Shown piece after piece: positions 1-64,000 of a stretch of 64,000 bases of DNA (within the stretch, counting starts at the first letter, position 1; each line of letters begins with the position of its first letter). A model generated the notes under the pieces. It had not been told where the DNA came from and did no database searches. It was given only the letters and a program-made list of their open reading frames with translations. A program made the position numbers and the translations under genes. Origin of the DNA: a virus; the IMG/VR virus record IMGVR_UViG_3300025082_000005, positions 7,999 to 71,998 of that record; one strand, 5' to 3'.

Positions 1-16
1 CTTTGGGCATAAAGAG

Positions 17-712
17 TTGAAGATTAATTCAAAGGCTTTATTTGTTCTCTACAATGATGTAGATGAAGCTAAAGCCCAGGTGAAGAGTAGGAACTCTAAG
101 AAGAGAGCCTATAAGCACTTCAATGACATGGATAACCAAGAGATGATTGATACTCTGATGGTTATGGGAGAAAAGATAGTATCAACAGATCCAAGTATTG
201 TGGAAGCAATGATGGGTAGAATCGTTGATAAACGCTCTGGAGAATTCGTAGAGATCTTCGGTGATGAGGACTTCAAGATGAAGTTATTCATTACTAAGTG
301 CCTACACTACGATATTCTAAAGAGAGGCCAAGGAAAGACCCTTGAGGATATGAAGATGTCCTTTGGTAATGATGTTATCGGTATAGGTATTGATGAGGTT
401 ACTGAGTTCTTGAAGAAGAAAGCAAACCAAGATACCTACTTAGCATTAGCTAAACGAATTGAAATGGCCCAAGCTGCTGGTACTCTAGCAGGAACTCCGG
501 TTCTTTCTGGGTATGAAATAGAAGAGCAGATTAAAGCTCAACCAACTAGGAAACAGAAAACCGAACGTAAGGTAGTTTCTGTGGCCCAAACTGGGAAGAT
601 TCGTAAGGATCTTAAAGGTAAAGGCCATGAGAATGTCGTACAGAAGGGAGGCGTAAGCGAAGTTGTAGGCTCAGGCTTAGACTCTGCTGAATATGAAGAA
701 AGCGAAATGTAA
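17..712 (+). CDS. Conserved crAss-like late protein (position normally just downstream of the major capsid gene); probably 5'-truncated by the window
   Basis: 231-aa ORF whose frame is open back to the window edge; followed by ring and auxiliary capsid genes as in crAss-like gene order. Confidence 0.55.
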   Translation: MKINSKALFVLYNDVDEAKAQVKSRNSKKRAYKHFNDMDNQEMIDTLMVMGEKIVSTDPSIVEAMMGRIVDKRSGEFVEIFGDEDFKMKLFITKCLHYDILKRGQGKTLEDMKMSFGNDVIGIGIDEVTEFLKKKANQDTYLALAKRIEMAQAAGTLAGTPVLSGYEIEEQIKAQPTRKQKTERKVVSVAQTGKIRKDLKGKGHENVVQKGGVSEVVGSGLDSAEYEESEM

Positions 713-714
713 GA

Positions 715-1413
715 ATGTTAATACCTACAGCCCATATAGAATTTCTAATTACAGTAGATAAACAATCTACCTCTCAGGTGCCAGAGATGCCTGATGAAAT
801 GGTTGATTACTTCTTAAATGAAGCATATGGTCGATTTGTTAAGACGCGCTATGCGAAGAATAACATCTATAAAGCTGGGTTTGAAGAGATACAAAAGAGA
901 ACTGAGGATCTAAAGGGTTTAGTAGTAACAGAACTTGTTACTACTATTCCAGTTCCTTATGAACTAGATGAGACGGCCTTTCCAGCTGTTCAAGCAGTAT
1001 TGACAGATTTAACATTACCATATTGGTTCTACCTAAGAAGTAGGACTTTAGTTACAAGGGAATCATGTTCTGATAAATGGAAGAAACCTAAGCTTGTTCA
1101 ACAAGATGACTTGGAGACAGTGTTGGAAGACCCATTTAATAAACCAAGAACATATAGACCAGTGGTATACTTTGAGAATGGTAATATTCTCATAAGGACT
1201 GATGGAACTTTTACCGTACCTAGCGTTAAGCTAACGTATATAAAAGAACCTCTTCCAGTAAACCTTGGTACTTATGGAGGAGCAGTGCAAGAGTTTGAAA
1301 TCTCTGATCACACCCATAAGGAAATTGTACAGCTTGCTGCTGATATAGCTATAGAGAACATTGAGTCTCAAAGAATACAAACGCTTAAACAACAGCTTGC
1401 AACTATAGAATAG
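715..1413 (+). CDS. Head-tail connector/tail ring protein (crAss ring R3/R4-like)
   Basis: Motifs DYFLNEA, GFEEIQKRTEDL, DPFNKP, TYIKEP and HKEIVQLA resemble crAss ring proteins; synteny. Confidence 0.7.
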   Translation: MLIPTAHIEFLITVDKQSTSQVPEMPDEMVDYFLNEAYGRFVKTRYAKNNIYKAGFEEIQKRTEDLKGLVVTELVTTIPVPYELDETAFPAVQAVLTDLTLPYWFYLRSRTLVTRESCSDKWKKPKLVQQDDLETVLEDPFNKPRTYRPVVYFENGNILIRTDGTFTVPSVKLTYIKEPLPVNLGTYGGAVQEFEISDHTHKEIVQLAADIAIENIESQRIQTLKQQLATIE

Positions 1414-1486
1414 TATCAATGGAGCTACTTAGGTCTTCCTTCGCGCTCATGATTATAATTATTGTTAAATTTTAAATTACATAACA

Positions 1487-2848
1487 ATGTCTAGTACGTT
1501 AAATTACGTAAATACGGTACACATTGGAAGTGGTACCAACAGTGGCGCAGTAACCCTAGCTACAATTCAGCTAGGAGATATCTTGCTAGTGAATGCGAAG
1601 ACGATGGTTCCTATTACTCAAGCAACAGTAGGAGCACTTACTAAGAACGATTCCGTTTTCATTGCATCAGGTGTTGGGGGTGTTGGGGAGTTTCATCTCT
1701 CAGATGCCATTAAGGGGGACTTAGTTACTCAATATGGAGGAACTACTTTCGCTGCCCGAGCAAACCAAAGATCTTATGTTGGCTTCAATGAAGTAACAGC
1801 TGCAGGAACTCTTCCTATCTCTGCTGAGGCTGAGTATCGCTTTACAATTGTGATCAAGGATAACCAAAGAGTTCATGGGCAGAAACAAACCAGAGAGCTT
1901 TACAACTACGAAGCTGGGCTTACGCCTACTGCCAACCAAGCAGCCTTTGCTATGGCATCCTTATTTGGGATTAGAAGCATGAATGGTAACTACAAACAAT
2001 TCAACGGAAGGTTCGTTGATATGGAAGTAGTTAGTGATGCTGCTTCTCAAGGTGTTAGTGATAATGCTGTAGATGTTACTTACGGTTCTAAAAGGATTAC
2101 ATATACAACTGCTGCCGAGTATGGCGCAGGGGCTTATACTGTTGCAGTAGGAGACTACTTAACTTTCGACAATGCAGATGGTACTAAAGGCGATTACCTT
2201 GTACAAGCTGTAGATGGTTTGATTGTTACATTGGACCAACCGTACAATGGAGCAACTAAAACGGTTGCTGCTGGAGATTCTGATTATTACCTAGAAGCGC
2301 AAGCAGTTGCTGCTAACTACGGTTTCAGAATCGATTCACAAACTGTGACTTGGAATAACATCGACACGGATGAAATCGTTGCCTTCGATGCTTCTTATTT
2401 CGATATCTCAGATACAGATATTTCTACTCCTGTTGAAGGGGCTGCACCGTATGCAAGAACAGTTGCACCATTTGGGGGCGCTGGGCATTTCCGTCAAGTG
2501 TATGATCTAGAGTACTTTGCTCAGGGAAATATTGGTGTGAATTCCAGAATGAGATGGTATGATAGTCTTGCTTTGAATCCTGCTGCTTTGACAGATGTAA
2601 CTGGAGCTACTAGCTACAACATGTTGTCGATCACTTTCGATAAGTCGAAACTGGGGAACTTCCAAAGCAAAGATAATCATCCTTGCGCTGTGAATATCGC
2701 TATTCCAAACATTGCTCCAGGTGGAGCGTCTGTTACGGGTAACCAAGAGCACACCGCTGCTGCTGGTACAACCGTGTTAAACCTTGCGTATATCCTTAAC
2801 CAATACTTCGCAACAACCCTTGGGTTTGTGGCCGTAGACTTCGGATAA
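1487..2848 (+). CDS. Abundant structural protein, probable auxiliary capsid protein
   Basis: 453 aa, rich in Ala/Gly/Thr and beta strands; AT-rich leader; followed by a terminator; lies between ring genes as the crAss auxiliary capsid gene does. Confidence 0.6.
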   Translation: MSSTLNYVNTVHIGSGTNSGAVTLATIQLGDILLVNAKTMVPITQATVGALTKNDSVFIASGVGGVGEFHLSDAIKGDLVTQYGGTTFAARANQRSYVGFNEVTAAGTLPISAEAEYRFTIVIKDNQRVHGQKQTRELYNYEAGLTPTANQAAFAMASLFGIRSMNGNYKQFNGRFVDMEVVSDAASQGVSDNAVDVTYGSKRITYTTAAEYGAGAYTVAVGDYLTFDNADGTKGDYLVQAVDGLIVTLDQPYNGATKTVAAGDSDYYLEAQAVAANYGFRIDSQTVTWNNIDTDEIVAFDASYFDISDTDISTPVEGAAPYARTVAPFGGAGHFRQVYDLEYFAQGNIGVNSRMRWYDSLALNPAALTDVTGATSYNMLSITFDKSKLGNFQSKDNHPCAVNIAIPNIAPGGASVTGNQEHTAAAGTTVLNLAYILNQYFATTLGFVAVDFG

Positions 2849-2880
2849 GACCAGGTTTAAATATTGATTAATTATTAAGG

Positions 2881-2912
2881 AAGGCGAAGGGTTGTTACTC
2901 TTCGTCTTTTTT
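2881..2912 (+). terminator. Intrinsic terminator
   Basis: AAGGCGAAGGGT-TGTT-ACTCTTCGTCTT stem-loop running into a T-tract, after the auxiliary capsid gene. Confidence 0.75.
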
Positions 2913-2922
2913 CGTATTATTA
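2910..2922 (+). promoter_or_regulatory. Putative late promoter element TTTCGTATTATTA (copy 1)
   Basis: Identical 13-mer at 34842; both copies are intergenic and upstream of an ATG; resembles the Bacteroidota -7 box TAnnTTTG. Confidence 0.5.
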
Positions 2923-2930
2923 GGGTCACT

Positions 2931-3617
2931 ATGCTACAGAGCGAACTTATATTTAACGTAAAGAATCTAAGGGCTGGAGGAATCCAATCCGACGATGAGA
3001 ATCTGTCTGATCATCAAATTGCCTTCATAATTAACTACTATAGGGCGAAGTTGATGAGGCAAGAGGCGATGAAGCACAAACATGTGGATCGCCAAGATAT
3101 TCAAGATTTGGGGAAGGTTAACTTGATTTCAGTTGATCCCCATGAATGTGATTGTCCTTCTGATGGTTGCGTGTTAAGAACCGAATTACCTATTCCAGAT
3201 ACATTAGAGCTTGGTGGTGGGAAATCTCACGCCTTTACTTTCGTAGGAGCTTATGGTGGTACTGCTTGGCAAGAAACCACTTGGCAACGTGCGCCTTGGG
3301 ACTCTTATGCTAAATATACAGGAAAGCAGACTAAGTGGTTGATAAAGGGTCGATACATTTACATACTTAATCCTCCAACAGCTGAGATGTCTTATATGAA
3401 CATCCAAGGCTTATTCGAGGTACCAAAAGAAGCAGAGGAATTCAGAACTTGTGATTGTCCGGATAACGATGCTGATTGTAATGATGGTTTCGACTTTGAG
3501 TATCCAATGTCCTTACATTTAGTGGATACATTAATGAAGTTAATAATGGAGAATGAGGTTAGATGGAGTGCCCTCATTCCAATAGATACAACTAATGATA
3601 GTTTAGATAGTAATTAA
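2931..3617 (+). CDS. Tail ring protein (crAss ring R2-like)
   Basis: ATG at 2931 (MLQSEL...) preferred over the 2892 start, which lies inside the terminator; motifs QIAFIINYYRAKL, GRYIYI, GLFEVP, FEYPM and DTTND. Confidence 0.7.
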   Translation: MLQSELIFNVKNLRAGGIQSDDENLSDHQIAFIINYYRAKLMRQEAMKHKHVDRQDIQDLGKVNLISVDPHECDCPSDGCVLRTELPIPDTLELGGGKSHAFTFVGAYGGTAWQETTWQRAPWDSYAKYTGKQTKWLIKGRYIYILNPPTAEMSYMNIQGLFEVPKEAEEFRTCDCPDNDADCNDGFDFEYPMSLHLVDTLMKLIMENEVRWSALIPIDTTNDSLDSN

Positions 3618-3618
3618 T

Positions 3619-4164
3619 ATGGCTGAAGTTAGCAAGGGAGTAAGTTATACGCATGCTTACAAGTTTTACAAAGCACAATGCGAAATGATAGATGAGAAAG
3701 CGTTGGATGAGCGCGCATTTAAACAAGTTTGTTATGCTTTTAATAAAGCAGCAGTAGCGAATGCAATAGAGGGCTTTCATACACAGTTTCCACATAAGAT
3801 GGGCTTTTTGCGTGTAGTACGAAAGAAACCCGAGGTAGAAAGGTTAGCTGTTGATTTCCAAGCAACAAAGGAACTAGGAAAGACAATCTTCCATGATAAT
3901 AAACATAGTGATGGTTGGTATGGGGAATGGAGTTGGGGTAAGATGAATATACTTACTCCCAATATGCTTCATTACTCCTTTAAGCCTACTAGAGCACTTA
4001 AGAAATTGATAACAAAGGCTTTCAGAAAAGAAGGTAATTACTATAAACGATATATGCCTTTAAAGATACGTAAAGAGCCTTGGAAAACACAGAAAGAGAT
4101 AAAAGCTGCTCGTACAGCTCCGATGATTAAGCCACCAAATTCTAACTGTACTTATGATTTATAA
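3619..4164 (+). CDS. IHF/HU-like DNA-binding protein
   Basis: HU/IHF-like pattern (IEGFHTQFPHKMGFLRVVR...YSFKPTRALKKLI); sits before the ring and muzzle genes as in crAss-like phages; basic C-terminal extension. Confidence 0.7.
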   Translation: MAEVSKGVSYTHAYKFYKAQCEMIDEKALDERAFKQVCYAFNKAAVANAIEGFHTQFPHKMGFLRVVRKKPEVERLAVDFQATKELGKTIFHDNKHSDGWYGEWSWGKMNILTPNMLHYSFKPTRALKKLITKAFRKEGNYYKRYMPLKIRKEPWKTQKEIKAARTAPMIKPPNSNCTYDL

Positions 4165-5041
4165 ATTAACAACTATTCACCAGATAATAGGCAAGGTAGT
4201 TCGTGATCTTGATCTGAGTGATAAGGAGGTACCTTGGCAGGACATGATTGAATGGATAGCTGAGGGTTTAGAACACATAGGCTCTTACTATCAATTTGCA
4301 GAGAAGGAAGCTATTATTGTTATTGAGGACCATAAAGGAGTATTACCTTGTGATTTCCACAAATCAATTAAGTTTCTCCAAGGTTGTGATGTAGGCGGTT
4401 TAGCTAACAGTGTTCCTCTTTGGGGCCTGTTAAATAATGCTTTAGATTGTTGTGATTGGCGTACTACTAATCCAGAGGGAACGGTGGAAGAAGGAGACTG
4501 CATGCAGATAGTGGATGCTTTGTCTTTCCAGAAGCTTCAATTGGCACAACATAGCCAGGCAACCTATGCTACTAGTTTCTATAACCATCTTCCAAATTCG
4601 CAGAATTTAATGGATCAAGGCCTTACTTATAGTGGAGCCAATGGAAATGCTTATAGGGTAAACTTTGATACAGTTACTGCTGCCTTTAGGTATGGTTTCA
4701 TCTCCTTGAGATACTTAGCTATACCTGTAGATACTGTAGGGTATCCACTTGTTCCAGATGATGTATCTTTTCGAGATGCTTTGATGTGGAAGTGTGCTTA
4801 TCAGTTATCTTTACGTGGGCATCAATTTAAGAACCCACAATTACAAGACTTCGAGACTTGTAAGTTCTATTGGAACCAATATTGTATACAAGCAAGAGCA
4901 GAGGCTAATGCCCCTGATCCAGATCAAATGGAAAGACTTGCACGTATATTCAATACATTGTCTGTAGATTATCATCAATACTATGATGATTTCAGAAACC
5001 TCGGAGCCCCCGAGCATTTAAACTTTGATGGAATTTCATAA
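4154..5041 (+). CDS. Tail tubular/ring protein (crAss ring R1, P22 gp4-like position)
   Basis: Motifs MIEWIAEGL, LPCDF and YLAIPVDTVGYPLVPD; immediately upstream of the muzzle gene. Confidence 0.75.
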   Translation: MIYKLTTIHQIIGKVVRDLDLSDKEVPWQDMIEWIAEGLEHIGSYYQFAEKEAIIVIEDHKGVLPCDFHKSIKFLQGCDVGGLANSVPLWGLLNNALDCCDWRTTNPEGTVEEGDCMQIVDALSFQKLQLAQHSQATYATSFYNHLPNSQNLMDQGLTYSGANGNAYRVNFDTVTAAFRYGFISLRYLAIPVDTVGYPLVPDDVSFRDALMWKCAYQLSLRGHQFKNPQLQDFETCKFYWNQYCIQARAEANAPDPDQMERLARIFNTLSVDYHQYYDDFRNLGAPEHLNFDGIS

Positions 5042-8000
5042 TGAAAGAGGAAGTACGGTCATTTCTTGGTGGAGTCAACAAGGACTCCAATGCTTTAGTA
5101 CAACCTAAGGATACATACAGACAAGCTTGGAATCTTGTACAGATCTCCAATGAAGGTAATGTATACGCTTTGGTGAATGAAGAAGGCACAGTACAGACTA
5201 CTACAGTCTTTCCTGATGGCTTTCATGTCATAGGTAAATTTGTATTAGATACTGACCTTATTGTCGTATTGGCTCATCCGTCTGGATACTCACAGGTAGG
5301 CATTGTAGATGCTACAGGGCTGTATGAACGTAAGGTACCAAACCCTAACGATGGGGCTCCTGGTGATGTTAATTCGGAACTAGGCTTGAATATCGATAAC
5401 CCTGTAGACCTAATAGCTAGGAAACGATTAGCAGGAGATCGAATTGTATACTTCTGTGATGGACCTAATGGAAGACCTATGGGCTCTTTGAACCTAGATA
5501 ATCCACCACCTTTAGGAGATATAAGCGATAATTCAAAGGTTATCCCTGATCAGAACCTTACTCAAATTGACCTATTGGAGGTTCAAGAAGTTTCTGGAAA
5601 CCTACGAAATGGGATGTACCGTTTCGTAACAAGATATTATACAGCCGACCTTACTCCTACTTCCTTGGGTATTCCTTCTAATGGGGTCCCTATAGTTGAA
5701 GATACTCGTTCAGAGGGCAGAGACAAGTTCGATGGGGAATACCCAGACTTTGGTGCTGTGAACAAATCGATAGCCTTAACGGTAAGTAACATCGATACTT
5801 CATATCCTTTCATGTCTTTGATTGTGATTAGGTATGAGAATATAACAAACACCCTTACTGTAGAGGAGCAACCGCTTATCAATATTACAGGGGATAACAT
5901 GGTAGTCAATTATTCCGGCGATGAGACTGAGGTTACGCCGTTGACACAGGAGGAATTACAAGAGATTTCCATTTCCTACAACACAGCTAAGTGTGTGACA
6001 CAGAAGGATAATATAGCTTTCTGGTCCAACTTAACGGATAGTACTAATACGTTTGATGCAGAATTACAAGAGGTAGCTAATGACATTAAAGTAGAATGGG
6101 TAGTAAAGGAGGTAGACTATGCTCCTTCTGATGCTATAACTACTTTAGATGTCTTCGAGTTACAAAGCCTTCCATATGTATTGGAGAATGATGCTACCAT
6201 GATCTTTGAGTACATAGTATTACGCTTTACTCGTTCGATCAACTTTCCGATCTCTTCGGATGTAAATAACTATACCTTTCATAGTAGAGGGGACAATGCT
6301 AGTGCTACCATACAGATAACAAGCCCAGGAGATTTCCATGATGGCTTGGTTGGTGATACTATCCTTATCGATACTGTTACCTTTGTAGCTGTTCAAGCTG
6401 CTCCAGCGTTGCCAGAAGAATTTGATGTTACATCAGCCGATACTCTTACAATCTTAGCTAATTTAAATACAGCTATAAACAATCACCCTACACTTGCTGG
6501 TGTTGTATCTTCTGGTACAGATGGTATAGATACCATTACATTAGTAGCAGATGTAGTGGGAGTTGGCGGTAATAGCATAGCCTTAACTTATACAGATATT
6601 ACAGGCGTGGCTTCAGTAGTTACTGTAGGCTTCGCTGGGGGTGCTGCCTCTGTTGCGTATACTCCAGATGATGTTGTATTGCCAGCAGGAACTGATACAG
6701 ATCTTATTTACTTGCTGTTCAATGATGCACAATTTGGTGGTACTGGTAGTGGTATACCTCCAGGAGGTACATTAGACATAGCTGGTGTTCAAGATAATAC
6801 AGGACAAGTCTTTGCTGATACAGGGGTAGAGGTAAGTTCAAGCTCTACTGGAGGGGCTGCAGATGCTGCTATTGCCCTTGGTGAATTTACCGATTATAAA
6901 GCAGAGGCTATGACCTTCTATTTCAAAGGATACAGAAGGCAAGAAGTGTACTCCTTAGGTATGTTGGTTAATTTTACAGATGGTGCTCCCTCTTTTAATT
7001 ACCATATTCCAGGTAATGATAAGTCAACTGTAGCAACTACAGAGGCGGTTAGAGATGCAGCATTTCCTGACTACCATGATGAAACTTATGGACTTACAGG
7101 TACTTATGTATCTGCTACAGATAATCCAACAAATCAACTATATCCAGGGCCTGATCCTGGGGATGATAACCTATGCTATGACTCTGTTCTCGAAACAGAT
7201 GTTATACCAGCTAATAGGAAGACTAGACATCATAAGATGCCTACACTACAATTGGAGCCTCACTTTAGAGTTGATCCAACTACAGGTATTACCAAGATAC
7301 GTATCCTAGGACTTAAGTTTACCTTTAATACGCCTATGTCGGCAGGCCTTAGGGCTAATATTCAATCTATTACATTCACTAGAGAGCGTAGAGATACGGC
7401 CCAGAATCGTAGTATATGGGCGCAAGGGTTAGTAACAAGGTATGTAAATCTCTTTAGAACCTTCCCATACAAATGGGATTATGATCCATTGGAGGAAGCT
7501 AGTGATGGAAGATGGCGTAAGATGCCTTTCTATAACAACACCTTCATCAATAATCAAACTACAGATGAAGCCAAGGGGACAGCTATTATTAATGTGGCCG
7601 TAGGAACAGCTCCATCTATTGCTTATGAAGTGGCAGACGACCCTGCAGTAGACGATGGTACAACTGGAGCCAGTAATACACGTATGGCCTTCTTCTCTCC
7701 AGATACGCAATTAGGTGTGTTTAATCCTAACTCTGCTGAAGGGACTAAACTGGTTCCACAGATGCGACTGAATGGTACTTACATTTCTGGAGGAGAAATT
7801 AAACCTTCTCATAACTCAGAGGATGCCTTTGGTAGTGACTTGGTAGCTTCTACTACTACTACTAGATTGTATAAGTATATGCAAATCTGGACTATCGTAG
7901 ATTATACTAACTTCGAAGGGCTCGCCAATGGGGGCTCCTCTGATCCTGCGTTGAACCCAGCAATTGCTGAAGCTCGATATATACCTAAGGGAGCAGAGGT

Positions 8001-9945
8001 ACGGATATCAGACTTGATCCACAAGATCGACAACTCAACTAGTTCAAGACACTTATATATTAGAACAGCTGCAGCTCCTACCTTTGGTGTAGATTTCGCA
8101 GCAAAGCAACAGGTTAATTTCAAGGCAGAGATGTCAGCAGGGTTTAACTGGTTCTTCGATGATGGAAGTTATAGCAATGATGATAACTTCAGTGAAGGAA
8201 ACGTACACAATCATCTATTTAGTATGATTGCGGAAAACCTTAATCAATATGGTTCTCTTTCTGGCTCTGTCTATATTCCTATAGCTACAACTAGAAACCT
8301 TCCCGCGTTTGCGGGGGCGGTACCAGAACCTGAGATATTTGAAGGAGATACGTTCATATCCAAATTCGCATATCGAAACGTAGATGTAATTCCTTACAAA
8401 GGGCTACTGTCTTCTGTAGGAGGAGATATTATCACAAAGGTTAATACTGGAAATGGCTATTCTCAAGAGGATGCTACACAGCATGATGACTCTCCTATAC
8501 GAGGAATGAATTTCAAAGCGATCGGGTATTTCTTTGTAGAGTCTGGTATCAACTGTGAATACAGACACCAATATACAGATCGATCTGATCCTTTAGCAGA
8601 GATTCAAGAAGTTCCATACTTTCCAAAGGTGGACGCATATACAGCCTTGCAACAGCAAGCACAAGAAGGAGACTCCAAAGGGTATAACCTACAGTACTCC
8701 TTCGACAATGATTCCAAGACCTATTCTAACAAATCGGCTGCTCAAGTAACTGTAGGTGTATTTGAGAATAGGACTATATACTCTCAATCAGCTTTAGAGG
8801 ATGAAATACTTGATTCCTATAGAATCTACGCTCAGAACAATTTCTATGATATGCCTAAGCATACTGGTCCCATTTGGGATAACTTTGTGTATGCGAATAC
8901 TTTATATTTACACACACCTAAGTCTCTATGGAGGGCTTATGTTAATGATGCAACAATGCAGGCTACTTCTATTGGAGAGGTAGTACAAGGTACAGGAGGT
9001 TTATTCTCCATCCCGGCTAAGGAAGTAATAGTAAGTACTGGTGGTTACGCTGGCAGTATTTCCCAATTTGCTGGTGTCTTAACGCCTGTAGGTTACTTCT
9101 TTCCAGATGTATTACAAGGTAGGATATTCATGTTGGGCGGTGAACAACTTCGGGAAGTCTCTAATCGAGGTATGCAGAAGTACTTCGAGAACAACATGGC
9201 AGAGGGTTTAACTAATGGTTCCGACTACATAGATAATCCGTATACTGGTGTAGGCATCACAGGCGCTTATGATTTCAACAAACGTAGATATATTCTAGTA
9301 AAGAGAGGTACTACAAACGATTTCACATGGAGTTTCAGTTCCCTCACAGAGAAATGGATATCACAGCATAACTATTCTCCGAACCTACTCTTCTCCCAGA
9401 ATAATAAACTCTTGTCAATAGAAAACGCTACAGGGGCGAACGCAACTCTCCATGAACATAATGTGGGAGATTATGGTACATACTATGGAACTACATATGC
9501 TTCCTCTCTCCAGATGGTCTTCAATGAAGGCGCAGGCATAGAGAAGACGTATGATAATATGTTGCTCCATACCAAATCCTTAAACGGAGATACTGTAGTA
9601 CAATTTGATACTTGGGATACTTTACGTGTCCATACTGATACTAGGAACACGGCTACACATACAGTTGTGCCTACCAATGCCTATGGCACTAAAGCTGTAG
9701 ATGGTACGTTACAAGAGATACGTGCCACCAGAGTAAAGAATAAATATGCAATTGCCATCCCTGGAGATGCTGTAGTTGATGAATCATTGAGTATCTTTGA
9801 TGTAGGTAACCTAGATAGTGCTCGGCCTTATAAGCCAAGAATTAAAGGAGACCACGCAACAGTAGACTTAGTGTACAACAACACAGATAATTACAAATTT
9901 ATTATTAATTTTATATCCTGTCTATTTAGACCAAACGCTTCATAA
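5041..9945 (+). CDS. Muzzle/tail stabilization protein (P22 gp10-like)
   Basis: 1634 aa; N-terminal FLGGVNKD...YRQAWN; KGYRRQEVYSLG; C-terminal EKTYDN and RIKGDH patterns typical of crAss muzzle proteins. Confidence 0.8.
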   Translation: MKEEVRSFLGGVNKDSNALVQPKDTYRQAWNLVQISNEGNVYALVNEEGTVQTTTVFPDGFHVIGKFVLDTDLIVVLAHPSGYSQVGIVDATGLYERKVPNPNDGAPGDVNSELGLNIDNPVDLIARKRLAGDRIVYFCDGPNGRPMGSLNLDNPPPLGDISDNSKVIPDQNLTQIDLLEVQEVSGNLRNGMYRFVTRYYTADLTPTSLGIPSNGVPIVEDTRSEGRDKFDGEYPDFGAVNKSIALTVSNIDTSYPFMSLIVIRYENITNTLTVEEQPLINITGDNMVVNYSGDETEVTPLTQEELQEISISYNTAKCVTQKDNIAFWSNLTDSTNTFDAELQEVANDIKVEWVVKEVDYAPSDAITTLDVFELQSLPYVLENDATMIFEYIVLRFTRSINFPISSDVNNYTFHSRGDNASATIQITSPGDFHDGLVGDTILIDTVTFVAVQAAPALPEEFDVTSADTLTILANLNTAINNHPTLAGVVSSGTDGIDTITLVADVVGVGGNSIALTYTDITGVASVVTVGFAGGAASVAYTPDDVVLPAGTDTDLIYLLFNDAQFGGTGSGIPPGGTLDIAGVQDNTGQVFADTGVEVSSSSTGGAADAAIALGEFTDYKAEAMTFYFKGYRRQEVYSLGMLVNFTDGAPSFNYHIPGNDKSTVATTEAVRDAAFPDYHDETYGLTGTYVSATDNPTNQLYPGPDPGDDNLCYDSVLETDVIPANRKTRHHKMPTLQLEPHFRVDPTTGITKIRILGLKFTFNTPMSAGLRANIQSITFTRERRDTAQNRSIWAQGLVTRYVNLFRTFPYKWDYDPLEEASDGRWRKMPFYNNTFINNQTTDEAKGTAIINVAVGTAPSIAYEVADDPAVDDGTTGASNTRMAFFSPDTQLGVFNPNSAEGTKLVPQMRLNGTYISGGEIKPSHNSEDAFGSDLVASTTTTRLYKYMQIWTIVDYTNFEGLANGGSSDPALNPAIAEARYIPKGAEVRISDLIHKIDNSTSSRHLYIRTAAAPTFGVDFAAKQQVNFKAEMSAGFNWFFDDGSYSNDDNFSEGNVHNHLFSMIAENLNQYGSLSGSVYIPIATTRNLPAFAGAVPEPEIFEGDTFISKFAYRNVDVIPYKGLLSSVGGDIITKVNTGNGYSQEDATQHDDSPIRGMNFKAIGYFFVESGINCEYRHQYTDRSDPLAEIQEVPYFPKVDAYTALQQQAQEGDSKGYNLQYSFDNDSKTYSNKSAAQVTVGVFENRTIYSQSALEDEILDSYRIYAQNNFYDMPKHTGPIWDNFVYANTLYLHTPKSLWRAYVNDATMQATSIGEVVQGTGGLFSIPAKEVIVSTGGYAGSISQFAGVLTPVGYFFPDVLQGRIFMLGGEQLREVSNRGMQKYFENNMAEGLTNGSDYIDNPYTGVGITGAYDFNKRRYILVKRGTTNDFTWSFSSLTEKWISQHNYSPNLLFSQNNKLLSIENATGANATLHEHNVGDYGTYYGTTYASSLQMVFNEGAGIEKTYDNMLLHTKSLNGDTVVQFDTWDTLRVHTDTRNTATHTVVPTNAYGTKAVDGTLQEIRATRVKNKYAIAIPGDAVVDESLSIFDVGNLDSARPYKPRIKGDHATVDLVYNNTDNYKFIINFISCLFRPNAS

Positions 9946-9946
9946 T

Positions 9947-12097
9947 ATGGCAAAAGGAAATAGTAAATATACCGATCAAGGAAAGAAGAAGAATGCAAGG
10001 TATAAACGTAAGAAGTATCCTAGTGGTGTTCAATATGCCGAAGAACAACCAGAGCCAAATGGTTATGATGTAGCAGGAGAGACTACCCAATGGGCTCAAA
10101 CTGGTGGTAAGATGGCAGGACCGGGCGGTGCTGTAGCTGGTGCAGCTATTGGACTTGGTTTAAGTTTGTACAACCGAAAGAAGATCAAAGAAGCGAATCG
10201 GCAGATCAAAGCTGAGAAGGAAGCGTACGAAGAGTTCGGAGGTTATGCTACCGATCCTAAACTTATGATGGATCCGGATGCTACAGCCAAGAAAGGCTTG
10301 CGTTCATATAAAAGCAAGGTTACTAAGCTTTCCTCGAAGAAGGCTAATAAGATATTAGAAGACGGTTCTGTCTATGGCAAACGCCTATCAAGTAAACAGA
10401 AGCGATTCTTTGGTGCCATGGCTGAAGGAGGAGAATCCTCGGGCAATGGTGTAATAGAGATTGAAGGCAAGAATGGTGTTGGGGAGATCCACACTGATGC
10501 CGATTTCAATGTTAAAAGCGTTGGAACCACTCCACATACTAAAGGTGGAGACAAGGTAAAAGCTGCTAAAGGCGATGTTGTTTTCAATACTCAAGGTAAG
10601 CCTGAGAAATTTGATAAGGTTATGGGTAAGATAAATCGCTACAAGGCTGGAGGAAGTAAGATTCCTATAGAACAAGAGAGACGTAAGTTACCAACCGACG
10701 ATGCCCCAAAGAAAGTAGATGGAGATGAGAATGTCGTTCCAGGCTCTGCTCCATTCATTCCTCAACAGGTAATGGACGACAAACGGGCTGGAGTCGCCCC
10801 TGTAGAAGATACACCAGGTAATGCTCCAGCTATGGCTCCTTTCGTAGAGAGAGGAACCTTGGATGAGGAGTTTGGTAATCCACAAGGAATTGACTATGAT
10901 CCCAATAAGCAACGGTTAGTATATGACCAAGAGATGCAGAAGTCTTTCGATGATGTATATCAAACAGATAATCCATATCATGCTTTCCTAGCTAACCCAG
11001 AGAACCAAAAGCAATTTAAAGCCTTTCAGGAAACTGAGGCCACAGATCCTACAGGTACTTATAAACAATTCCAAGACTTCATGGTTGGTCAAGGAATTAA
11101 CTCAGGAGATTATCTTCAATATCTTAGGGATCAAGGATTAGATCCAGGCACTGAAGGATATGGTGTTGGAGATGCGAGAAACTTGGAAACTAAGAGTTTA
11201 GCTGCTTCTTTACGATACATGGATCAATATAATAGTGATCAAAGTGTATTGGATAAAGGTTTGTATACTGTGGAGGATTTACCTCAAAGTGTACCAACAA
11301 GTCCTGCAGATGCTGCCACTCTTACTGAGGAAGAAGTAGAAACGGAAGAGAAAGAGACTGGGAAAGGGAAGGCTAAGAAGGTAGGTAAAGCTATCACTGA
11401 TAAGCTTTCTCGTAATGCCAATGTCATGGGGAACTTATTGGATTCCATGGGGGGTATTGAAGGATACAACAAGAGTGCCTTGAAACTTAATCGATATAAG
11501 TATCAAGATCTTTCTGCTCCTCAAATAAAGGAAGCCAATGTTGCTGGTGCTATTAGAAGAAAGAACCGAAGAGGTTTAGTTGGATCTAAAGGCCAACAAG
11601 TATCCCAAGCTGCACAAGACGAAGTAATGATGCAGAAGGCTAAGGAGCGTATCCTTAATAAAGAAATTGAGAGAAAGCTTAGAATTGAGAATGCAAATGT
11701 TGATCTTAGTAATGCTGAACGTAAGTTCGCTGCTGGAGAAGATGTTCGAGCTAAGGACATAGAACGAATGCAGAGAGCTAAGAACCGTAAGTTTGGGAGA
11801 GCTGCAACAGCAGAACTTACCCAGATGCACAACATAGACAAACAGCGTGAGTATATGATGAGCCGGGATGAGAAGCTTTACGCTCGGGATAATATGCTTG
11901 CTAGTATTCTAGGAAGTAGATCATATGATTTAAATGTTACTAGAGACGCTGAGGGTAAGTATAATAAAGATGTAGAAAAGACGCTCCGTGAGCCATATAG
12001 AATGGGTATTGTAGAAGACGAGAAGAAAGAAGAAGCAGAAACACCTAAGACTACACAACCAGAGAAGAAGAGAAAAGGTACTAATCGATATAAGTAA
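9947..12097 (+). CDS. Virion cargo (ejection) protein 1
   Basis: Follows the muzzle gene; Gly/Ala hydrophobic segment GPGGAVAGAAIGLGLSLY; low-complexity and coiled-coil regions. Confidence 0.6.
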   Translation: MAKGNSKYTDQGKKKNARYKRKKYPSGVQYAEEQPEPNGYDVAGETTQWAQTGGKMAGPGGAVAGAAIGLGLSLYNRKKIKEANRQIKAEKEAYEEFGGYATDPKLMMDPDATAKKGLRSYKSKVTKLSSKKANKILEDGSVYGKRLSSKQKRFFGAMAEGGESSGNGVIEIEGKNGVGEIHTDADFNVKSVGTTPHTKGGDKVKAAKGDVVFNTQGKPEKFDKVMGKINRYKAGGSKIPIEQERRKLPTDDAPKKVDGDENVVPGSAPFIPQQVMDDKRAGVAPVEDTPGNAPAMAPFVERGTLDEEFGNPQGIDYDPNKQRLVYDQEMQKSFDDVYQTDNPYHAFLANPENQKQFKAFQETEATDPTGTYKQFQDFMVGQGINSGDYLQYLRDQGLDPGTEGYGVGDARNLETKSLAASLRYMDQYNSDQSVLDKGLYTVEDLPQSVPTSPADAATLTEEEVETEEKETGKGKAKKVGKAITDKLSRNANVMGNLLDSMGGIEGYNKSALKLNRYKYQDLSAPQIKEANVAGAIRRKNRRGLVGSKGQQVSQAAQDEVMMQKAKERILNKEIERKLRIENANVDLSNAERKFAAGEDVRAKDIERMQRAKNRKFGRAATAELTQMHNIDKQREYMMSRDEKLYARDNMLASILGSRSYDLNVTRDAEGKYNKDVEKTLREPYRMGIVEDEKKEEAETPKTTQPEKKRKGTNRYK

Positions 12098-15093
12098 TGC
12101 CAGTTAACGAACATGATGAGCCGTATGTAGTTCCACACCAACAAGCTTATACAAGCCAGTATGTGCAATTACCCTTTCAACAATTACAGAACTATGCAGA
12201 TAGAAGTCAACAGACCTTCGACGCTGCTGAGCAAGGAGAGAACAGTATACGCCAAAAGCTTTATGCTGCTCAGGCTTTGAATAAAGACAAAGCCCTTCGT
12301 AATGAGATTCTGAATAAGTACGAATCAGACATGGTAAAGAACCTTGAAGCTGTAGGAGGTGACTATGCTATGGCCATACCTAGGATTAAGGAGCAAGGGC
12401 GACAAATGAACGAAGACTTTACTCGGGGAAGGCTTGGTGCCATCGTTGGAAACCAACGCGCTGCTCAAGCGTATCAACAGGATTTACAAACTAAATATAA
12501 TGATGGGAAGATAACCCTCACTCAATATAATGGTTTGGCTGGGATGTCTATGGCCAATTACCAAGGAGTACAAGATGCCCTACAATCATCTGGTGTTTAC
12601 AATAGTTTCAGTGGTATTTCCGCTGCAAATAAAGTAGATATCGATGCAAAGGTTGAAACACTTATTAAAGACTATGCAGCAGACAAATGGGACTCAAGCC
12701 AATACCAGAAAACCTTAGACGGGGGATATAGATTTCTTACGAAGAATGGTTGGAAAGAGGTACGAGCAGAAGATGTCTATAGAGATGTAGAAGGTTCACT
12801 TAGAAATGATAAAGAAGTAATGGATTACCTCAGTCAGCTTACTATGATTGAAGGACATCAAGCAAAGCAAGCGGGTAAACCTTTTGATGCAGAATCCTCT
12901 TTAAATAAGCACATACGTCAATATGCTTCCAGGGGGGCATCTAAAGCAGGTTTTCGTGAAGCGTATAACCAACAAGAAGACTATAAGGCTGATGAATATA
13001 AACTTGCTCGTTTTAAGGCAGGCTTAGAACATGAGTATGAGATGGTAGCTGATGATATGCAATACCAATCGGAAACGATGTCTCAGAACAACGTCTTGAC
13101 ACATGCTACTAATTATCAAGGAGATAAGGTAGATGGAGTTGAAGGCTTAGACTTTAACCTTGCTCAATGGGACAAACAAGGAGCCAAAGCTCTTAAAGGC
13201 TTTATCCATGATTTGGATATAGACGTAGCTACACATCGAACCAGTTCTGATTATGGTAAGTATGTTGCTCAACTTGATAAGCTTAAGCAGATTATGGAAG
13301 GAGAGAATGGATACATTGAAGTATATAAGATGCTTCGTAGTCCCGATCATGGAGGTATTACCTTCCTTTCAGAAAAAGAAATTAATGAAGCTGTAGCAAC
13401 GATGGACGGCTTCATGAATAATAGGGCAGACGCGCTTAATCTTAAGAAACAAGCAGAAGCAATAGCCATGGAGAAAACTGGCTATGATCCTCAGAAAGAC
13501 CACAATGCAGGTATGGCAGCAGCAGCAAAGTATGCAGCAACTAGCCTTAAGGATCTACCAGAGGGATTAACTGCTCAGAATGTTCTTGATGCAGCCTTTG
13601 GAACTGGTGATGGAACTTGGAAACGAGAACGAGATGCTGATTGGGTACAGAAGCCTTTAGGTAGATGGGGGACAGCTACAGGCATGGAAGGCGATACTCG
13701 TATAGTCAACACTAAGACGGGTAAAATTTATACATTACCTAAGCGTGAAGATATGCGAGACGCTGATGGTAGAATGACAAAGAAGAACATACTTGTACAA
13801 CTTGATGAGGCTTATAAAGGGGCTATTGATATAAAAGCAAGGACAAACTATAATAAAGCCGTCGACAAGTATTTAGATAGTGATGAAGTAAATGTGTACC
13901 AAGCTGGAGGAGGCCCTGTAGGAAGTATAGGCCCTGGATATGTACAGAATGGAGCAACAGGAGAATGGGAGCATAGTGAAGAGCAGGCGTTAAAGAACAC
14001 TAAGGCAGCTAATAATTATTGGTTTCAAGATCCTAAGAAGGGAACACTTCATCAAGGTAATTGGATAGGCCTCAATGGTTTCATACTTACGCCTGATGGT
14101 ATGAAAGAAGGAGGCATTGTAGATCTTCTTATGGAAGAGGTTGATTTAGATCCAGATGATGCTGAGGATAGACAGAAGTTCTTTGAGAATGCTAGATCTA
14201 GTTCTCAACACTTAAGTAAGGCTCCTACTCTTAGATACCAAGGACAGCCTAGACGCTTCTATGAATTTAAAGTAAACTATGGGGGCAATACAGGTGTAGT
14301 TAAGGTTCCGGCCACTACTTCTAATATTACAAGCACCTCTATTCAAGAAATGATTAATAACCCAGCAGAGCAAATACTTACTAGGGTTTATGATATGCGA
14401 TCTAAAGGAGTTAAGGTTTCTCGTTGGGACCAACATCCAGACGTCATCTTTGATATGACTAAGGAGAAGAATAAAGTAACAATGCCTAATCCTTATGTTA
14501 ATGTTAAAGGACATAAATGGCAAGGACAAGCTACAGTAACTGTAGATTTACAAGAAGCTATTCCTGCTCTTACTGGGTTTATAGAAAAGAAGAAGCATGG
14601 AACGTTGGATAAAGGGTATCTTAATGAATTAAATGATGCCCACTTTGAAACAAATTTGGCTCCACAAGCTGATCCAAGACAAGTAACCGCTGCCTTTAAT
14701 AAAGTTAAGGTGAATACACATGGAAATATAGACTTCAATAGTATGGCACATGCTAGGAATACAGCAGCAACACACCCTAATACTATTGAACCTAATTCGT
14801 ACTATCGTGTTTCAGATGAATCTGGCACTCCTCAGAATGTATTAGGGGCAGATATCTTAAGTGAAGGAAGCGGAACTCAAGAGAAACAAGATTACCGAGA
14901 CTATGTACAAGAATTGATGGATGACGGTATGAGTAAGAACTGGGCTATAAGCAGAGCAACTAAGAAATTTGGACATGCTTATCCTATTGCTGAGCCCCAA
15001 ACTGTACAAGGAGCACAAGAACGAGTAAGGAATCCTAATGATCTTTATCAATTCAGTCCATATGAGGCAGTGAAAGAAACTTTCTTAAATTAA
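12097..15093 (+). CDS. Virion cargo (ejection) protein 2
   Basis: 998 aa, helical, N-terminal YTSQYVQLPF; between cargo 1 and the vRNAP gene. Confidence 0.55.
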   Translation: MPVNEHDEPYVVPHQQAYTSQYVQLPFQQLQNYADRSQQTFDAAEQGENSIRQKLYAAQALNKDKALRNEILNKYESDMVKNLEAVGGDYAMAIPRIKEQGRQMNEDFTRGRLGAIVGNQRAAQAYQQDLQTKYNDGKITLTQYNGLAGMSMANYQGVQDALQSSGVYNSFSGISAANKVDIDAKVETLIKDYAADKWDSSQYQKTLDGGYRFLTKNGWKEVRAEDVYRDVEGSLRNDKEVMDYLSQLTMIEGHQAKQAGKPFDAESSLNKHIRQYASRGASKAGFREAYNQQEDYKADEYKLARFKAGLEHEYEMVADDMQYQSETMSQNNVLTHATNYQGDKVDGVEGLDFNLAQWDKQGAKALKGFIHDLDIDVATHRTSSDYGKYVAQLDKLKQIMEGENGYIEVYKMLRSPDHGGITFLSEKEINEAVATMDGFMNNRADALNLKKQAEAIAMEKTGYDPQKDHNAGMAAAAKYAATSLKDLPEGLTAQNVLDAAFGTGDGTWKRERDADWVQKPLGRWGTATGMEGDTRIVNTKTGKIYTLPKREDMRDADGRMTKKNILVQLDEAYKGAIDIKARTNYNKAVDKYLDSDEVNVYQAGGGPVGSIGPGYVQNGATGEWEHSEEQALKNTKAANNYWFQDPKKGTLHQGNWIGLNGFILTPDGMKEGGIVDLLMEEVDLDPDDAEDRQKFFENARSSSQHLSKAPTLRYQGQPRRFYEFKVNYGGNTGVVKVPATTSNITSTSIQEMINNPAEQILTRVYDMRSKGVKVSRWDQHPDVIFDMTKEKNKVTMPNPYVNVKGHKWQGQATVTVDLQEAIPALTGFIEKKKHGTLDKGYLNELNDAHFETNLAPQADPRQVTAAFNKVKVNTHGNIDFNSMAHARNTAATHPNTIEPNSYYRVSDESGTPQNVLGADILSEGSGTQEKQDYRDYVQELMDDGMSKNWAISRATKKFGHAYPIAEPQTVQGAQERVRNPNDLYQFSPYEAVKETFLN

Positions 15094-15135
15094 GTTTATT
15101 TCTACATTACGTTATAATTGTTTATCTTTATCGCT

Positions 15136-18100
15136 ATGCCAGAAAACAATAAACCTACGAGTATAAAACCTACTGTTAATCCATTATTTGGACCAGGAGA
15201 AACTGAACTAGCTATTAATCCTTTGACTAGGCTTCCAGTAGAGGCCCCGAAGCGAATGGATAGACGAGAGCAGGCTCATTTCCAAACCACCATGGATCAA
15301 GTCCCTGACCTACAACATGTCAAGGACTTAGGAGACTATACAGAATATGGTGTTTCTATGTTTCCACAACTGGAGCATAATTGGAAAACAGAGCAAGCCC
15401 AAAACCAATCTGGATGGGAACATGCCTTGGGCTTCCTAAACCAAGGAGTTGTAGGTGAAGTTGTAGGAGGTATGATCGAAGGCTTTGGTTGGCTTGGTGA
15501 ATACAATACATGGGCTAATATATCTAAAGGCGAAGAGGAAGAAGTGGGCAATTTCCTTATTGATATAGGCGAAGGAATACAAGATTGGACTAAAGAGGCT
15601 ACACCTATTTATGAAGATCCTAATGCCTCTGCTTGGAATCCTGCATCTTCTGCATGGTGGGCATCTAAAGGTACTAGTGTACTTTCATTCGCTTCTATGC
15701 TTATTCCTGCTGCCGGGGCTGTAAAGGCCATAGGCGTTGTAGGTAAAGGCTTAGGTATGCTTGCTAAAGCAGCAAAGCTTGCCAAAGGCCTAGGGAAGTT
15801 AGGTAAAGTTGGTAAGGCTCTTAAAGGCGTTCAGATGTCTGCAAAGGGATCGAGAATGTTGAAACTGGCTGGTAAAGGTATGGCACAAGCTGTAGTTTCC
15901 AGACACATTGAGAATAATATGGAGGCCTCAGGTGTCTTCAAAGAACAATATGATAAGTTTATCTCTGCTGGTTTAGATGATAAAGAAGCAAAGAAATTAG
16001 CTGGTGAGGCTGCACAGGATACATATGTAAGGAATTGGGCCATGCTTGCTCAAGATATTCCCCAGTATATGCTAATGGGTAGTAAAGTTAAATTAGGAGG
16101 CTTTGCCGAGAAAGCTTTAACCAAGGCAGCAGGGGCTACAGCAGCGAAGGCCTTAACTAATAAGTACCTTGTTACAGGGCTCTCAGAAGGCTTAGAAGAA
16201 TCCTTCCAATTCTGGGTAGGAGAAGAAGCCAAGTATCTAACAGATGTAAAGGCTGGTATAGCTAAGGAGTCCTCACATGGAGAAAGGATGAAGAAGTATC
16301 TCAAGAATGGAGAACTTTGGACATCGTTCTTCTTCGGTGCGTTCGGTGGTATGGCTATGGAAGGAGCAGGGCCAGGTATAAAGAAAGTAACGGAAGGAGC
16401 AACTGAGAGGTTATCTACGATGCCTGCTAAGGGCTTGCACCATCTAGGGGCTTCTATTTCTGCTATTGCTAGAAAGACAGGAAGGAATTTATTCTATAGT
16501 GATGCTATTAAAGCTGCTGATGAATCTGGAGATAAAGAAGCTAGTACCTACTTACGAAAGAAGTGGAATATAGATACAGCTATCGACCACTTAGACCAGG
16601 ATACATTTGCTGGCTATATGGAAGATATAGAGAACTTTAGTGAGACAAGTAAAGAAGATAAAGAAGAATTTGCTGAGAAGCATGGATTGGATCCACAACA
16701 ATTATTGGACTTACAAACTAACTATGCTTCTTATATCAAAGATGCTGGACAAGCTAAAGAAATATATGACGGGTATAAGAACGATGGCTATGCGGAAGCT
16801 ACTTTAGCTCCAATGGTTATGAGAGCTATGGATGCCCAAATCGCTTCTGATTTAAGTATTCAAGCCTCTGAACAAATAGTGAATAAGTCTGCTACCCGAG
16901 GTAAGGAATCTCTTACTCCCGGTTCAGGAGAAGCCGTTTATAGTGCGAGTATCGAAGTTCGTCGTATCAAAGAGGCTCTTAAGGTATACTCGAAGGAGGC
17001 TAAGAATAAAGGAACAGGAAAGGCTCGACAAGAAAGGGTAAGCAAACGAGTAAAGGAACTTACCTCAGAGCTTAAGGACGCAGAGAAGGTTCTAGTAGAG
17101 GCCAACGCTATTGAAAGAACTGCAAGCGAGAAACGAGCTGACGCCCGAGTAATAAAGCGTGCCCTTTCCGAAAGGGGCTTGTTCAAGGCATATAATACTA
17201 AGGAGTATAATGATATGCTAACGGAAGAGGCTCAGGATGAAATTGATCATCTTCAAGGAGATGCGATCCAGAATGAGCATAAGTATACTACCGACGTAAA
17301 CGAATTAATTAATGCAAAGGATAGAGGAGAACATAATCAAGTTGTAGACAAGATAAGGGAGAAGTACGGAGAAGCTATACCAGAGCCTATAGCTAAAGCA
17401 ATAGCTGGTACTTCTAAGATGATGCAACTCAGGGAGATGCAAAGCTCTGAGAAGAAGCAAGCGAATGCAAATGAGAAGGGCATAGCTGAGAAACGTGAGG
17501 AGATTAAGAATGAAACTGATTTAACCAAAGCCGTTATGGATGCCGATGGCATGCGTAAGGATATGGGAGAAGAAGGGGCGTCTGCCTTGGAAACGGAACA
17601 AGTAACTAGTACTGTCTCAACTAAACAGAACATAGAAGGAGCTACTAGGGCTTCTGATGCCGTAGCAGCATCTAATACGAATGATGAGAACCCAGGCTCA
17701 GCAGAACCAACAACCAATTCTGTGCCTTTGCCTAAGGTTACGAAGTCCATGAAGGATAGTATGCTTTCTTTCAATTGGACCTCGGCACGTAATGGAGGGT
17801 CTACAGACTCTGCTAATCAAGTACTTACAGATCTATTAGAAGACCCTAAGTTCAAAGCTGTTGGTACTAAGCTTGAATTGGTAGTAGAAGGAGATGGTAT
17901 TAGAGCCATACTTTTAAATGCCGATGGCGAATGGATAACAACCAACGATAATCCAGTTGGTCCTCTATTACATATGCCGATCGATCAGAAAGATAATCCT
18001 AATTTCACTTCTGGAAAGCGGGCTGAACTAGGAGCATTGATCGCCCAAGTACGTGAGGCATCTGAGAAAGGCTTGAGAGTCTTCACAGAGATCACCAAGC

Positions 18101-21100
18101 GTACAGGTGGACATAAGCAACTAGGATTAGAACCGATATCCATCAGGGAGATAGAAACAGCTACAGGGGCTCCTGCGAAACTTATGGTTTCCTTAGGAAC
18201 TTCATTGATGTATCATAATGGTAATCCCGTAACCGATACGGATGCTACTGGTACAGGTGGGGCTATATACTTAGAAACTAGGGATATTGAAGGGAACTTG
18301 GTTCCTATGAAATTGGATGCTTCTTACTTAACCAGAGAAGAAGCAAACCTTATGGTGGATCTCTATACAGATTTCCAGAACAGGAACACCTGGTTCAATA
18401 CACCAGTAGCTGATAACCCAATGGTTGAGGGCCTTACTTATGGACAAGCTTTCGAATTGCTTGCGTATGAAGGTTCTAAGACAGCGAATACCATTATAAC
18501 AGATGAGGAAAGCGAAGATTATGGCAAGCGTAAGGATTTATACTACAATAAGAATACTAAGTCGCTTCATTTCGGAGCTAAGGCTATTCCTATTGATAAG
18601 ATAAACGAAGTTCGAGAAGACATCGTTGATTGGATGATGGCTATGGTGCCGAGATATGCTTCCATTAAGAAATTGAATCTTCCTATGAGTGAGTGGGCTA
18701 CTAGAGACGGACGTACGTCTACAGCCAAATTCTCTTTCATGGGAAAGGACTATACAGTTAAGGATAAGTATAATGACTTCCTTATCGATAGTGAGAAGTA
18801 CTTAACTAATCTCTCACCAAACGATGGTAAGTTATTTATCCAACCTACTATCGAATTCTCTTCTACTTTAGATATAGAAGAAGAGACAGCTCAAGAACCT
18901 GTTGTTCCTACGCCAGAACAGACAAAGGAAGCAGGAGGAGACACTAAGGAAGCCAAAGCCCCAGATAATCCATTTGGTGGAGTAAAGCGTAAGAAGACAG
19001 GCTTTAATCTAATGGCTGCACCTAGTGGAGGATATACTATAGCTAATATGGCTGAGGAAAGAGCTTGGCTTGAAGCCGTTCTTCCGAATGTTCCTGTAAC
19101 AGTTATAGATGGCTTGATTAGAATGGCTAATAAAGGCGGTCGTGCTTACGGAGCCTATGTTAATGGTATGATACAACTTTCCAATATAATGGAAAAGGGC
19201 ACAGCTTACCATGAAGCCTTCCATGCAGTATCTCAATTGTACTTATCTGAGAATGAAAGAACTGAATTATATGAGGAAGCAAGATCTAAGTATGGAACTC
19301 CTACACAAGAACAGCTTGATGCTCGAAAAGTAGAATCGGAGCAAGATTGGTTTGAGGAGAAGCTTGCTGATGATTTCAGAGCCTTTGTACACTCTGAGGG
19401 AACCATGAGCTTCCATCCTAAGGCCAAGAGCTTCTTTGGAAAGCTATGGGAGATGATCAAACACTTGTTTGGTTCTCGTTCTAAAGTAGATCAAGTATTC
19501 GCTAAGATCAATAGAGGATACTATGCTACTGCTCCAATGTCTGGAAGAGTAGCCAAGATGACCAATAAGGCTTTATACAATAGAGCCGATAATTTAAATG
19601 TAAGTCAATTCTATGACATAGTTGATACGATTACATTCTCTGTAGTCCAGGAGTCAAAGTTAATGGAGACTGAGGATATTTCAGCTCTTACTATGGAGGC
19701 TATCAGCACTGATGCTATTTCCGGACATCTTGCTACATACTATGATTTGGCAATGGAGGCTAATAACCTAACTACAGCCAATATCTTTATAGCTGCTAAT
19801 GCTGATGTAGACGCTATAAGGTCTGCAATCTTAGATAAATTTAATGAGATGCAGTTAGAGGTCAACCCAGAGGTTCAAGCTATTCTTGATACTGATGACC
19901 TCACAGAGGAAGAGAAGACTGAGAAACTGAATACTAAGTCAGCTTTCGAATACTCAGGTAAGGATAATGCCACTGGAAACGTTAAGCTTCTACTTTCCAT
20001 GGTTCCTAAGCTTAAGAGCACAGACTTGATAGAACAAGAAGATGGTAGTGTTGTTAAGGATTACGAAATCAATCCTAACACTGGTCTTCCTAGATTAGCA
20101 TATGCTGCTTCTACTTGGGCAGCTTTGGCTAAGTCTTTATCTGGTATTGTCGATAGCTACATATATGAAACAGGAGAACTTACTACAGCTTTCGATAAGA
20201 TGCTTGTAGCTATGGATGAGTTGACAACAACTCGACCAGAAATCTCCATCCTAACTGCCAAACTACGGGACCCTGCATACCCAATGCATAAGAAGATTCA
20301 ATTCTTCAGTGCCTTCTCTAAGGCTAATATGCAATACTATACAGCTAGATTTAAGAAAGAAGGACAGATCAAACAATTTGTCTTTAGTAAATCTGAATCA
20401 AGGAGCCCAGCGGAGCAAGTAAGAAATGAGTGGGTTCAGAATTTCAGAGATAAGATGTATGCTTACTCTGGAGACCATATGGCTTTAGATAGTGAACCTT
20501 TGACCTTTGCTTACTCTCTTATGGTTTCTCTTAAGGAAGATGTATTGGAGGCGATACAAGCTCGAAAGGAACTGAATGTAGAAGTACCAGTAGAAGAATA
20601 CAAAGAGCAATTGTTCCAAAGCTTGAACAGTGTTGGTATCGAGCTTTCAAGGCCTGCCTTTAATTATTGGATGGAAGGGCGTCCTGGAAACAACGAAGAT
20701 CAACGCTTGAAGAATGCTGTTACAAAGGTTGCTATTATGTTTGAAAGTCCTACAGGGCTTACTAAGGTTATTACAGATGGTGCCGAAGGTAAGAAACCTT
20801 GGGTGAAGAGCGAGAAAACCGCATTAGCTTTAGCTGAAGTAGAATCTCTATTTAGAGAAGACCTCTCAGAATCTGGAGTACTTGGAGCAGATAACTCTAT
20901 GTACTATACATACTCATTGAATAACTTCTTGATTAAGAAGATTCAAGAGATAAAGAATAACGATGAATACCTTGAGAAGTTAAGCAAGATTCCAGGTAAT
21001 GCTAATGCTATTTGGATTTCAGAGCTTCTAAACAATAAGAAGACTAGAGAAGAGTTTAACTATAACGTATTCAATAACTTACGTGAGGAAGCAGCAGGAG

Positions 21101-24100
21101 ATACGGGAAGTAAGTTCTCTGATCTTAAGCCTGCAGATGAGTTAGCTTTAAGGATTAACCAAACACTGCAAGGCAGGTACTCATTGCTTACTGCTGCGGA
21201 TAAAGGTGTATACACTACCATTACTGGCTTTGCCCCTAAGAAACTTGAGTTAGATTTCAGGGGAGATGATATAATCTTCAACAACGTATCCACAGTAGAT
21301 ATCATAGGGAATTACTTCATAGATGAACTTGCTAGAATGTCTCAAGCTTGGAATGAGGTACATGGGCCTAATGCTATCCCTGTAGAGCAACAAGTAGAGC
21401 ATTACCATAAAGGTAAACGTCATGCTTTCAAATCTCAATTATTTCCTTCGCTAAGCCCGATCGAAATTACCGAATCGGGAGAGGTGGTGGATAATATAGA
21501 TTTGGATGTAGATACGCTTGAGCTTATTAAGACATACATTACCTCAGATAATAATAAACCTACTTGGGGAACAAAGACAGTTAATCAACTAAGACCAAAG
21601 GTAGAAGGCCTTCTTAAGCGATTAGCTGAGAAAGAGATAGACCTAGCAGTGCAGACAGGTGTCCTTCAAAAGCAAGGAGGCAACCTTATTAATGTGGGGT
21701 TAGATACTTCTGTGCTTAAGACCTTTAGAAAGAAGGGCGCTACAGATACTCAGGCAATCAAATCTATGATGGCTGATTATATGGTTAATTCGTTGATTGC
21801 CCATGTAGAAACTGGAAAGCTATTCACTGGTGACCCTGCTTACTACAAGTCTCTCGATGACTTGAAGAAGCGTGTACCAGGAATTATAGCTCCAGGGCAA
21901 GACCTATTCATCCATCCCGCAGAAAACGGAAGAGAGAGACAATTCTACAATGTAGCCATTGTAAAGGACATCGAAGAAAACATGGCTGTAACGCAGCCTG
22001 AGGTCTATAAAGGGTATAAAGATGCTTTAATAGAATCAGGAATGTCTGAATCTGAGGCAGAAGAAGCCTTAAGTCCTTACAGAGAAATTAATGTAGCAGA
22101 TGCTCAGGCATATGTTACTATGGAACGATATAAAGACTTGTTGCAAATGCTTGGTAAGTGGAGGCCTTCTATGGAAGCCCCTTTCGATAGATTAAGCAAA
22201 GGAGAAGAAGTAGTTGCGGAAGACGTTAGCTTATTCCTTCAACCATTGAAAGGGATGTACTATGATCTAGTGCCTTCACCAACTGGTAATCGTATGCAAC
22301 CGGTCTACCTTAAGTATTCTTTGGCTCCATTGATCCCTGGCATGATCCGTGGAACCAAGATGCAAGGTGTCTTGGCTGCAATGAAACGAGATAAAGTACA
22401 AGAGCTTGTATTTGAATCAGGTATCAAAGTAGGAGCAAGGGGACAAGTAGACATCAAAGATGCAGACCTCAAGTTTAATCCAATAGAACTTGATAATCGT
22501 AACTGGAAGTTACAACAAGATCTTTCTGCTAAGTATTTGAAGAAAGGAGAAGCTATTGAAGGGTCTCAAGTACTTAAGAATGCCTTAGCGAATATCAATC
22601 CTTCGGCAATGTATGGAGATAAGGAAGGCGCTCAACTCATTGAGGAGTTTGTAGCAGCTGATAGATACCTATCTGATCTTGGTGCCGAAAGCCTTAAGAA
22701 GGAATTTGGTGTTACTTTAGATGAGAAAGGAGGTATTGTTTCTATTGATAAGAAGAAATTGTACCCAGTACTTATTAAGGAACTCAAAGCAGAAGCTCCT
22801 AAATATGTACTAGAGGCTTTAGATAGAGGTGTAGCCTTAGATGCCATACCTCAATTCCGTAAGAAGATCCAACAGAAATTGCTCTCAATGGTTACAGCAA
22901 GGACTGTAAGATTGAAGATGCCTGGAGGATCATTTGTACAAATGTCTCCAGCAATGTTTGAGGCAATTACTGGTTCAGATATATATAAAGAATCGGACAT
23001 ACTTTGGTTAACGGATGGTACTGCGTTATTACCTCCTAGAATAGAGGACGGAATAAGTAAGCCTGGACAAGTACTTGTACCTCATAGCTTGGTTAATAAG
23101 TATCCAGGATTTATGGATATGACTAAAGCTGAACAAATTAAGCTACTACGTCAAGCTCAAAAGGAAGGACTATTAGAGGGTGTTGGGTACCGTATCCCGA
23201 ATCAGGATATGGCTTCTACAGATTATCTGGAGGTTGCTGGTGTTCTACCAGCGTATATGGGAGATACTATCATAGCCTATTCAGCCATTACCGCGAAAAC
23301 AGGCTCTGATTATGATATCGATAAGATGTACTTCATGCTTCCTAACTTTGATCTTAAGATCAATAAGAGAGCAATGAGAAAGGACTTCTTAGAAAACAAT
23401 AAAGGGCTTTTCGATACATTACGTGAGGAGGCACAGATTAAGGATATGGATAATTCTACTTTGTTTAAGTCTATACAAGAACAAAGCAGAAGTGGTCTTG
23501 ATCTTACAGAAACAGAACAAGCTTTAGTAAAGGCTTGGAAAGATATGAATAAGGAAGACTATGTAAGTGGCATCACTAAGACGCCTTCTTCCTTAGACAA
23601 CAAACGGTCTGCACAGAATTACAAATTAGATAGGTATAAGGAGATTCTTCTTGCTAAGGAAACCTTTACTCGATTGATTTCTCCTATCGATGCTGAATGG
23701 TTAAAGAATGACACAAAGAAGATCAGAGAACTACTTGGTCAAGAGACTAAACTTGGAGATCTTGAATTCTTTTCTGGATATGAACAATATGTAACCAAGC
23801 GTAAGTTCGCTGGGGGACAACATGGTGTAGGACAAACAGCTAATCACCTAGTTGATCATGTTCTTACTCAAATGGCTGGAGTATTCCTTACAAGAAACTT
23901 TGGCTTGGGGCATGGTTATGGGGATGCTACTTCTGTTGCCGAAACTAAGGAATTAGATGGTTCGAGATATATTACTTCAAACGTCTCTGCTTACATGAAT
24001 GCGTATGTAGATATAGCTAAAGATCCATATATCTTTGATTTGAACAATAATACGTTCACAGCGAATACAGTCTTCTTGCTTATTAGAATGGGGGTAAAGC

Positions 24101-27100
24101 CTGAATGGATTAATCGATTCACGACCCAACCTATCATCAAAGAATACACAGACCTTACTTTAAATAGTGAAGGTAGAGTAAACGAAACGCAGTATGATGA
24201 TGGTAAGCCTATTAAGCCTATTGATATCATTAAGCAAATGGAGAAGTATGCGGTGAAAGAGGTGATACCTTTCTCCAATGATAGCATGCCTTCTAAGAAG
24301 ACACTAGAGGCTCAACTAAAGGATCCAACTGCAGCTACACAACGTCAATTGTTGTCCTTGTTCTTAGAACTTCAAGAGTATGCTAAGGCATTGAACCTAC
24401 AATTACGGGCATCTAAAGCAGATACCAAAGGAGCTGGAAGAACTTTAATGGAAGCCTTTATTGCACAGAATGTAAAGCTAGAAGCCTTAGCGAGTCCATT
24501 GATAGAGAATGTCGATCGTAAGTTCGATAGCACTATGTTGGGAACATATTATGATAACTCAGTCCTTCTTTCGCTCCAAGCATTTGGTGGAGAGTTTATG
24601 GGGATGTCTAAAGCTGTACAAGGAACTGTTGAGAAGATTGGAACTATGACCGGTAAGTTTCCGGTTACTGATCTTGAGATAGCTACTCTTATTGAGAATG
24701 AGGCATACACATACCTAATGAAGGACTTTCCTTTATTCCAACATGAGAACCCACGTAGCTTATTCTTTGGTAATACAAGTACAGCTAGGGCCTTAGAAGC
24801 TCTACAGAAAGGAGAAGACTCTCCAGTTAAGGAGAATTTGCTAATTAGAAACTTACAAGTAAATCGAGGAGAAGGGCTTGATCCAGACTTCATCGACATT
24901 GCTGGATCAAGTAAGAAGGATAAGCAAGGACAAGAAGCCTTAAGTGAAGCATGGTATGATCTTATTACTCATCCAGATGAGGTTATCTCAAACTTTGGGA
25001 AAGAGTTGATTACTTATGCTTTCCAAACAACTGGTTTGAATCAGACAGCTTCTGCTTTCTTTGACTTAATGCCTCCAAGATTCTTAGAGGAGCATAAGTT
25101 CAAGGAGTATGTCAGTGGTATGAACTCTGTTGTTCAGGAGACGGCTGGAGGAGTAGGCTACCTTGATAACTTCGCTGGTCGATTCCTTCGAAATAACTGG
25201 GCCAACAATAAGCTTGTGCCTGTAGCTTCTGATATGGCCAAGCAATCAGTCAATAATTATCCTGAATCTATTGCTTTCCGTATTCATGAGAAATCGTCTA
25301 ACTATGTTGTAGGTTTAGACGAGAATGGTAGGAAGGTATTCTATCCATACCTCAAGACAAAAGCTTCTCTATTTCGTCTACAGGGATATAAAGACACACT
25401 TAAAGGTAGAACCGCTATTTATTCTAGAGCTACGAAACGTGGTCTAGATGCAGGAAGATATAAGATCAAAGACTACAATAAGCGTCCAATGGATTTGGAT
25501 GACACCTTAGGCGTTCAATTAATAGAGGGACAAGACTATACTACTAAGTATATGCCTCCTATGGAGCCTTTTACAGAGGATGAAACACAAGAACAACGTT
25601 TCTCTTCTATGGCTGCAGAAACTATGTCTGGTCTCCATACTAAGATAGAACTAGTTCAAGGGCTATTTGATGCTGATTTCGTATTGGATGAGACGCTGCC
25701 AGGAGTAGCTAATGTGAAGCCTGGAACTACAGGAAGACCTTTGATTACCATCAATCCTATCAAGATGAAGGAAGATACGGTTATCCATGAGGTAGGCCAT
25801 ATCTATATCGATTCATTAGGAGGCATGGGAGACCCTTTCATACGTGCTGGGGTTGAGCAATTGAATGGTTCTGTAGCAGAACAGATTGTAACTAAGAACT
25901 ATCCTAATATGACAGGAGAAGCTAAGAGCAAAGAAGTTCTTGCTACTGCTATTGGTATGGAAAGTGCTAAGCTCTTTAATGCAGAGGTACATAAGAAAGG
26001 AAAGTGGAATAGATGGCTTGTAGGTCTATGGTCTAAGGTAAAGGCAATGTTTGGTATCAAGCCAAATGTAGCTAAGCAGATGGCTAGGGAAATCCTTACT
26101 GATCGTATTCGAAAGGGAGAACACTCTTTATCGGAGTATACCCAAGAACAACGTGACGAGGCTGCACAAGACAATATGGATGATCTCGATGCAGTGCAAT
26201 CGCTTCTAAATAGACTTAAAGCGTCTATGCGTCTTAAGATCAATATCCATGAGAAGAAGACAGAGGCTGCGCACAGTAAGGAGACTAAAGAGTTGAGAGA
26301 GGCGCACTTAGCGAAACTTGAAGAGCTTCTTGGTCAAATTGAGAAGGCTCAGAATTATGAAGGCTTGCTCTTATTTATCGAGAAAGCACAGAAGGATACT
26401 GATGCCATACGTAAACGACTAGATAATTTCTTGGAAACTAAGGAGCCTATACCTCTCCAAAGTCTACAGGAAATGAAGACGTATATTGGTACTTATGATA
26501 ATATTCAAGATATCAGAAGGGCCATACATAGAGTAAAAGACTTTGATTTATCTACAGTAGATGAACGTTTAGATACAATTGAACGTAACTTAAGTAGAGT
26601 CAATCTTTCTTACGAGCTTATTGCTAAAGATAATCTTGTAGATTCCATGCTTCCATACTCTACAAGGAATGAACATATGGAATTCCGAACTAAGTATGCC
26701 GAAGAGTTCCAAACGAATATCGAACCTCAAGGAACGAAGAAAGGGAAAGAGCTTAAGAACTGGAAAGCGCGTAGAGCTGCTTACATTAATAACCGTGTGG
26801 CAGAGAACAAAGCTGAGATTAAGACCGCTGAGAGAGAGTACTTGTACCAGTTGATAGAGGAATCTAAGGCTGATTTGACATACTTCGATTCTCATATCTT
26901 AGATCCAAGAGCTGTGAATAACCAAGTTATCCAACTTACTGTAAAGGCACTAGATAGAGCTGATTACGACAGTATGAGAAGCTTTCAAAACGCCTTCAAG
27001 AGCGTCTATACTACTTGGGAGAAGTTTATGGAAGGCAAGAAAGCTAAAGGCATTACTGATATTAAGGCTATCTATGCTCCTTTATTAACCAAGGAAACTA

Positions 27101-29316
27101 CATATGTAGGAGGAAAGAAAGAAAAGAAAGAAGTAAGCGTATATATAGAGAAACACGATTACACCTCATTCATGCGAGCAGAAGCTGTAGCAAGCAGGAA
27201 AGCAAATATGGATAAGAATAAGCATGATGAGATCATCGATGCTTTCTATGCTGAGAATGCTACACTAGTAGATGGATCTTGGGTACCAAACGATAAGTAT
27301 TTGTCTAAGGAATACCAAGCACTCTCTCCGGAGAACAAGGAGATGTTGGATGCCCTACGGAAAGTGAATGCTAAAGCAGACAACCTTCTCCCTGTAGGAA
27401 GTCAACTCAAGAACCGATTACCAAGTATTCGAGCTTCTTTGATGGAGACATTCAAGACTAGTGGCTTTAAGGCTGCTATAAAGGAATGGAGGAAGGAAAC
27501 CTTTACTACTGAGTCAGATGAGACTGATTTTGGTAATATGTCTATACAGAAGGAAACTAAGAAGAAGTTTGCCTTCCTTTGGGCCAATGAGAAGCTTGAG
27601 CAATCTAAGCTTATTCCTATCTTCTTCCGAAGTGAATTAACTGAGAAGGAACAGTCCTTTGATTTGATGGGAATGGCTATGAGTAATTACTACATGGCCT
27701 CTAATTTCCATAACAAATCTAAGGTCTCAGCAAATATTGAAGTACTTAGGGATCTAATCAAGGCCTCCCGAGTAGGAGAGACTAAGGATTGGAAACGTAA
27801 GATGGTGGCTGGTCTTGGCCTGGGTAACCTAATTCCTATAACCAAACCAGGAGGAGAGTCTAATCTTTCTAAAGCTTTGGAAAGCCTTGTAGATGATCGA
27901 CTATACGGTATACGAGAAATCGATGCAGGGTCTGTCAAGATATTAGGTAAAGAGATGAGCCTGAATAAGATATCTAAGCTGGTAGCTGGTTGGACGGCTG
28001 ATACTACGTTGATCTTGAACTATGCTTCGGCTTCTTCTAACCTTGTAATGGGCCATGTCCAGACATTTATAGAAGCAGGAGCGAAGACCTTCTATGATCG
28101 AGGGGATGTAAAGAAAGCCTTTGGGAAATACCGTAAGGATATTAAGGATATCCTTGGTGATGTAGGTAAAGAAGAACATATCTATAAAGCTAAGACTAAC
28201 CTTCTTATGGAACGCTTTGATATGCGAGGGGAATTCTCTGGACTGATCAATAGTATGCTTTCCGATACTAAGATGAAGCGGTTGTTCAGTAAGCAGACTG
28301 CCCATGGCTTGAATGGTTTGGCTGAACACAACATACAAGGTGTGCTCATGTATTCACTATTGAACAATATCCGAGTACAAAACGCTAAAGGGGAATATTT
28401 AACCAAGGATGGCACCACTAAGGAATTTGCTGATGCTATGTCTTTGGATGAAGCTTATACTGTAGTTGATGGTAAGCTTGTAATGGATTCTAGAGTAGCC
28501 AAAACCACTAAAGATCTATCCGGTACTTCCTTTGGACAAGCAGAAGAGTCTGAGATCTCTGGATACTTGAAGTATATTAATGCTGATCTTAATGGTAACT
28601 ACGATTCAAATAACCGATCGGTTTGGCAAAGACATGTACTTGGCCAACAAGCTTTCTTAATGAAGAAGTGGATACCAAGAGCCTTCAAACGTAGATGGGG
28701 AGGAATCCAACATGCTTTCACGGATAGAGCTGATATGGAAGAACACCAAAGAAACTACAACGAGTATATCAAGATGGAGAGCGAAGGTTTATATGCTACA
28801 CTTCTTCGATATATGGGCAATACAGTTAAAGCTGCTAAAGAGCATAAGTTCAAAGCCTTTAGTCTTGAGTGGGAGAAGCTTGATGATATGCAGAAAGCTA
28901 ATCTTGCTAGAGTCCAATGGGAATTCGGCATGCTTGCTTTAGGTGCATTTGGTTCTATGTTGATCGCTGGCTTAGCTGGAGGAGATGACGACAAGGATAA
29001 GAAGTCACAAGGTATATACTTTGTTGCCTACTTATTCCGTAGACTGTACTCAGAGCTTTCCTTCTTTACTGATCCTGTAGAGATGTTGAAGATGGCTGAT
29101 ACTCCATTGATGGGCTTACGTACGATAGCAAACCTATTCAAAGCTTTCTATGGTTTGATGCCTTGGAACATCACAGATACGTATAAAGGAGGAAAGGATA
29201 AGGACGACCTTAAGATTTGGAATAAATTTAGTAAGACTATGCCTATTCGTACAGCCATGGGACAACTAGATCGAGACTTCGAGAAGTCTTACCATTTCCT
29301 ATTACGAGGTTATTAA
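15136..29316 (+). CDS. Giant virion RNA polymerase polyprotein (crAss-type two-barrel RNAP with zincin-like and other domains)
   Basis: About 4726 aa from ATG 15136; ADAQAY, GYRIPNQ and TGSDYDIDKMY (DxDxD at 23308-23322); HEAFH (19210-19224) and HEVGH (25786-25800); N- and C-terminal hydrophobic segments. Confidence 0.9.
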   Translation: MPENNKPTSIKPTVNPLFGPGETELAINPLTRLPVEAPKRMDRREQAHFQTTMDQVPDLQHVKDLGDYTEYGVSMFPQLEHNWKTEQAQNQSGWEHALGFLNQGVVGEVVGGMIEGFGWLGEYNTWANISKGEEEEVGNFLIDIGEGIQDWTKEATPIYEDPNASAWNPASSAWWASKGTSVLSFASMLIPAAGAVKAIGVVGKGLGMLAKAAKLAKGLGKLGKVGKALKGVQMSAKGSRMLKLAGKGMAQAVVSRHIENNMEASGVFKEQYDKFISAGLDDKEAKKLAGEAAQDTYVRNWAMLAQDIPQYMLMGSKVKLGGFAEKALTKAAGATAAKALTNKYLVTGLSEGLEESFQFWVGEEAKYLTDVKAGIAKESSHGERMKKYLKNGELWTSFFFGAFGGMAMEGAGPGIKKVTEGATERLSTMPAKGLHHLGASISAIARKTGRNLFYSDAIKAADESGDKEASTYLRKKWNIDTAIDHLDQDTFAGYMEDIENFSETSKEDKEEFAEKHGLDPQQLLDLQTNYASYIKDAGQAKEIYDGYKNDGYAEATLAPMVMRAMDAQIASDLSIQASEQIVNKSATRGKESLTPGSGEAVYSASIEVRRIKEALKVYSKEAKNKGTGKARQERVSKRVKELTSELKDAEKVLVEANAIERTASEKRADARVIKRALSERGLFKAYNTKEYNDMLTEEAQDEIDHLQGDAIQNEHKYTTDVNELINAKDRGEHNQVVDKIREKYGEAIPEPIAKAIAGTSKMMQLREMQSSEKKQANANEKGIAEKREEIKNETDLTKAVMDADGMRKDMGEEGASALETEQVTSTVSTKQNIEGATRASDAVAASNTNDENPGSAEPTTNSVPLPKVTKSMKDSMLSFNWTSARNGGSTDSANQVLTDLLEDPKFKAVGTKLELVVEGDGIRAILLNADGEWITTNDNPVGPLLHMPIDQKDNPNFTSGKRAELGALIAQVREASEKGLRVFTEITKRTGGHKQLGLEPISIREIETATGAPAKLMVSLGTSLMYHNGNPVTDTDATGTGGAIYLETRDIEGNLVPMKLDASYLTREEANLMVDLYTDFQNRNTWFNTPVADNPMVEGLTYGQAFELLAYEGSKTANTIITDEESEDYGKRKDLYYNKNTKSLHFGAKAIPIDKINEVREDIVDWMMAMVPRYASIKKLNLPMSEWATRDGRTSTAKFSFMGKDYTVKDKYNDFLIDSEKYLTNLSPNDGKLFIQPTIEFSSTLDIEEETAQEPVVPTPEQTKEAGGDTKEAKAPDNPFGGVKRKKTGFNLMAAPSGGYTIANMAEERAWLEAVLPNVPVTVIDGLIRMANKGGRAYGAYVNGMIQLSNIMEKGTAYHEAFHAVSQLYLSENERTELYEEARSKYGTPTQEQLDARKVESEQDWFEEKLADDFRAFVHSEGTMSFHPKAKSFFGKLWEMIKHLFGSRSKVDQVFAKINRGYYATAPMSGRVAKMTNKALYNRADNLNVSQFYDIVDTITFSVVQESKLMETEDISALTMEAISTDAISGHLATYYDLAMEANNLTTANIFIAANADVDAIRSAILDKFNEMQLEVNPEVQAILDTDDLTEEEKTEKLNTKSAFEYSGKDNATGNVKLLLSMVPKLKSTDLIEQEDGSVVKDYEINPNTGLPRLAYAASTWAALAKSLSGIVDSYIYETGELTTAFDKMLVAMDELTTTRPEISILTAKLRDPAYPMHKKIQFFSAFSKANMQYYTARFKKEGQIKQFVFSKSESRSPAEQVRNEWVQNFRDKMYAYSGDHMALDSEPLTFAYSLMVSLKEDVLEAIQARKELNVEVPVEEYKEQLFQSLNSVGIELSRPAFNYWMEGRPGNNEDQRLKNAVTKVAIMFESPTGLTKVITDGAEGKKPWVKSEKTALALAEVESLFREDLSESGVLGADNSMYYTYSLNNFLIKKIQEIKNNDEYLEKLSKIPGNANAIWISELLNNKKTREEFNYNVFNNLREEAAGDTGSKFSDLKPADELALRINQTLQGRYSLLTAADKGVYTTITGFAPKKLELDFRGDDIIFNNVSTVDIIGNYFIDELARMSQAWNEVHGPNAIPVEQQVEHYHKGKRHAFKSQLFPSLSPIEITESGEVVDNIDLDVDTLELIKTYITSDNNKPTWGTKTVNQLRPKVEGLLKRLAEKEIDLAVQTGVLQKQGGNLINVGLDTSVLKTFRKKGATDTQAIKSMMADYMVNSLIAHVETGKLFTGDPAYYKSLDDLKKRVPGIIAPGQDLFIHPAENGRERQFYNVAIVKDIEENMAVTQPEVYKGYKDALIESGMSESEAEEALSPYREINVADAQAYVTMERYKDLLQMLGKWRPSMEAPFDRLSKGEEVVAEDVSLFLQPLKGMYYDLVPSPTGNRMQPVYLKYSLAPLIPGMIRGTKMQGVLAAMKRDKVQELVFESGIKVGARGQVDIKDADLKFNPIELDNRNWKLQQDLSAKYLKKGEAIEGSQVLKNALANINPSAMYGDKEGAQLIEEFVAADRYLSDLGAESLKKEFGVTLDEKGGIVSIDKKKLYPVLIKELKAEAPKYVLEALDRGVALDAIPQFRKKIQQKLLSMVTARTVRLKMPGGSFVQMSPAMFEAITGSDIYKESDILWLTDGTALLPPRIEDGISKPGQVLVPHSLVNKYPGFMDMTKAEQIKLLRQAQKEGLLEGVGYRIPNQDMASTDYLEVAGVLPAYMGDTIIAYSAITAKTGSDYDIDKMYFMLPNFDLKINKRAMRKDFLENNKGLFDTLREEAQIKDMDNSTLFKSIQEQSRSGLDLTETEQALVKAWKDMNKEDYVSGITKTPSSLDNKRSAQNYKLDRYKEILLAKETFTRLISPIDAEWLKNDTKKIRELLGQETKLGDLEFFSGYEQYVTKRKFAGGQHGVGQTANHLVDHVLTQMAGVFLTRNFGLGHGYGDATSVAETKELDGSRYITSNVSAYMNAYVDIAKDPYIFDLNNNTFTANTVFLLIRMGVKPEWINRFTTQPIIKEYTDLTLNSEGRVNETQYDDGKPIKPIDIIKQMEKYAVKEVIPFSNDSMPSKKTLEAQLKDPTAATQRQLLSLFLELQEYAKALNLQLRASKADTKGAGRTLMEAFIAQNVKLEALASPLIENVDRKFDSTMLGTYYDNSVLLSLQAFGGEFMGMSKAVQGTVEKIGTMTGKFPVTDLEIATLIENEAYTYLMKDFPLFQHENPRSLFFGNTSTARALEALQKGEDSPVKENLLIRNLQVNRGEGLDPDFIDIAGSSKKDKQGQEALSEAWYDLITHPDEVISNFGKELITYAFQTTGLNQTASAFFDLMPPRFLEEHKFKEYVSGMNSVVQETAGGVGYLDNFAGRFLRNNWANNKLVPVASDMAKQSVNNYPESIAFRIHEKSSNYVVGLDENGRKVFYPYLKTKASLFRLQGYKDTLKGRTAIYSRATKRGLDAGRYKIKDYNKRPMDLDDTLGVQLIEGQDYTTKYMPPMEPFTEDETQEQRFSSMAAETMSGLHTKIELVQGLFDADFVLDETLPGVANVKPGTTGRPLITINPIKMKEDTVIHEVGHIYIDSLGGMGDPFIRAGVEQLNGSVAEQIVTKNYPNMTGEAKSKEVLATAIGMESAKLFNAEVHKKGKWNRWLVGLWSKVKAMFGIKPNVAKQMAREILTDRIRKGEHSLSEYTQEQRDEAAQDNMDDLDAVQSLLNRLKASMRLKINIHEKKTEAAHSKETKELREAHLAKLEELLGQIEKAQNYEGLLLFIEKAQKDTDAIRKRLDNFLETKEPIPLQSLQEMKTYIGTYDNIQDIRRAIHRVKDFDLSTVDERLDTIERNLSRVNLSYELIAKDNLVDSMLPYSTRNEHMEFRTKYAEEFQTNIEPQGTKKGKELKNWKARRAAYINNRVAENKAEIKTAEREYLYQLIEESKADLTYFDSHILDPRAVNNQVIQLTVKALDRADYDSMRSFQNAFKSVYTTWEKFMEGKKAKGITDIKAIYAPLLTKETTYVGGKKEKKEVSVYIEKHDYTSFMRAEAVASRKANMDKNKHDEIIDAFYAENATLVDGSWVPNDKYLSKEYQALSPENKEMLDALRKVNAKADNLLPVGSQLKNRLPSIRASLMETFKTSGFKAAIKEWRKETFTTESDETDFGNMSIQKETKKKFAFLWANEKLEQSKLIPIFFRSELTEKEQSFDLMGMAMSNYYMASNFHNKSKVSANIEVLRDLIKASRVGETKDWKRKMVAGLGLGNLIPITKPGGESNLSKALESLVDDRLYGIREIDAGSVKILGKEMSLNKISKLVAGWTADTTLILNYASASSNLVMGHVQTFIEAGAKTFYDRGDVKKAFGKYRKDIKDILGDVGKEEHIYKAKTNLLMERFDMRGEFSGLINSMLSDTKMKRLFSKQTAHGLNGLAEHNIQGVLMYSLLNNIRVQNAKGEYLTKDGTTKEFADAMSLDEAYTVVDGKLVMDSRVAKTTKDLSGTSFGQAEESEISGYLKYINADLNGNYDSNNRSVWQRHVLGQQAFLMKKWIPRAFKRRWGGIQHAFTDRADMEEHQRNYNEYIKMESEGLYATLLRYMGNTVKAAKEHKFKAFSLEWEKLDDMQKANLARVQWEFGMLALGAFGSMLIAGLAGGDDDKDKKSQGIYFVAYLFRRLYSELSFFTDPVEMLKMADTPLMGLRTIANLFKAFYGLMPWNITDTYKGGKDKDDLKIWNKFSKTMPIRTAMGQLDRDFEKSYHFLLRGY

Positions 29317-29349
29317 AGTATAATAAAAAAGAGTATATTTAGAGACAAC

Positions 29350-29372
29350 ATGCAGGGGTAAAACCCTTGCAT
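29350..29372 (+). other. Intergenic stem-loop upstream of the holin-like gene
   Basis: ATGCAGGGGT-AAA-ACCCTTGCAT inverted repeat with no T-tract. Confidence 0.45.
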
Positions 29373-29401
29373 ATACCATTATGTATTAACCCTTTTGTAA
29401 G

Positions 29402-29701
29402 ATGGCAACTACACCGGATTCACATTTAACTATAATAATCACAGGCATTGTAACTTTCATGACCGGTGGAGGCCTATATAAGTTCTATGAGGCCTGGGCC
29501 AAACGAAAGAAAGAGAACAAAGCAGAAGAGCAAGCAGATGCTCAAGCCTTTCGATACTTACTTCTTGAAAGAGTAACAGCTTTAGAGAAAGAAGCGAAGG
29601 CTAATGCTAAGATGATACTAAAGCTTACAAAGGAGAACGCAGAATTACGCGCAGAGAATGAGAACATGCGTAAGGAAATCAGTAAATTAAGAAAAGGATA
29701 A
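29402..29701 (+). CDS. Small membrane protein with one TM helix and a coiled coil (holin-like)
   Basis: N-terminal TM LTIIITGIVTFMTGGGLY followed by a heptad-rich tail. Confidence 0.5.
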   Translation: MATTPDSHLTIIITGIVTFMTGGGLYKFYEAWAKRKKENKAEEQADAQAFRYLLLERVTALEKEAKANAKMILKLTKENAELRAENENMRKEISKLRKG

Positions 29702-29704
29702 ACT

Positions 29705-32380
29705 ATGGCTCTTGTAGATCCTAACGTATATGCTAATTTATTCAGGACAATAAACCTTATTGCTTATAAGGAACCTGTACAAAGGAAGCGCTTTAGTAGA
29801 AAGAAGCTAGAATGTGATCTTGAGCTATGGTTATCTATGATAACTAGTGCAGGAGGGCCACATAGTACAACCCATGAATTAGGGGGTGATGATGTAATAG
29901 CTGGAGAGAACCTTGGTTTTACTTATGCAGCTGTTAATTATACACCAACTTTAGCCACCATTGGAGGGCATGTTATCGGTATCGATACTGTCCTTGGTTT
30001 ACATACCACTGATCTTACTGCTCTTAAGGGTAGAGTATTCAAAGTAACATATTATGAAGCTATCGACATTAGTGCAGGAACAGCGGGAACCCTCGCAGCA
30101 ATTCCTGCAACAGCAACAATCCAACAAGATGAATTCGGAGATGCGGGCACAGCGGTTCTTTCCACGGTTACGGGAGGCGGTAAGCCAACGTATGAAACGC
30201 CCTTGGATACAAACGGTGACGCTATTACTGTTGGGAGCCTTAATGGGGCTGGGGATTGGGTTACTACTGATACCTATGCTGACCCAGTAGTATTAATCTA
30301 TAAGTTTACAATTACCCTGGAGAACTATGATAACCTTGTTGAGGACAATGTTATAGATCATGTAAGGTATAATTCATTTACTCAAGGCTCCATTCCTTTT
30401 GCTGGAGTAGATGAAGAATTAAAGGAAGATAATGCAAACTTCTTTTGGGATGAGGCGAATGCTCGATTAGGGATAGGCCTTAATGCTCCTAGATTTGATA
30501 TCGAAGTGCAGCGAGTAGGCTCCGCTAACTTCTGGTTAGAAGGAACTAGTGGCGCTGGCTTCGAACTTTGTAATACCACAGGAGGGTTACATCAGAAGTA
30601 TATGCAATTCCTACAGGGGGATCAAGGAGGATTAGGACGCTTTAAATTCCGATTCCTTGGAGACGATTTCAATATTGCTAACCATGATAATGGAGGATTT
30701 ACTTACCTGTGGGATGGTACGAACAAGATAGCGTTCTGGGGAGTAAATACTGAGAATCCTACTCATACCTTTGAGGTAAATGGTGTTGATGATATTGGGT
30801 CAGAAGTTTTTGCCATAACAAATGATAGTGATGTATCAGTTTGGCAAACAGACACTTTAGGTCGCACTTTTACTGAACAAATAGTTCTTGGAGATAATGA
30901 TACTAGAGGAACTAGAAATAGTCGAATAGTTGTAGAACGAGGATCTCCTGTAGATGGGAATTCTGGAGGAGAGAATGAGGGGTTAATGGTAGTTACTAGA
31001 GCCGATGATAATGCCAATCATCGTGGTATGTATATTACGGTAGAACAGAATAACTCAGCTCAATTTAATAGGGGGTGTCAAGGGTTTAACGCTTTTATAG
31101 GTTTATATGGTGCAGGGTCTACGCATAACAATATAAGATGCGGGGCCTATGAGGTTCGATACAGAGCTGGAGACTACACGATAGTTAAAGGTGTAGCTGC
31201 TGGTGGGTTACGAAGCATGCAAGACGTTCTCACAACTGGGGGACATGTTATAGATTCTGTTGGAATTGAACTAGCTGTTTTAAAGTTTGAGGCAAACGGT
31301 GGAGCCGGGCAAGTTGACCCTACGGTTGATAACGCTAGGGGTATATGGGTTAAAGGTGCAGATTTATCATCTTCAGCTGGTGGAACATTAGATAATTATT
31401 ATGCCATCGACATAGATGCTCCAGTGGGATCTCCAACAGGAGATTTTTATGCAATTAGAACAGCCACAGGAGCAGGAATTGTAGAATTTGGAGAAGCCAT
31501 TAGAATTAAAGGAGGAAGCCCAGCAGTAGGCAGGGTGTGGACTTGTACCGATGCTATAACTGGTGAGGGTGAATGGCAGGTTAATGCTCCTTTAGTTACA
31601 ACACATAACTCTCTTACTGCTATACAAGGAGGAGCTGTTAATGAATATTATCACTTTGCTGAAAGAGAACACACTAGGTTACAGCAAATACAAGGAGGTG
31701 GTATAACTGCTGGAGGTACAGATACATATACTGCTACAGTTAATCCTGTTTTAACCGCTTATGCTACAGGAGATGTCTTTACTGTTCGCTTTACAAACGC
31801 TAATAGTGGAGCAGTTACTTTAAACTTAAACAGTCTTGGTGCTGTCTCAGTATTAAAGAACGGTACGTTTTCTTTAGTTAATGGAGACATTCTTGCAGGG
31901 CAGACATTTGATGTTATGTATGATGGTACTAACTTCCAGTTAATAGGAAGAGTATCAACAGGCCGTCCTATAGGTAATCTATATATATCATCATCAGCAA
32001 ACTCTCCGATAGCAGCAGCAAACACCCCTGAGAAAGCAGCAGGAACAACTACCTTGATTCCGTCTACTTTCTTTGACATGCCGGCAGATAACAGGTTGAG
32101 ATATACAGGAATAACGACTACAAAGTTTATAATGACTGCTTCGATCTCTGTATCTTGCGCGAATAACAACAAGTTTATCAATGCTTACTTCGCTAAGAAC
32201 GGAGCTGTTTTACCAGAGACTAAGATACAAAGAAAAATAGCTAATGGTGCAGATGTAGGAGAGCTAGGTCTTACTGGAACAGTGGAACTTGCTACTAACG
32301 ATTATATCGAAGTGTGGGTTGAAAATGAGACCGATGCTGGATGGGTACGATTAGACTTTATGAACTTAGTTATACAATAA
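29705..32380 (+). CDS. Tail fibre/receptor-binding protein
   Basis: Fibre motifs GSIPFAG...DNANFFWD...RLGIG, WGVNTENPTHTFEV and GGTDTYTAT...YDGTNFQL; C-terminal TNF/C1q-like beta domain (NDYIEVWVEN). Confidence 0.8.
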   Translation: MALVDPNVYANLFRTINLIAYKEPVQRKRFSRKKLECDLELWLSMITSAGGPHSTTHELGGDDVIAGENLGFTYAAVNYTPTLATIGGHVIGIDTVLGLHTTDLTALKGRVFKVTYYEAIDISAGTAGTLAAIPATATIQQDEFGDAGTAVLSTVTGGGKPTYETPLDTNGDAITVGSLNGAGDWVTTDTYADPVVLIYKFTITLENYDNLVEDNVIDHVRYNSFTQGSIPFAGVDEELKEDNANFFWDEANARLGIGLNAPRFDIEVQRVGSANFWLEGTSGAGFELCNTTGGLHQKYMQFLQGDQGGLGRFKFRFLGDDFNIANHDNGGFTYLWDGTNKIAFWGVNTENPTHTFEVNGVDDIGSEVFAITNDSDVSVWQTDTLGRTFTEQIVLGDNDTRGTRNSRIVVERGSPVDGNSGGENEGLMVVTRADDNANHRGMYITVEQNNSAQFNRGCQGFNAFIGLYGAGSTHNNIRCGAYEVRYRAGDYTIVKGVAAGGLRSMQDVLTTGGHVIDSVGIELAVLKFEANGGAGQVDPTVDNARGIWVKGADLSSSAGGTLDNYYAIDIDAPVGSPTGDFYAIRTATGAGIVEFGEAIRIKGGSPAVGRVWTCTDAITGEGEWQVNAPLVTTHNSLTAIQGGAVNEYYHFAEREHTRLQQIQGGGITAGGTDTYTATVNPVLTAYATGDVFTVRFTNANSGAVTLNLNSLGAVSVLKNGTFSLVNGDILAGQTFDVMYDGTNFQLIGRVSTGRPIGNLYISSSANSPIAAANTPEKAAGTTTLIPSTFFDMPADNRLRYTGITTTKFIMTASISVSCANNNKFINAYFAKNGAVLPETKIQRKIANGADVGELGLTGTVELATNDYIEVWVENETDAGWVRLDFMNLVIQ

Positions 32381-32390
32381 ACAAACTAAC

Positions 32391-32693
32391 ATGGCACTAG
32401 AAAAAGAACACACATTAACAACAGGCGTAGTAGGAAACTACTGGAGATTAGACACAATAACCTATAATGCTCGTACTAAGATAGTCAGAGCAGCCTTTGG
32501 TTTATATATAGACCAAGCTGCCTCTCTTAAATACGAACCTTTACAAGTAGAGAACAAGGTATTTAGAAATGTATCAAAGGAAGTAATGATAAGTAATGCT
32601 ATGGAGGCATTATATACTCTTGCAAAGGTCTCTGTTCTCGATGAAGATGGGGAGGAAACTAATATATTTGTTAACGCTACAGATTTACTATAA
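32391..32693 (+). CDS. Small fibre-associated protein (paralogue A)
   Basis: Shares MAL...NYWR.D...FGLYID...SKE.M..NA...LYTLAK...NIF with the next gene. Confidence 0.6.
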   Translation: MALEKEHTLTTGVVGNYWRLDTITYNARTKIVRAAFGLYIDQAASLKYEPLQVENKVFRNVSKEVMISNAMEALYTLAKVSVLDEDGEETNIFVNATDLL

Positions 32694-33022
32694 TGGCACT
32701 ACAATTAAAAACAGATACAGGTATAGGCATCATGGCCAATTATTGGCGTATAGATAAGGTTGATTACGATGCGATAAGGAAGACGGCTACCGTAGTCTTT
32801 GGTCTTTACATAGATAAAGAGAAGGCAGACGCTGGTAAGCTTGCTCTTAAGTCTCATAATATGCTTTTCGAAGATATTAGTAAAGAGGATATGGATACTA
32901 ATGCAATTGCTTCTCTTTATACTTTAGCAAAGCAATCCATAAAAAGAGAACATATGGACTTTGGAACAGGAGAGAAGACCGCAAAAGAACTTAATATATT
33001 TATAGACGCTATCGACGTTTAA
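32693..33022 (+). CDS. Small fibre-associated protein (paralogue B)
   Basis: Tandem paralogue of the preceding gene; overlapping TAATG junction. Confidence 0.6.
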   Translation: MALQLKTDTGIGIMANYWRIDKVDYDAIRKTATVVFGLYIDKEKADAGKLALKSHNMLFEDISKEDMDTNAIASLYTLAKQSIKREHMDFGTGEKTAKELNIFIDAIDV

Positions 33023-33032
33023 TCCCGTAATT

Positions 33033-34460
33033 ATGTCTTCAAGTACAATAACAGAACTTTATCGAGCTATAAATTTAATAGCCTCTGCTCCTCCTTTACA
33101 AAGAAAGGCGCATAGTAGGGATAAAATTGAGAACAGTCTTACAAGGTTATTTACGGCTTTAATAGAAGAGGTAAGTCCTCCTGCTTCTGTGGAGGCTACT
33201 AATGGTCTTCAAATTCTTCCTTTAGGTATAGGCATAGGGGGGCCTTTAACTGAATCAGCAACTTCGGTGAATGGTGTAGCAGGTCAGTCATTAGAGTTTA
33301 TTATTCAAAAAGCAGGAATACCCCCTGTGGCCTCAACAGCAGCTATTCAATTAACGGAGACTAATGTAGCCTTTTCTGCTTTAATTGATGCTAGTGGAAA
33401 TGGAGGTTATTGTACAGTGACAGAAAGCGGCACATGGCTTGGACAAAGTAATAATAGTAATCTAACAAATATCAACATAGGCAATAGTGGAGGTATTTTA
33501 TTTGACGATAGTGTTGCAAACTTCGGAGCTTATTATGGAGCAGATTACTCAACAGTAGGAGCACTAAATCCTAGATGGATCCCTGATAAAGCATGGGTTG
33601 AGAGCCAAATCCCAGGAGGAGCGAATGGCTTACAGGTTGTAGGAAGCAATTTAGAACTAGGCTCAGCAATAACAAAGAACACAACATTAAGTAGAACCTT
33701 TGTTGATTTCTTTGGGGGGGAAGATGTTGACCAAACCATACAATGGTCTAATGGTTTACTTCAAATATTTGTTACAAGCAATGTAACAAATAATAGATTT
33801 GGGTATGTAATGGCAGACCCAGAAGTTGGAGATTTGTACTTTGGATACATTGAAGGAGCCACAGGGGATAGACAAGGGTTTAACTTTGGTAAGTTTACTA
33901 AATTACAAGTTGTAGACCAAGTAGACAGTAAAGGCCCTGTAGGATTAGCTGACTATAGTACTAATGCTCTAGCTGATGATTTGGCTTATCCTCAAGTTGT
34001 AGCGGTTAAGGCCTTACTTAAAAGAACAGAAGTATTAACCTTTAGTTGGGACTCTATAGCTGAAGGAGCAAGCGTTGGGTTTCTAAATGTTATATCGGTA
34101 GATAGCTTTACAAGCGCAAGGGCAGCAGGAAAGGCAATACCAAGTACTGCAGTAATCAAGAACATAACTGTAAACCTTCAAGGTTCTAGTTCAGCTGCTG
34201 CTGCTGGGAATGTAACTATACAATTACAAAGAAGAGAACCAGGAAATGCAGCGGTCTACACAGCAGGATCGGGGACAAATGTTGCTTCTGCTGATTATAC
34301 CATAGGAGGTGTACTAGCAGCATTACAAGATAGAGTAGAGAGAACTACAGGAATAGACACAGCAGTAGGAGGAACAACCCCAGTACTTCACGCATATGTA
34401 TCTGCTATAGGGTTTGCTACACTATCAAGTCTAATTGTGGACGTTGAAATTGAATATTAA
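33033..34460 (+). CDS. Tail fibre-like protein with an internal duplicated module
   Basis: N-terminus is similar to the 29705 fibre; the NGLQ...ADYST module occurs twice. Confidence 0.7.
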   Translation: MSSSTITELYRAINLIASAPPLQRKAHSRDKIENSLTRLFTALIEEVSPPASVEATNGLQILPLGIGIGGPLTESATSVNGVAGQSLEFIIQKAGIPPVASTAAIQLTETNVAFSALIDASGNGGYCTVTESGTWLGQSNNSNLTNINIGNSGGILFDDSVANFGAYYGADYSTVGALNPRWIPDKAWVESQIPGGANGLQVVGSNLELGSAITKNTTLSRTFVDFFGGEDVDQTIQWSNGLLQIFVTSNVTNNRFGYVMADPEVGDLYFGYIEGATGDRQGFNFGKFTKLQVVDQVDSKGPVGLADYSTNALADDLAYPQVVAVKALLKRTEVLTFSWDSIAEGASVGFLNVISVDSFTSARAAGKAIPSTAVIKNITVNLQGSSSAAAAGNVTIQLQRREPGNAAVYTAGSGTNVASADYTIGGVLAALQDRVERTTGIDTAVGGTTPVLHAYVSAIGFATLSSLIVDVEIEY

Positions 34461-34462
34461 TT

Positions 34463-34816
34463 ATGGGAACATTTTATTATAGAACACCAGGAGAAGGGAC
34501 TAGCCCCTTTCAAATGTCCTTGGACAATTGTACGATTGATTTGATTCCTATTTCATCCTTTGATGCTTATAATGAAAACACAAGTTATAGTGCTCAAGAT
34601 ATAGTAGTTTATCAAAGCAATACGTATACCTCATTAGTAGACGATAATGAAGGAATACTTCCAGACAGCGATGAAGAAAGTTGGAAGTTAGAGAATAACT
34701 ATAAAGCCTGTGTTACTAATGCAGACCAAGCTGAATTAGATGCCTTCGAAGCTAAAGTACTATTAGCGTATGGGGTTATCTCGCTTTCAGAGGTTGAGTA
34801 TAATGCACTTTCGTAA
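34463..34816 (+). CDS. Small protein with a CBM5/12-like carbohydrate-binding motif
   Basis: AYNENTSYSAQDIVVYQSNTYTS...P....W matches the CBM5/12 pattern (Y..GD.V.Y.G..Y...P...W). Confidence 0.55.
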   Translation: MGTFYYRTPGEGTSPFQMSLDNCTIDLIPISSFDAYNENTSYSAQDIVVYQSNTYTSLVDDNEGILPDSDEESWKLENNYKACVTNADQAELDAFEAKVLLAYGVISLSEVEYNALS

Positions 34817-34841
34817 ATATGATTACTGGGTCTGCTATAAA

Positions 34842-34854
34842 TTTCGTATTATTA
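34842..34854 (+). promoter_or_regulatory. Putative late promoter element TTTCGTATTATTA (copy 2)
   Basis: Identical to 2910-2922; precedes the block containing the lysis genes. Confidence 0.5.
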
Positions 34855-34876
34855 CAGTACATTAAATTATATTAGA

Positions 34877-35356
34877 ATGAAACAAGGGAAGATTATTGCT
34901 GGATACGATTGTATCCGAGAGATTAAAGAAGGTTCTACGCCATTAAGCTTGGTTTTAGCTAAGAATCTTAATGCCTTCACTAAGATTGTAGAGGCCTTTA
35001 CAGCTAAGAAAGAAGCTATCTTTCAGAAGAAAGTAGTGATGAAAGATGGCCAGCCTAAGTTAAAGGAAGAAGTAGAGAAGGCGATAAAGGAAGGAAAGAT
35101 CAATCCAAATAAAGGAGTTCCTCATGCTTTCTTTGAGTTCCCAAGCACACAAGATGAGACAGAATTCCAGAAGGAAATTGCAGCATTAGAGGCAGAAGAA
35201 ATTCAAATTAATATGCATGTTGTCTCTATGGGTTCCACTATTTATAGTAATGATATGGGCAATGTCCCTTTAGGCTCATTCTTGAATAGTACAGCAAGTG
35301 CACTTTCTCCTACAACCCTATCTATACTAATAGATTTAGGGATACTTATTGATTAA
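34877..35356 (+). CDS. Hypothetical helical protein
   Basis: 159-aa ORF with ATG and AT-rich leader; tightly linked to the endolysin gene. Confidence 0.6.
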   Translation: MKQGKIIAGYDCIREIKEGSTPLSLVLAKNLNAFTKIVEAFTAKKEAIFQKKVVMKDGQPKLKEEVEKAIKEGKINPNKGVPHAFFEFPSTQDETEFQKEIAALEAEEIQINMHVVSMGSTIYSNDMGNVPLGSFLNSTASALSPTTLSILIDLGILID

Positions 35357-35359
35357 GCT

Positions 35360-35995
35360 ATGCAAAAGATACCAACCATAGAGGAAATTAAGAAGGTCAT
35401 GTCCCGAAAGGGGCATGCTTTCTTTGAATCAGGAGAGTTCAATCTCAACCTAATAGGAATCAGAAGTGCTACTAGTATTTCGGATTACTTTGATGATCTA
35501 TTTGTGGTTGTGTATAAGGCTCAAGGCCTCTGGAGAAGACAAGTATATGCTTGTACAACTGATCCAGGAGAACATTGGCTATTGAACCCCTTGAATAGGG
35601 ATGGAACTATTATAATGGTACCCGGGCAATATCGAGGAGCTTTCAAGTTGGGATTACATGGTAGAACCAGTAAGCTTGGTCCTTATGATGCGCTAGAGCA
35701 AGTTAAGCCTATTGACTATGTTCGAGACAATAGTAGAGACAGCGTTCTCCACTTCGAATTGATGAAAGATCCAGCTAATATATTCTCAGCAATAGCTAAG
35801 ACTAATATCCACAGGGCTTCCAAATGGAAACGTTTATTGAATATTGGAAAGTATTCTGCTGGCTGTCAAGTAATTCAGAAACCAAAGGATTTCGAAGCCC
35901 TCATAGGACTATGTAGGGCTCAAATAAACGAGAAGCATGGTAATGCTTTCACGTATACGTTACTTAAAGAGATTGATTTCTATGAAAAAGACTAG
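35360..35995 (+). CDS. Putative endolysin with an L,D-transpeptidase (YkuD)-like His...SxGC motif
   Basis: NLIGIR, FDD, TTDPG, PGQY and TNIHRA...KYSAGCQV; directly upstream of holin- and spanin-like genes. Confidence 0.65.
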   Translation: MQKIPTIEEIKKVMSRKGHAFFESGEFNLNLIGIRSATSISDYFDDLFVVVYKAQGLWRRQVYACTTDPGEHWLLNPLNRDGTIIMVPGQYRGAFKLGLHGRTSKLGPYDALEQVKPIDYVRDNSRDSVLHFELMKDPANIFSAIAKTNIHRASKWKRLLNIGKYSAGCQVIQKPKDFEALIGLCRAQINEKHGNAFTYTLLKEIDFYEKD

Positions 35996-36173
35996 ATTTA
36001 AATTAGCACTTGTTTCTTTTATCTGCTTGATGATAGTTATAGGAGTTGCTATGTTCAAAGATATGGAAAGTATTGCTAGTCAAGCTTTGGCTGGTGTCAT
36101 GGTAATTGTCCCTGTCTTCATTGCTGGAGATAGTTATCGTAAATCAGATAAGGATGAACCAAAGAGTATTTAA
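35982..36173 (+). CDS. Putative two-TM holin
   Basis: From ATG 35982: MKKTRFK, two hydrophobic helices, charged tail. Confidence 0.6.
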   Translation: MKKTRFKLALVSFICLMIVIGVAMFKDMESIASQALAGVMVIVPVFIAGDSYRKSDKDEPKSI

Positions 36174-36477
36174 CGCCCTTGTTGCATTATGTACAGCAGT
36201 TATTGTTGTGCTATGCATGCGCTTCTTTTACACAAGCGCCCCTATAGAAGAAGAAATTAACGTTCATGTGATAAAGGCTGATTCCTTGGTTCACATAATT
36301 GATTCCTTGGGTCTCATAGTAGTACAAGATAGTTTGTTGCTTGACGCATATAAAACAAAGCATTATGAAAAGATTGATTCTATTAAGCATATGTCTACTT
36401 CTGACCTATACAGGATTTGGGCAAAGGGTCGACACCTTAGACTTGACTCCAGCGAAAGCGTACATAGAGCCCCTTAG
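36154..36477 (+). CDS. Putative spanin-like membrane protein (N-terminal TM)
   Basis: From ATG 36154: MNQRVFNALVALCTAVIVVLCMRFF then a helical segment with DSL repeats; overlaps the next gene. Confidence 0.5.
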   Translation: MNQRVFNALVALCTAVIVVLCMRFFYTSAPIEEEINVHVIKADSLVHIIDSLGLIVVQDSLLLDAYKTKHYEKIDSIKHMSTSDLYRIWAKGRHLRLDSSESVHRAP

Positions 36478-36760
36478 TGGTGATACATGTTTCTGTTGGT
36501 GTGGAGATGCTCTTACTCGAATTACTGAGTATAAGATACAAGCAGAGGGTTGTGATTCCTTAGAGATACTATACGTAAGTTCTTTGGAAACTTGTAAGGA
36601 AGTGAATAAGCAGCGTGAGTATGAAGCCTTTGAGCTTCGACTAGCTAATAAGGATAAGGATACAGAGATCAAAGGATTGAAGCGAAAGGTCAAAAGGGGG
36701 AAGTTGATAAGTAGAGGTGGCCTTGGCCTTGTTGTCATAGTATTATTAATAGTTATTTAG
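36365..36760 (+). CDS. Putative spanin partner: signal peptide, coiled coil and C-terminal TM
   Basis: From ATG 36365: MKRLILLSICLLLTYTGFG/Q signal-like segment; ends GGLGLVVIVLLIVI; 113-nt overlap with the previous gene. Confidence 0.5.
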   Translation: MKRLILLSICLLLTYTGFGQRVDTLDLTPAKAYIEPLSGDTCFCWCGDALTRITEYKIQAEGCDSLEILYVSSLETCKEVNKQREYEAFELRLANKDKDTEIKGLKRKVKRGKLISRGGLGLVVIVLLIVI

Positions 36761-36761
36761 T

Positions 36762-38420
36762 ATGCAGCTAACAGTAAAAGTAATAGAGTGGAATGACGGT
36801 GGAGACCTTCCACAGGATCTTATAGTAGATTCTATCGATATAGGAGGAGTTGTGGCTAACACTGTAGCAACGGCAACTGAACTTGTTTCCGATGATACCA
36901 GTGTTGAAGTAGCTGTAACACATGCAGGCTACTATCCATATACTGTTACTATCGATAATGTATTCAAATCTGATCGAGAGATAGTCATTCTAATGGCTCC
37001 TATTGATACAAATCTAGGTAGTGCAACCTATCAGAAGCCTCACCCGAGGTTCTTTTACTTTGCAGACCCATGTTCTTTCAATGTAACTGTGTACTCAGCT
37101 TCTTCATTTACTGGAGAGACTACATGGTACTTAGGGAATGCCCTACAATCGGCTTTGGATAATGCAAGTAAATTTACGTACCAAGCCCCAGCCATCGGTG
37201 AATACCAAATAAAGATGGCCAGTAAGACATATCGAACTGATCCTACTACAAAGCTTACTACTGTAGCCTGGTTAAGGCAGTGGGCCAATTCAGAGGATGT
37301 TGCATATGTCTTCCCCGATCAAGCAATTGGAGAGGGAGAGACAGGTAATACTGTCATTAGTACTAATACAGATGCAAGTGATCTGGTTACGTACCTTGCT
37401 TCGGAAGAACTTACAAACATCACAGTTGTAGAATTTAGACCGACGATCGATCTAGTCTTCTCTACACCAACTGATGTACTTAATGATGTTAATTGCTATG
37501 CCTTGTATGAGGAAGCAACAGTAACACCAACTGTAGTATTAACTAGGCCTCTTTCAGATGAGGCCCTGCATACACTTACTTGGCAAGTAATTGATCCAAG
37601 AGGTATCGAGGTAGTTTTAACACAAAGCGTATTCTCTTTAGCTCTGCCAGCAGCATCGATGGCTATCACTTTCCCTTTAGCAGAATTGGGTACGTATACG
37701 ATCACAGCAACGGTTGATGACATAGTATGTGGTACATCCTTTGTACAGACTGATACATTACAAACCTGTAACTTCGCTGTTGTGGAGACTACTGGTACAT
37801 GTGGAGAGTTCACATTGTACAACCGAAGCCCATCATTCTCTATGGATTACGATGTAAGCCTAGTAGGTGGAACATTGCCTAGCGAGTACAATGGTACACT
37901 TCCTACAGGGGAGGCTTTAACTTTCACACTAGTTGATATCGGTATACACCTTATCGAACTTAATTGGATAGATGCTGATGAAGTTGAGCAAACAATGACC
38001 TTAGTGGTGAACAATTTCTGTGTATTATGGGATTGCCTCGCTGGGTACATAAATGAAACATTATGTAATCCTGAGAACCTTTGTGATCCATGTCCGGATT
38101 CATTAAGATTGAACCAAATGGTTCTGTTCAATATGACTTACTCAATGAAGTTACATAAGGAATATACCTTTAATAACTTCTATACCACCTTAGATGAATC
38201 TAAGTTGGCTGAATTCCAAACAATTAATGCTCTTGCAGATAAGATACGAATCTTCTGTGAGAAATTGAATTGTGCAGGCCTTTGTGCTACATTCACTCAT
38301 GCAAGTAAACAATTTACTTTCGGAGTGGGATCACCTAGTGCCAAGACTTGTAGTACTTGCGGAAGTACCGCAGGCTGTGGATGTTCATCATCCACTTCAC
38401 CTTGTACAACGTGTAGCTAA
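36762..38420 (+). CDS. Structural protein with Ig/PKD-like domains and a Cys-rich C-terminus (tail hub/fibre docking-like)
   Basis: Beta-rich repeats (GEYQIKM, GTYTITATV); ends CSTCGSTAGCGC...CTTCS. Confidence 0.55.
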   Translation: MQLTVKVIEWNDGGDLPQDLIVDSIDIGGVVANTVATATELVSDDTSVEVAVTHAGYYPYTVTIDNVFKSDREIVILMAPIDTNLGSATYQKPHPRFFYFADPCSFNVTVYSASSFTGETTWYLGNALQSALDNASKFTYQAPAIGEYQIKMASKTYRTDPTTKLTTVAWLRQWANSEDVAYVFPDQAIGEGETGNTVISTNTDASDLVTYLASEELTNITVVEFRPTIDLVFSTPTDVLNDVNCYALYEEATVTPTVVLTRPLSDEALHTLTWQVIDPRGIEVVLTQSVFSLALPAASMAITFPLAELGTYTITATVDDIVCGTSFVQTDTLQTCNFAVVETTGTCGEFTLYNRSPSFSMDYDVSLVGGTLPSEYNGTLPTGEALTFTLVDIGIHLIELNWIDADEVEQTMTLVVNNFCVLWDCLAGYINETLCNPENLCDPCPDSLRLNQMVLFNMTYSMKLHKEYTFNNFYTTLDESKLAEFQTINALADKIRIFCEKLNCAGLCATFTHASKQFTFGVGSPSAKTCSTCGSTAGCGCSSSTSPCTTCS

Positions 38421-39028
38421 TGGGCTTTGAAGTACCAAATCCGTTTAAAGTAAACCCATCCCTCGATGATGAGTTGTTTGCAGCAACTTGGGAAATTATC
38501 GAAGAAGAAGTGATGCGTCTACTTGAGATAGGCTGGGCAGCTTCCTTAAAAGGAGATGCTACCACAGCTGTCAAGAATTATCAAGCAGCTAACATATACT
38601 TCTACTTTCTCTATCTTGCCCAGGCAGCTAGAGCAAAGTTGCATATGATAGGCTATTTGAACGAAGGTTGTAATGCTGGTACAGTTGACTGTGCTTACGG
38701 CCTCACATGTATAGAAGATAACCTCCCTTGTTTATCTACTTTCTTCGACACCGATTATAAAGAGGCTTGGGATGCAATCCTGAACCTCTTTGGTGTCGAT
38801 AGAGATACTGACAATTGTGATGATTGTTGTGTAGGAATAGGAGAGATGGTAATAGAGGATCCAAATGATTGCATTGCTTTCATTATTGGACCTTGTATAG
38901 AAGATGAAGTTGAGGTAACAGATCCTCCTACTCCGGTACCACCGACAGGAGAATTTGCCCCTTGCGAGTTCGTCAAGATTGAATTTACAGAACCAGCCGG
39001 AGACGGTGTTTATGATAGTTGTAGTTAA
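38420..39028 (+). CDS. Acidic Cys-rich structural protein (tail hub-like)
   Basis: Coupled to the previous gene; GIGEMVIE motif; about 10 Cys. Confidence 0.5.
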   Translation: MGFEVPNPFKVNPSLDDELFAATWEIIEEEVMRLLEIGWAASLKGDATTAVKNYQAANIYFYFLYLAQAARAKLHMIGYLNEGCNAGTVDCAYGLTCIEDNLPCLSTFFDTDYKEAWDAILNLFGVDRDTDNCDDCCVGIGEMVIEDPNDCIAFIIGPCIEDEVEVTDPPTPVPPTGEFAPCEFVKIEFTEPAGDGVYDSCS

Positions 39029-39038
39029 TAGATAGATT

Positions 39039-41702
39039 ATGTCCGGAGAACCAACCAAGTTTACAGAAAAGCAATCCTTACTAGATAAGATAATAGAAAG
39101 GGTGTTTACCAATACTAGCTTTGCTACTACAGCAGCAGCTATACAGGCGAATGCTTGTGATATTGTGGAGTCCTTATGGGATAAGGGCACCTTTGCAGCA
39201 AATATAACTGATGTTACATATGCTGAATTGGAAGCCTTGGTATTAGCAGAGACGGTAGTACCTCTTGCATATTACCGTATTACTGATTACCAAACGATCC
39301 ATCTGATTTATGGAACAACGGCTGAGTATAACAATACCTCAGTTATCTTTGATATCGGAGATAATACAACTGCTGCTTTCACACCTGAGACAGAGCCTTT
39401 GATTATACAGGCTCGGAATACTACAACCTTCTTTCCTCAAGCAATTTCAGAGGCTTATCCAGAAGATAAACTTCTCTATGATTTCACGGCTAGTACTACA
39501 GAAGATGGCCTTATATCTCGCCCAGGGCTTATTACTTATCGAGAGAATATCACAGATAGTTTATCTGCGTACTTCGATTGGCGAAATACTTTGAATAGAA
39601 GGTATCTTTCGGACCAATCGATAGACTTCGCTGCTTGGGATACATATGCTGGTAACCTTTCAGATAGTATGGATTGGACACCTACTACTAATCATGCGCT
39701 TCCTAAGTGGGCAACGCAGATAGATGGCTCTGATCAATTCAATGCAGGAGGTTTTGTTACTATTGCCGATCAAGGAGGAAGAGATTTCTTAACCTTTGTA
39801 GGCTATGAAGAGGAAGTAATAGAGACACTTGCCTGGACTACTCCTTACTACAAGAACATTCATATTGCAGAGAATCACTCAGCAATTCCTTATACAGGAT
39901 CAGGAAACCCATTACCAGTGCCTAACCCTACACAATTTGATAGGAATGCAAATGTGGTAATCTTTGCTCATTCTGCTTATGATATTAAGATAGGAAACAA
40001 TTGTAATGGTATCACCATGACAGCTAGGGATTTCCGAAATATAGAGATAGGCTCTACTAATCAGAATATATACTTTGGAGGAGTAGAAGCTGGTCCTATT
40101 TACACAACATCACCAGACGAGGCAAACTTTAAATCGGAGTTTGAGAACATTAAGATTGGGAACAACAACCTTAATATCGCTATGGGAGATTATCAACGTT
40201 GGGTTACAATAGGAAGCTCTAATAACGGTGTTGCTATATCAAGACATAGCACTGCGATAGAAATTGGTGACGGTAACGCTAATGTCTTCATGGCTAATTG
40301 CCATAGGGTAACCATTAAGAACCATAATTCAGATGTTCTAATGAACCAACAAGGAGGCCTTCTTGTAGGATATGGAAATAGTAACCTAAGACTAAATGTA
40401 TCATCTAACTTTGATGCTATTTATCTTGGTCATGCTATCCCACCATTCTCTTTAACTGGTAGTTCCTACACAACTCTTCTATCGCCTACGTGTAGAATAC
40501 ATAATGGTTGTTCTAACCTCGTTATACATGTTAGTGATAACTTTGATATTAGATCAAAGACTACAGATGTCCTCTTGGATCAATGTAATAATATAGAAAT
40601 TGGTGTCGACTGTCAGAATATAAGTATGACAAACGTCTTCAATGGGTTTGTTGGAAGGTATTGTATTGATATTAATATTAAAGCCCTTACAGTAAGTGGA
40701 TCTGGTGAGATTCTTATTGGTCAAGGGTGTACAAATATTGCTGTAGCAGGGTCTACTATTGACATAGGCGCTTCTTGCTCTAATATAGTACTGATTTCAA
40801 ACTGTATTGATGTTACAATTGGTAATACTTCTAGTGAAATTTATGCAACTTCTGCGGAAGGTTTGTCTATAGGAACTGGATGTTCTGATATCCACCTTAG
40901 GGCCTCTAATAGAAATACAATTGGAAATGACTGCTCTAATATATTCTATGAAGATTCAGATGATAACATCGTAGGGCAAGGCTGTACGAAGATCTCCTTT
41001 AATAATATAGGACTTAATTACAAGTTCAGTCTTTCTAACTTGTTTACTAATTTCTTAATGGCTTTTAGTACACAAGGATACTCGGATGGTAGATACCCTT
41101 CTGGTAAGTTACCTTGGTTAGCTGCAAACTATGGCCTTCTTGCGCCTTCGCTTATGGCTAGGGAGAACTTTCCAGACGCATCCTTTGATGGAAGCCATAA
41201 TAATACTATAGGGCATAATTGCCAAGAGATATACTTTGTAACTAGTAATGGGAACAACATTGGAAATGGAGTAGAATTCTGTTCTTTTGGTACTAATGGG
41301 TACTTAGGAACCGATAATTATTCTATAACCTTTGATACTACTACAGGTGTAGATAATGGTTATGTGCAAGCAACTGTTCTTGCTGATTATGTTTTCACTG
41401 GAAGAAACTGCGATGATAATAGTCTTGGCACTAAAGCAAATAATATATACTTCGATGCAGGCTTTGCCAACCCAAGTACATTAAATACCATTGGTGTTGG
41501 GGTAGGAAATCTTACAATTCAAGCAACTGGACAGCTTACACAATGTTCGATACTTGTACCAGGAGATCCATTAACTATAAATAGTATAGCGTATACTGAT
41601 ATTCTGTGTAATTCAAGAGATGGCTCTGGGGAACGTTGGTATAGTGAAGTGAATACATTAGACTCTACGGATGCAGGGTATGGTAGATTTGAACAACCAT
41701 AA
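39039..41702 (+). CDS. Tail spike with parallel beta-helix repeats
   Basis: N-terminal TYAEL..L...YYRITDYQT motif; many IG.NC.NI-type repeats. Confidence 0.75.
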   Translation: MSGEPTKFTEKQSLLDKIIERVFTNTSFATTAAAIQANACDIVESLWDKGTFAANITDVTYAELEALVLAETVVPLAYYRITDYQTIHLIYGTTAEYNNTSVIFDIGDNTTAAFTPETEPLIIQARNTTTFFPQAISEAYPEDKLLYDFTASTTEDGLISRPGLITYRENITDSLSAYFDWRNTLNRRYLSDQSIDFAAWDTYAGNLSDSMDWTPTTNHALPKWATQIDGSDQFNAGGFVTIADQGGRDFLTFVGYEEEVIETLAWTTPYYKNIHIAENHSAIPYTGSGNPLPVPNPTQFDRNANVVIFAHSAYDIKIGNNCNGITMTARDFRNIEIGSTNQNIYFGGVEAGPIYTTSPDEANFKSEFENIKIGNNNLNIAMGDYQRWVTIGSSNNGVAISRHSTAIEIGDGNANVFMANCHRVTIKNHNSDVLMNQQGGLLVGYGNSNLRLNVSSNFDAIYLGHAIPPFSLTGSSYTTLLSPTCRIHNGCSNLVIHVSDNFDIRSKTTDVLLDQCNNIEIGVDCQNISMTNVFNGFVGRYCIDINIKALTVSGSGEILIGQGCTNIAVAGSTIDIGASCSNIVLISNCIDVTIGNTSSEIYATSAEGLSIGTGCSDIHLRASNRNTIGNDCSNIFYEDSDDNIVGQGCTKISFNNIGLNYKFSLSNLFTNFLMAFSTQGYSDGRYPSGKLPWLAANYGLLAPSLMARENFPDASFDGSHNNTIGHNCQEIYFVTSNGNNIGNGVEFCSFGTNGYLGTDNYSITFDTTTGVDNGYVQATVLADYVFTGRNCDDNSLGTKANNIYFDAGFANPSTLNTIGVGVGNLTIQATGQLTQCSILVPGDPLTINSIAYTDILCNSRDGSGERWYSEVNTLDSTDAGYGRFEQP

Positions 41703-41705
41703 TAT

Positions 41706-42338
41706 ATGTTACATAAACTTGTCGATAAGGTATTTGTTATCAATCTTCCTGCTTCGAAAGAACGGGAAATCGAGATAGCAGAGCAATGTTTTAAGCATGG
41801 AGTCCATTATGAACGCTGGGAAGCGATAGATGGAAGAGAGAAGAAGGTAGAATGGCATGAAACTAGGTACGCAAAGAACCTCCATGGTTGGACCCAAGGA
41901 GCAGCAGGCTTAGTTCATACTACAATAGCTTTGATCAAGCATGCAAAAGAAAAGGGATACAAGAGTATACTAATTCTGGAAGATGATATTATCTTTAAGC
42001 CTAAGATCTTCGAAGAGACAGAGAAAGGTTTCAAAGGGCTTCCAGAGGATTGGGAACTCTTTCACCTATGCTCACAGAACTTTAGGGTTCCAAGGAGATT
42101 AGGTAAACGGCTAGTTCGCTTAACTGGTGCTTGGTCTTGCCAAGCGTATATGGTTAGTGAGCGTGCTTATGATGAGTACTTAAGTTGGTTAGAATTGTTA
42201 GATAGACCAATAGATGCAGTAACTAGTGGAGTCTTCCACCCGAAAGGTAATAGCTACTCTCTGTTTATCCCACAGATCATAACCAGACCTAATGACTCCA
42301 CCATACGAGGACAATTTATGAATTATAAAGTAGAATAA
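41706..42338 (+). CDS. Glycosyltransferase family 25
   Basis: KVFVINL...R, EAIDG, ILILEDD, AYMVS and PID follow the GT25 pattern. Confidence 0.85.
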   Translation: MLHKLVDKVFVINLPASKEREIEIAEQCFKHGVHYERWEAIDGREKKVEWHETRYAKNLHGWTQGAAGLVHTTIALIKHAKEKGYKSILILEDDIIFKPKIFEETEKGFKGLPEDWELFHLCSQNFRVPRRLGKRLVRLTGAWSCQAYMVSERAYDEYLSWLELLDRPIDAVTSGVFHPKGNSYSLFIPQIITRPNDSTIRGQFMNYKVE

Positions 42339-42339
42339 C

Positions 42340-43785
42340 ATGGCAAGCTTTAGAACAATAGAATGGTTCTTTATCATTACTAAAACCGCAGCAAATAAGG
42401 GATTACGTTTACGTACAGGCGATAGACCTGAGACGACAACCTTTGCAGATTTGTTGCACTCTAGTACCATGAGAACAGAGTCGAAACATAGGGCCAAGGA
42501 CGACACAGGAGCGTTTAGCCCAGATAACAATGGGCATGTAGTACTCGCTACAGGGGCTCAGGTTAAAGACTATGAAGCTCAATCCGTTGATAGAAGTAAA
42601 GTAGTTGCTCCTGATCAAGTTACAGAGGTTTCTGGTAGTGCTCAAACAGTAGGAGGAACTGAGATGGCTCCAATTTCTGTTGTTAAGGACAGTGGACAGA
42701 CCCGTAGGAATAGCTTTATACTTGGGTTTGGTTCAGAGTTCTTAACCTTAATTGATACTATTATCTCAAAATTACTTCCTCCAGGAGGCACAACAGGCCA
42801 AATGCTTGTTAAATCTACAGATAACGACTATGAAACTGAATGGACAGACCAATGCTGTAACAACGTAGTAAGTAATGTTCTTTCCATCGCAGAAGATATT
42901 CCAGACGATGCAGATATTGTATGTATGTATGATACAACGTCTTTTATTGGGCAAGCGAGATCGGATGCTCAGAATTTAATGGAGACTTGGTTTACAAATT
43001 ATATCTCTTCCAAGCTTTCCTTTCAAGGGAGCTTAATTCAACTTGAAGGTAACCAAACTCAAGCAGAAGAAGCTTGGTTATTGTTGGTAAATAAATATAT
43101 CGATGAGACACAAACCTGGGAAGCTACAAGAGTACATAAAATTTGGAAGCCAGACGGCCTTGGTAGTTATACTAATGAGCCTATTGCTGCTATTACAGAT
43201 CCTGTAAATAAGAAAGCAGTAATAATTATCTTTATTGATGAAGCTAATAGTGTATACCACAGTGATACTGCTGGTTCTATGCAAGATCCACCAACACAAG
43301 CCTTTAAGGATGATTATGTTGATTTTGTCAATAACCAACATGCAAAGTTTGACTTCTTTAGAGCTATTCTTTATGGGGTGCAATCTGGAGGAGCTGCTGG
43401 AAGTACCGCTAACTTACACTCCAATGTAGTCCAATCGATCGAACTAAGTACACTGGTTGCTGCTCCATTCTCATACTCAGTAGCTAATGCTGCTGGCTTT
43501 GTTGGTACTGAACTTGATTTCATTACCGCTGATAACTTCTATGAACAAGCAGTAGATGGTGCAAGTCCTACAGGGTACGCCGGTTTACGGGATCTTGGTT
43601 GGACATATGTAGTAGATATGCCAAACGGCAGTGTAGATTCTGTAACTAATAGTCAATTTGCAGCGGATATCGAGAATGCGCTATCCGGTGGTGATGGTAC
43701 GAAGACGATTACTATCACTAGTACGATAACCTTAGAAGACGGAACAATAAAAGCAAGTACAATTAGTTTTGATGTTCCAATTTAA
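42340..43785 (+). CDS. Fibre-like virion protein with a C-terminal vWA-like domain
   Basis: GDRPETTTFADLL and LPPGGTTGQMLVKS..DYETEW fibre motifs; DIVCMYDTTS...IIIFIDEA resembles a MIDAS/vWA fold. Confidence 0.55.
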   Translation: MASFRTIEWFFIITKTAANKGLRLRTGDRPETTTFADLLHSSTMRTESKHRAKDDTGAFSPDNNGHVVLATGAQVKDYEAQSVDRSKVVAPDQVTEVSGSAQTVGGTEMAPISVVKDSGQTRRNSFILGFGSEFLTLIDTIISKLLPPGGTTGQMLVKSTDNDYETEWTDQCCNNVVSNVLSIAEDIPDDADIVCMYDTTSFIGQARSDAQNLMETWFTNYISSKLSFQGSLIQLEGNQTQAEEAWLLLVNKYIDETQTWEATRVHKIWKPDGLGSYTNEPIAAITDPVNKKAVIIIFIDEANSVYHSDTAGSMQDPPTQAFKDDYVDFVNNQHAKFDFFRAILYGVQSGGAAGSTANLHSNVVQSIELSTLVAAPFSYSVANAAGFVGTELDFITADNFYEQAVDGASPTGYAGLRDLGWTYVVDMPNGSVDSVTNSQFAADIENALSGGDGTKTITITSTITLEDGTIKASTISFDVPI

Positions 43786-43806
43786 AGTCTTAGCTTTATG
43801 AAATAT

Positions 43807-43879
43807 TGCGGGGTAGAGAAGCGGCATCTCGCCAGGCTCATAACCTGGAGATCATTGGTTCGAGTCCAATCCATCGCAA
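43807..43879 (+). tRNA. tRNA-Met(CAU), initiator-like
   Basis: D stem GAGA/TCTC; anticodon arm CCAGG-CTCATAA-CCTGG; T arm ATTGG-TTCGAGT-CCAAT; acceptor TGCGGGG/CC(A)TCGCA; CCA not encoded. Confidence 0.85.
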
Positions 43880-43949
43880 CTATACTTGAATTGTGAGAGA
43901 TTTTCAGGTAATCATAGATTAATTGTCGGTAATTAATTTAGTTAAACAG

Positions 43950-43988
43950 AAGCCATATGAGGTCCCTATCATATGGCTTTCTTTGTTT
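43950..43988 (+). terminator. Intrinsic terminator ending the late arm
   Basis: AAGCCATATGA-GGTCCCTA-TCATATGGCTT followed by TCTTTGTTT. Confidence 0.75.
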
Positions 43989-43997
43989 GAAAGGTCA

Positions 43998-44035
43998 AAT
44001 TTTAAGGGTAACGCCATTACTGACGCTACCCTTAA
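43998..44035 (-). terminator. Terminator-like hairpin ending the replication arm
   Basis: On the minus strand, TTAAGGGTAGCGTCA-GTAA-TGGCGTTACCCTTAA pairs fully (with G-U) and has a GNRA loop; starts a few nt after the last stop codon; T-tract is weak. Confidence 0.65.
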
Positions 44036-44038
44036 TAA

Positions 44039-44470
44039 TTACCCGTTCTTTACCTCAGAGACATTCACTCGAATCTCTTGAGCTTTGTTCTTAATTTCCA
44101 TCATAGCTTTACGAACTCTCGTTCCTGCTGCTGCGTTTCCTTTGTCGTAGAACTTCTTGAAGTCTGCTTCCGACTCCACTACTAGGGCTAATAATTTGTT
44201 GTACTCTTCCATTATATTATTTAATTTAAATTGATTACGTAATTTGTTTCCATACTCTATCATTCCTTTATCTATTTCTCTACAAGATAGACAAGTAGGA
44301 AGAAGGCATTGTTGAGCAGGGTTGTTAGAGCTATGCCTTACCCATTTCCTTACTCCTTCACAATAACGAAAGAGTATGAAGTCCTTTCTTTTGGGCCTTG
44401 GTGTGTCCTCTATTTCTTTAAGTAATTTATCTAGCTCTTCCCAAGTTATAGGTCTCCACGTTTTAGCCAT
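44039..44470 (-). CDS. ORF whose last 57 aa (from ATG 44212) form a histone H1-like Hc1-type nucleoid protein
   Basis: MEEYNKLLALVVESEADFKKFYDKGNAAAGTRVRKAMMEIK matches the GN.AAGTR.RK signature of Bacteroidota Hc1-like proteins; AT-rich leader before 44212. Confidence 0.75.
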   Translation of the reverse strand: MAKTWRPITWEELDKLLKEIEDTPRPKRKDFILFRYCEGVRKWVRHSSNNPAQQCLLPTCLSCREIDKGMIEYGNKLRNQFKLNNIMEEYNKLLALVVESEADFKKFYDKGNAAAGTRVRKAMMEIKNKAQEIRVNVSEVKNG

Positions 44471-45195
44471 TACCAGGTAATTTCTCTTTGTCCTGTTTCC
44501 TTCAAGAACTTATTAGCTGTTGCGAAATGATCACAACCAAAGAACCCGGCCTCCTCATGCAGAGATACAGACTCCGCTTCTGGGTGTGCTGCTTCTAATA
44601 CCAAATGAGGAGTAGGAGCATCTAAACCGTGTGTAGCTTGTAGATATGCAGACTTCGCAGCCATTCCCCAAAGTAAGAATACCTTGGGCTCTTCATCAAG
44701 AACAAGCTTACGGATAACCCTAAGTGTAAACCATTGCCATCCTATCTTCTCATGAGACAAAGGCTTTCCTTTCTCTACAGTCAATACTGTATTCAACAAT
44801 AATACACCTTGTAAGGCCCATCGTGTTAAATCTCGTTCTCGAATCAACTCTAGTCCATCGTGTACACTTGTTTCTACTTCCTTTAATATTCCCTCCAAAG
44901 AAGGCGATACATAGTAAGGATCATGAGTAGAGAAGGCTAAGCCATCTGCGACATCTGGAGTACAATCTGGATCAAGACCAATGATTACTACCTTTGTATC
45001 TTGGAATGAAGTAAGTCTAAAGGCTCTAAAGGTGTCTTCCTTTGATGGATATACCTTGACCCCGAATGCTTTCCTTCTCTTCGTTACAAATTTAGCAACC
45101 TTCTTCATTTCAGGCTGTATAAATAACTTGCCTATCTTCCTGAACCAAGAGTACCCAAGGGTGTCTCTAAGTTTCTTCTCTGCGTTTGTGAGCAT
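44470..45195 (-). CDS. ung: Family-1 uracil-DNA glycosylase homologue with altered active-site motifs
   Basis: VYPS...FRAF, KVVIIGLDPD, ADGLAFS, WALQGVLLLNTVLTV, SH...GW..FT, VFLLWG and AAHP. Confidence 0.85.
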   Translation of the reverse strand: MLTNAEKKLRDTLGYSWFRKIGKLFIQPEMKKVAKFVTKRRKAFGVKVYPSKEDTFRAFRLTSFQDTKVVIIGLDPDCTPDVADGLAFSTHDPYYVSPSLEGILKEVETSVHDGLELIRERDLTRWALQGVLLLNTVLTVEKGKPLSHEKIGWQWFTLRVIRKLVLDEEPKVFLLWGMAAKSAYLQATHGLDAPTPHLVLEAAHPEAESVSLHEEAGFFGCDHFATANKFLKETGQREITW

Positions 45196-45649
45196 CTATT
45201 ATTGCTTTAAGGTTAGGTTTACTGTAGTCTGGCCCTTTCATGACCTTACCGTCTCCCCTGTAGAGGATAAACTGATCAGGTGACTTCTCTTCATAGAAGC
45301 AATCTGGTCCATCTTGTCCGGTTCTCTCGTCGATTATGTCCTCAGCTTGTCTTCTGGTTTTACAGAGCTTACTCATATTCGAACGGTGTACTTCACAGTT
45401 CAAGTTATGCTTTAAGTCTTGTAGGCCATGTATCAGAAAACCACCGTTTAATATGTATTGAATATCCGTCAAAGCATCGGCAATCTCTACTAGATCACCA
45501 TTCAATACAGCATCAGCATATTCATCTACCTCTTCTCTTAGTAACTTGATCCTGAGAGCCATAACCTCTGCTGAGGCTAATCCAGGTGTTTCTGCTATAG
45601 GGTGACCGAAGACCCTGTGAAACTCTTCTACTTGTTTAATACTACTCAT
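45167..45649 (-). CDS. MazG-like NTP pyrophosphohydrolase (dUTPase-like)
   Basis: VEEFHRVF, LLREEVDEY, EIADALTD, EVHRSNMSK and DGKVMKGPDY; ATG at 45649. Confidence 0.85.
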   Translation of the reverse strand: MSSIKQVEEFHRVFGHPIAETPGLASAEVMALRIKLLREEVDEYADAVLNGDLVEIADALTDIQYILNGGFLIHGLQDLKHNLNCEVHRSNMSKLCKTRRQAEDIIDERTGQDGPDCFYEEKSPDQFILYRGDGKVMKGPDYSKPNLKAIIDAHKRREET

Positions 45650-45653
45650 ATAT

Positions 45654-45764
45654 TTAGTTATTATGTGCAATTAAATGAAGTACCCATATAACAGCTGCAA
45701 CAGGATACCATTGCCAAGGCATATCAAAGCCATGTATAAGGAGGCAAGCGATAAACAATGTCAT
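45654..45764 (-). CDS. Unlisted 36-aa hydrophobic microprotein
   Basis: MTLFIACLLIHGFDMPWQWYPVAAVIWVLHLIAHNN; ATGA overlap with the thyX stop; ends 4 nt before the MazG-like start. Confidence 0.5.
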   Translation of the reverse strand: MTLFIACLLIHGFDMPWQWYPVAAVIWVLHLIAHNN

Positions 45765-46855
45765 ACTGTTACGTTTTCGTTAGCCATTGTCTTTCTATAC
45801 TGGAGGAACCCTCTGAAGTTTCCACACCAGCCTTCTTCTTCTTCCCACATACCTCCTGTTTCATCAGAAGAGGGATAAGTTTGTGTATACCTGCTATACT
45901 CCCAATCGCTCATACATTGAGCAACGTGTTCGAATGGACTAGCATGCAATGGAGGCCCTTGGAGACGTTCAAACAACTTGATATCAGCCTCATAGTCATC
46001 TTTACCCTCAAAGTTTCCATAAGATACCCTGGCACATCTGGCTATAGCTATCTTGATCTTATATTCTTGAAGCATGCTATTATACATATTCGTCATCTCA
46101 CTAGGAGCAGTGGAGAACTCAGGTACAGGCACTCTATGATCTTCTATCCTATCCCCAAATGGAATATGCCACTTACCAGCTTTCAACGTTGTAGGAGCAC
46201 TCTCATTACGAGCATCCCACATAGATTCAGCTAAGGCTTGGATATGGATTTCAGCTGGAGAAGTATTGTTCTTAAGCCAATCTAAGTCTGTCCAGTTGCG
46301 AATTTCAGAGACATCGGAACCTAGAAGAGAATGTTTAAATTTCTCCATATGTGCAAGGGCATCCTTCTTGCTTCTATATTCTTGTCCAAATAGCTTATAT
46401 TTAGGACACCTAAGGTGAAAGAAGTTCTCATATTCTGTAGCTGTCACCAAGCAAGTATACCACTGGAAAGGCTCTAAGAGTCTATTAGTGAGTTGTTTGG
46501 TTGCGCCTTGTTTCATCATAGATTCAGCAGTAAGGCAACTATTATTTCTAGTCGCTAGCCATAGTCTACGAGATTCCTCAAGCTCTGCTCCTTCTAAATA
46601 GTACTTACCTTGCATTCCTTTATGTACTTTCTGGAAAGCGATGGGAATGAAGGGATCTTCCTTCACTGCTGCTATCATCTTCTCTGCTGGAATAGCTCTA
46701 CTAGATGCAGCGTTTCTACTGAACATCCTATGTGTCATTACCTCAGCATGGATCATCCTCGGATAAGTGAGAACATACGTTGTTATCCTTTGGCCAAATT
46801 CATTCTTGCTATCAGCCACAATGGTAGCCTCTATTCTTTTCTTCTTCTCTTCCAT
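45761..46855 (-). CDS. thyX: Flavin-dependent thymidylate synthase
   Basis: IHAEVMTHRMFSRNAASSRAIP, KQLTNRLLEPF, ENFFHLR, ARCARVSY and HASPFEH. Confidence 0.88.
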   Translation of the reverse strand: MEEKKKRIEATIVADSKNEFGQRITTYVLTYPRMIHAEVMTHRMFSRNAASSRAIPAEKMIAAVKEDPFIPIAFQKVHKGMQGKYYLEGAELEESRRLWLATRNNSCLTAESMMKQGATKQLTNRLLEPFQWYTCLVTATEYENFFHLRCPKYKLFGQEYRSKKDALAHMEKFKHSLLGSDVSEIRNWTDLDWLKNNTSPAEIHIQALAESMWDARNESAPTTLKAGKWHIPFGDRIEDHRVPVPEFSTAPSEMTNMYNSMLQEYKIKIAIARCARVSYGNFEGKDDYEADIKLFERLQGPPLHASPFEHVAQCMSDWEYSRYTQTYPSSDETGGMWEEEEGWCGNFRGFLQYRKTMANENVTV

Positions 46856-46911
46856 ATAAAATTATTACAGTGTTTATATTTCCCGTTTATGGTGTGGACC
46901 ATTAATCTTCT

Positions 46912-47082
46912 TCATATAATATCTTTTTCTCTTAATCGTTCTAAGACATCTTCTTCTAAGTTATCATAGAACCAATCTATGTTTTTAATACACCACTCGA
47001 CATAATCAGGATCTTCCTCTATAACATCCTCTAACATCACTCCTTGGTGTTTACCAAAAGCCATTTCTTCTCTAAGTGTCAT
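46912..47082 (-). CDS. Unlisted 56-aa protein of the FGKHxG...YxxW type (exonuclease X C-terminal-like)
   Basis: MTLREEMAFGKHQGVMLEDVIEEDPDYVEWCIKNIDWF...; ATGA overlap with the kinase stop. Confidence 0.7.
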   Translation of the reverse strand: MTLREEMAFGKHQGVMLEDVIEEDPDYVEWCIKNIDWFYDNLEEDVLERLREKDII

Positions 47083-48023
47083 AATATCTTCTTTACTTTC
47101 TCAACTAATTCTTCGATGGTACCTGAGTTCTCGATTACATGATCAAACCCCTCATAGCTATCTAAGGCGGTTTCTGATTCGTGTTCATCCTTTCTTACTA
47201 TAACATAGTCTCCATCTCGATAAATAAGATTATCGGGACCAAGATACGTAAATGCATCATACCCTCTGGCATCGTGTTCTGCAACACAATCTTTGATGAT
47301 TTCGTCCCCAAATCTATCTTTAAGCGTGTAGGTCTCTCCGATAACAGGGACAACATCTCGATTCACTCTAATCAACAAACCCCCTCTAGCCTTGATAGCC
47401 TGGGCTTCATTTGGAAACCTGACATCTGTGATGATCCATCTAGAGGCTTCTTGTCTATACTGAAAGTCAGCTCTTTTTCCATTACTTAAAATCTTACCAG
47501 GAACAAACTCTTGATAATCAGCAAACAAAGCATTTACCCAGATATTAGGATGTATGATCCGTCTACCACATTCAGTACCTAGGAGTTGAAGGAGTTTTCG
47601 AGGGGTTAACTTAATAAGATTGAGGCCCTTCTTCTCTTTAATAGTGTTATAAGGCTCAAGTCTATATTGATAACTGTCACCAATTACTATACACACTTTC
47701 CAGTACCACCACTCCTCACCAAGTTCCTTCTCTTTAAATTCTCGATCTTCTAAGTCAGCTCTAGTACATCCTATAAGTAGACAGACTATATCCTTGAGCT
47801 TATCAGCATACTTCTTGATTTGGTATTCGAAGACATCCAATTCATTAGTATACCTAATATTTGCATCATAAGTATCTAACATATGTTGCATTAATAACTC
47901 CGTAACAGGTGTAGCTGTAGATGTTAATATCTGAATAAGTCTACCTACGGTGTCTTTCCCTGAGTTTATTTTACCTGAGATACCAATTAAATTATTACCA
48001 TTCTTCATCATCTTCTTCTTCAA
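47079..48023 (-). CDS. Deoxynucleoside monophosphate kinase
   Basis: IGISGKINSGKDT P-loop, YADKLKD, PRKLLQLLGTECGR, ITDVRFPNE and HESETALD. Confidence 0.88.
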   Translation of the reverse strand: MKKKMMKNGNNLIGISGKINSGKDTVGRLIQILTSTATPVTELLMQHMLDTYDANIRYTNELDVFEYQIKKYADKLKDIVCLLIGCTRADLEDREFKEKELGEEWWYWKVCIVIGDSYQYRLEPYNTIKEKKGLNLIKLTPRKLLQLLGTECGRRIIHPNIWVNALFADYQEFVPGKILSNGKRADFQYRQEASRWIITDVRFPNEAQAIKARGGLLIRVNRDVVPVIGETYTLKDRFGDEIIKDCVAEHDARGYDAFTYLGPDNLIYRDGDYVIVRKDEHESETALDSYEGFDHVIENSGTIEELVEKVKKIL

Positions 48024-48882
48024 TTTGTTTAGTGATCCATGGAATAGGCTTAGTACCCATCAAAGGTTCCTCCTTAGGCCAACTCCTCAATAAGAAGATT
48101 AGGCGAAAGGCTTCGTGGTATTTAATTATCCCTTTATTTAAGCCATATGCGTTGACAAATTGAGTCAATACTACGCTAGGTAGTGTATTTAAATTGGCTT
48201 CGTCTACGAGCTTCTTTGCTGCCTTAGGGCCTATGCCTTTCCTGGCGATATAAGTTCCCCCTTTCTTAGGCCCTGTTTTGTACGTCTTCGTTACCCGTTC
48301 ACCGCATCCCATAATATTATCGGTAGAATCCCCAGATAGTACTTGAGCCCAAAGAAGTCGATACCCTTCATCATTACTTACATCCCGCATTTCCTTGGTT
48401 TCCCAATTCCAATGGCGTCCAGCTTTCTGCTTGATATCCTTATCCTTAGAACACATGATGAAGTCTCTACTTCCAAATATAGTAAGCGCGTCATCTGCTT
48501 CCATGTGTTCTAATTGATAGAATCCATATTCCTCTATAAAGTACTCTCGAATTTGGTGGAAGAACCTAGGCAATACAGTCTTAGGTCTATTTCCTTTATA
48601 CTCTATAGAAGATAAAGCGGTTCTGAATACCTTGGCCCTCGGAGGAGAGAAGAATCCCATGTATTCACTTGTAAGGGTTTCCCTTCGAAGTGTCTGCATG
48701 AAATCATCTATCTTTGCTTTAGTCTCATCCCAGGTTAATTCTTCAAAACTTTCGGCAGAGGAAGAAACACCAGAAGAGAACCCCTTTGAGAGGTCTCTTA
48801 CTTTCTTCTTGGAATAGGCTATTTGATACTGAATGATATCTGCATCAATTACAGCTACCTTTCCATTGCTAGAAGTTGTCAT
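47995..48882 (-). CDS. 5'-3' exonuclease/RNase H (FEN family, T7 gp6-like)
   Basis: IDADI, YKGNR, EADD, SKDKD, GDSTDNI and GIGPK. Confidence 0.88.
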   Translation of the reverse strand: MTTSSNGKVAVIDADIIQYQIAYSKKKVRDLSKGFSSGVSSSAESFEELTWDETKAKIDDFMQTLRRETLTSEYMGFFSPPRAKVFRTALSSIEYKGNRPKTVLPRFFHQIREYFIEEYGFYQLEHMEADDALTIFGSRDFIMCSKDKDIKQKAGRHWNWETKEMRDVSNDEGYRLLWAQVLSGDSTDNIMGCGERVTKTYKTGPKKGGTYIARKGIGPKAAKKLVDEANLNTLPSVVLTQFVNAYGLNKGIIKYHEAFRLIFLLRSWPKEEPLMGTKPIPWITKQIEEEDDEEW

Positions 48883-49732
48883 TTGGTAGTTTCTTAACGG
48901 TGAAGTTTCTATCTTTACTAGGCGCGAGAGCAGGAATTGCTAAATGTAAACCTTGTTTTACTAATTGATTATTAGTAATATCCACATTGTTCTTAATCAA
49001 TTCATACGAAAAGACTGCTTGAAAGTCTTGTAGCTTTTGATATTGGTAATAATGTTGCCCCATAGTTGCTTTATAGTTCTCTAATCCTGAAGAGGCTCTA
49101 CTTACTGTAATAGTAAGAGGCGTCTCTAGTTTTCCAGCTTCACTAGTTATTCTTACAAGGGTATCAGCTAAAGCACTTCCATGAAATTTATCTAGTCTCA
49201 TTTGAAGGATAGCATATGTTTTAGGATTAGTGGTAGATCTTAGAATCGCCCTTACTTTCGGAAAGATAGCGCCATAAGACTCTGCATGGTAGTATTGAAG
49301 ATCTACAAGATAACCAGTAAGTTCTTGTTTACATTCATACTGCTTCTGTCCCTTATTAAACCTAAGTGTAGGTAAGGGTTGATCTGGTGGAATAGAGTTA
49401 GACTCAGCGGTAAACAAATCTATGTAGACAAATGTCAATCCTTTGAGGTCTACAGGCTTTGCTGGTTCAACCTTCTCCACAGGGGCTTCAACGGCTAACT
49501 GTTCATGTGGTGGCTCTATCAGTGGAACCTCACCATTTACTATTAGCTCAGTAAGACCAACCAGTTTAAGGAGATCAAGTAAGAAGTAAGTAAGCTTACC
49601 ATCAATTGTTTTAAACCGTACTTCTCGATTCCCTCTTAGTTCCTTCAATATACGAGAAGGAACTAAGAGTTTAGCTTGTTCTTGGGCTACCCATAGAGGC
49701 AGTTCCTCGAACGTTAAATTCAGTGTACTCAT
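48869..49732 (-). CDS. Hypothetical protein (weak Bro-N-like N-terminal segment)
   Basis: 287-aa ORF within the operon; EVRFKTIDGKLTYFLLDLLKLVG loosely resembles Bro-N. Confidence 0.55.
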   Translation of the reverse strand: MSTLNLTFEELPLWVAQEQAKLLVPSRILKELRGNREVRFKTIDGKLTYFLLDLLKLVGLTELIVNGEVPLIEPPHEQLAVEAPVEKVEPAKPVDLKGLTFVYIDLFTAESNSIPPDQPLPTLRFNKGQKQYECKQELTGYLVDLQYYHAESYGAIFPKVRAILRSTTNPKTYAILQMRLDKFHGSALADTLVRITSEAGKLETPLTITVSRASSGLENYKATMGQHYYQYQKLQDFQAVFSYELIKNNVDITNNQLVKQGLHLAIPALAPSKDRNFTVKKLPNDNF

Positions 49733-49746
49733 TAGGTATTAATTAT

Positions 49747-50451
49747 TTATTGGCAATATTCCTTGAATAACCTTTGTCTAGTTGGGTTATTCAAGATTCG
49801 AGGATCATCCTCTTTAAGTAGTATGAATACTAGCTTTCTTTCTTCGGTAGTATCAACAGGAATAAACAAAGGTGCCGGGGGTTTACTGATGAATAGATTA
49901 TGATCATCTGGGATGACCACAGTTCCTCTAGCAAAGCCTCTTACCTTATTTCCTGTTAATACATCTTGGAAAGCTTTCCCATACATATAAAAACGATTAT
50001 CGATATCCCATAAACTCTTTCCTTCACTAAGGATGGTATCGTGTATCTCTGCTTCTAGTCGTATGGGAAAGTCACTAATATCAATAGGCTTCATTGATTC
50101 TACAAAGGGCATAAGAAAGGCCTTTATAGCTTGTAACATTACATTACGTTGTTCTTGAATAATCGTCTGGTTATAGATATCCTGACCATTGATAAGTTTG
50201 TCCCGAGGCGTACCAGCGGATTTAGGGTTTCGAAGGACTCTTAAGCCTGTCTTCATATCCGTCAAGAAGTATCGTTGCTTTCCTTCAATATTATGAGGCT
50301 TAAATTGATACTTCTCTTGGTTATGATACTTCTTTGCTTTGATCTTCTTCTTCCCAAATTCATAGTATTCGGGTCTCCTTGCGTTTTCTAAGCGTATTCT
50401 TCTAATATAAAGAGGAATTTCTACCCTTCTAAGTTCTTCCAATTGATACAT
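49747..50451 (-). CDS. RusA-like Holliday junction resolvase
   Basis: WDIDN...KAFQDVL...IPDD matches the RusA acidic catalytic pattern. Confidence 0.6.
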   Translation of the reverse strand: MYQLEELRRVEIPLYIRRIRLENARRPEYYEFGKKKIKAKKYHNQEKYQFKPHNIEGKQRYFLTDMKTGLRVLRNPKSAGTPRDKLINGQDIYNQTIIQEQRNVMLQAIKAFLMPFVESMKPIDISDFPIRLEAEIHDTILSEGKSLWDIDNRFYMYGKAFQDVLTGNKVRGFARGTVVIPDDHNLFISKPPAPLFIPVDTTEERKLVFILLKEDDPRILNNPTRQRLFKEYCQ

Positions 50452-50453
50452 TT

Positions 50454-51146
50454 CTATTGTGTTTGATATACCTTTTCAGTTATGTGCTTTGAAACAGCAG
50501 CTAGTGTCATTTCTTTAGCTATTGTACTAGTAAATGTAGGCATCCTTGCTTTACCAAACAACACATCCAAATAAGCTGCGTCCTCTATAACTGGTATATC
50601 CTTCAAAGAAGGATCAGAAATTAGGAACTCTTTATACAGCCTTGCTCCCCCTTTCCAAGGTGTTTTATTCCTAGGAAGAAGGATATCAGGGTTTATAACT
50701 AATCGAAAGGCGTCAGGCTCTACTTTTCTACCAATCCTGGAGCAAGCTAAAACATATTCTATTTGCCCCGGAGATACACATAGACAAACTAAAGGCCTAA
50801 TAACACTGTCTACTCTTAACCAATATCCATTACTCATTACTTCATTTGTTCCTACTTGTACACATTGTCCAAGAAAACCAAAGGCACTTATATATGTTAT
50901 ATCGCAGAAAGTAGCAGCAACACCATCAGTCCTATGAGAATACAGAAAGTACTCTGCTGCTTCTTGGTATGTAGTACGCCCATATACATTATCTATAGAA
51001 GGAAAGACAAAAGGAACATAAGGTCTATGCCCCTCTATATTTAAATTTAAAGCTTGTACTGGTATAAGAGATTTACGTTTACACAAAGTTTTAGGTACAA
51101 GAAGCTTCTTAGTTAGTGGCCCTCTGTGTCGTCCTGAAAGTGTCAT
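50454..51146 (-). CDS. Hypothetical protein translationally coupled to the E1 gene
   Basis: 230 aa; ATGA overlap with the ThiF stop; no recognised motif. Confidence 0.6.
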   Translation of the reverse strand: MTLSGRHRGPLTKKLLVPKTLCKRKSLIPVQALNLNIEGHRPYVPFVFPSIDNVYGRTTYQEAAEYFLYSHRTDGVAATFCDITYISAFGFLGQCVQVGTNEVMSNGYWLRVDSVIRPLVCLCVSPGQIEYVLACSRIGRKVEPDAFRLVINPDILLPRNKTPWKGGARLYKEFLISDPSLKDIPVIEDAAYLDVLFGKARMPTFTSTIAKEMTLAAVSKHITEKVYQTQ

Positions 51147-51832
51147 ATTTCTATCTCAGTAAAGATTAAACATGATTCATATCGAAGCTTAAAGGGTACA
51201 TCTCTTAAATCCATAGCTACTTTATAGTTAGTCATATAATTATTAAAGATTTGTACCATCTTCGAACCTATTTCAGCTCCAATATGAGAAGTTGCCTTCA
51301 TTGAACAAGCAAGATCCCCTACCTCGTTATCATGAAATAGAGTCTCTTTGTACCTCTCTGCTCGATCAGGAGTAACTGCATAGATTTGATAACTCTCTAC
51401 AGTCATTCTACCATCGATAAAGATTGCCGGTTTTGTAGCTCTTTGGAATTGGTTCTTTTCATACCAACTAGCAAACATATCTGCTCTTGCTTCCATATTG
51501 TCGAAACCGGAAAACACAATATTTGTAAGAGGATCACCATATTTATATCTTCCCATTAGCTCAACCTCTTCTCCTCCAGAGAAGTCCTTTACCAACTCTT
51601 GGACAACCTGTGCTTTGCTTTTCCCTATAGAAGATGTAGGATAGCATTGGCCTCCCATGTTTGTATACTCTATGAAATCGTCATCGTACACCTTCATAGG
51701 AATACCTTGACGCCCTAGAAACATGGCTAGCCAGGAACCTATTCCTCCTACGCCTCCTACCGTTACAGCAGGGAAGTTATTTGAGAACCAGATACAATCC
51801 TTGAATCTGGCTCTATAGTTATCATCAGTCAT
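51143..51832 (-). CDS. ThiF/E1-like adenylyltransferase
   Basis: VGGVGGIGSW, YDDDFIEYTNMGGQ, KSKA, FSGFDNMEAR and FIDGRM; candidate catalytic Cys in LACSMK (51305-51307). Confidence 0.9.
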   Translation of the reverse strand: MTDDNYRARFKDCIWFSNNFPAVTVGGVGGIGSWLAMFLGRQGIPMKVYDDDFIEYTNMGGQCYPTSSIGKSKAQVVQELVKDFSGGEEVELMGRYKYGDPLTNIVFSGFDNMEARADMFASWYEKNQFQRATKPAIFIDGRMTVESYQIYAVTPDRAERYKETLFHDNEVGDLACSMKATSHIGAEIGSKMVQIFNNYMTNYKVAMDLRDVPFKLRYESCLIFTEIEI

Positions 51833-53033
51833 AAGGTAATTCGGGATTTATACTTTGCATTTCTAATACATCTAAAGCGTCTTCAATTGCTTCCCATATA
51901 GTAAAGTCAGGGCCGTTTCTGTTTACTAAGGCACCACGAAAACCATCAAGAAGTCCATCTATAGTTTCTCGTTGCTCTGCTTCTGCAAATACCTTTGGAA
52001 AGAAGGCGATTAAAGAACGCCTATAATTACTTATATCCTGCTCTCTTTCAACTCTGTGTAGTACCTCTGTAAGAAGGTCTTCTGATAGCATATCCAAAGC
52101 AAGCCACTTTGCACATAATTGAGAGATTTCAAGGTTAGTCATAGCTACATCCATAAGACTATCTTCATACTTCTTCTTTTCGATGTCTTGTTTAGTGTTA
52201 TACCATCCAAATTCTTGTTTAGGCGCTTCATCAATCTTAGTAAACTGCTTCTGGAACCAATCCTCTACAGGGGCTGTCTCAATCTTCACATCACATGAAA
52301 TAAGAATAAGCTTCTCTTTTCCTTTGATAATAGAAGAGATTTCTGCCCCTGTTTCATCCTTATGCGTCAGTCTTCTATCTTCCTCCTTTGCATGGATAGC
52401 AATCTTAGCCGAATACTTCTTTCTAAAGTTCACGATCAGAGACAAATAGTAAAGGAATTGCGAAGCATTGCTATGTAATTCATTCATATCTGTCATGGAG
52501 AACGCGGTATCCATAACATGATGAGAATGCACATGGCCCATCATCCAAGCAGGAGACTCCATTATTTGTGGGTAAATCTCCATAATATCTATGATACTAG
52601 TCCCAATACTATACTCGGTAGCACTGTGGCTACCTATATGTAAAGGAAAGACAGCATGCACATTTATTACAAGTGTCTCTGGATCAGCAATTGAGCCCTC
52701 TTTTATTTCGTAGATTAGAACGCCACTCCATTCATTATTTCCTACTTGTTTATGTAGGAAATCTACTTGCTTCTCAAAGGAAGAAAGAGAGAGGATCGTC
52801 GGGCAGGCTTTGTGCGTTATCGTTGACAGTTGCTTCGTTGGTTTCGTTGTTGCATAGCCAGCGAAGTCTAGCTCTTTGGTCTCTCCTATCTGGGATTTCC
52901 CCTGCCCTTTCTTTCTCGGATACTTCCCTTTCAACTCCGAAGGCCTTACTATCTTCGGCACTTTTAATTTCGAGGCCCGATGGGATGTTTGAGATCGCTG
53001 CTCCTTTGTATTGTATTTCTTCTTGGTTTTCAT
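51825..53033 (-). CDS. JAB/MPN+ (JAMM) metallopeptidase
   Basis: EWSG plus H-S-H-x7-S-x2-D (HSH HVMDTAF S MT D, 52488-52529) and YLSLIVN. Confidence 0.88.
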   Translation of the reverse strand: MKTKKKYNTKEQRSQTSHRASKLKVPKIVRPSELKGKYPRKKGQGKSQIGETKELDFAGYATTKPTKQLSTITHKACPTILSLSSFEKQVDFLHKQVGNNEWSGVLIYEIKEGSIADPETLVINVHAVFPLHIGSHSATEYSIGTSIIDIMEIYPQIMESPAWMMGHVHSHHVMDTAFSMTDMNELHSNASQFLYYLSLIVNFRKKYSAKIAIHAKEEDRRLTHKDETGAEISSIIKGKEKLILISCDVKIETAPVEDWFQKQFTKIDEAPKQEFGWYNTKQDIEKKKYEDSLMDVAMTNLEISQLCAKWLALDMLSEDLLTEVLHRVEREQDISNYRRSLIAFFPKVFAEAEQRETIDGLLDGFRGALVNRNGPDFTIWEAIEDALDVLEMQSINPELPYD

Positions 53034-53955
53034 AAGAATATGTTAGTAAATATTTGTTAAATGTGGTTATAATGTACTTAGCAATAGTTGGCTCAGCGTG
53101 TGTATATTCTTGCTCCTTTGCTACCTCTTCTTGTTTTGGCTTTAGTATGGTACGAACAACAGCTTTTCCTTTGAATATAAGAGCTGTAGGCCCTTTATGC
53201 CTCTTCTTTGCTCTCAACCATAGCTTTAACTTATGGTATTGTGAAGCAGCTGTAACAAATAAATTATTTACCATAACACCTTTAATTATACTTGCAGCAA
53301 GTAATTGTTTACGTAACTCCTCTCCTTCGGCCAATACTATCTTAATGCTTGTATTGCCTGAGTATTTGTATGTAAGAAGAGGAGGTTGAATACGTGCTTG
53401 CTTTAGAAACGCCTTGATACTTAATCCCTTAGCATCACTTGTATCAACTGCTGCTGGTAGTCCGATCGTACTAAGTAGTATATGAGGTGTGCCTGCTATT
53501 GACTCCCATTCAAGATATGGTTTAAGGTGGTATAGAAAGGTTTCAAACGTGTCCCAAGTGAAATCACTACGCAACATTGTCATTAACATGTGAATAGGTG
53601 TATTGATACCACCAAGGCAAAAGGTATTAAGAAAGTTATAATGCTTAGGAGAAAGATGAGAGTGGCCATAACCAACTAGCTCTTCTTCTAATGTAAGGGT
53701 TCCTCGCATACCTTGTAACTCTGCCATCATATGTATATGTTGATTGCCATTAAGTGCTATATAAAACCTAACATAGAGATCTCGAATTAAGTGAGATTCC
53801 TTTTCGTTCTTTATTGTTATTTCTCTAAAGCGAATAGTAACATATACTCCTGTTATTTCCTGTATAATATCTACATTCCTTTCTCCAAATAATGGGTTAC
53901 ACAGATCTTTTACTTTCTTGGTAACTAAAGCTTTTCTACTTCGTATGTAGTTCAT
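52774..53955 (-). CDS. Prokaryotic E2-like (UBC-fold) protein
   Basis: GYGHSHL...FCLG (Cys codon 53617-53619) resembles the HPN/HxH...ICL core of E2 enzymes; lies between the Ubl and JAB genes; ATG at 53955. Confidence 0.65.
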   Translation of the reverse strand: MNYIRSRKALVTKKVKDLCNPLFGERNVDIIQEITGVYVTIRFREITIKNEKESHLIRDLYVRFYIALNGNQHIHMMAELQGMRGTLTLEEELVGYGHSHLSPKHYNFLNTFCLGGINTPIHMLMTMLRSDFTWDTFETFLYHLKPYLEWESIAGTPHILLSTIGLPAAVDTSDAKGLSIKAFLKQARIQPPLLTYKYSGNTSIKIVLAEGEELRKQLLAASIIKGVMVNNLFVTAASQYHKLKLWLRAKKRHKGPTALIFKGKAVVRTILKPKQEEVAKEQEYTHAEPTIAKYIITTFNKYLLTYSYENQEEIQYKGAAISNIPSGLEIKSAEDSKAFGVEREVSEKERAGEIPDRRDQRARLRWLCNNETNEATVNDNAQSLPDDPLSFFL

Positions 53956-53962
53956 AATAGTC

Positions 53963-54002
53963 AAATAAAAAGGGGTTCCTACATTGCTGCAAGAACCCCT
54001 TT
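53963..54002 (-). terminator. Intrinsic terminator between the Ubl and E2-like genes
   Basis: Minus strand AAAGGGGTTCTTGCA-GCAA-TGTAGGAACCCCTTT followed by TTATTT. Confidence 0.8.
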
Positions 54003-54025
54003 GGTTTATGGTAGAAAGTAATAAA

Positions 54026-54706
54026 CTACCTTCTATTTACTTCGTCTTGAATGTCCTGCCATTCCTTATCTAAGCCTTCGAATATATCGATACGCTTCTC
54101 TACGGTAATGGTAGTCTTGATTCTGTCTACAACAGACAGTACACCTTCTCTCATTTCTTCCATGAGAACAGAAATTTCTTCCTTAGCTGCTGCTATCTCT
54201 GCTTCAACTTCAACAGGTGCTTCTGTATTAACAGGGTCAGCTGCAACTACTTCTTCTACCTTTTCTACTTCTTTATTTGGTGTTGCTTTCTTCTTTGGCG
54301 CTAGGATATCTGCCACTTCTGCAGGAGTGTACTCAGCTTTTATACGTCTTTGTTTATCTCGTAGACGTCTAAGTAAAGCCTTCTCATCTCCAGTAGTACC
54401 TAGGTTTAAGTGCTTACAAACCTTCTTCAATTCTTTCTTCTTAAGGTTTGTGAAGGCGTCTTCCTTCTTAAGCCTTATACCAGATTTCATCTTAGTAGCA
54501 ACAATGAAGAGAGTAAATTCTGTTGCTGGTAGAATCGCTTTGTCCATATTAAGCGTGTTATTTGTTCCTTTGATAACCGCTTCAATATTTCCTTGGGCAA
54601 GCTCTCCCAATTCTGCTTTTAGTTCTCCCCAATGGGTAGCTTCTGTTTCATGTTGTTTCTTTACCCCAGTAAGGCCAGAAAACACGATAATCTTACGTTT
54701 AACCAT
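54026..54706 (-). CDS. Ubiquitin-like (beta-grasp) domain fused to a SAP domain and an acidic helical tail
   Basis: Residues 1-76 show a beta-beta-alpha-beta-beta pattern ending FTLFIVATKMKSG; then LKKKELKKVCKHLNLGTTGDEKALLRRL (SAP consensus). Confidence 0.7.
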   Translation of the reverse strand: MVKRKIIVFSGLTGVKKQHETEATHWGELKAELGELAQGNIEAVIKGTNNTLNMDKAILPATEFTLFIVATKMKSGIRLKKEDAFTNLKKKELKKVCKHLNLGTTGDEKALLRRLRDKQRRIKAEYTPAEVADILAPKKKATPNKEVEKVEEVVAADPVNTEAPVEVEAEIAAAKEEISVLMEEMREGVLSVVDRIKTTITVEKRIDIFEGLDKEWQDIQDEVNRR

Positions 54707-55690
54707 TTAACTTATATTTAATAATTGTACAATTAATTGCTTTGTTTTGCTCAGGCCATGAGCTTTGAGATAATCACTGATATCCTTTTCCTTTCCAGGA
54801 AGGACAAAGAAAGGAATCTTATAGTGCTCACTGTTCCTCTTGGCCCACTTTATACCCGTTTCATCATTGTCGAAGAGAATGTAAAGTTCGTAATTGCTTA
54901 GGATCTTTATAGTTTCTGAGTCTAGCAAGGCTCCCTCACTAGGAGGAGCAAAAGCTGAGAACCCCAATTTGTCTAAGACTATTACGTCCTTTAGGCTCTT
55001 GGTAATGATGATTTCATTGTTTATACCTAGTTCTAACTCGTTCCAACCCTGCATATGAGGGCCATTTGATAAGAAACGAGGGGCATTATCACCATTACGA
55101 TAAGGGAAGTATATTTTATAATTTCCATTCCCGAAATAGTAGGCATAAGCTGGATCACTAGGTCTGTATTCATATTGGATAACCTCATTAATCCACAGTA
55201 CTTTAATAGGCACTACATTAAACTTATTCAGATCCTTACGTGTCAAGTAGAATTGGGTCCAGAAATCCTTATCTCCAAGGGTCCAATCTCGCTTCTTGAT
55301 ACTAAAGACCTTCTTTCTAGTTGTGAGGTCGGTAATGAACTTCTTATGAATATCGTATGTAATGGGGGTGTCTTGTGTTAAGGCGAAGTCTTGAGCAATA
55401 AGATGAAGAGCTTTATTGTAGTTAAGGTTAAACTTGTACTTAACTATATCAAAGCAATCACCGTAGAATTCGCCATTGAAGTCTTTGAGGTAGATGCCAG
55501 CATTTGTTTGCCGGAACGAACAAGACGGACGTTTGTCATTCTCTCTCAAAGGCGATTTAAAGGCTTTACTATATTGAACGGTAATACCAAGGTATCTCTG
55601 AAGAATTGCTTCCTCAGAGATCCTTGATAATATAAAATCTCGATCAACTTTAGTACGAGCCTTTGAAGGTATGTTCTTACTAGTAAACAC
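54707..55690 (-). CDS. DNA primase (DnaG-like, crAss type)
   Basis: SPLRENDKRPSCSF...KDF...GDCFD N-domain; TOPRIM motifs IITKSLKDV, FDNDETG and KDISD. Confidence 0.88.
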   Translation of the reverse strand: MFTSKNIPSKARTKVDRDFILSRISEEAILQRYLGITVQYSKAFKSPLRENDKRPSCSFRQTNAGIYLKDFNGEFYGDCFDIVKYKFNLNYNKALHLIAQDFALTQDTPITYDIHKKFITDLTTRKKVFSIKKRDWTLGDKDFWTQFYLTRKDLNKFNVVPIKVLWINEVIQYEYRPSDPAYAYYFGNGNYKIYFPYRNGDNAPRFLSNGPHMQGWNELELGINNEIIITKSLKDVIVLDKLGFSAFAPPSEGALLDSETIKILSNYELYILFDNDETGIKWAKRNSEHYKIPFFVLPGKEKDISDYLKAHGLSKTKQLIVQLLNIS

Positions 55691-56304
55691 TAGAAGCCAT
55701 CTCCATCATCGTCTCCATCCTCTCCTTCTTCGAAATCGTCGTCATCATCATCCGATATAGGAGTACTACGAGCATCTGAATCGATATCAGGTGTATCCGT
55801 AGTGTACTCAAACGAATCATAACGAGGGTCAATGCCCCAATCCAAGGGTCTAATCTCAGAAGAGATAAAGTTTGGAAAGAGAGGCAAGGCTGCAAACTGC
55901 TTCCCGTTCTTCTTGCTTGTCTTCACGACAATCTTAACGGTTAAACCCGTCTTCTTATTCGGTGAAGCTTTAACCATCTCTATAATCTGAGCAGCCCACG
56001 CTTCGAAAGTATCAGATTCAATAGCATCGATCTGAGCCTCTGCTTCTGCTCCTAGTATCGCACAAGCAATATGCTTAATACGAGCTATAGCGTTGTCTGC
56101 ATACTTCTCTTCGTACTTTGGGTGGTTTTCATCTATCTTGAACTCAAGATGCTCCAGCGTACCAAGGTCTCCTTTGAAGCTAAAGACCATGTTTCCGTCG
56201 TTGTTCACGATGATCTTACTAAGAGTAACCGCTACCTTATTCCCAGGCTTCAATACAGCCTTATCATTCTTGGAGCTTACTCCTTTACTACCTTTAAATC
56301 CCAT
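55690..56304 (-). CDS. Probable single-stranded DNA-binding protein
   Basis: Beta-rich core with a very acidic tail ending in Phe; between the ATPase and primase genes. Confidence 0.65.
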   Translation of the reverse strand: MGFKGSKGVSSKNDKAVLKPGNKVAVTLSKIIVNNDGNMVFSFKGDLGTLEHLEFKIDENHPKYEEKYADNAIARIKHIACAILGAEAEAQIDAIESDTFEAWAAQIIEMVKASPNKKTGLTVKIVVKTSKKNGKQFAALPLFPNFISSEIRPLDWGIDPRYDSFEYTTDTPDIDSDARSTPISDDDDDDFEEGEDGDDDGDGF

Positions 56305-56335
56305 TTGTTATTAGTTATTGGTTTACAATTATTTA

Positions 56336-56953
56336 TTAGAAATTCTCTGTGTCGTCAACAGCTTGAGGCTCCTCAGCAGGCTCTTCCTGTGGTTCTTCAC
56401 CTTGAGGCTCATCTACATGCGATGCCCTTGGATCCTCAGGTACTACCTCTTCCTCTGGAGAAGAATCATCTATAGTCTCCGCTTGTGGTGTTTCCTCTTT
56501 ATCTATTGGATCCAATGGATCAGGAATACCAGGAGCATCGTGCTCCATAGCTGCTTGCTCAGGAGAAACAGTTACTTCTTCTACAGGGGTAGGGGTATCA
56601 AATATAACAATTTTATACCATGTTGCACCAGCAAAGTCAACTGTTTCATCAGTAATCTTCCAACGTACCTTGATATCATTACCATCAATCAACCAAGAAT
56701 ACATCATTTCATCTTGAAGCTTTCCTGTCTTTGAGATAGACTTCCCTTCACTCCTCTCTGTAACAGAGGCGACATATACAATGTTTGTTCCATCCTCTTG
56801 TGGATCAACGCACATATCTACTCTCGAACCATCTGCTACATTAAGCTTGGACATAGCTGCTGGGCCTAATACTAGTCTATTGTTATCCAACAAACTAATG
56901 ATGGGAACTAACAACATTTCTTTGTTTCCACTTGTACTTCCTAATCTTATCAT
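56336..56953 (-). CDS. Hypothetical protein with a long acidic, Pro-rich tail
   Basis: N-domain with an AbrB-like pattern (NRLVLGPAAMSKLNVADGSRV); disordered E/D/P tail ending in F. Confidence 0.6.
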   Translation of the reverse strand: MIRLGSTSGNKEMLLVPIISLLDNNRLVLGPAAMSKLNVADGSRVDMCVDPQEDGTNIVYVASVTERSEGKSISKTGKLQDEMMYSWLIDGNDIKVRWKITDETVDFAGATWYKIVIFDTPTPVEEVTVSPEQAAMEHDAPGIPDPLDPIDKEETPQAETIDDSSPEEEVVPEDPRASHVDEPQGEEPQEEPAEEPQAVDDTENF

Positions 56954-56967
56954 AATAAATTAATTTA

Positions 56968-57678
56968 TTAACCCTCTTGTGAGAGTTCATTTAAACGTTT
57001 AATTACTTTGTAAAGGTCGTTCTCTATATAGAGATCGTCAAAGGCTCCCATTACAGTCTTAGCCTTATGATAACCATCATCATTGGTTACAAATTTGTAC
57101 CTCTCTCCTGGAGGTTGAGGATCTGTACGATCAACTGGTATTACCTTGGTATAAAGAAGGTTAGTAAAGTAAGAAGGTATCTGTACTGCTCGCTCTAATA
57201 AGGTACCTGGGCTTAGAATCTTAAGCTCTGGTCCTGCTGGGGTCATCTGTTGCTCTGGATGAAACATTATTATAAGCATCAAATCCTCTCGATACTTAAT
57301 CTTATCAAAGATGGCTTGGAACACTTGGGCACCAAAGCCTTCCCATCTTCCCCAACCATCTGGATCTTCTCTGAACTTAGTACTTAAGGTCACAGTATTA
57401 AAGTAATGAGTGAAATCCTCAATTACAACATACTTAATCTCCGGACGAAGCTTATCAATTGCTCCAATTATCTTTGGGATAGCAGCTAATTTGTTAGTCA
57501 TATGGAAATTTCCTTCCTTAGCGCCATTCTTAGACAGCTTATACTTGGTCTTAAATCCAGGTATTGGTAAGTCTCCCTTACTTGGAGAGATGATAAAGGT
57601 TTCTTCGTGGGGCATATTCCTCAATGAGGTAGATTTGCCTGAAGAAGAGAACCCTACAATTCCTAATAGTGTACTCAT
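56968..57678 (-). CDS. AAA/P-loop ATPase (Sak4-like)
   Basis: GFSSSGKSTS Walker A, VVIEDF Walker B, AKT..G.F...I.ND. Confidence 0.8.
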   Translation of the reverse strand: MSTLLGIVGFSSSGKSTSLRNMPHEETFIISPSKGDLPIPGFKTKYKLSKNGAKEGNFHMTNKLAAIPKIIGAIDKLRPEIKYVVIEDFTHYFNTVTLSTKFREDPDGWGRWEGFGAQVFQAIFDKIKYREDLMLIIMFHPEQQMTPAGPELKILSPGTLLERAVQIPSYFTNLLYTKVIPVDRTDPQPPGERYKFVTNDDGYHKAKTVMGAFDDLYIENDLYKVIKRLNELSQEG

Positions 57679-58190
57679 TATTTAACAGTGTATTTAACGT
57701 TTCTTAATATTACCCAATTCAGGGTTCGCATGTCGATTTGCTTTGGAAAGGCTTTCTCTGCTTCTAGGTCAACTACTTGAAAGCGCCCTGATATTGCATC
57801 AGCGCCAGTTAAGTAACCAATCATAGTCCTAGGCTCTCCTAACAACATGCGCTCCAAAGCTGCATTACTCTTCACTGTGTTCTTAGGATCATTGAAGGCT
57901 TCCTTAAACTGCTTCACATCCAGTTTCTTATTGAAATTAGCTGTAAATACTGTCTCTCCAGCATTAGCAAGAATTTGAACTAAATCAGTTCTTGTAATCT
58001 CCTCTTCTCCTTCAAATTGATCAGCAGAGAATGAACCCTCTTCGATAATCTCTTTCCCAATGACGAACTCCATTCCTCGTTCGTTTCGTACCTTAACATT
58101 GTTCGGTCGAACATCAATTACTTTATAGTATTGAACTTCCGAAAGGAAGCCCCCTACTTTGAGCTGTGTGTGATCGCTTTTCCTGTTCAT
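57678..58190 (-). CDS. Hypothetical protein
   Basis: 170-aa ORF coupled on both sides. Confidence 0.65.
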   Translation of the reverse strand: MNRKSDHTQLKVGGFLSEVQYYKVIDVRPNNVKVRNERGMEFVIGKEIIEEGSFSADQFEGEEEITRTDLVQILANAGETVFTANFNKKLDVKQFKEAFNDPKNTVKSNAALERMLLGEPRTMIGYLTGADAISGRFQVVDLEAEKAFPKQIDMRTLNWVILRNVKYTVK

Positions 58191-59224
58191 AAAATTACTG
58201 CATTTAAATAGTCCTCGGAGGTCATCTTCTTAGCTGGAGGTAATTCCTCAAACAAGCCGATTTGCCCCATAAATTTAGTTCCTAATCTTGCGCTTCTATC
58301 CCCATCTCTATTCTTCAATACGTCTATTTGCCTAAACTTATTCCCCAGTTTCTCCAAGTTATACCCACCAGGGCTTAGCTTTTGCCCTAATTCGGATGGA
58401 TCAAAGACAGACAGATAAGTATTGCAATCCTTGGATGTACGCTTACTGTCTTCTAGATCATCTGCCATAGGGCTTGGAGAGCCCCCTTTCTGGTATAACC
58501 TTTGGGGATTGGTGATGCTTGCATTGTATTGTTGTACTATAGTAGGACTATAATCACAGGTATTTCGAAACCAGATAGCATCAGAGGATACTTGATCAAT
58601 TGCCATCTTTAGCGTCTCTCCTTTACCTGGAGTAAGCCTATTAATAGTGTCGATAATAGGAATTACATAATGGTTAGGATGATTTGGTGTATAGGTAGTT
58701 AGTCCATCCTTCTTAGAAAACTTACCATTCTCCTTAGCGAAAGCCATTATCTTACCATGAATGGCATTGGGTGTTGTATACTCATCATAGAAGTGTACAT
58801 GGTCTTCCAGCTTCTCGAAGTAACTATCGAGGCTATCTAACATCGCTCTTTTCTCCTTAGATAAGGTTTTGTTTCCCAAAGACCATAGCTCTGCTACATC
58901 AGTTTCTTCCCCATATGCTCTCCATATTTCACGGGCAGCAAATTTGGTAAGCTTACTAACAGGAGCAATTTCTAAAGAGAAGTACAACCAATCTACTTTA
59001 ATCTCCATTTCATCCTTTACCTTCATGTAGTAATCGAAGGGATTTAGCACATAGCATTGATCGACAAAGGCTGTCTTACCAGCAGAAGTCTTTCCTGCTA
59101 CTAGATCGTATCTACCTCGTTGGACATCATAGATGATATTAGCAAGGCGTGGACAACCCATAGGGAGCCCACGATTCATACCACGCATTCCAGCGTCTGC
59201 ACGTTCCTTTACTTGCTTAAACAT
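58187..59224 (-). CDS. DnaB-like (SF4) replicative helicase
   Basis: GKTSAGKT, YFSLEI, IIDTI, VQQYN, DLEDS and LKNRDG. Confidence 0.85.
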   Translation of the reverse strand: MFKQVKERADAGMRGMNRGLPMGCPRLANIIYDVQRGRYDLVAGKTSAGKTAFVDQCYVLNPFDYYMKVKDEMEIKVDWLYFSLEIAPVSKLTKFAAREIWRAYGEETDVAELWSLGNKTLSKEKRAMLDSLDSYFEKLEDHVHFYDEYTTPNAIHGKIMAFAKENGKFSKKDGLTTYTPNHPNHYVIPIIDTINRLTPGKGETLKMAIDQVSSDAIWFRNTCDYSPTIVQQYNASITNPQRLYQKGGSPSPMADDLEDSKRTSKDCNTYLSVFDPSELGQKLSPGGYNLEKLGNKFRQIDVLKNRDGDRSARLGTKFMGQIGLFEELPPAKKMTSEDYLNAVIL

Positions 59225-59759
59225 CTGTACTGAAGTCTACTGAAGCTTCCTCTCTTTTCCATTGCTCAGTGCTGAACCACTTAGCCAAGCCCATACCTAA
59301 CGAGTCATTAGCTTTCTGTGCAGCAAATCCTTGCATTACTTCTTCTGGTATAGCTCGTCCTTGGTTAACTTTCTTGATATAGGCATCAGCCAGGTCTTCA
59401 ATACTGATATTCTTAGCCGGCATTCGTTTATCGGCCATTATTACATGAGAAGGATAGGCATCCCATAATTCTTCGGCAGCATTGCCTAAGTGCATAGTAA
59501 GAAATTCCATGTTAGCATAGAACTTCTTCTTTACAACGAAACTGTCTGGAAAGTCCTTTAGTTTCTCGTTGGTATTCTCAATAAAGCCTCTCTTCTCTAG
59601 GTCTTCTAATCCAGCCTTAGGAAATTTCCTTACTTGATCACAATACTTATAGAGTAAAGGTAGTTTATTGGTGTAGGTTAAGTAGCAGAACAAGAATTGC
59701 TCAGTTGTTATCTTTTTCTTACTACAGAAGTCTACAAGCTTCGTGGCATCGTAATACAT
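59217..59759 (-). CDS. Putative replication initiator/helicase loader (winged-helix-like)
   Basis: LEDLEKRGFI and EELWDAYP motifs; directly upstream of the helicase gene. Confidence 0.5.
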   Translation of the reverse strand: MYYDATKLVDFCSKKKITTEQFLFCYLTYTNKLPLLYKYCDQVRKFPKAGLEDLEKRGFIENTNEKLKDFPDSFVVKKKFYANMEFLTMHLGNAAEELWDAYPSHVIMADKRMPAKNISIEDLADAYIKKVNQGRAIPEEVMQGFAAQKANDSLGMGLAKWFSTEQWKREEASVDFSTDV

Positions 59760-59772
59760 AGTTTAATACGGT

Positions 59773-59976
59773 TTAGTAACCGAAGTAGCAATTAGGTATT
59801 CCCATACTTTCTCTTGCCTGAAGTCTATTCTCATATTTCTGTACTAGTTTGCGGTCGTTCTCCTTCTCATCCTCTTCATTCTTCGACATTGATAAAACAT
59901 CTTTTAATATACATTCAGGCAACATTGCCTCCACCGATTTAGGCAGTAATTTGATCGGTCCTCTTATTGTTCTCAT
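59773..59976 (-). CDS. Small hypothetical protein (start uncertain)
   Basis: Fills the gap in the operon direction. Confidence 0.4.
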   Translation of the reverse strand: MRTIRGPIKLLPKSVEAMLPECILKDVLSMSKNEEDEKENDRKLVQKYENRLQARESMGIPNCYFGY

Positions 59977-61423
59977 TCCCGATATCCTTTAATTGATCTA
60001 TGGAGATCCACTCGAATTCATCTAGTTCAGATGAAGCTCTTTCTAACCACCTTTGCTCCTGTGTCTTCTTATTCTTCCTGTCATCATACATGCATAAGGT
60101 TATTATATAGGCTATCTTCCCTTTCTTCCAACGAATAGTTCTTCCAATCCTTTGAATAGTTTGCCTTGCTTTGGCAGTGAAGGAGAGTATAATAGCAACA
60201 TCGACTTCCTCGATATCTGCTGCTTCGTCCAAGGCTCGAACTGTGTTTAATACGTTAACACCAGATTCTGAATCTTGGAACAAGGCCATATTCTCTTTCT
60301 TAAGCGTAGCAGGGCCAACCGATTTCTCTACTTCCCAGGTACATGCGTAGCCCTCTAGCGTGTCAACTATCTGTAGATTAGTAAGTTTCCTTTCATTCTT
60401 GTTATAGAAGCCTGCTCTGCCCTTGGTGGTTTTCCATACCTTAGTCTTGGTAATGGTTCTAGTTTGGCTTTGAAGCTTACTATGTATAGCGCGAGAGGAA
60501 TCCCCTAATACTTCTGTTAGTTGATCTGCTGTTTCAGTCCACTCAGAGAAGGTAAGGATCTTCTTACCTGGGAATAACTTAACTACCAGATTAGCAATAA
60601 TTACCTTAGATGGGGCCTTTTGTAGGAAACACTTTCGTTCCCTCATAGAATTAAAGGCCCTCTTAGCTAAACCAAAGATTTGATCAGAGTTGCACTTGAA
60701 GATCTCACTATAATAAGCACGTAAGGTCTCTCCATTTGGTCCTCCTTGCATTGATCCTAACACCTCATCCAGACTATAACCAAATGGTTTCCATGTCGAA
60801 TGATACTCGGCATTGATCTCATCTAGCTTATCTCTGTCTTCGTCTGTAAAGGGCAAAGCGAGAAAGTAGGTGTAATGTTCAGCTACATACTCACATTCTC
60901 GGGCTTCCTTCATTGTAACTTGGCCTATACACTTAACTCCCCTAGAATGTAAGAACTTCTTGTGCTTATCTTCTAAGGTTGCTGAGAGGCATAGTAACCA
61001 TCTATTCTTAGTTACATCGATGACACGCCCGAAGAGCTCTGTATCCTCATTGGTGAATCTATGCACTTCATCACAAATAAGTAGATCACATGCCCTAGAT
61101 TTAGCTGGCAAAGCTAAGTAGGTGTGAGCCATCAAGACTCGGATCCGCTTATTGGTACTTCTTTCTTTAACTCCTTTCCATACATCCATAGCTGCATGAT
61201 GAGGAACTACTATGTTAACTATCCGATTGGGGTCCTTCTCGAAGCATCTTGCTATCGCTTTCTCCCCCAATCTTGTCTTTCCGAAGCCCGTCACTGCTAG
61301 GATGTACCCCCGGGCCTTTGCCTTCTGCCAACTTACGAACAGATCTTCTTGCCTCAAGCTTCTTCTGTCGTTCGGTTGGAGTTGCCACCAATTTGGCGAC
61401 AGGCTTAGATAATACTCCTGCAT
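59939..61423 (-). CDS. SF2 (DExH) helicase
   Basis: TGFGKT, CDEVH, LSAT, LDEAAD and IQRIGRTIR. Confidence 0.9.
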   Translation of the reverse strand: MQEYYLSLSPNWWQLQPNDRRSLRQEDLFVSWQKAKARGYILAVTGFGKTRLGEKAIARCFEKDPNRIVNIVVPHHAAMDVWKGVKERSTNKRIRVLMAHTYLALPAKSRACDLLICDEVHRFTNEDTELFGRVIDVTKNRWLLCLSATLEDKHKKFLHSRGVKCIGQVTMKEARECEYVAEHYTYFLALPFTDEDRDKLDEINAEYHSTWKPFGYSLDEVLGSMQGGPNGETLRAYYSEIFKCNSDQIFGLAKRAFNSMRERKCFLQKAPSKVIIANLVVKLFPGKKILTFSEWTETADQLTEVLGDSSRAIHSKLQSQTRTITKTKVWKTTKGRAGFYNKNERKLTNLQIVDTLEGYACTWEVEKSVGPATLKKENMALFQDSESGVNVLNTVRALDEAADIEEVDVAIILSFTAKARQTIQRIGRTIRWKKGKIAYIITLCMYDDRKNKKTQEQRWLERASSELDEFEWISIDQLKDIGNENNKRTDQITA

Positions 61424-61730
61424 TGATTGCTTTCATAAACTGCTTAAACATATCCCGCCACGATTCTCGTAACTCGTCATAGGTGTCCTTTATTTCGTAT
61501 TCCATGCTGAGAGGGATCATAAGTTTCTCTCCTCGCCATAGGTTTGCAAATAATAAGATGTGAGTATCGCTGTGTGGGACTTCTCCAAGTTCTACTTTCC
61601 ATTCAACAGCGTCTCCTCTTGTCATATAATTAAACCTATCACTCAGCTCTTTCCAATGTTGGTGGAATTGAGCTGAGTATAGATTACTCGAAGCTGGACG
61701 TACTTCTCCATATTTCTTTACTTCTTCCAT
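61215..61730 (-). CDS. Hypothetical protein; 3' end overlaps the helicase by 209 nt
   Basis: ATG-started 171-aa ORF in the operon direction. Confidence 0.55.
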   Translation of the reverse strand: MEEVKKYGEVRPASSNLYSAQFHQHWKELSDRFNYMTRGDAVEWKVELGEVPHSDTHILLFANLWRGEKLMIPLSMEYEIKDTYDELRESWRDMFKQFMKAINAGVLSKPVAKLVATPTERQKKLEARRSVRKLAEGKGPGVHPSSDGLRKDKIGGESDSKMLREGPQSDS

Positions 61731-61800
61731 ATCGATTTAATAAAGCGAATAAGTTGTTCTATTAATAGGTAGAATATAAAGAAGGCTCCGAAGAACATGA

Positions 61801-62010
61801 TTAAGACTCCCATAGCTCACAGCCAACCCATGTGCGGCTCCAATTTGCACTAGATAAAGAACATTCCTTTTTCTTTCTACCAGCGACACAAGTATGACAA
61901 GTCTTATTCTTAGGATTATGAAGACACTTATCTTCATGCTTCTTACCTCCTTCCTCAGTACTCCGTACATTGGAGCAGAAATCGCATTTATAACTGGTTA
62001 TCTTTCTCAT
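61801..62010 (-). CDS. Small Cys-rich zinc-finger protein
   Basis: YKCDFC...HEDKC..NP...CHTC...C...C. Confidence 0.65.
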   Translation of the reverse strand: MRKITSYKCDFCSNVRSTEEGGKKHEDKCLHNPKNKTCHTCVAGRKKKECSLSSANWSRTWVGCELWES

Positions 62011-62020
62011 ACTTATTTCT

Positions 62021-62470
62021 TTACATTGCCCATACTTCCATATATATAGTTAAATGTTCATGTTCCTCCTCAGTAAGTGAGAAAGAAACGCTCTTTATAT
62101 ACTTGTTTACATCTACTTCTACTTCTGGTTCTGGCTCTTCTTCTAGTTCACTAAGATCTAATCGTATAGAAGGCCTTACTGTAGTAAGAGGGAAATTAAC
62201 TATACCACAAGCTGCAGGGTTAGCTACTTGGATCCCTGCTTCAGCTAGAAAGTGTAGCTCATACCCATCAGGCTCTTTATCAAGCCCATAAGACTTAGCT
62301 AAAGGGGTTGTCACATTAAGTCCTGCCCACCTTTGTCGATTAAGGCTTCTTCTTACACCTTCTCTGGCTTCCTTTATTGTGTATCCATGATTTAGGATAT
62401 CTTGCTTAAACTTTGGAGCTTTAAGACGCATCTCAAATTCAGCCATACAATTCTCTACAGTAGCTTTCAT
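62021..62470 (-). CDS. Hypothetical protein
   Basis: 149-aa ORF immediately after the polymerase gene. Confidence 0.6.
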   Translation of the reverse strand: MKATVENCMAEFEMRLKAPKFKQDILNHGYTIKEAREGVRRSLNRQRWAGLNVTTPLAKSYGLDKEPDGYELHFLAEAGIQVANPAACGIVNFPLTTVRPSIRLDLSELEEEPEPEVEVDVNKYIKSVSFSLTEEEHEHLTIYMEVWAM

Positions 62471-62472
62471 CG

Positions 62473-64000
62473 TTACTTTGTCCAGGAATTTCGAGTATCA
62501 TAATCAGCATCCATCTTAACTCCATCTAGGTATAAATTGGCTACATATGTCATGCATTCCTTGATGAACAACCCAACAGGAATCCTTTCTTTATCGCTAA
62601 AGGGATTCGTTACGAAATAATTACAAGGATGCTTGTAGATCAATTCATCATGTACAGTACCTAAGAGCGTTAAATCTAAGCCCTGTTCCTTGATCTCTGT
62701 ATCGATGAATACAATGGCTTCCTTTATCATGTCCGATTGCGTACCCTGAATACGCGTGTTCCTAGCTGCTGCCTCTGCTTTAATTTGGTCCAAGAACCTC
62801 ATTAAATGCTTAGGCTCAGCCTTACGATACTCCAAAGGAAAGGGTATATTAGGTACAAACGCTAAAGGATCTTCTCGTTGCATGTGCTTAAGCTGCTTCT
62901 TTGCGTCCATTACTGGCATAAACCATCTACGAGAGTTGGTTCTAGTATTGTGTACTACATACCCATTCTGTAAAGCAAACTTACCGGCACTTTCTACCAT
63001 GTCAAATACATCGGGAATCTCGTTCCTAATGGTCTCAACTACAATCTTTCCTTCATGCTCAGAAACATTTAACTGCTGTCCAGCCTTCTTTCCATGCATT
63101 CCATAGATGGAACCAAAGGTCATAGGCTTGAAAGCAGTTCGTTTATGCTTATTCTGTTTCTTAGAAACATGTAAGTCTTCTGTGTAGTCTTCTCCTCGGG
63201 CCTCATAGATATTCTCCCAACAAATGTTGGCCATATGTGAATGCATGTCCCCTGTAGAGAGTTCAAGCAGCTTCATATCCTTGGCTAAGGAGACCATTAC
63301 GATCAACTCTGCTCCAGATAAATCACAAGTAGTAACCTCATAACCTTCTTCTACACCAAAGCAATGCCTAAACTTTACATCTGCAGGAATATTCTGCATA
63401 TTAGGAAAGCCAGAATTGGCATCTCCAGAGGAGAATCTACCAGTATCTGTCGAACAATGGCGAAATACAGTGTGTATCTTACCAGTTATCTCGTTGATCT
63501 TGCCTAGAAAGCTTTCTCCATACGTAGATAATTGCTTATTTATTCCAGACAATTTAATGTAGTCCAGAAGAAAGGGCTTTAATATCGACTCAGGATTATC
63601 TAATAGATAAGCTTCGAGGAAAGGTACTGCAACAGTTTCTTTGCTTTCTCCTTTCTCAATCTTTATCGGTAAACTTTGCTCCAATACACGAAATAATTCT
63701 TTCATTTGAGCACTTGAAGTATACTGTATATTCACAGGGCTGCTATACTCCGTTTCTTTGGGGGCGCCAAACAGATCAAATTGTTTAACTACTTCTATAT
63801 GTCGCTTACGCGTATACATACGCTTCTTAAGATCTGGACGATGTTCTAGGATTAAGCCTTTAACATGAGCATCCAGGTCTTCAATAAGCTTTGTTTTATT
63901 CTTTTTATTCTCTTCAATTATTACGTTCCATTTCTTCTCATCTAATACAAAGCCTTCTAAATCACAATCTCCCATTATTGTTATTAAGGGAAATTCGATT
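62473..64000 (-). CDS. polA: Family A DNA polymerase, C-terminal part (5' end lies outside the window)
   Basis: TGRFSS, NMQNIP, motif A DLSGAEL, motif B RTAFKPMTFGSIYG, NTRIQGTQSD and motif C VHDEL. Confidence 0.93.
   Translation of the reverse strand, partial: IEFPLITIMGDCDLEGFVLDEKKWNVIIEENKKNKTKLIEDLDAHVKGLILEHRPDLKKRMYTRKRHIEVVKQFDLFGAPKETEYSSPVNIQYTSSAQMKELFRVLEQSLPIKIEKGESKETVAVPFLEAYLLDNPESILKPFLLDYIKLSGINKQLSTYGESFLGKINEITGKIHTVFRHCSTDTGRFSSGDANSGFPNMQNIPADVKFRHCFGVEEGYEVTTCDLSGAELIVMVSLAKDMKLLELSTGDMHSHMANICWENIYEARGEDYTEDLHVSKKQNKHKRTAFKPMTFGSIYGMHGKKAGQQLNVSEHEGKIVVETIRNEIPDVFDMVESAGKFALQNGYVVHNTRTNSRRWFMPVMDAKKQLKHMQREDPLAFVPNIPFPLEYRKAEPKHLMRFLDQIKAEAAARNTRIQGTQSDMIKEAIVFIDTEIKEQGLDLTLLGTVHDELIYKHPCNYFVTNPFSDKERIPVGLFIKECMTYVANLYLDGVKMDADYDTRNSWTK

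Follow-up and report, generated by a model that had tools for sequence, protein, structure and literature searches.

The window, a 64,000-nucleotide stretch of viral DNA, carries on its minus strand a DNA primase gene followed by genes for a ubiquitin-like (Ubl) precursor, Protein X, a JAB/JAMM metallopeptidase, and a ThiF-type E1-like enzyme (Table 1). The ATG of the precursor abuts the primase stop codon (taaATG), a neighborhood that puts it in a replication-module context, and a terminator-like hairpin lies 24 nt past the precursor stop codon (-28.9 kcal/mol, z -5.9; RNA fold). A preliminary description of this DNA had placed the end of the Ubl at Gly-76 and had the open reading frame continue well beyond it. 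The sequence agrees on both counts; codon 76 (ggt) occupies 54481-54479 within the local sequence T71-K-M-K-S-G76-I-R, and the 226-aa translation runs for a further 150 residues.

Table 1. Features of the Ubl-tail precursor gene and its neighbors, in order of transcription (coordinates of the window)
Feature	Position	Strand	Evidence
DNA primase gene, directly upstream of precursor	54707..55690	-	Toprim_2; phrog_12622 E 1.7e-37
Ubl-tail precursor, whole ORF, 226 aa	54026..54706	-	translation; 256 homologues at E<=1e-3
Predicted ubiquitin-like beta-grasp domain, residues 1-76	54479..54706	-	AF2, Foldseek, VIA
K72-M-K-S-G76, conserved C-terminal tail of Ubl domain	54479..54493	-	homologue alignment
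SAP-like helix-extended-helix module, residues 85-122	54341..54454	-	PF02037, AF2, VIA
Acidic helical region, residues 166-226 (H166-201, H212-225)	54029..54211	-	AF2, charge count
C-terminal amphipathic motif, local form IDIFEGLDKEWQDIQDEV, residues 206-223	54038..54091	-	homologue consensus
Terminator-like hairpin, 15-bp stem, 4-nt loop, T-run	53969..54002	-	RNA fold
Protein X, 396 aa, candidate E2-like carrier	52774..53964	-	phrog_15310; alignment A3
JAB/JAMM metallopeptidase, 402 aa as called	51825..53033	-	alignment A4
ThiF-type E1-like adenylating enzyme, 229 aa	51143..51832	-	PF00899 E 2.8e-11; phrog_15670 E 5e-55

AF2 modeling of the precursor with a 149-row homologue alignment gave a mean pLDDT of 84.5 overall and of 91-97 over residues 1-70; the model obtained from the single sequence, without the alignment, was not usable (pLDDT 43). 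Strands at residues 4-10, 16-21, 41-45, 50-52, and 64-70, together with a helix at 26-37, are arranged in the order beta-beta-alpha-beta-beta-beta, and residues 71-80 that follow appear flexible (mean pLDDT 65). The best Foldseek matches in the PDB were ISG15, ubiquitin, SUMO, and BilA (8tyx_A), with TM scores by target of 0.6-0.71. In a wide VIA search, nearly all of the 50 matches listed were beta-grasp or ubiquitin-like proteins, and the beta-grasp matches covered model residues 1-72/76 with Z scores of 6.6-8.2 and rmsd values of about 2-2.5 Å. MoaD structures were among these fold matches (Z 7.0-7.4), and UBX, DIX, and other non-conjugated beta-grasp domains equaled ubiquitin in VIA score. 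Residues 1-76 are accordingly modeled as a ubiquitin-like beta-grasp domain.

A phmmer search recovered 256 library proteins related to the precursor at E<=1e-3. Gly-76 is kept in 151 of 152 aligned sequences, Lys-74 in 140, Ser or Ala at position 75 in 140, and Lys-72 in 130. Alignment A1 (149 rows), which leaves out a spurious coiled-coil match (P0054) and the one row without the Gly (P0068), has Gly-76 as its sole invariant column. The number of matches at this threshold and the singularity of that column place the family far above chance. The expectation that homologues would keep KSG yet vary downstream is thus borne out, with the near-invariant Gly and Lys-74 followed by tails of unrelated content that range from 2 to 212 aa. 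As a minor point, Pro occupies P1' in 0 of 151 tails, compared with 2.8% Pro overall in the tails. The C-terminal motif of ubiquitin is R-L-R-G-G, which the flexible K-x-K-S-G tail resembles by analogy.

Other searches had a narrower yield. A tblastn search of 50,697 phage records with the ORF gave no match at E<=1e-3, a word-indexed protein search with the precursor returned no protein besides itself, and pattern scans of viral contigs with a single Ubl or E1 sequence were without a match. The 149-row alignment was too variable to provide contig-scan patterns, and a 13-row subset was usable.

Residues 77-226 would represent a cargo tail composed of a basic SAP-type putative DNA-binding module, acidic helices, and a conserved C-terminal helix. 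Residues 77-148 are basic, with a net charge of +10. The SAP motif previously read in this region is recovered; the PF02037 match at residues 85-116 (E 3e-4, 20.8 bits) falls below the gathering score of 23.9, whereas the helix pair H90-99/H108-122 lies in blocks of the AF2 model with pLDDT 96-98, model residues 77-140 superimpose on the SF3B2 SAP domain (2do5) in VIA (Z 6.8, rmsd 4.5 Å, 58 aligned residues), and 12 of 149 homologues have SAP matches at E<=0.01 (best E 5.7e-7). The acidic helical tail described beyond it is found as stated, since residues 149-226 have a net charge of -11 and are modeled with two helices.

Tails past Gly-76 have a median length of 109 aa across the family, and 143 of 151 are at least 25 aa long. 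Besides the 12 SAP modules, the 149 homologues include two with HC2 (H1-like), one with HeH, and one with Rho_N, while the tail of cr126_1 contains a Ribosomal_L12 C-terminal domain (CTD; E 5e-12). By the composition thresholds that we chose, 8 tails are Lys-rich and 54 are acidic. Most family tails have in common a C-terminal amphipathic motif, L-x-x-E-A/x-x-x-I/L-x-x-x-F/L/V, with the consensus GxDxFxGLxxExxxIxxE in alignment A2; crAss001-type tails end in EI..MF.FV. A narrow regular expression for this end motif matched 44 of 140 tail ends, compared with a mean of 10.8 (maximum 19) in shuffled sequences and 3 of 107 tail starts. Conservation of the C-terminal helix argues that the tail is not a throw-away propeptide, and the intact fusion may have a role of its own.

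Two of these observations go beyond the preliminary description, namely the family-wide conserved helix at the tail end and the position of SAP as one of several interchangeable tail modules.

Natural forms with little or no tail also occur. Six library members extend merely 2-5 residues past the Gly, some of which could be truncated gene calls as they come without genomic context. The Ubl genes of viral contigs L007 and L008 end in ...KVKSGK-stop and ...KVKSGR-stop, respectively, and that of L006 in ...KVKSGTSI-stop. In L007 and L008, the Ubl stop codon overlaps the ATG (TAATG) of an ORF of 48-51 aa, and the two copies of this small ORF show 9 synonymous differences. The small ORFs that follow the three short Ubl genes had no significant similarity among about 145 tails (best E 0.013), and we did not accept them as proven tail homologues. 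In cr106_1, a 92-aa Ubl gene that is 82% identical to residues 1-90 of crAss001 Gp79 ends in KIKSG-KF-stop, and a NUMOD/HNH homing-endonuclease gene divides it from a free-standing tail gene, a 130-aa ORF matching Gp79 residues 176-225 (E 3e-8). By sequence comparison, cr106_1 is the only proven split. With stop codons 1-3 residues past the Gly and two separate genes in cr106_1, a Ubl with an exposed end and a separately encoded tail both appear to be viable.

Downstream of the precursor, Protein X has ten invariant residues in alignment A3 (R87, Y99, S102, H103, C116, G118, E154, S155, G158, and P160). X had no Pfam or PDB sequence match, and ten X homologues gave nothing relevant by Pfam. 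A relationship to NrN was rejected; the profile search against PDB sequences gave a chance-level E of 0.03 alone. Atlas language-model leads pointed from X to the Prok-E2_D, UQ_con, and E2-CBASS clusters with scores of just 0.76-0.81, values also common for shuffled proteins, and a complex prediction of X (1-260) with the Ubl (1-80) had a score of 0.01 and a mark of 0.32, which neither supports nor opposes binding. Searches with Pfam, NCBIfam, PADLOC, and PDB sequence profiles recognized no E2 in the operon. With its invariant His/Cys pair and weak E2 leads, X is the candidate carrier.

The neighboring JAB peptidase named in the preliminary description does have the full JAMM motif, with E101 and H169-x-H171-x7-S179-x2-D182 conserved without exception in the 10 aligned homologues. 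The JAB assignment rests on this motif; the Pfam Prok-JAB model gave E 0.22 and 11.9 bits against a cut-off of 25, and a JAB profile reached RPN11 in the PDB at E about 0.09. The true start of the JAB gene is probably further downstream than called. In the E1, the nucleotide-binding motifs and one Cys (C-x-x-K-x-T) are invariant in 9 of 9 sequences. Among named models, it is closest to the ThiF families TIGR02354 (E 4e-11) and PRK08644 (E 6e-11), with scores far under the curated cut-offs (43 bits vs 152), and its PADLOC matches were CBASS E1-E2 models only, at 7e-6 or weaker. The Ubl, X, and JAB had no match to PADLOC or NCBIfam models.

The gene order Ubl-X-JAB-E1, all on the same strand, was found at each viral-contig locus whose downstream DNA was long enough (9 of 9, representing 7 distinct sequences); three further viral loci that end at contig ends stand outside this count. 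The same order is present in all six Crassvirales/FpV4 phage records examined, of which FpV4, crAss001, DAC15, and cr128_1 were checked by HMM, and cr106_1 and cr126_1 by annotation tables and translations. In crAss-like and FpV4-like phages, this strict four-gene synteny falls within the replication module. Xanthomonas phage PhiXhv-12 has a relative of the E1, and HMMs for the Ubl, X, and JAB found no match in it.

We consider it likely that the precursor is made of two functional parts joined at the invariant Gly, a Ubl modifier and a cargo tail. Probably, as the preliminary description had proposed, the JAB peptidase cuts the precursor after Gly-76, which would yield a Ubl ready for conjugation and, apart from it, a tail that binds DNA. 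In the proposed sequence of events, the operon's JAMM/JAB peptidase would cleave the Gly-76–Ile-77 bond, and the ThiF-type E1 would adenylate the freed Gly-76 carboxylate, with the invariant Cys perhaps holding the Ubl as a thioester. The Ubl would then be handed to its targets, possibly via Protein X, while the released tail would work alone, probably on DNA in this phage.

The second option raised earlier, in which SAP tethers the uncleaved precursor to DNA, is disfavored. In its general form, which we regard as unlikely, the precursor would act as one chain in which the Ubl is an interaction module as in UBX or UBL-UBA proteins, SAP tethers it to replicating DNA, the Gly is a structural hinge, and JAB and E1 act elsewhere. 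The tail does have its own conserved C-terminal helix, the length distribution of the tails means that the two parts are mostly fused, and the VIA scores of UBX and DIX show that non-conjugated domains match this fold as well as ubiquitin does. A hinge Gly, however, leaves unexplained the genes that stop 1-5 residues past it and the two-gene split of cr106_1 exactly at this residue. Nor does it account for the strict company of E1 and JAMM peptidase genes or for a ubiquitin-like basic-x-basic-small-Gly tail in a flexible stretch.

A sulfur-transfer role is conceivable because the best named matches of the E1 are ThiF sulfur-carrier enzymes. Here a ThiS/MoaD-like Ubl, trimmed by JAB and adenylated by E1, would carry a thiocarboxylate for thio-modification of small molecules or nucleic acids, X would be the sulfur user, and no protein would be tagged. 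Sulfur carriers trimmed by JAMM peptidases are known (QbsE/QbsD and CysO/Mec+), public records name the E1 a thiamine biosynthesis protein, and MoaD is among the fold matches. Yet the ThiF scores lie far under their cut-offs, and the six operon and flanking proteins included no recognizable rhodanese, cysteine desulfurase, or other enzyme of sulfur transfer. The Ubl terminus is K-x-K-S/A-G rather than G-G, the top Foldseek matches are conjugated modifiers, and X has its His/Cys pair and weak E2 leads. Taken together, we judge this role to be quite improbable.

Very unlikely is a Ubl that is cleaved and then discarded, its sole purpose being to help highly charged tails fold or stay soluble as an N-terminal chaperone, or to set their timing, beside an unrelated E1; the extreme charge of the tails (Lys-rich H1-like or strongly acidic) and the partly chaperone-like role attributed to eukaryotic ubiquitin-ribosomal protein fusions speak for it, but phages retain the Ubl gene even where the fusion lacks a tail or the tail has its own gene, Lys-72, Lys-74, and Ser-75 are conserved beside the scissile Gly, and the E1, its motifs intact and its Cys invariant, is always present.

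Processing after Gly-76 with subsequent conjugation can be compared with several known systems. Eukaryotic ubiquitin is synthesized as the N-terminal part of fusions with basic, nucleic-acid-binding ribosomal proteins, or as polyubiquitin, and is cut after Gly-76. The basic-x-basic-small-Gly tail of the phage protein is equally far from the last strand. The likeness to the phage Ubl is otherwise one of fold, without sequence homology shown; moreover, the candidate protease of the phage is a JAMM encoded next door, and the phage tails are swapped (SAP, H1-like, bL12 CTD, acidic).

The bacterial Bil system (BilABCD) is said to be operon class 6d of Iyer et al. 2006. It is likewise a four-part set of Ubl, second enzyme, JAB, and E1, in which, according to the account of processing in PMC10557695, BilC, a JAB peptidase, prepares BilA by trimming off the residue that follows Gly-97 and also cleaves a BilA-GFP fusion. 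BilA (8tyx_A) is also among the Foldseek matches of the phage Ubl model. In contrast to Bil, which is located in a host defense island, the phage genes belong to a replication module, and the phage Ubl, X, and JAB match no model in PADLOC, Pfam, or NCBIfam. The phage E1 has merely 229 aa, the E2 role of X is putative, and the phage tails are long and modular with a conserved end motif.

Three further systems offer partial parallels. Archaeal SAMP/UbaA/HvJAMM1, compared here by description only, combines a small Gly-ended Ubl, a single ThiF-type E1, and a JAMM peptidase, and conjugates without a recognized E2; as described, SAMPs differ in ending with Gly-Gly, in having no long tails, and in doubling as sulfur carriers. 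The PRTRC cassette of plasmids and ICEs is also a mobile-element Ubl/E1/JAB-type set tied to DNA functions, and the phage E1 weakly matches TIGR03736 PRTRC_ThiF (E 3e-8), although at 33 bits against a cut-off of 144.75 and with no match to Prok_Ub or any other PRTRC model. In the lambda/T1 TAPI family, as treated in the relevant part of PMC1779556, a phage Ubl with a conserved terminal Gly and a C-terminal fusion adjoins a JAB (TAPK JAB-NlpC), and for lambda TAPI, fused to its C-terminal domain, the prediction was that JAB cuts at the last Gly. TAPI, however, lies in a tail-assembly module without an E1, whereas the present family is beside a primase with E1 and X; Pfam and PHROG scans gave no TAPI sequence match, and Pfam found no NlpC/P60.

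The public records consulted label these genes "thiamine biosynthesis protein", "metalloprotease domain", or "hypothetical protein", and among the six closest structural relatives in BFVD, three are listed as uncharacterized and two have automatic names. A literature search that paired crAss001 or crAss-like phages with ThiF found nothing. By titles and the starts of abstracts, the literature on crAss-like phages or crAssphage and ubiquitin contained no phage Ubl system, with subscription papers and supplementary tables outside that search; the sole mention of ubiquitin in PMC13139388 is a reference to Bacteroides fragilis ubiquitin. Gene-family tables of crAss-like phage surveys could name these genes.

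This crAss-like phage operon suggests a protein-tagging system. A more tentative and rather doubtful proposal is that the crAss-like and Flavobacterium-phage relatives encode a complete undescribed one, in which the Ubl tag is translated with an exchangeable adaptor and separated from it by JAB, the adaptor module picks the site, and the C-terminal helix docks on E1, X, or JAB. If this were true, SAP or H1-like modules would aim the system at DNA and the bL12 CTD at the translation machinery, so that tagging would be directed at replisome- or ribosome-associated proteins of phage or host. Such a system would be a viral analogue that combines ubiquitin-fusion genes with substrate adaptors.

To our knowledge, prokaryotic ubiquitin-like conjugation has so far been studied as host defense (Bil, CBASS Cap2/Cap3) or as archaeal SAMPylation. 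The present operon would place the logic of Ubl conjugation on the side of the virus, within the replication genes of a large phage lineage. CrAss-like phages rank with the most abundant in the human gut, and the lineage includes cultivable models, namely crAss001 (on Bacteroides intestinalis), DAC15, and FpV4. Because the family offers fused, nearly tail-less, and split forms, precursor processing is directly testable, and the exchangeable tails offer a clue to what directs the system. Should the Ubl prove to be conjugated, its targets would expose a new level at which the phage controls replication or host defenses.

The ATG of the Ubl-tail ORF comes immediately after the stop of a primase gene (Toprim/phrog_12622), in a window that covers 64 kb out of a 72-kb uncultivated virus record. 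Exactly 150 residues were counted beyond Gly76, as the preliminary description had stated, and they comprise a basic part (residues 77-148, net charge +10) followed by the acidic tail also described there (residues 149-226, net charge -11); its observation on the ORF is thus confirmed. A strong terminator-like hairpin located 24 nt 3' of the stop codon fits, we infer, a larger demand for this gene than for the downstream enzymes. GC-rich hairpins with T-runs were also seen by eye in three related viral loci, 3' of the Ubl gene and its small ORF. Upstream of the primase, two family-less proteins showed no match in Pfam or PHROG; one has a strongly acidic end (...DDDDDDFEEGEDGDDDGDGF) and the other an acidic, Pro/Glu-rich end, both reminiscent of single-strand-binding protein tails.

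Coordinates of the precursor gene and of related features (L, fetched phage or viral-contig record)
Feature	Location	Strand	Detail
Ubl-tail precursor ORF	window 54026-54706	-	226 aa
Gly76, codon 76 (ggt)	window 54481-54479	-	T-K-M-K-S-G76-I-R
Overlap of called X and JAB ORFs	window 52774-53033	-	260 nt; X end 52774, JAB start 53033
Primase-upstream protein	window 55690-56304	-	204 aa
Primase-upstream protein	window 56336-56953	-	205 aa
NUMOD4/NUMOD1/HNH homing-endonuclease gene, cr106_1	L019 2017-2532	+	exactly between Ubl gene and free-standing tail gene
Ubl homologue, cr126_1	L020 2323-3249	+	
ORF of PhiXhv-12	L016 2745-3167	+	140 aa
E1 with N-terminal extension, crAss001	L003 5557-6708		
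E1 with N-terminal extension, DAC15	L017 5704-6714		
E1 with N-terminal extension, cr128_1	L018 5731-6696		
Hairpin with T-run	L006 ~8375-8410		
Hairpin with T-run	L007 ~5150-5180		
Hairpin with T-run	L008 ~1695-1725		

The Ubl part matched no Pfam, NCBIfam, or PADLOC model, and its sole family match was phrog_15560, of unknown function (E 3.4e-4). When 1.84 billion representatives were searched exhaustively with phmmer, 256 proteins matched at E<=1e-3, including 16 with E<=1e-10; the window protein and 148 of the best 150 of these 256 matches formed a 149-row alignment, A1, which served as input for AlphaFold. The resulting model (mean pLDDT 84.5) contains strands at residues 4-10, 16-21, 41-45, 50-52, and 64-70 and a helix at 26-37, with residues 71-80 less ordered after the beta-grasp. 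Foldseek against the PDB retrieved ISG15, ubiquitin and its variants, SUMO, and the bacterial Ubl BilA (8tyx_A), with TM by target of 0.6-0.71 over ~77-85 columns; the E-values were modest, from 1.6e-3, because the query was a 226-aa multi-domain model. VIA, which is independent of Foldseek and aligned 48,161 chains, gave beta-grasp proteins as nearly all of its best 50 matches over model residues 1-72/76, with rmsd ~2-2.5 Å and Z 6.6-8.2, a range that can reflect a common arrangement. Since the VIA list was unanimous and the Foldseek result agreed, the N-terminal part is predicted to be a ubiquitin-like beta-grasp domain.

Conservation of Gly76 was evaluated over the first 125 residues of 152 proteins, namely the window protein, 149 library hits among the matches listed (best 150 of 256), and the Ubl homologues Gp79 of crAss001 and gp53 of FpV4; a spurious 1079-aa hit, P0054, was left out. 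Gly occupied this column in 151 of the 152; the sole exception, P0068, follows the sequence of a near relative as far as the motif but not beyond it, and chimerism or a frameshift in the gene call is the probable cause. Gly76 is the single invariant column of A1, from which P0068 and P0054 were left out. Preceding it, K74 was present in 140/152 rows and K72 in 130/152, with Ser (111/152) or Ala (29/152) at position 75. This basic-x-basic-small-Gly motif, equally far from the last strand, parallels the R-L-R-G-G tail of ubiquitin. What follows the Gly varies from 2 to 212 residues (median 109, n=151), six tails ending 2-5 residues past it, and its content is unrelated between clades, so the pattern anticipated in the preliminary description, a kept KSG with variable sequence downstream, is what the homologues display. 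None of the 151 tails has Pro directly after the Gly, a small further point for the precursor reading.

Among 149 homologues, Pfam disclosed SAP in 12 (best E 5.7e-7), histone-H1-like HC2 in two, and HeH and Rho_N in one each; by our own thresholds, eight tails are Lys-rich and 54 acidic. The SAP motif previously proposed for the window protein stood in part: its Pfam match fell below threshold (20.8 bits vs 23.9), but the model contains helices at 90-99 and 108-122, in blocks with pLDDT 96-98, and VIA matched the SF3B2 SAP domain (Z 6.8, though the rmsd was poor at 4.5 Å). The closest relatives keep the SAP signature; in homologues P0014 and P0128 the C-terminal region is kept and the signature wholly absent. 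Most tails end in an amphipathic helix, L-x-x-E-A-x-x-I/L-x-x-x-F, which reads IDIFEGLDKEWQDIQDEV in the window protein and EI..MF.FV in crAss001-type phages. A narrow regular expression for this helix matched 44/140 tail ends, compared with a mean of 10.8 (maximum 19) for shuffled ends and 3/107 for tail beginnings. In the cr126_1 homologue, the KIRSG motif is separated from the conserved C-terminal helix by a C-terminal domain of ribosomal L7/L12 type (PF00542, residues 158-220, E 5e-12, above threshold). Judged by these sequence patterns, the tails are not junk.

Split forms occur naturally. Twelve related viral-contig loci were fetched, L005 being identical to L004 and L009 to L008 over the region. 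The Ubl genes of L007 and L008 end ...KVKSGK-stop and ...KVKSGR-stop, their TAA overlapping, within TAATG, the start codon of an ORF of 48 or 51 aa that is conserved between them (23 codons are identical, 9 differ synonymously and 16 non-synonymously) and followed by a hairpin, while that of L006 ends ...KVKSGTSI-stop and precedes a 39-aa ORF. These small ORFs have no significant similarity to the fused tails and are therefore only positional analogues. The clearest case is the complete Crassvirales genome cr106_1, whose 92-aa Ubl gene product, 82% identical to Gp79 residues 1-90, ends KIKSG-KF-stop, and whose tail gene is a 130-aa ORF with its last 50 residues matching Gp79 176-225 (38% identity, E 3e-8). 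Gene order and matches indicate that Ubl and tail are encoded separately in this phage, the break falling two residues past the invariant Gly, and the endonuclease gene between them marks the domain junction as a tolerated insertion site. That the fused protein instead serves as an uncleaved adaptor seems unlikely.

HMMs made from proteins of the window, FpV4, and crAss001 recovered Ubl, X, JAB, and E1 in this order and on a single strand in 9/9 viral loci with enough downstream DNA (seven distinct sequences), the remaining three ending at contig ends, and also in FpV4, crAss001, DAC15, and cr128_1; annotation tables and translations gave the same order in cr106_1 and cr126_1. A primase precedes the block in the crAss-type records examined, and a uracil-DNA glycosylase gene separates the two in FpV4. 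Profile matches of the JAB were weak (Prok-JAB E 0.22, RPN11 ~0.09); its motif E101 + H169-x-H171-x7-S179-x2-D182 is invariant in 10/10 sequences. The E1 matched PF00899 (E 2.8e-11) and phrog_15670 (E 5e-55), has relatives in 79 phage records, and keeps its nucleotide-binding motifs and one Cys in 9/9. Its matches to ThiF, PRTRC_ThiF, and CBASS E1-E2 models were all far below cut-offs, and profile-based tests of whether the phage system belongs to Bil, PRTRC, ThiS/MoaD, or TAPI were negative. A sulfur-carrier role for the Ubl is an unlikely alternative, slightly less probable than the adaptor. Protein X could be assigned to no family by Pfam or PDB sequence profiles. H103, C116, and a WES..GGP block are among the residues invariant in X, and its language-model look-alikes were Prok-E2_D, UQ_con, E2-CBASS, and RWD clusters (0.76-0.81, TM below 0.5), rated by the tool as leads only.

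The called ORFs of X and JAB overlap, and a C-terminal extension of ~86 aa in X and a Lys-rich N-terminal extension of ~70 aa in JAB are absent from all nine homologues, suggesting that JAB probably starts further downstream or that one frame is read through. The crAss001-type E1 proteins carry an N-terminal extension of ~90-150 aa, absent from the window and FpV4 E1. An E1 relative is also present in Xanthomonas phage PhiXhv-12 (227 kb), at a locus where the Ubl, X, and JAB HMMs found no match. There, a 140-aa ORF ending exactly ...KASGG-stop lies ~2.8 kb upstream of the E1 relative, with an 892-aa hypothetical protein between, and the pair may form another type of phage Ubl-E1 set, one in which the Gly-Gly end is ready-made.

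A precursor is the most economical reading of the Ubl-tail ORF, and comparative sequence evidence supports the interpretation offered in the preliminary description. PMC10557695 provides a direct precedent in BilC/BilA for a JAB cut after the Ubl Gly, and PMC1779556 an older prediction of such cleavage for lambda TAPI. No report of a Ubl system in crAss-like phages was found in the searchable main texts of freely accessible papers. The JAMM peptidase would cut the precursor after Gly76, and the E1 would then activate the newly exposed Ubl C-terminus. A cleaved Ubl acting as a chaperone domain, never conjugated, is the least probable alternative. In the precursor reading, the Ubl would be handed to targets, perhaps through Cys116 of X, and the released tail would act separately, in the window phage probably on DNA through the SAP module. 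The phage module would resemble Bil (class 6d) systems and eukaryotic ubiquitin-fusion genes in its working mode.
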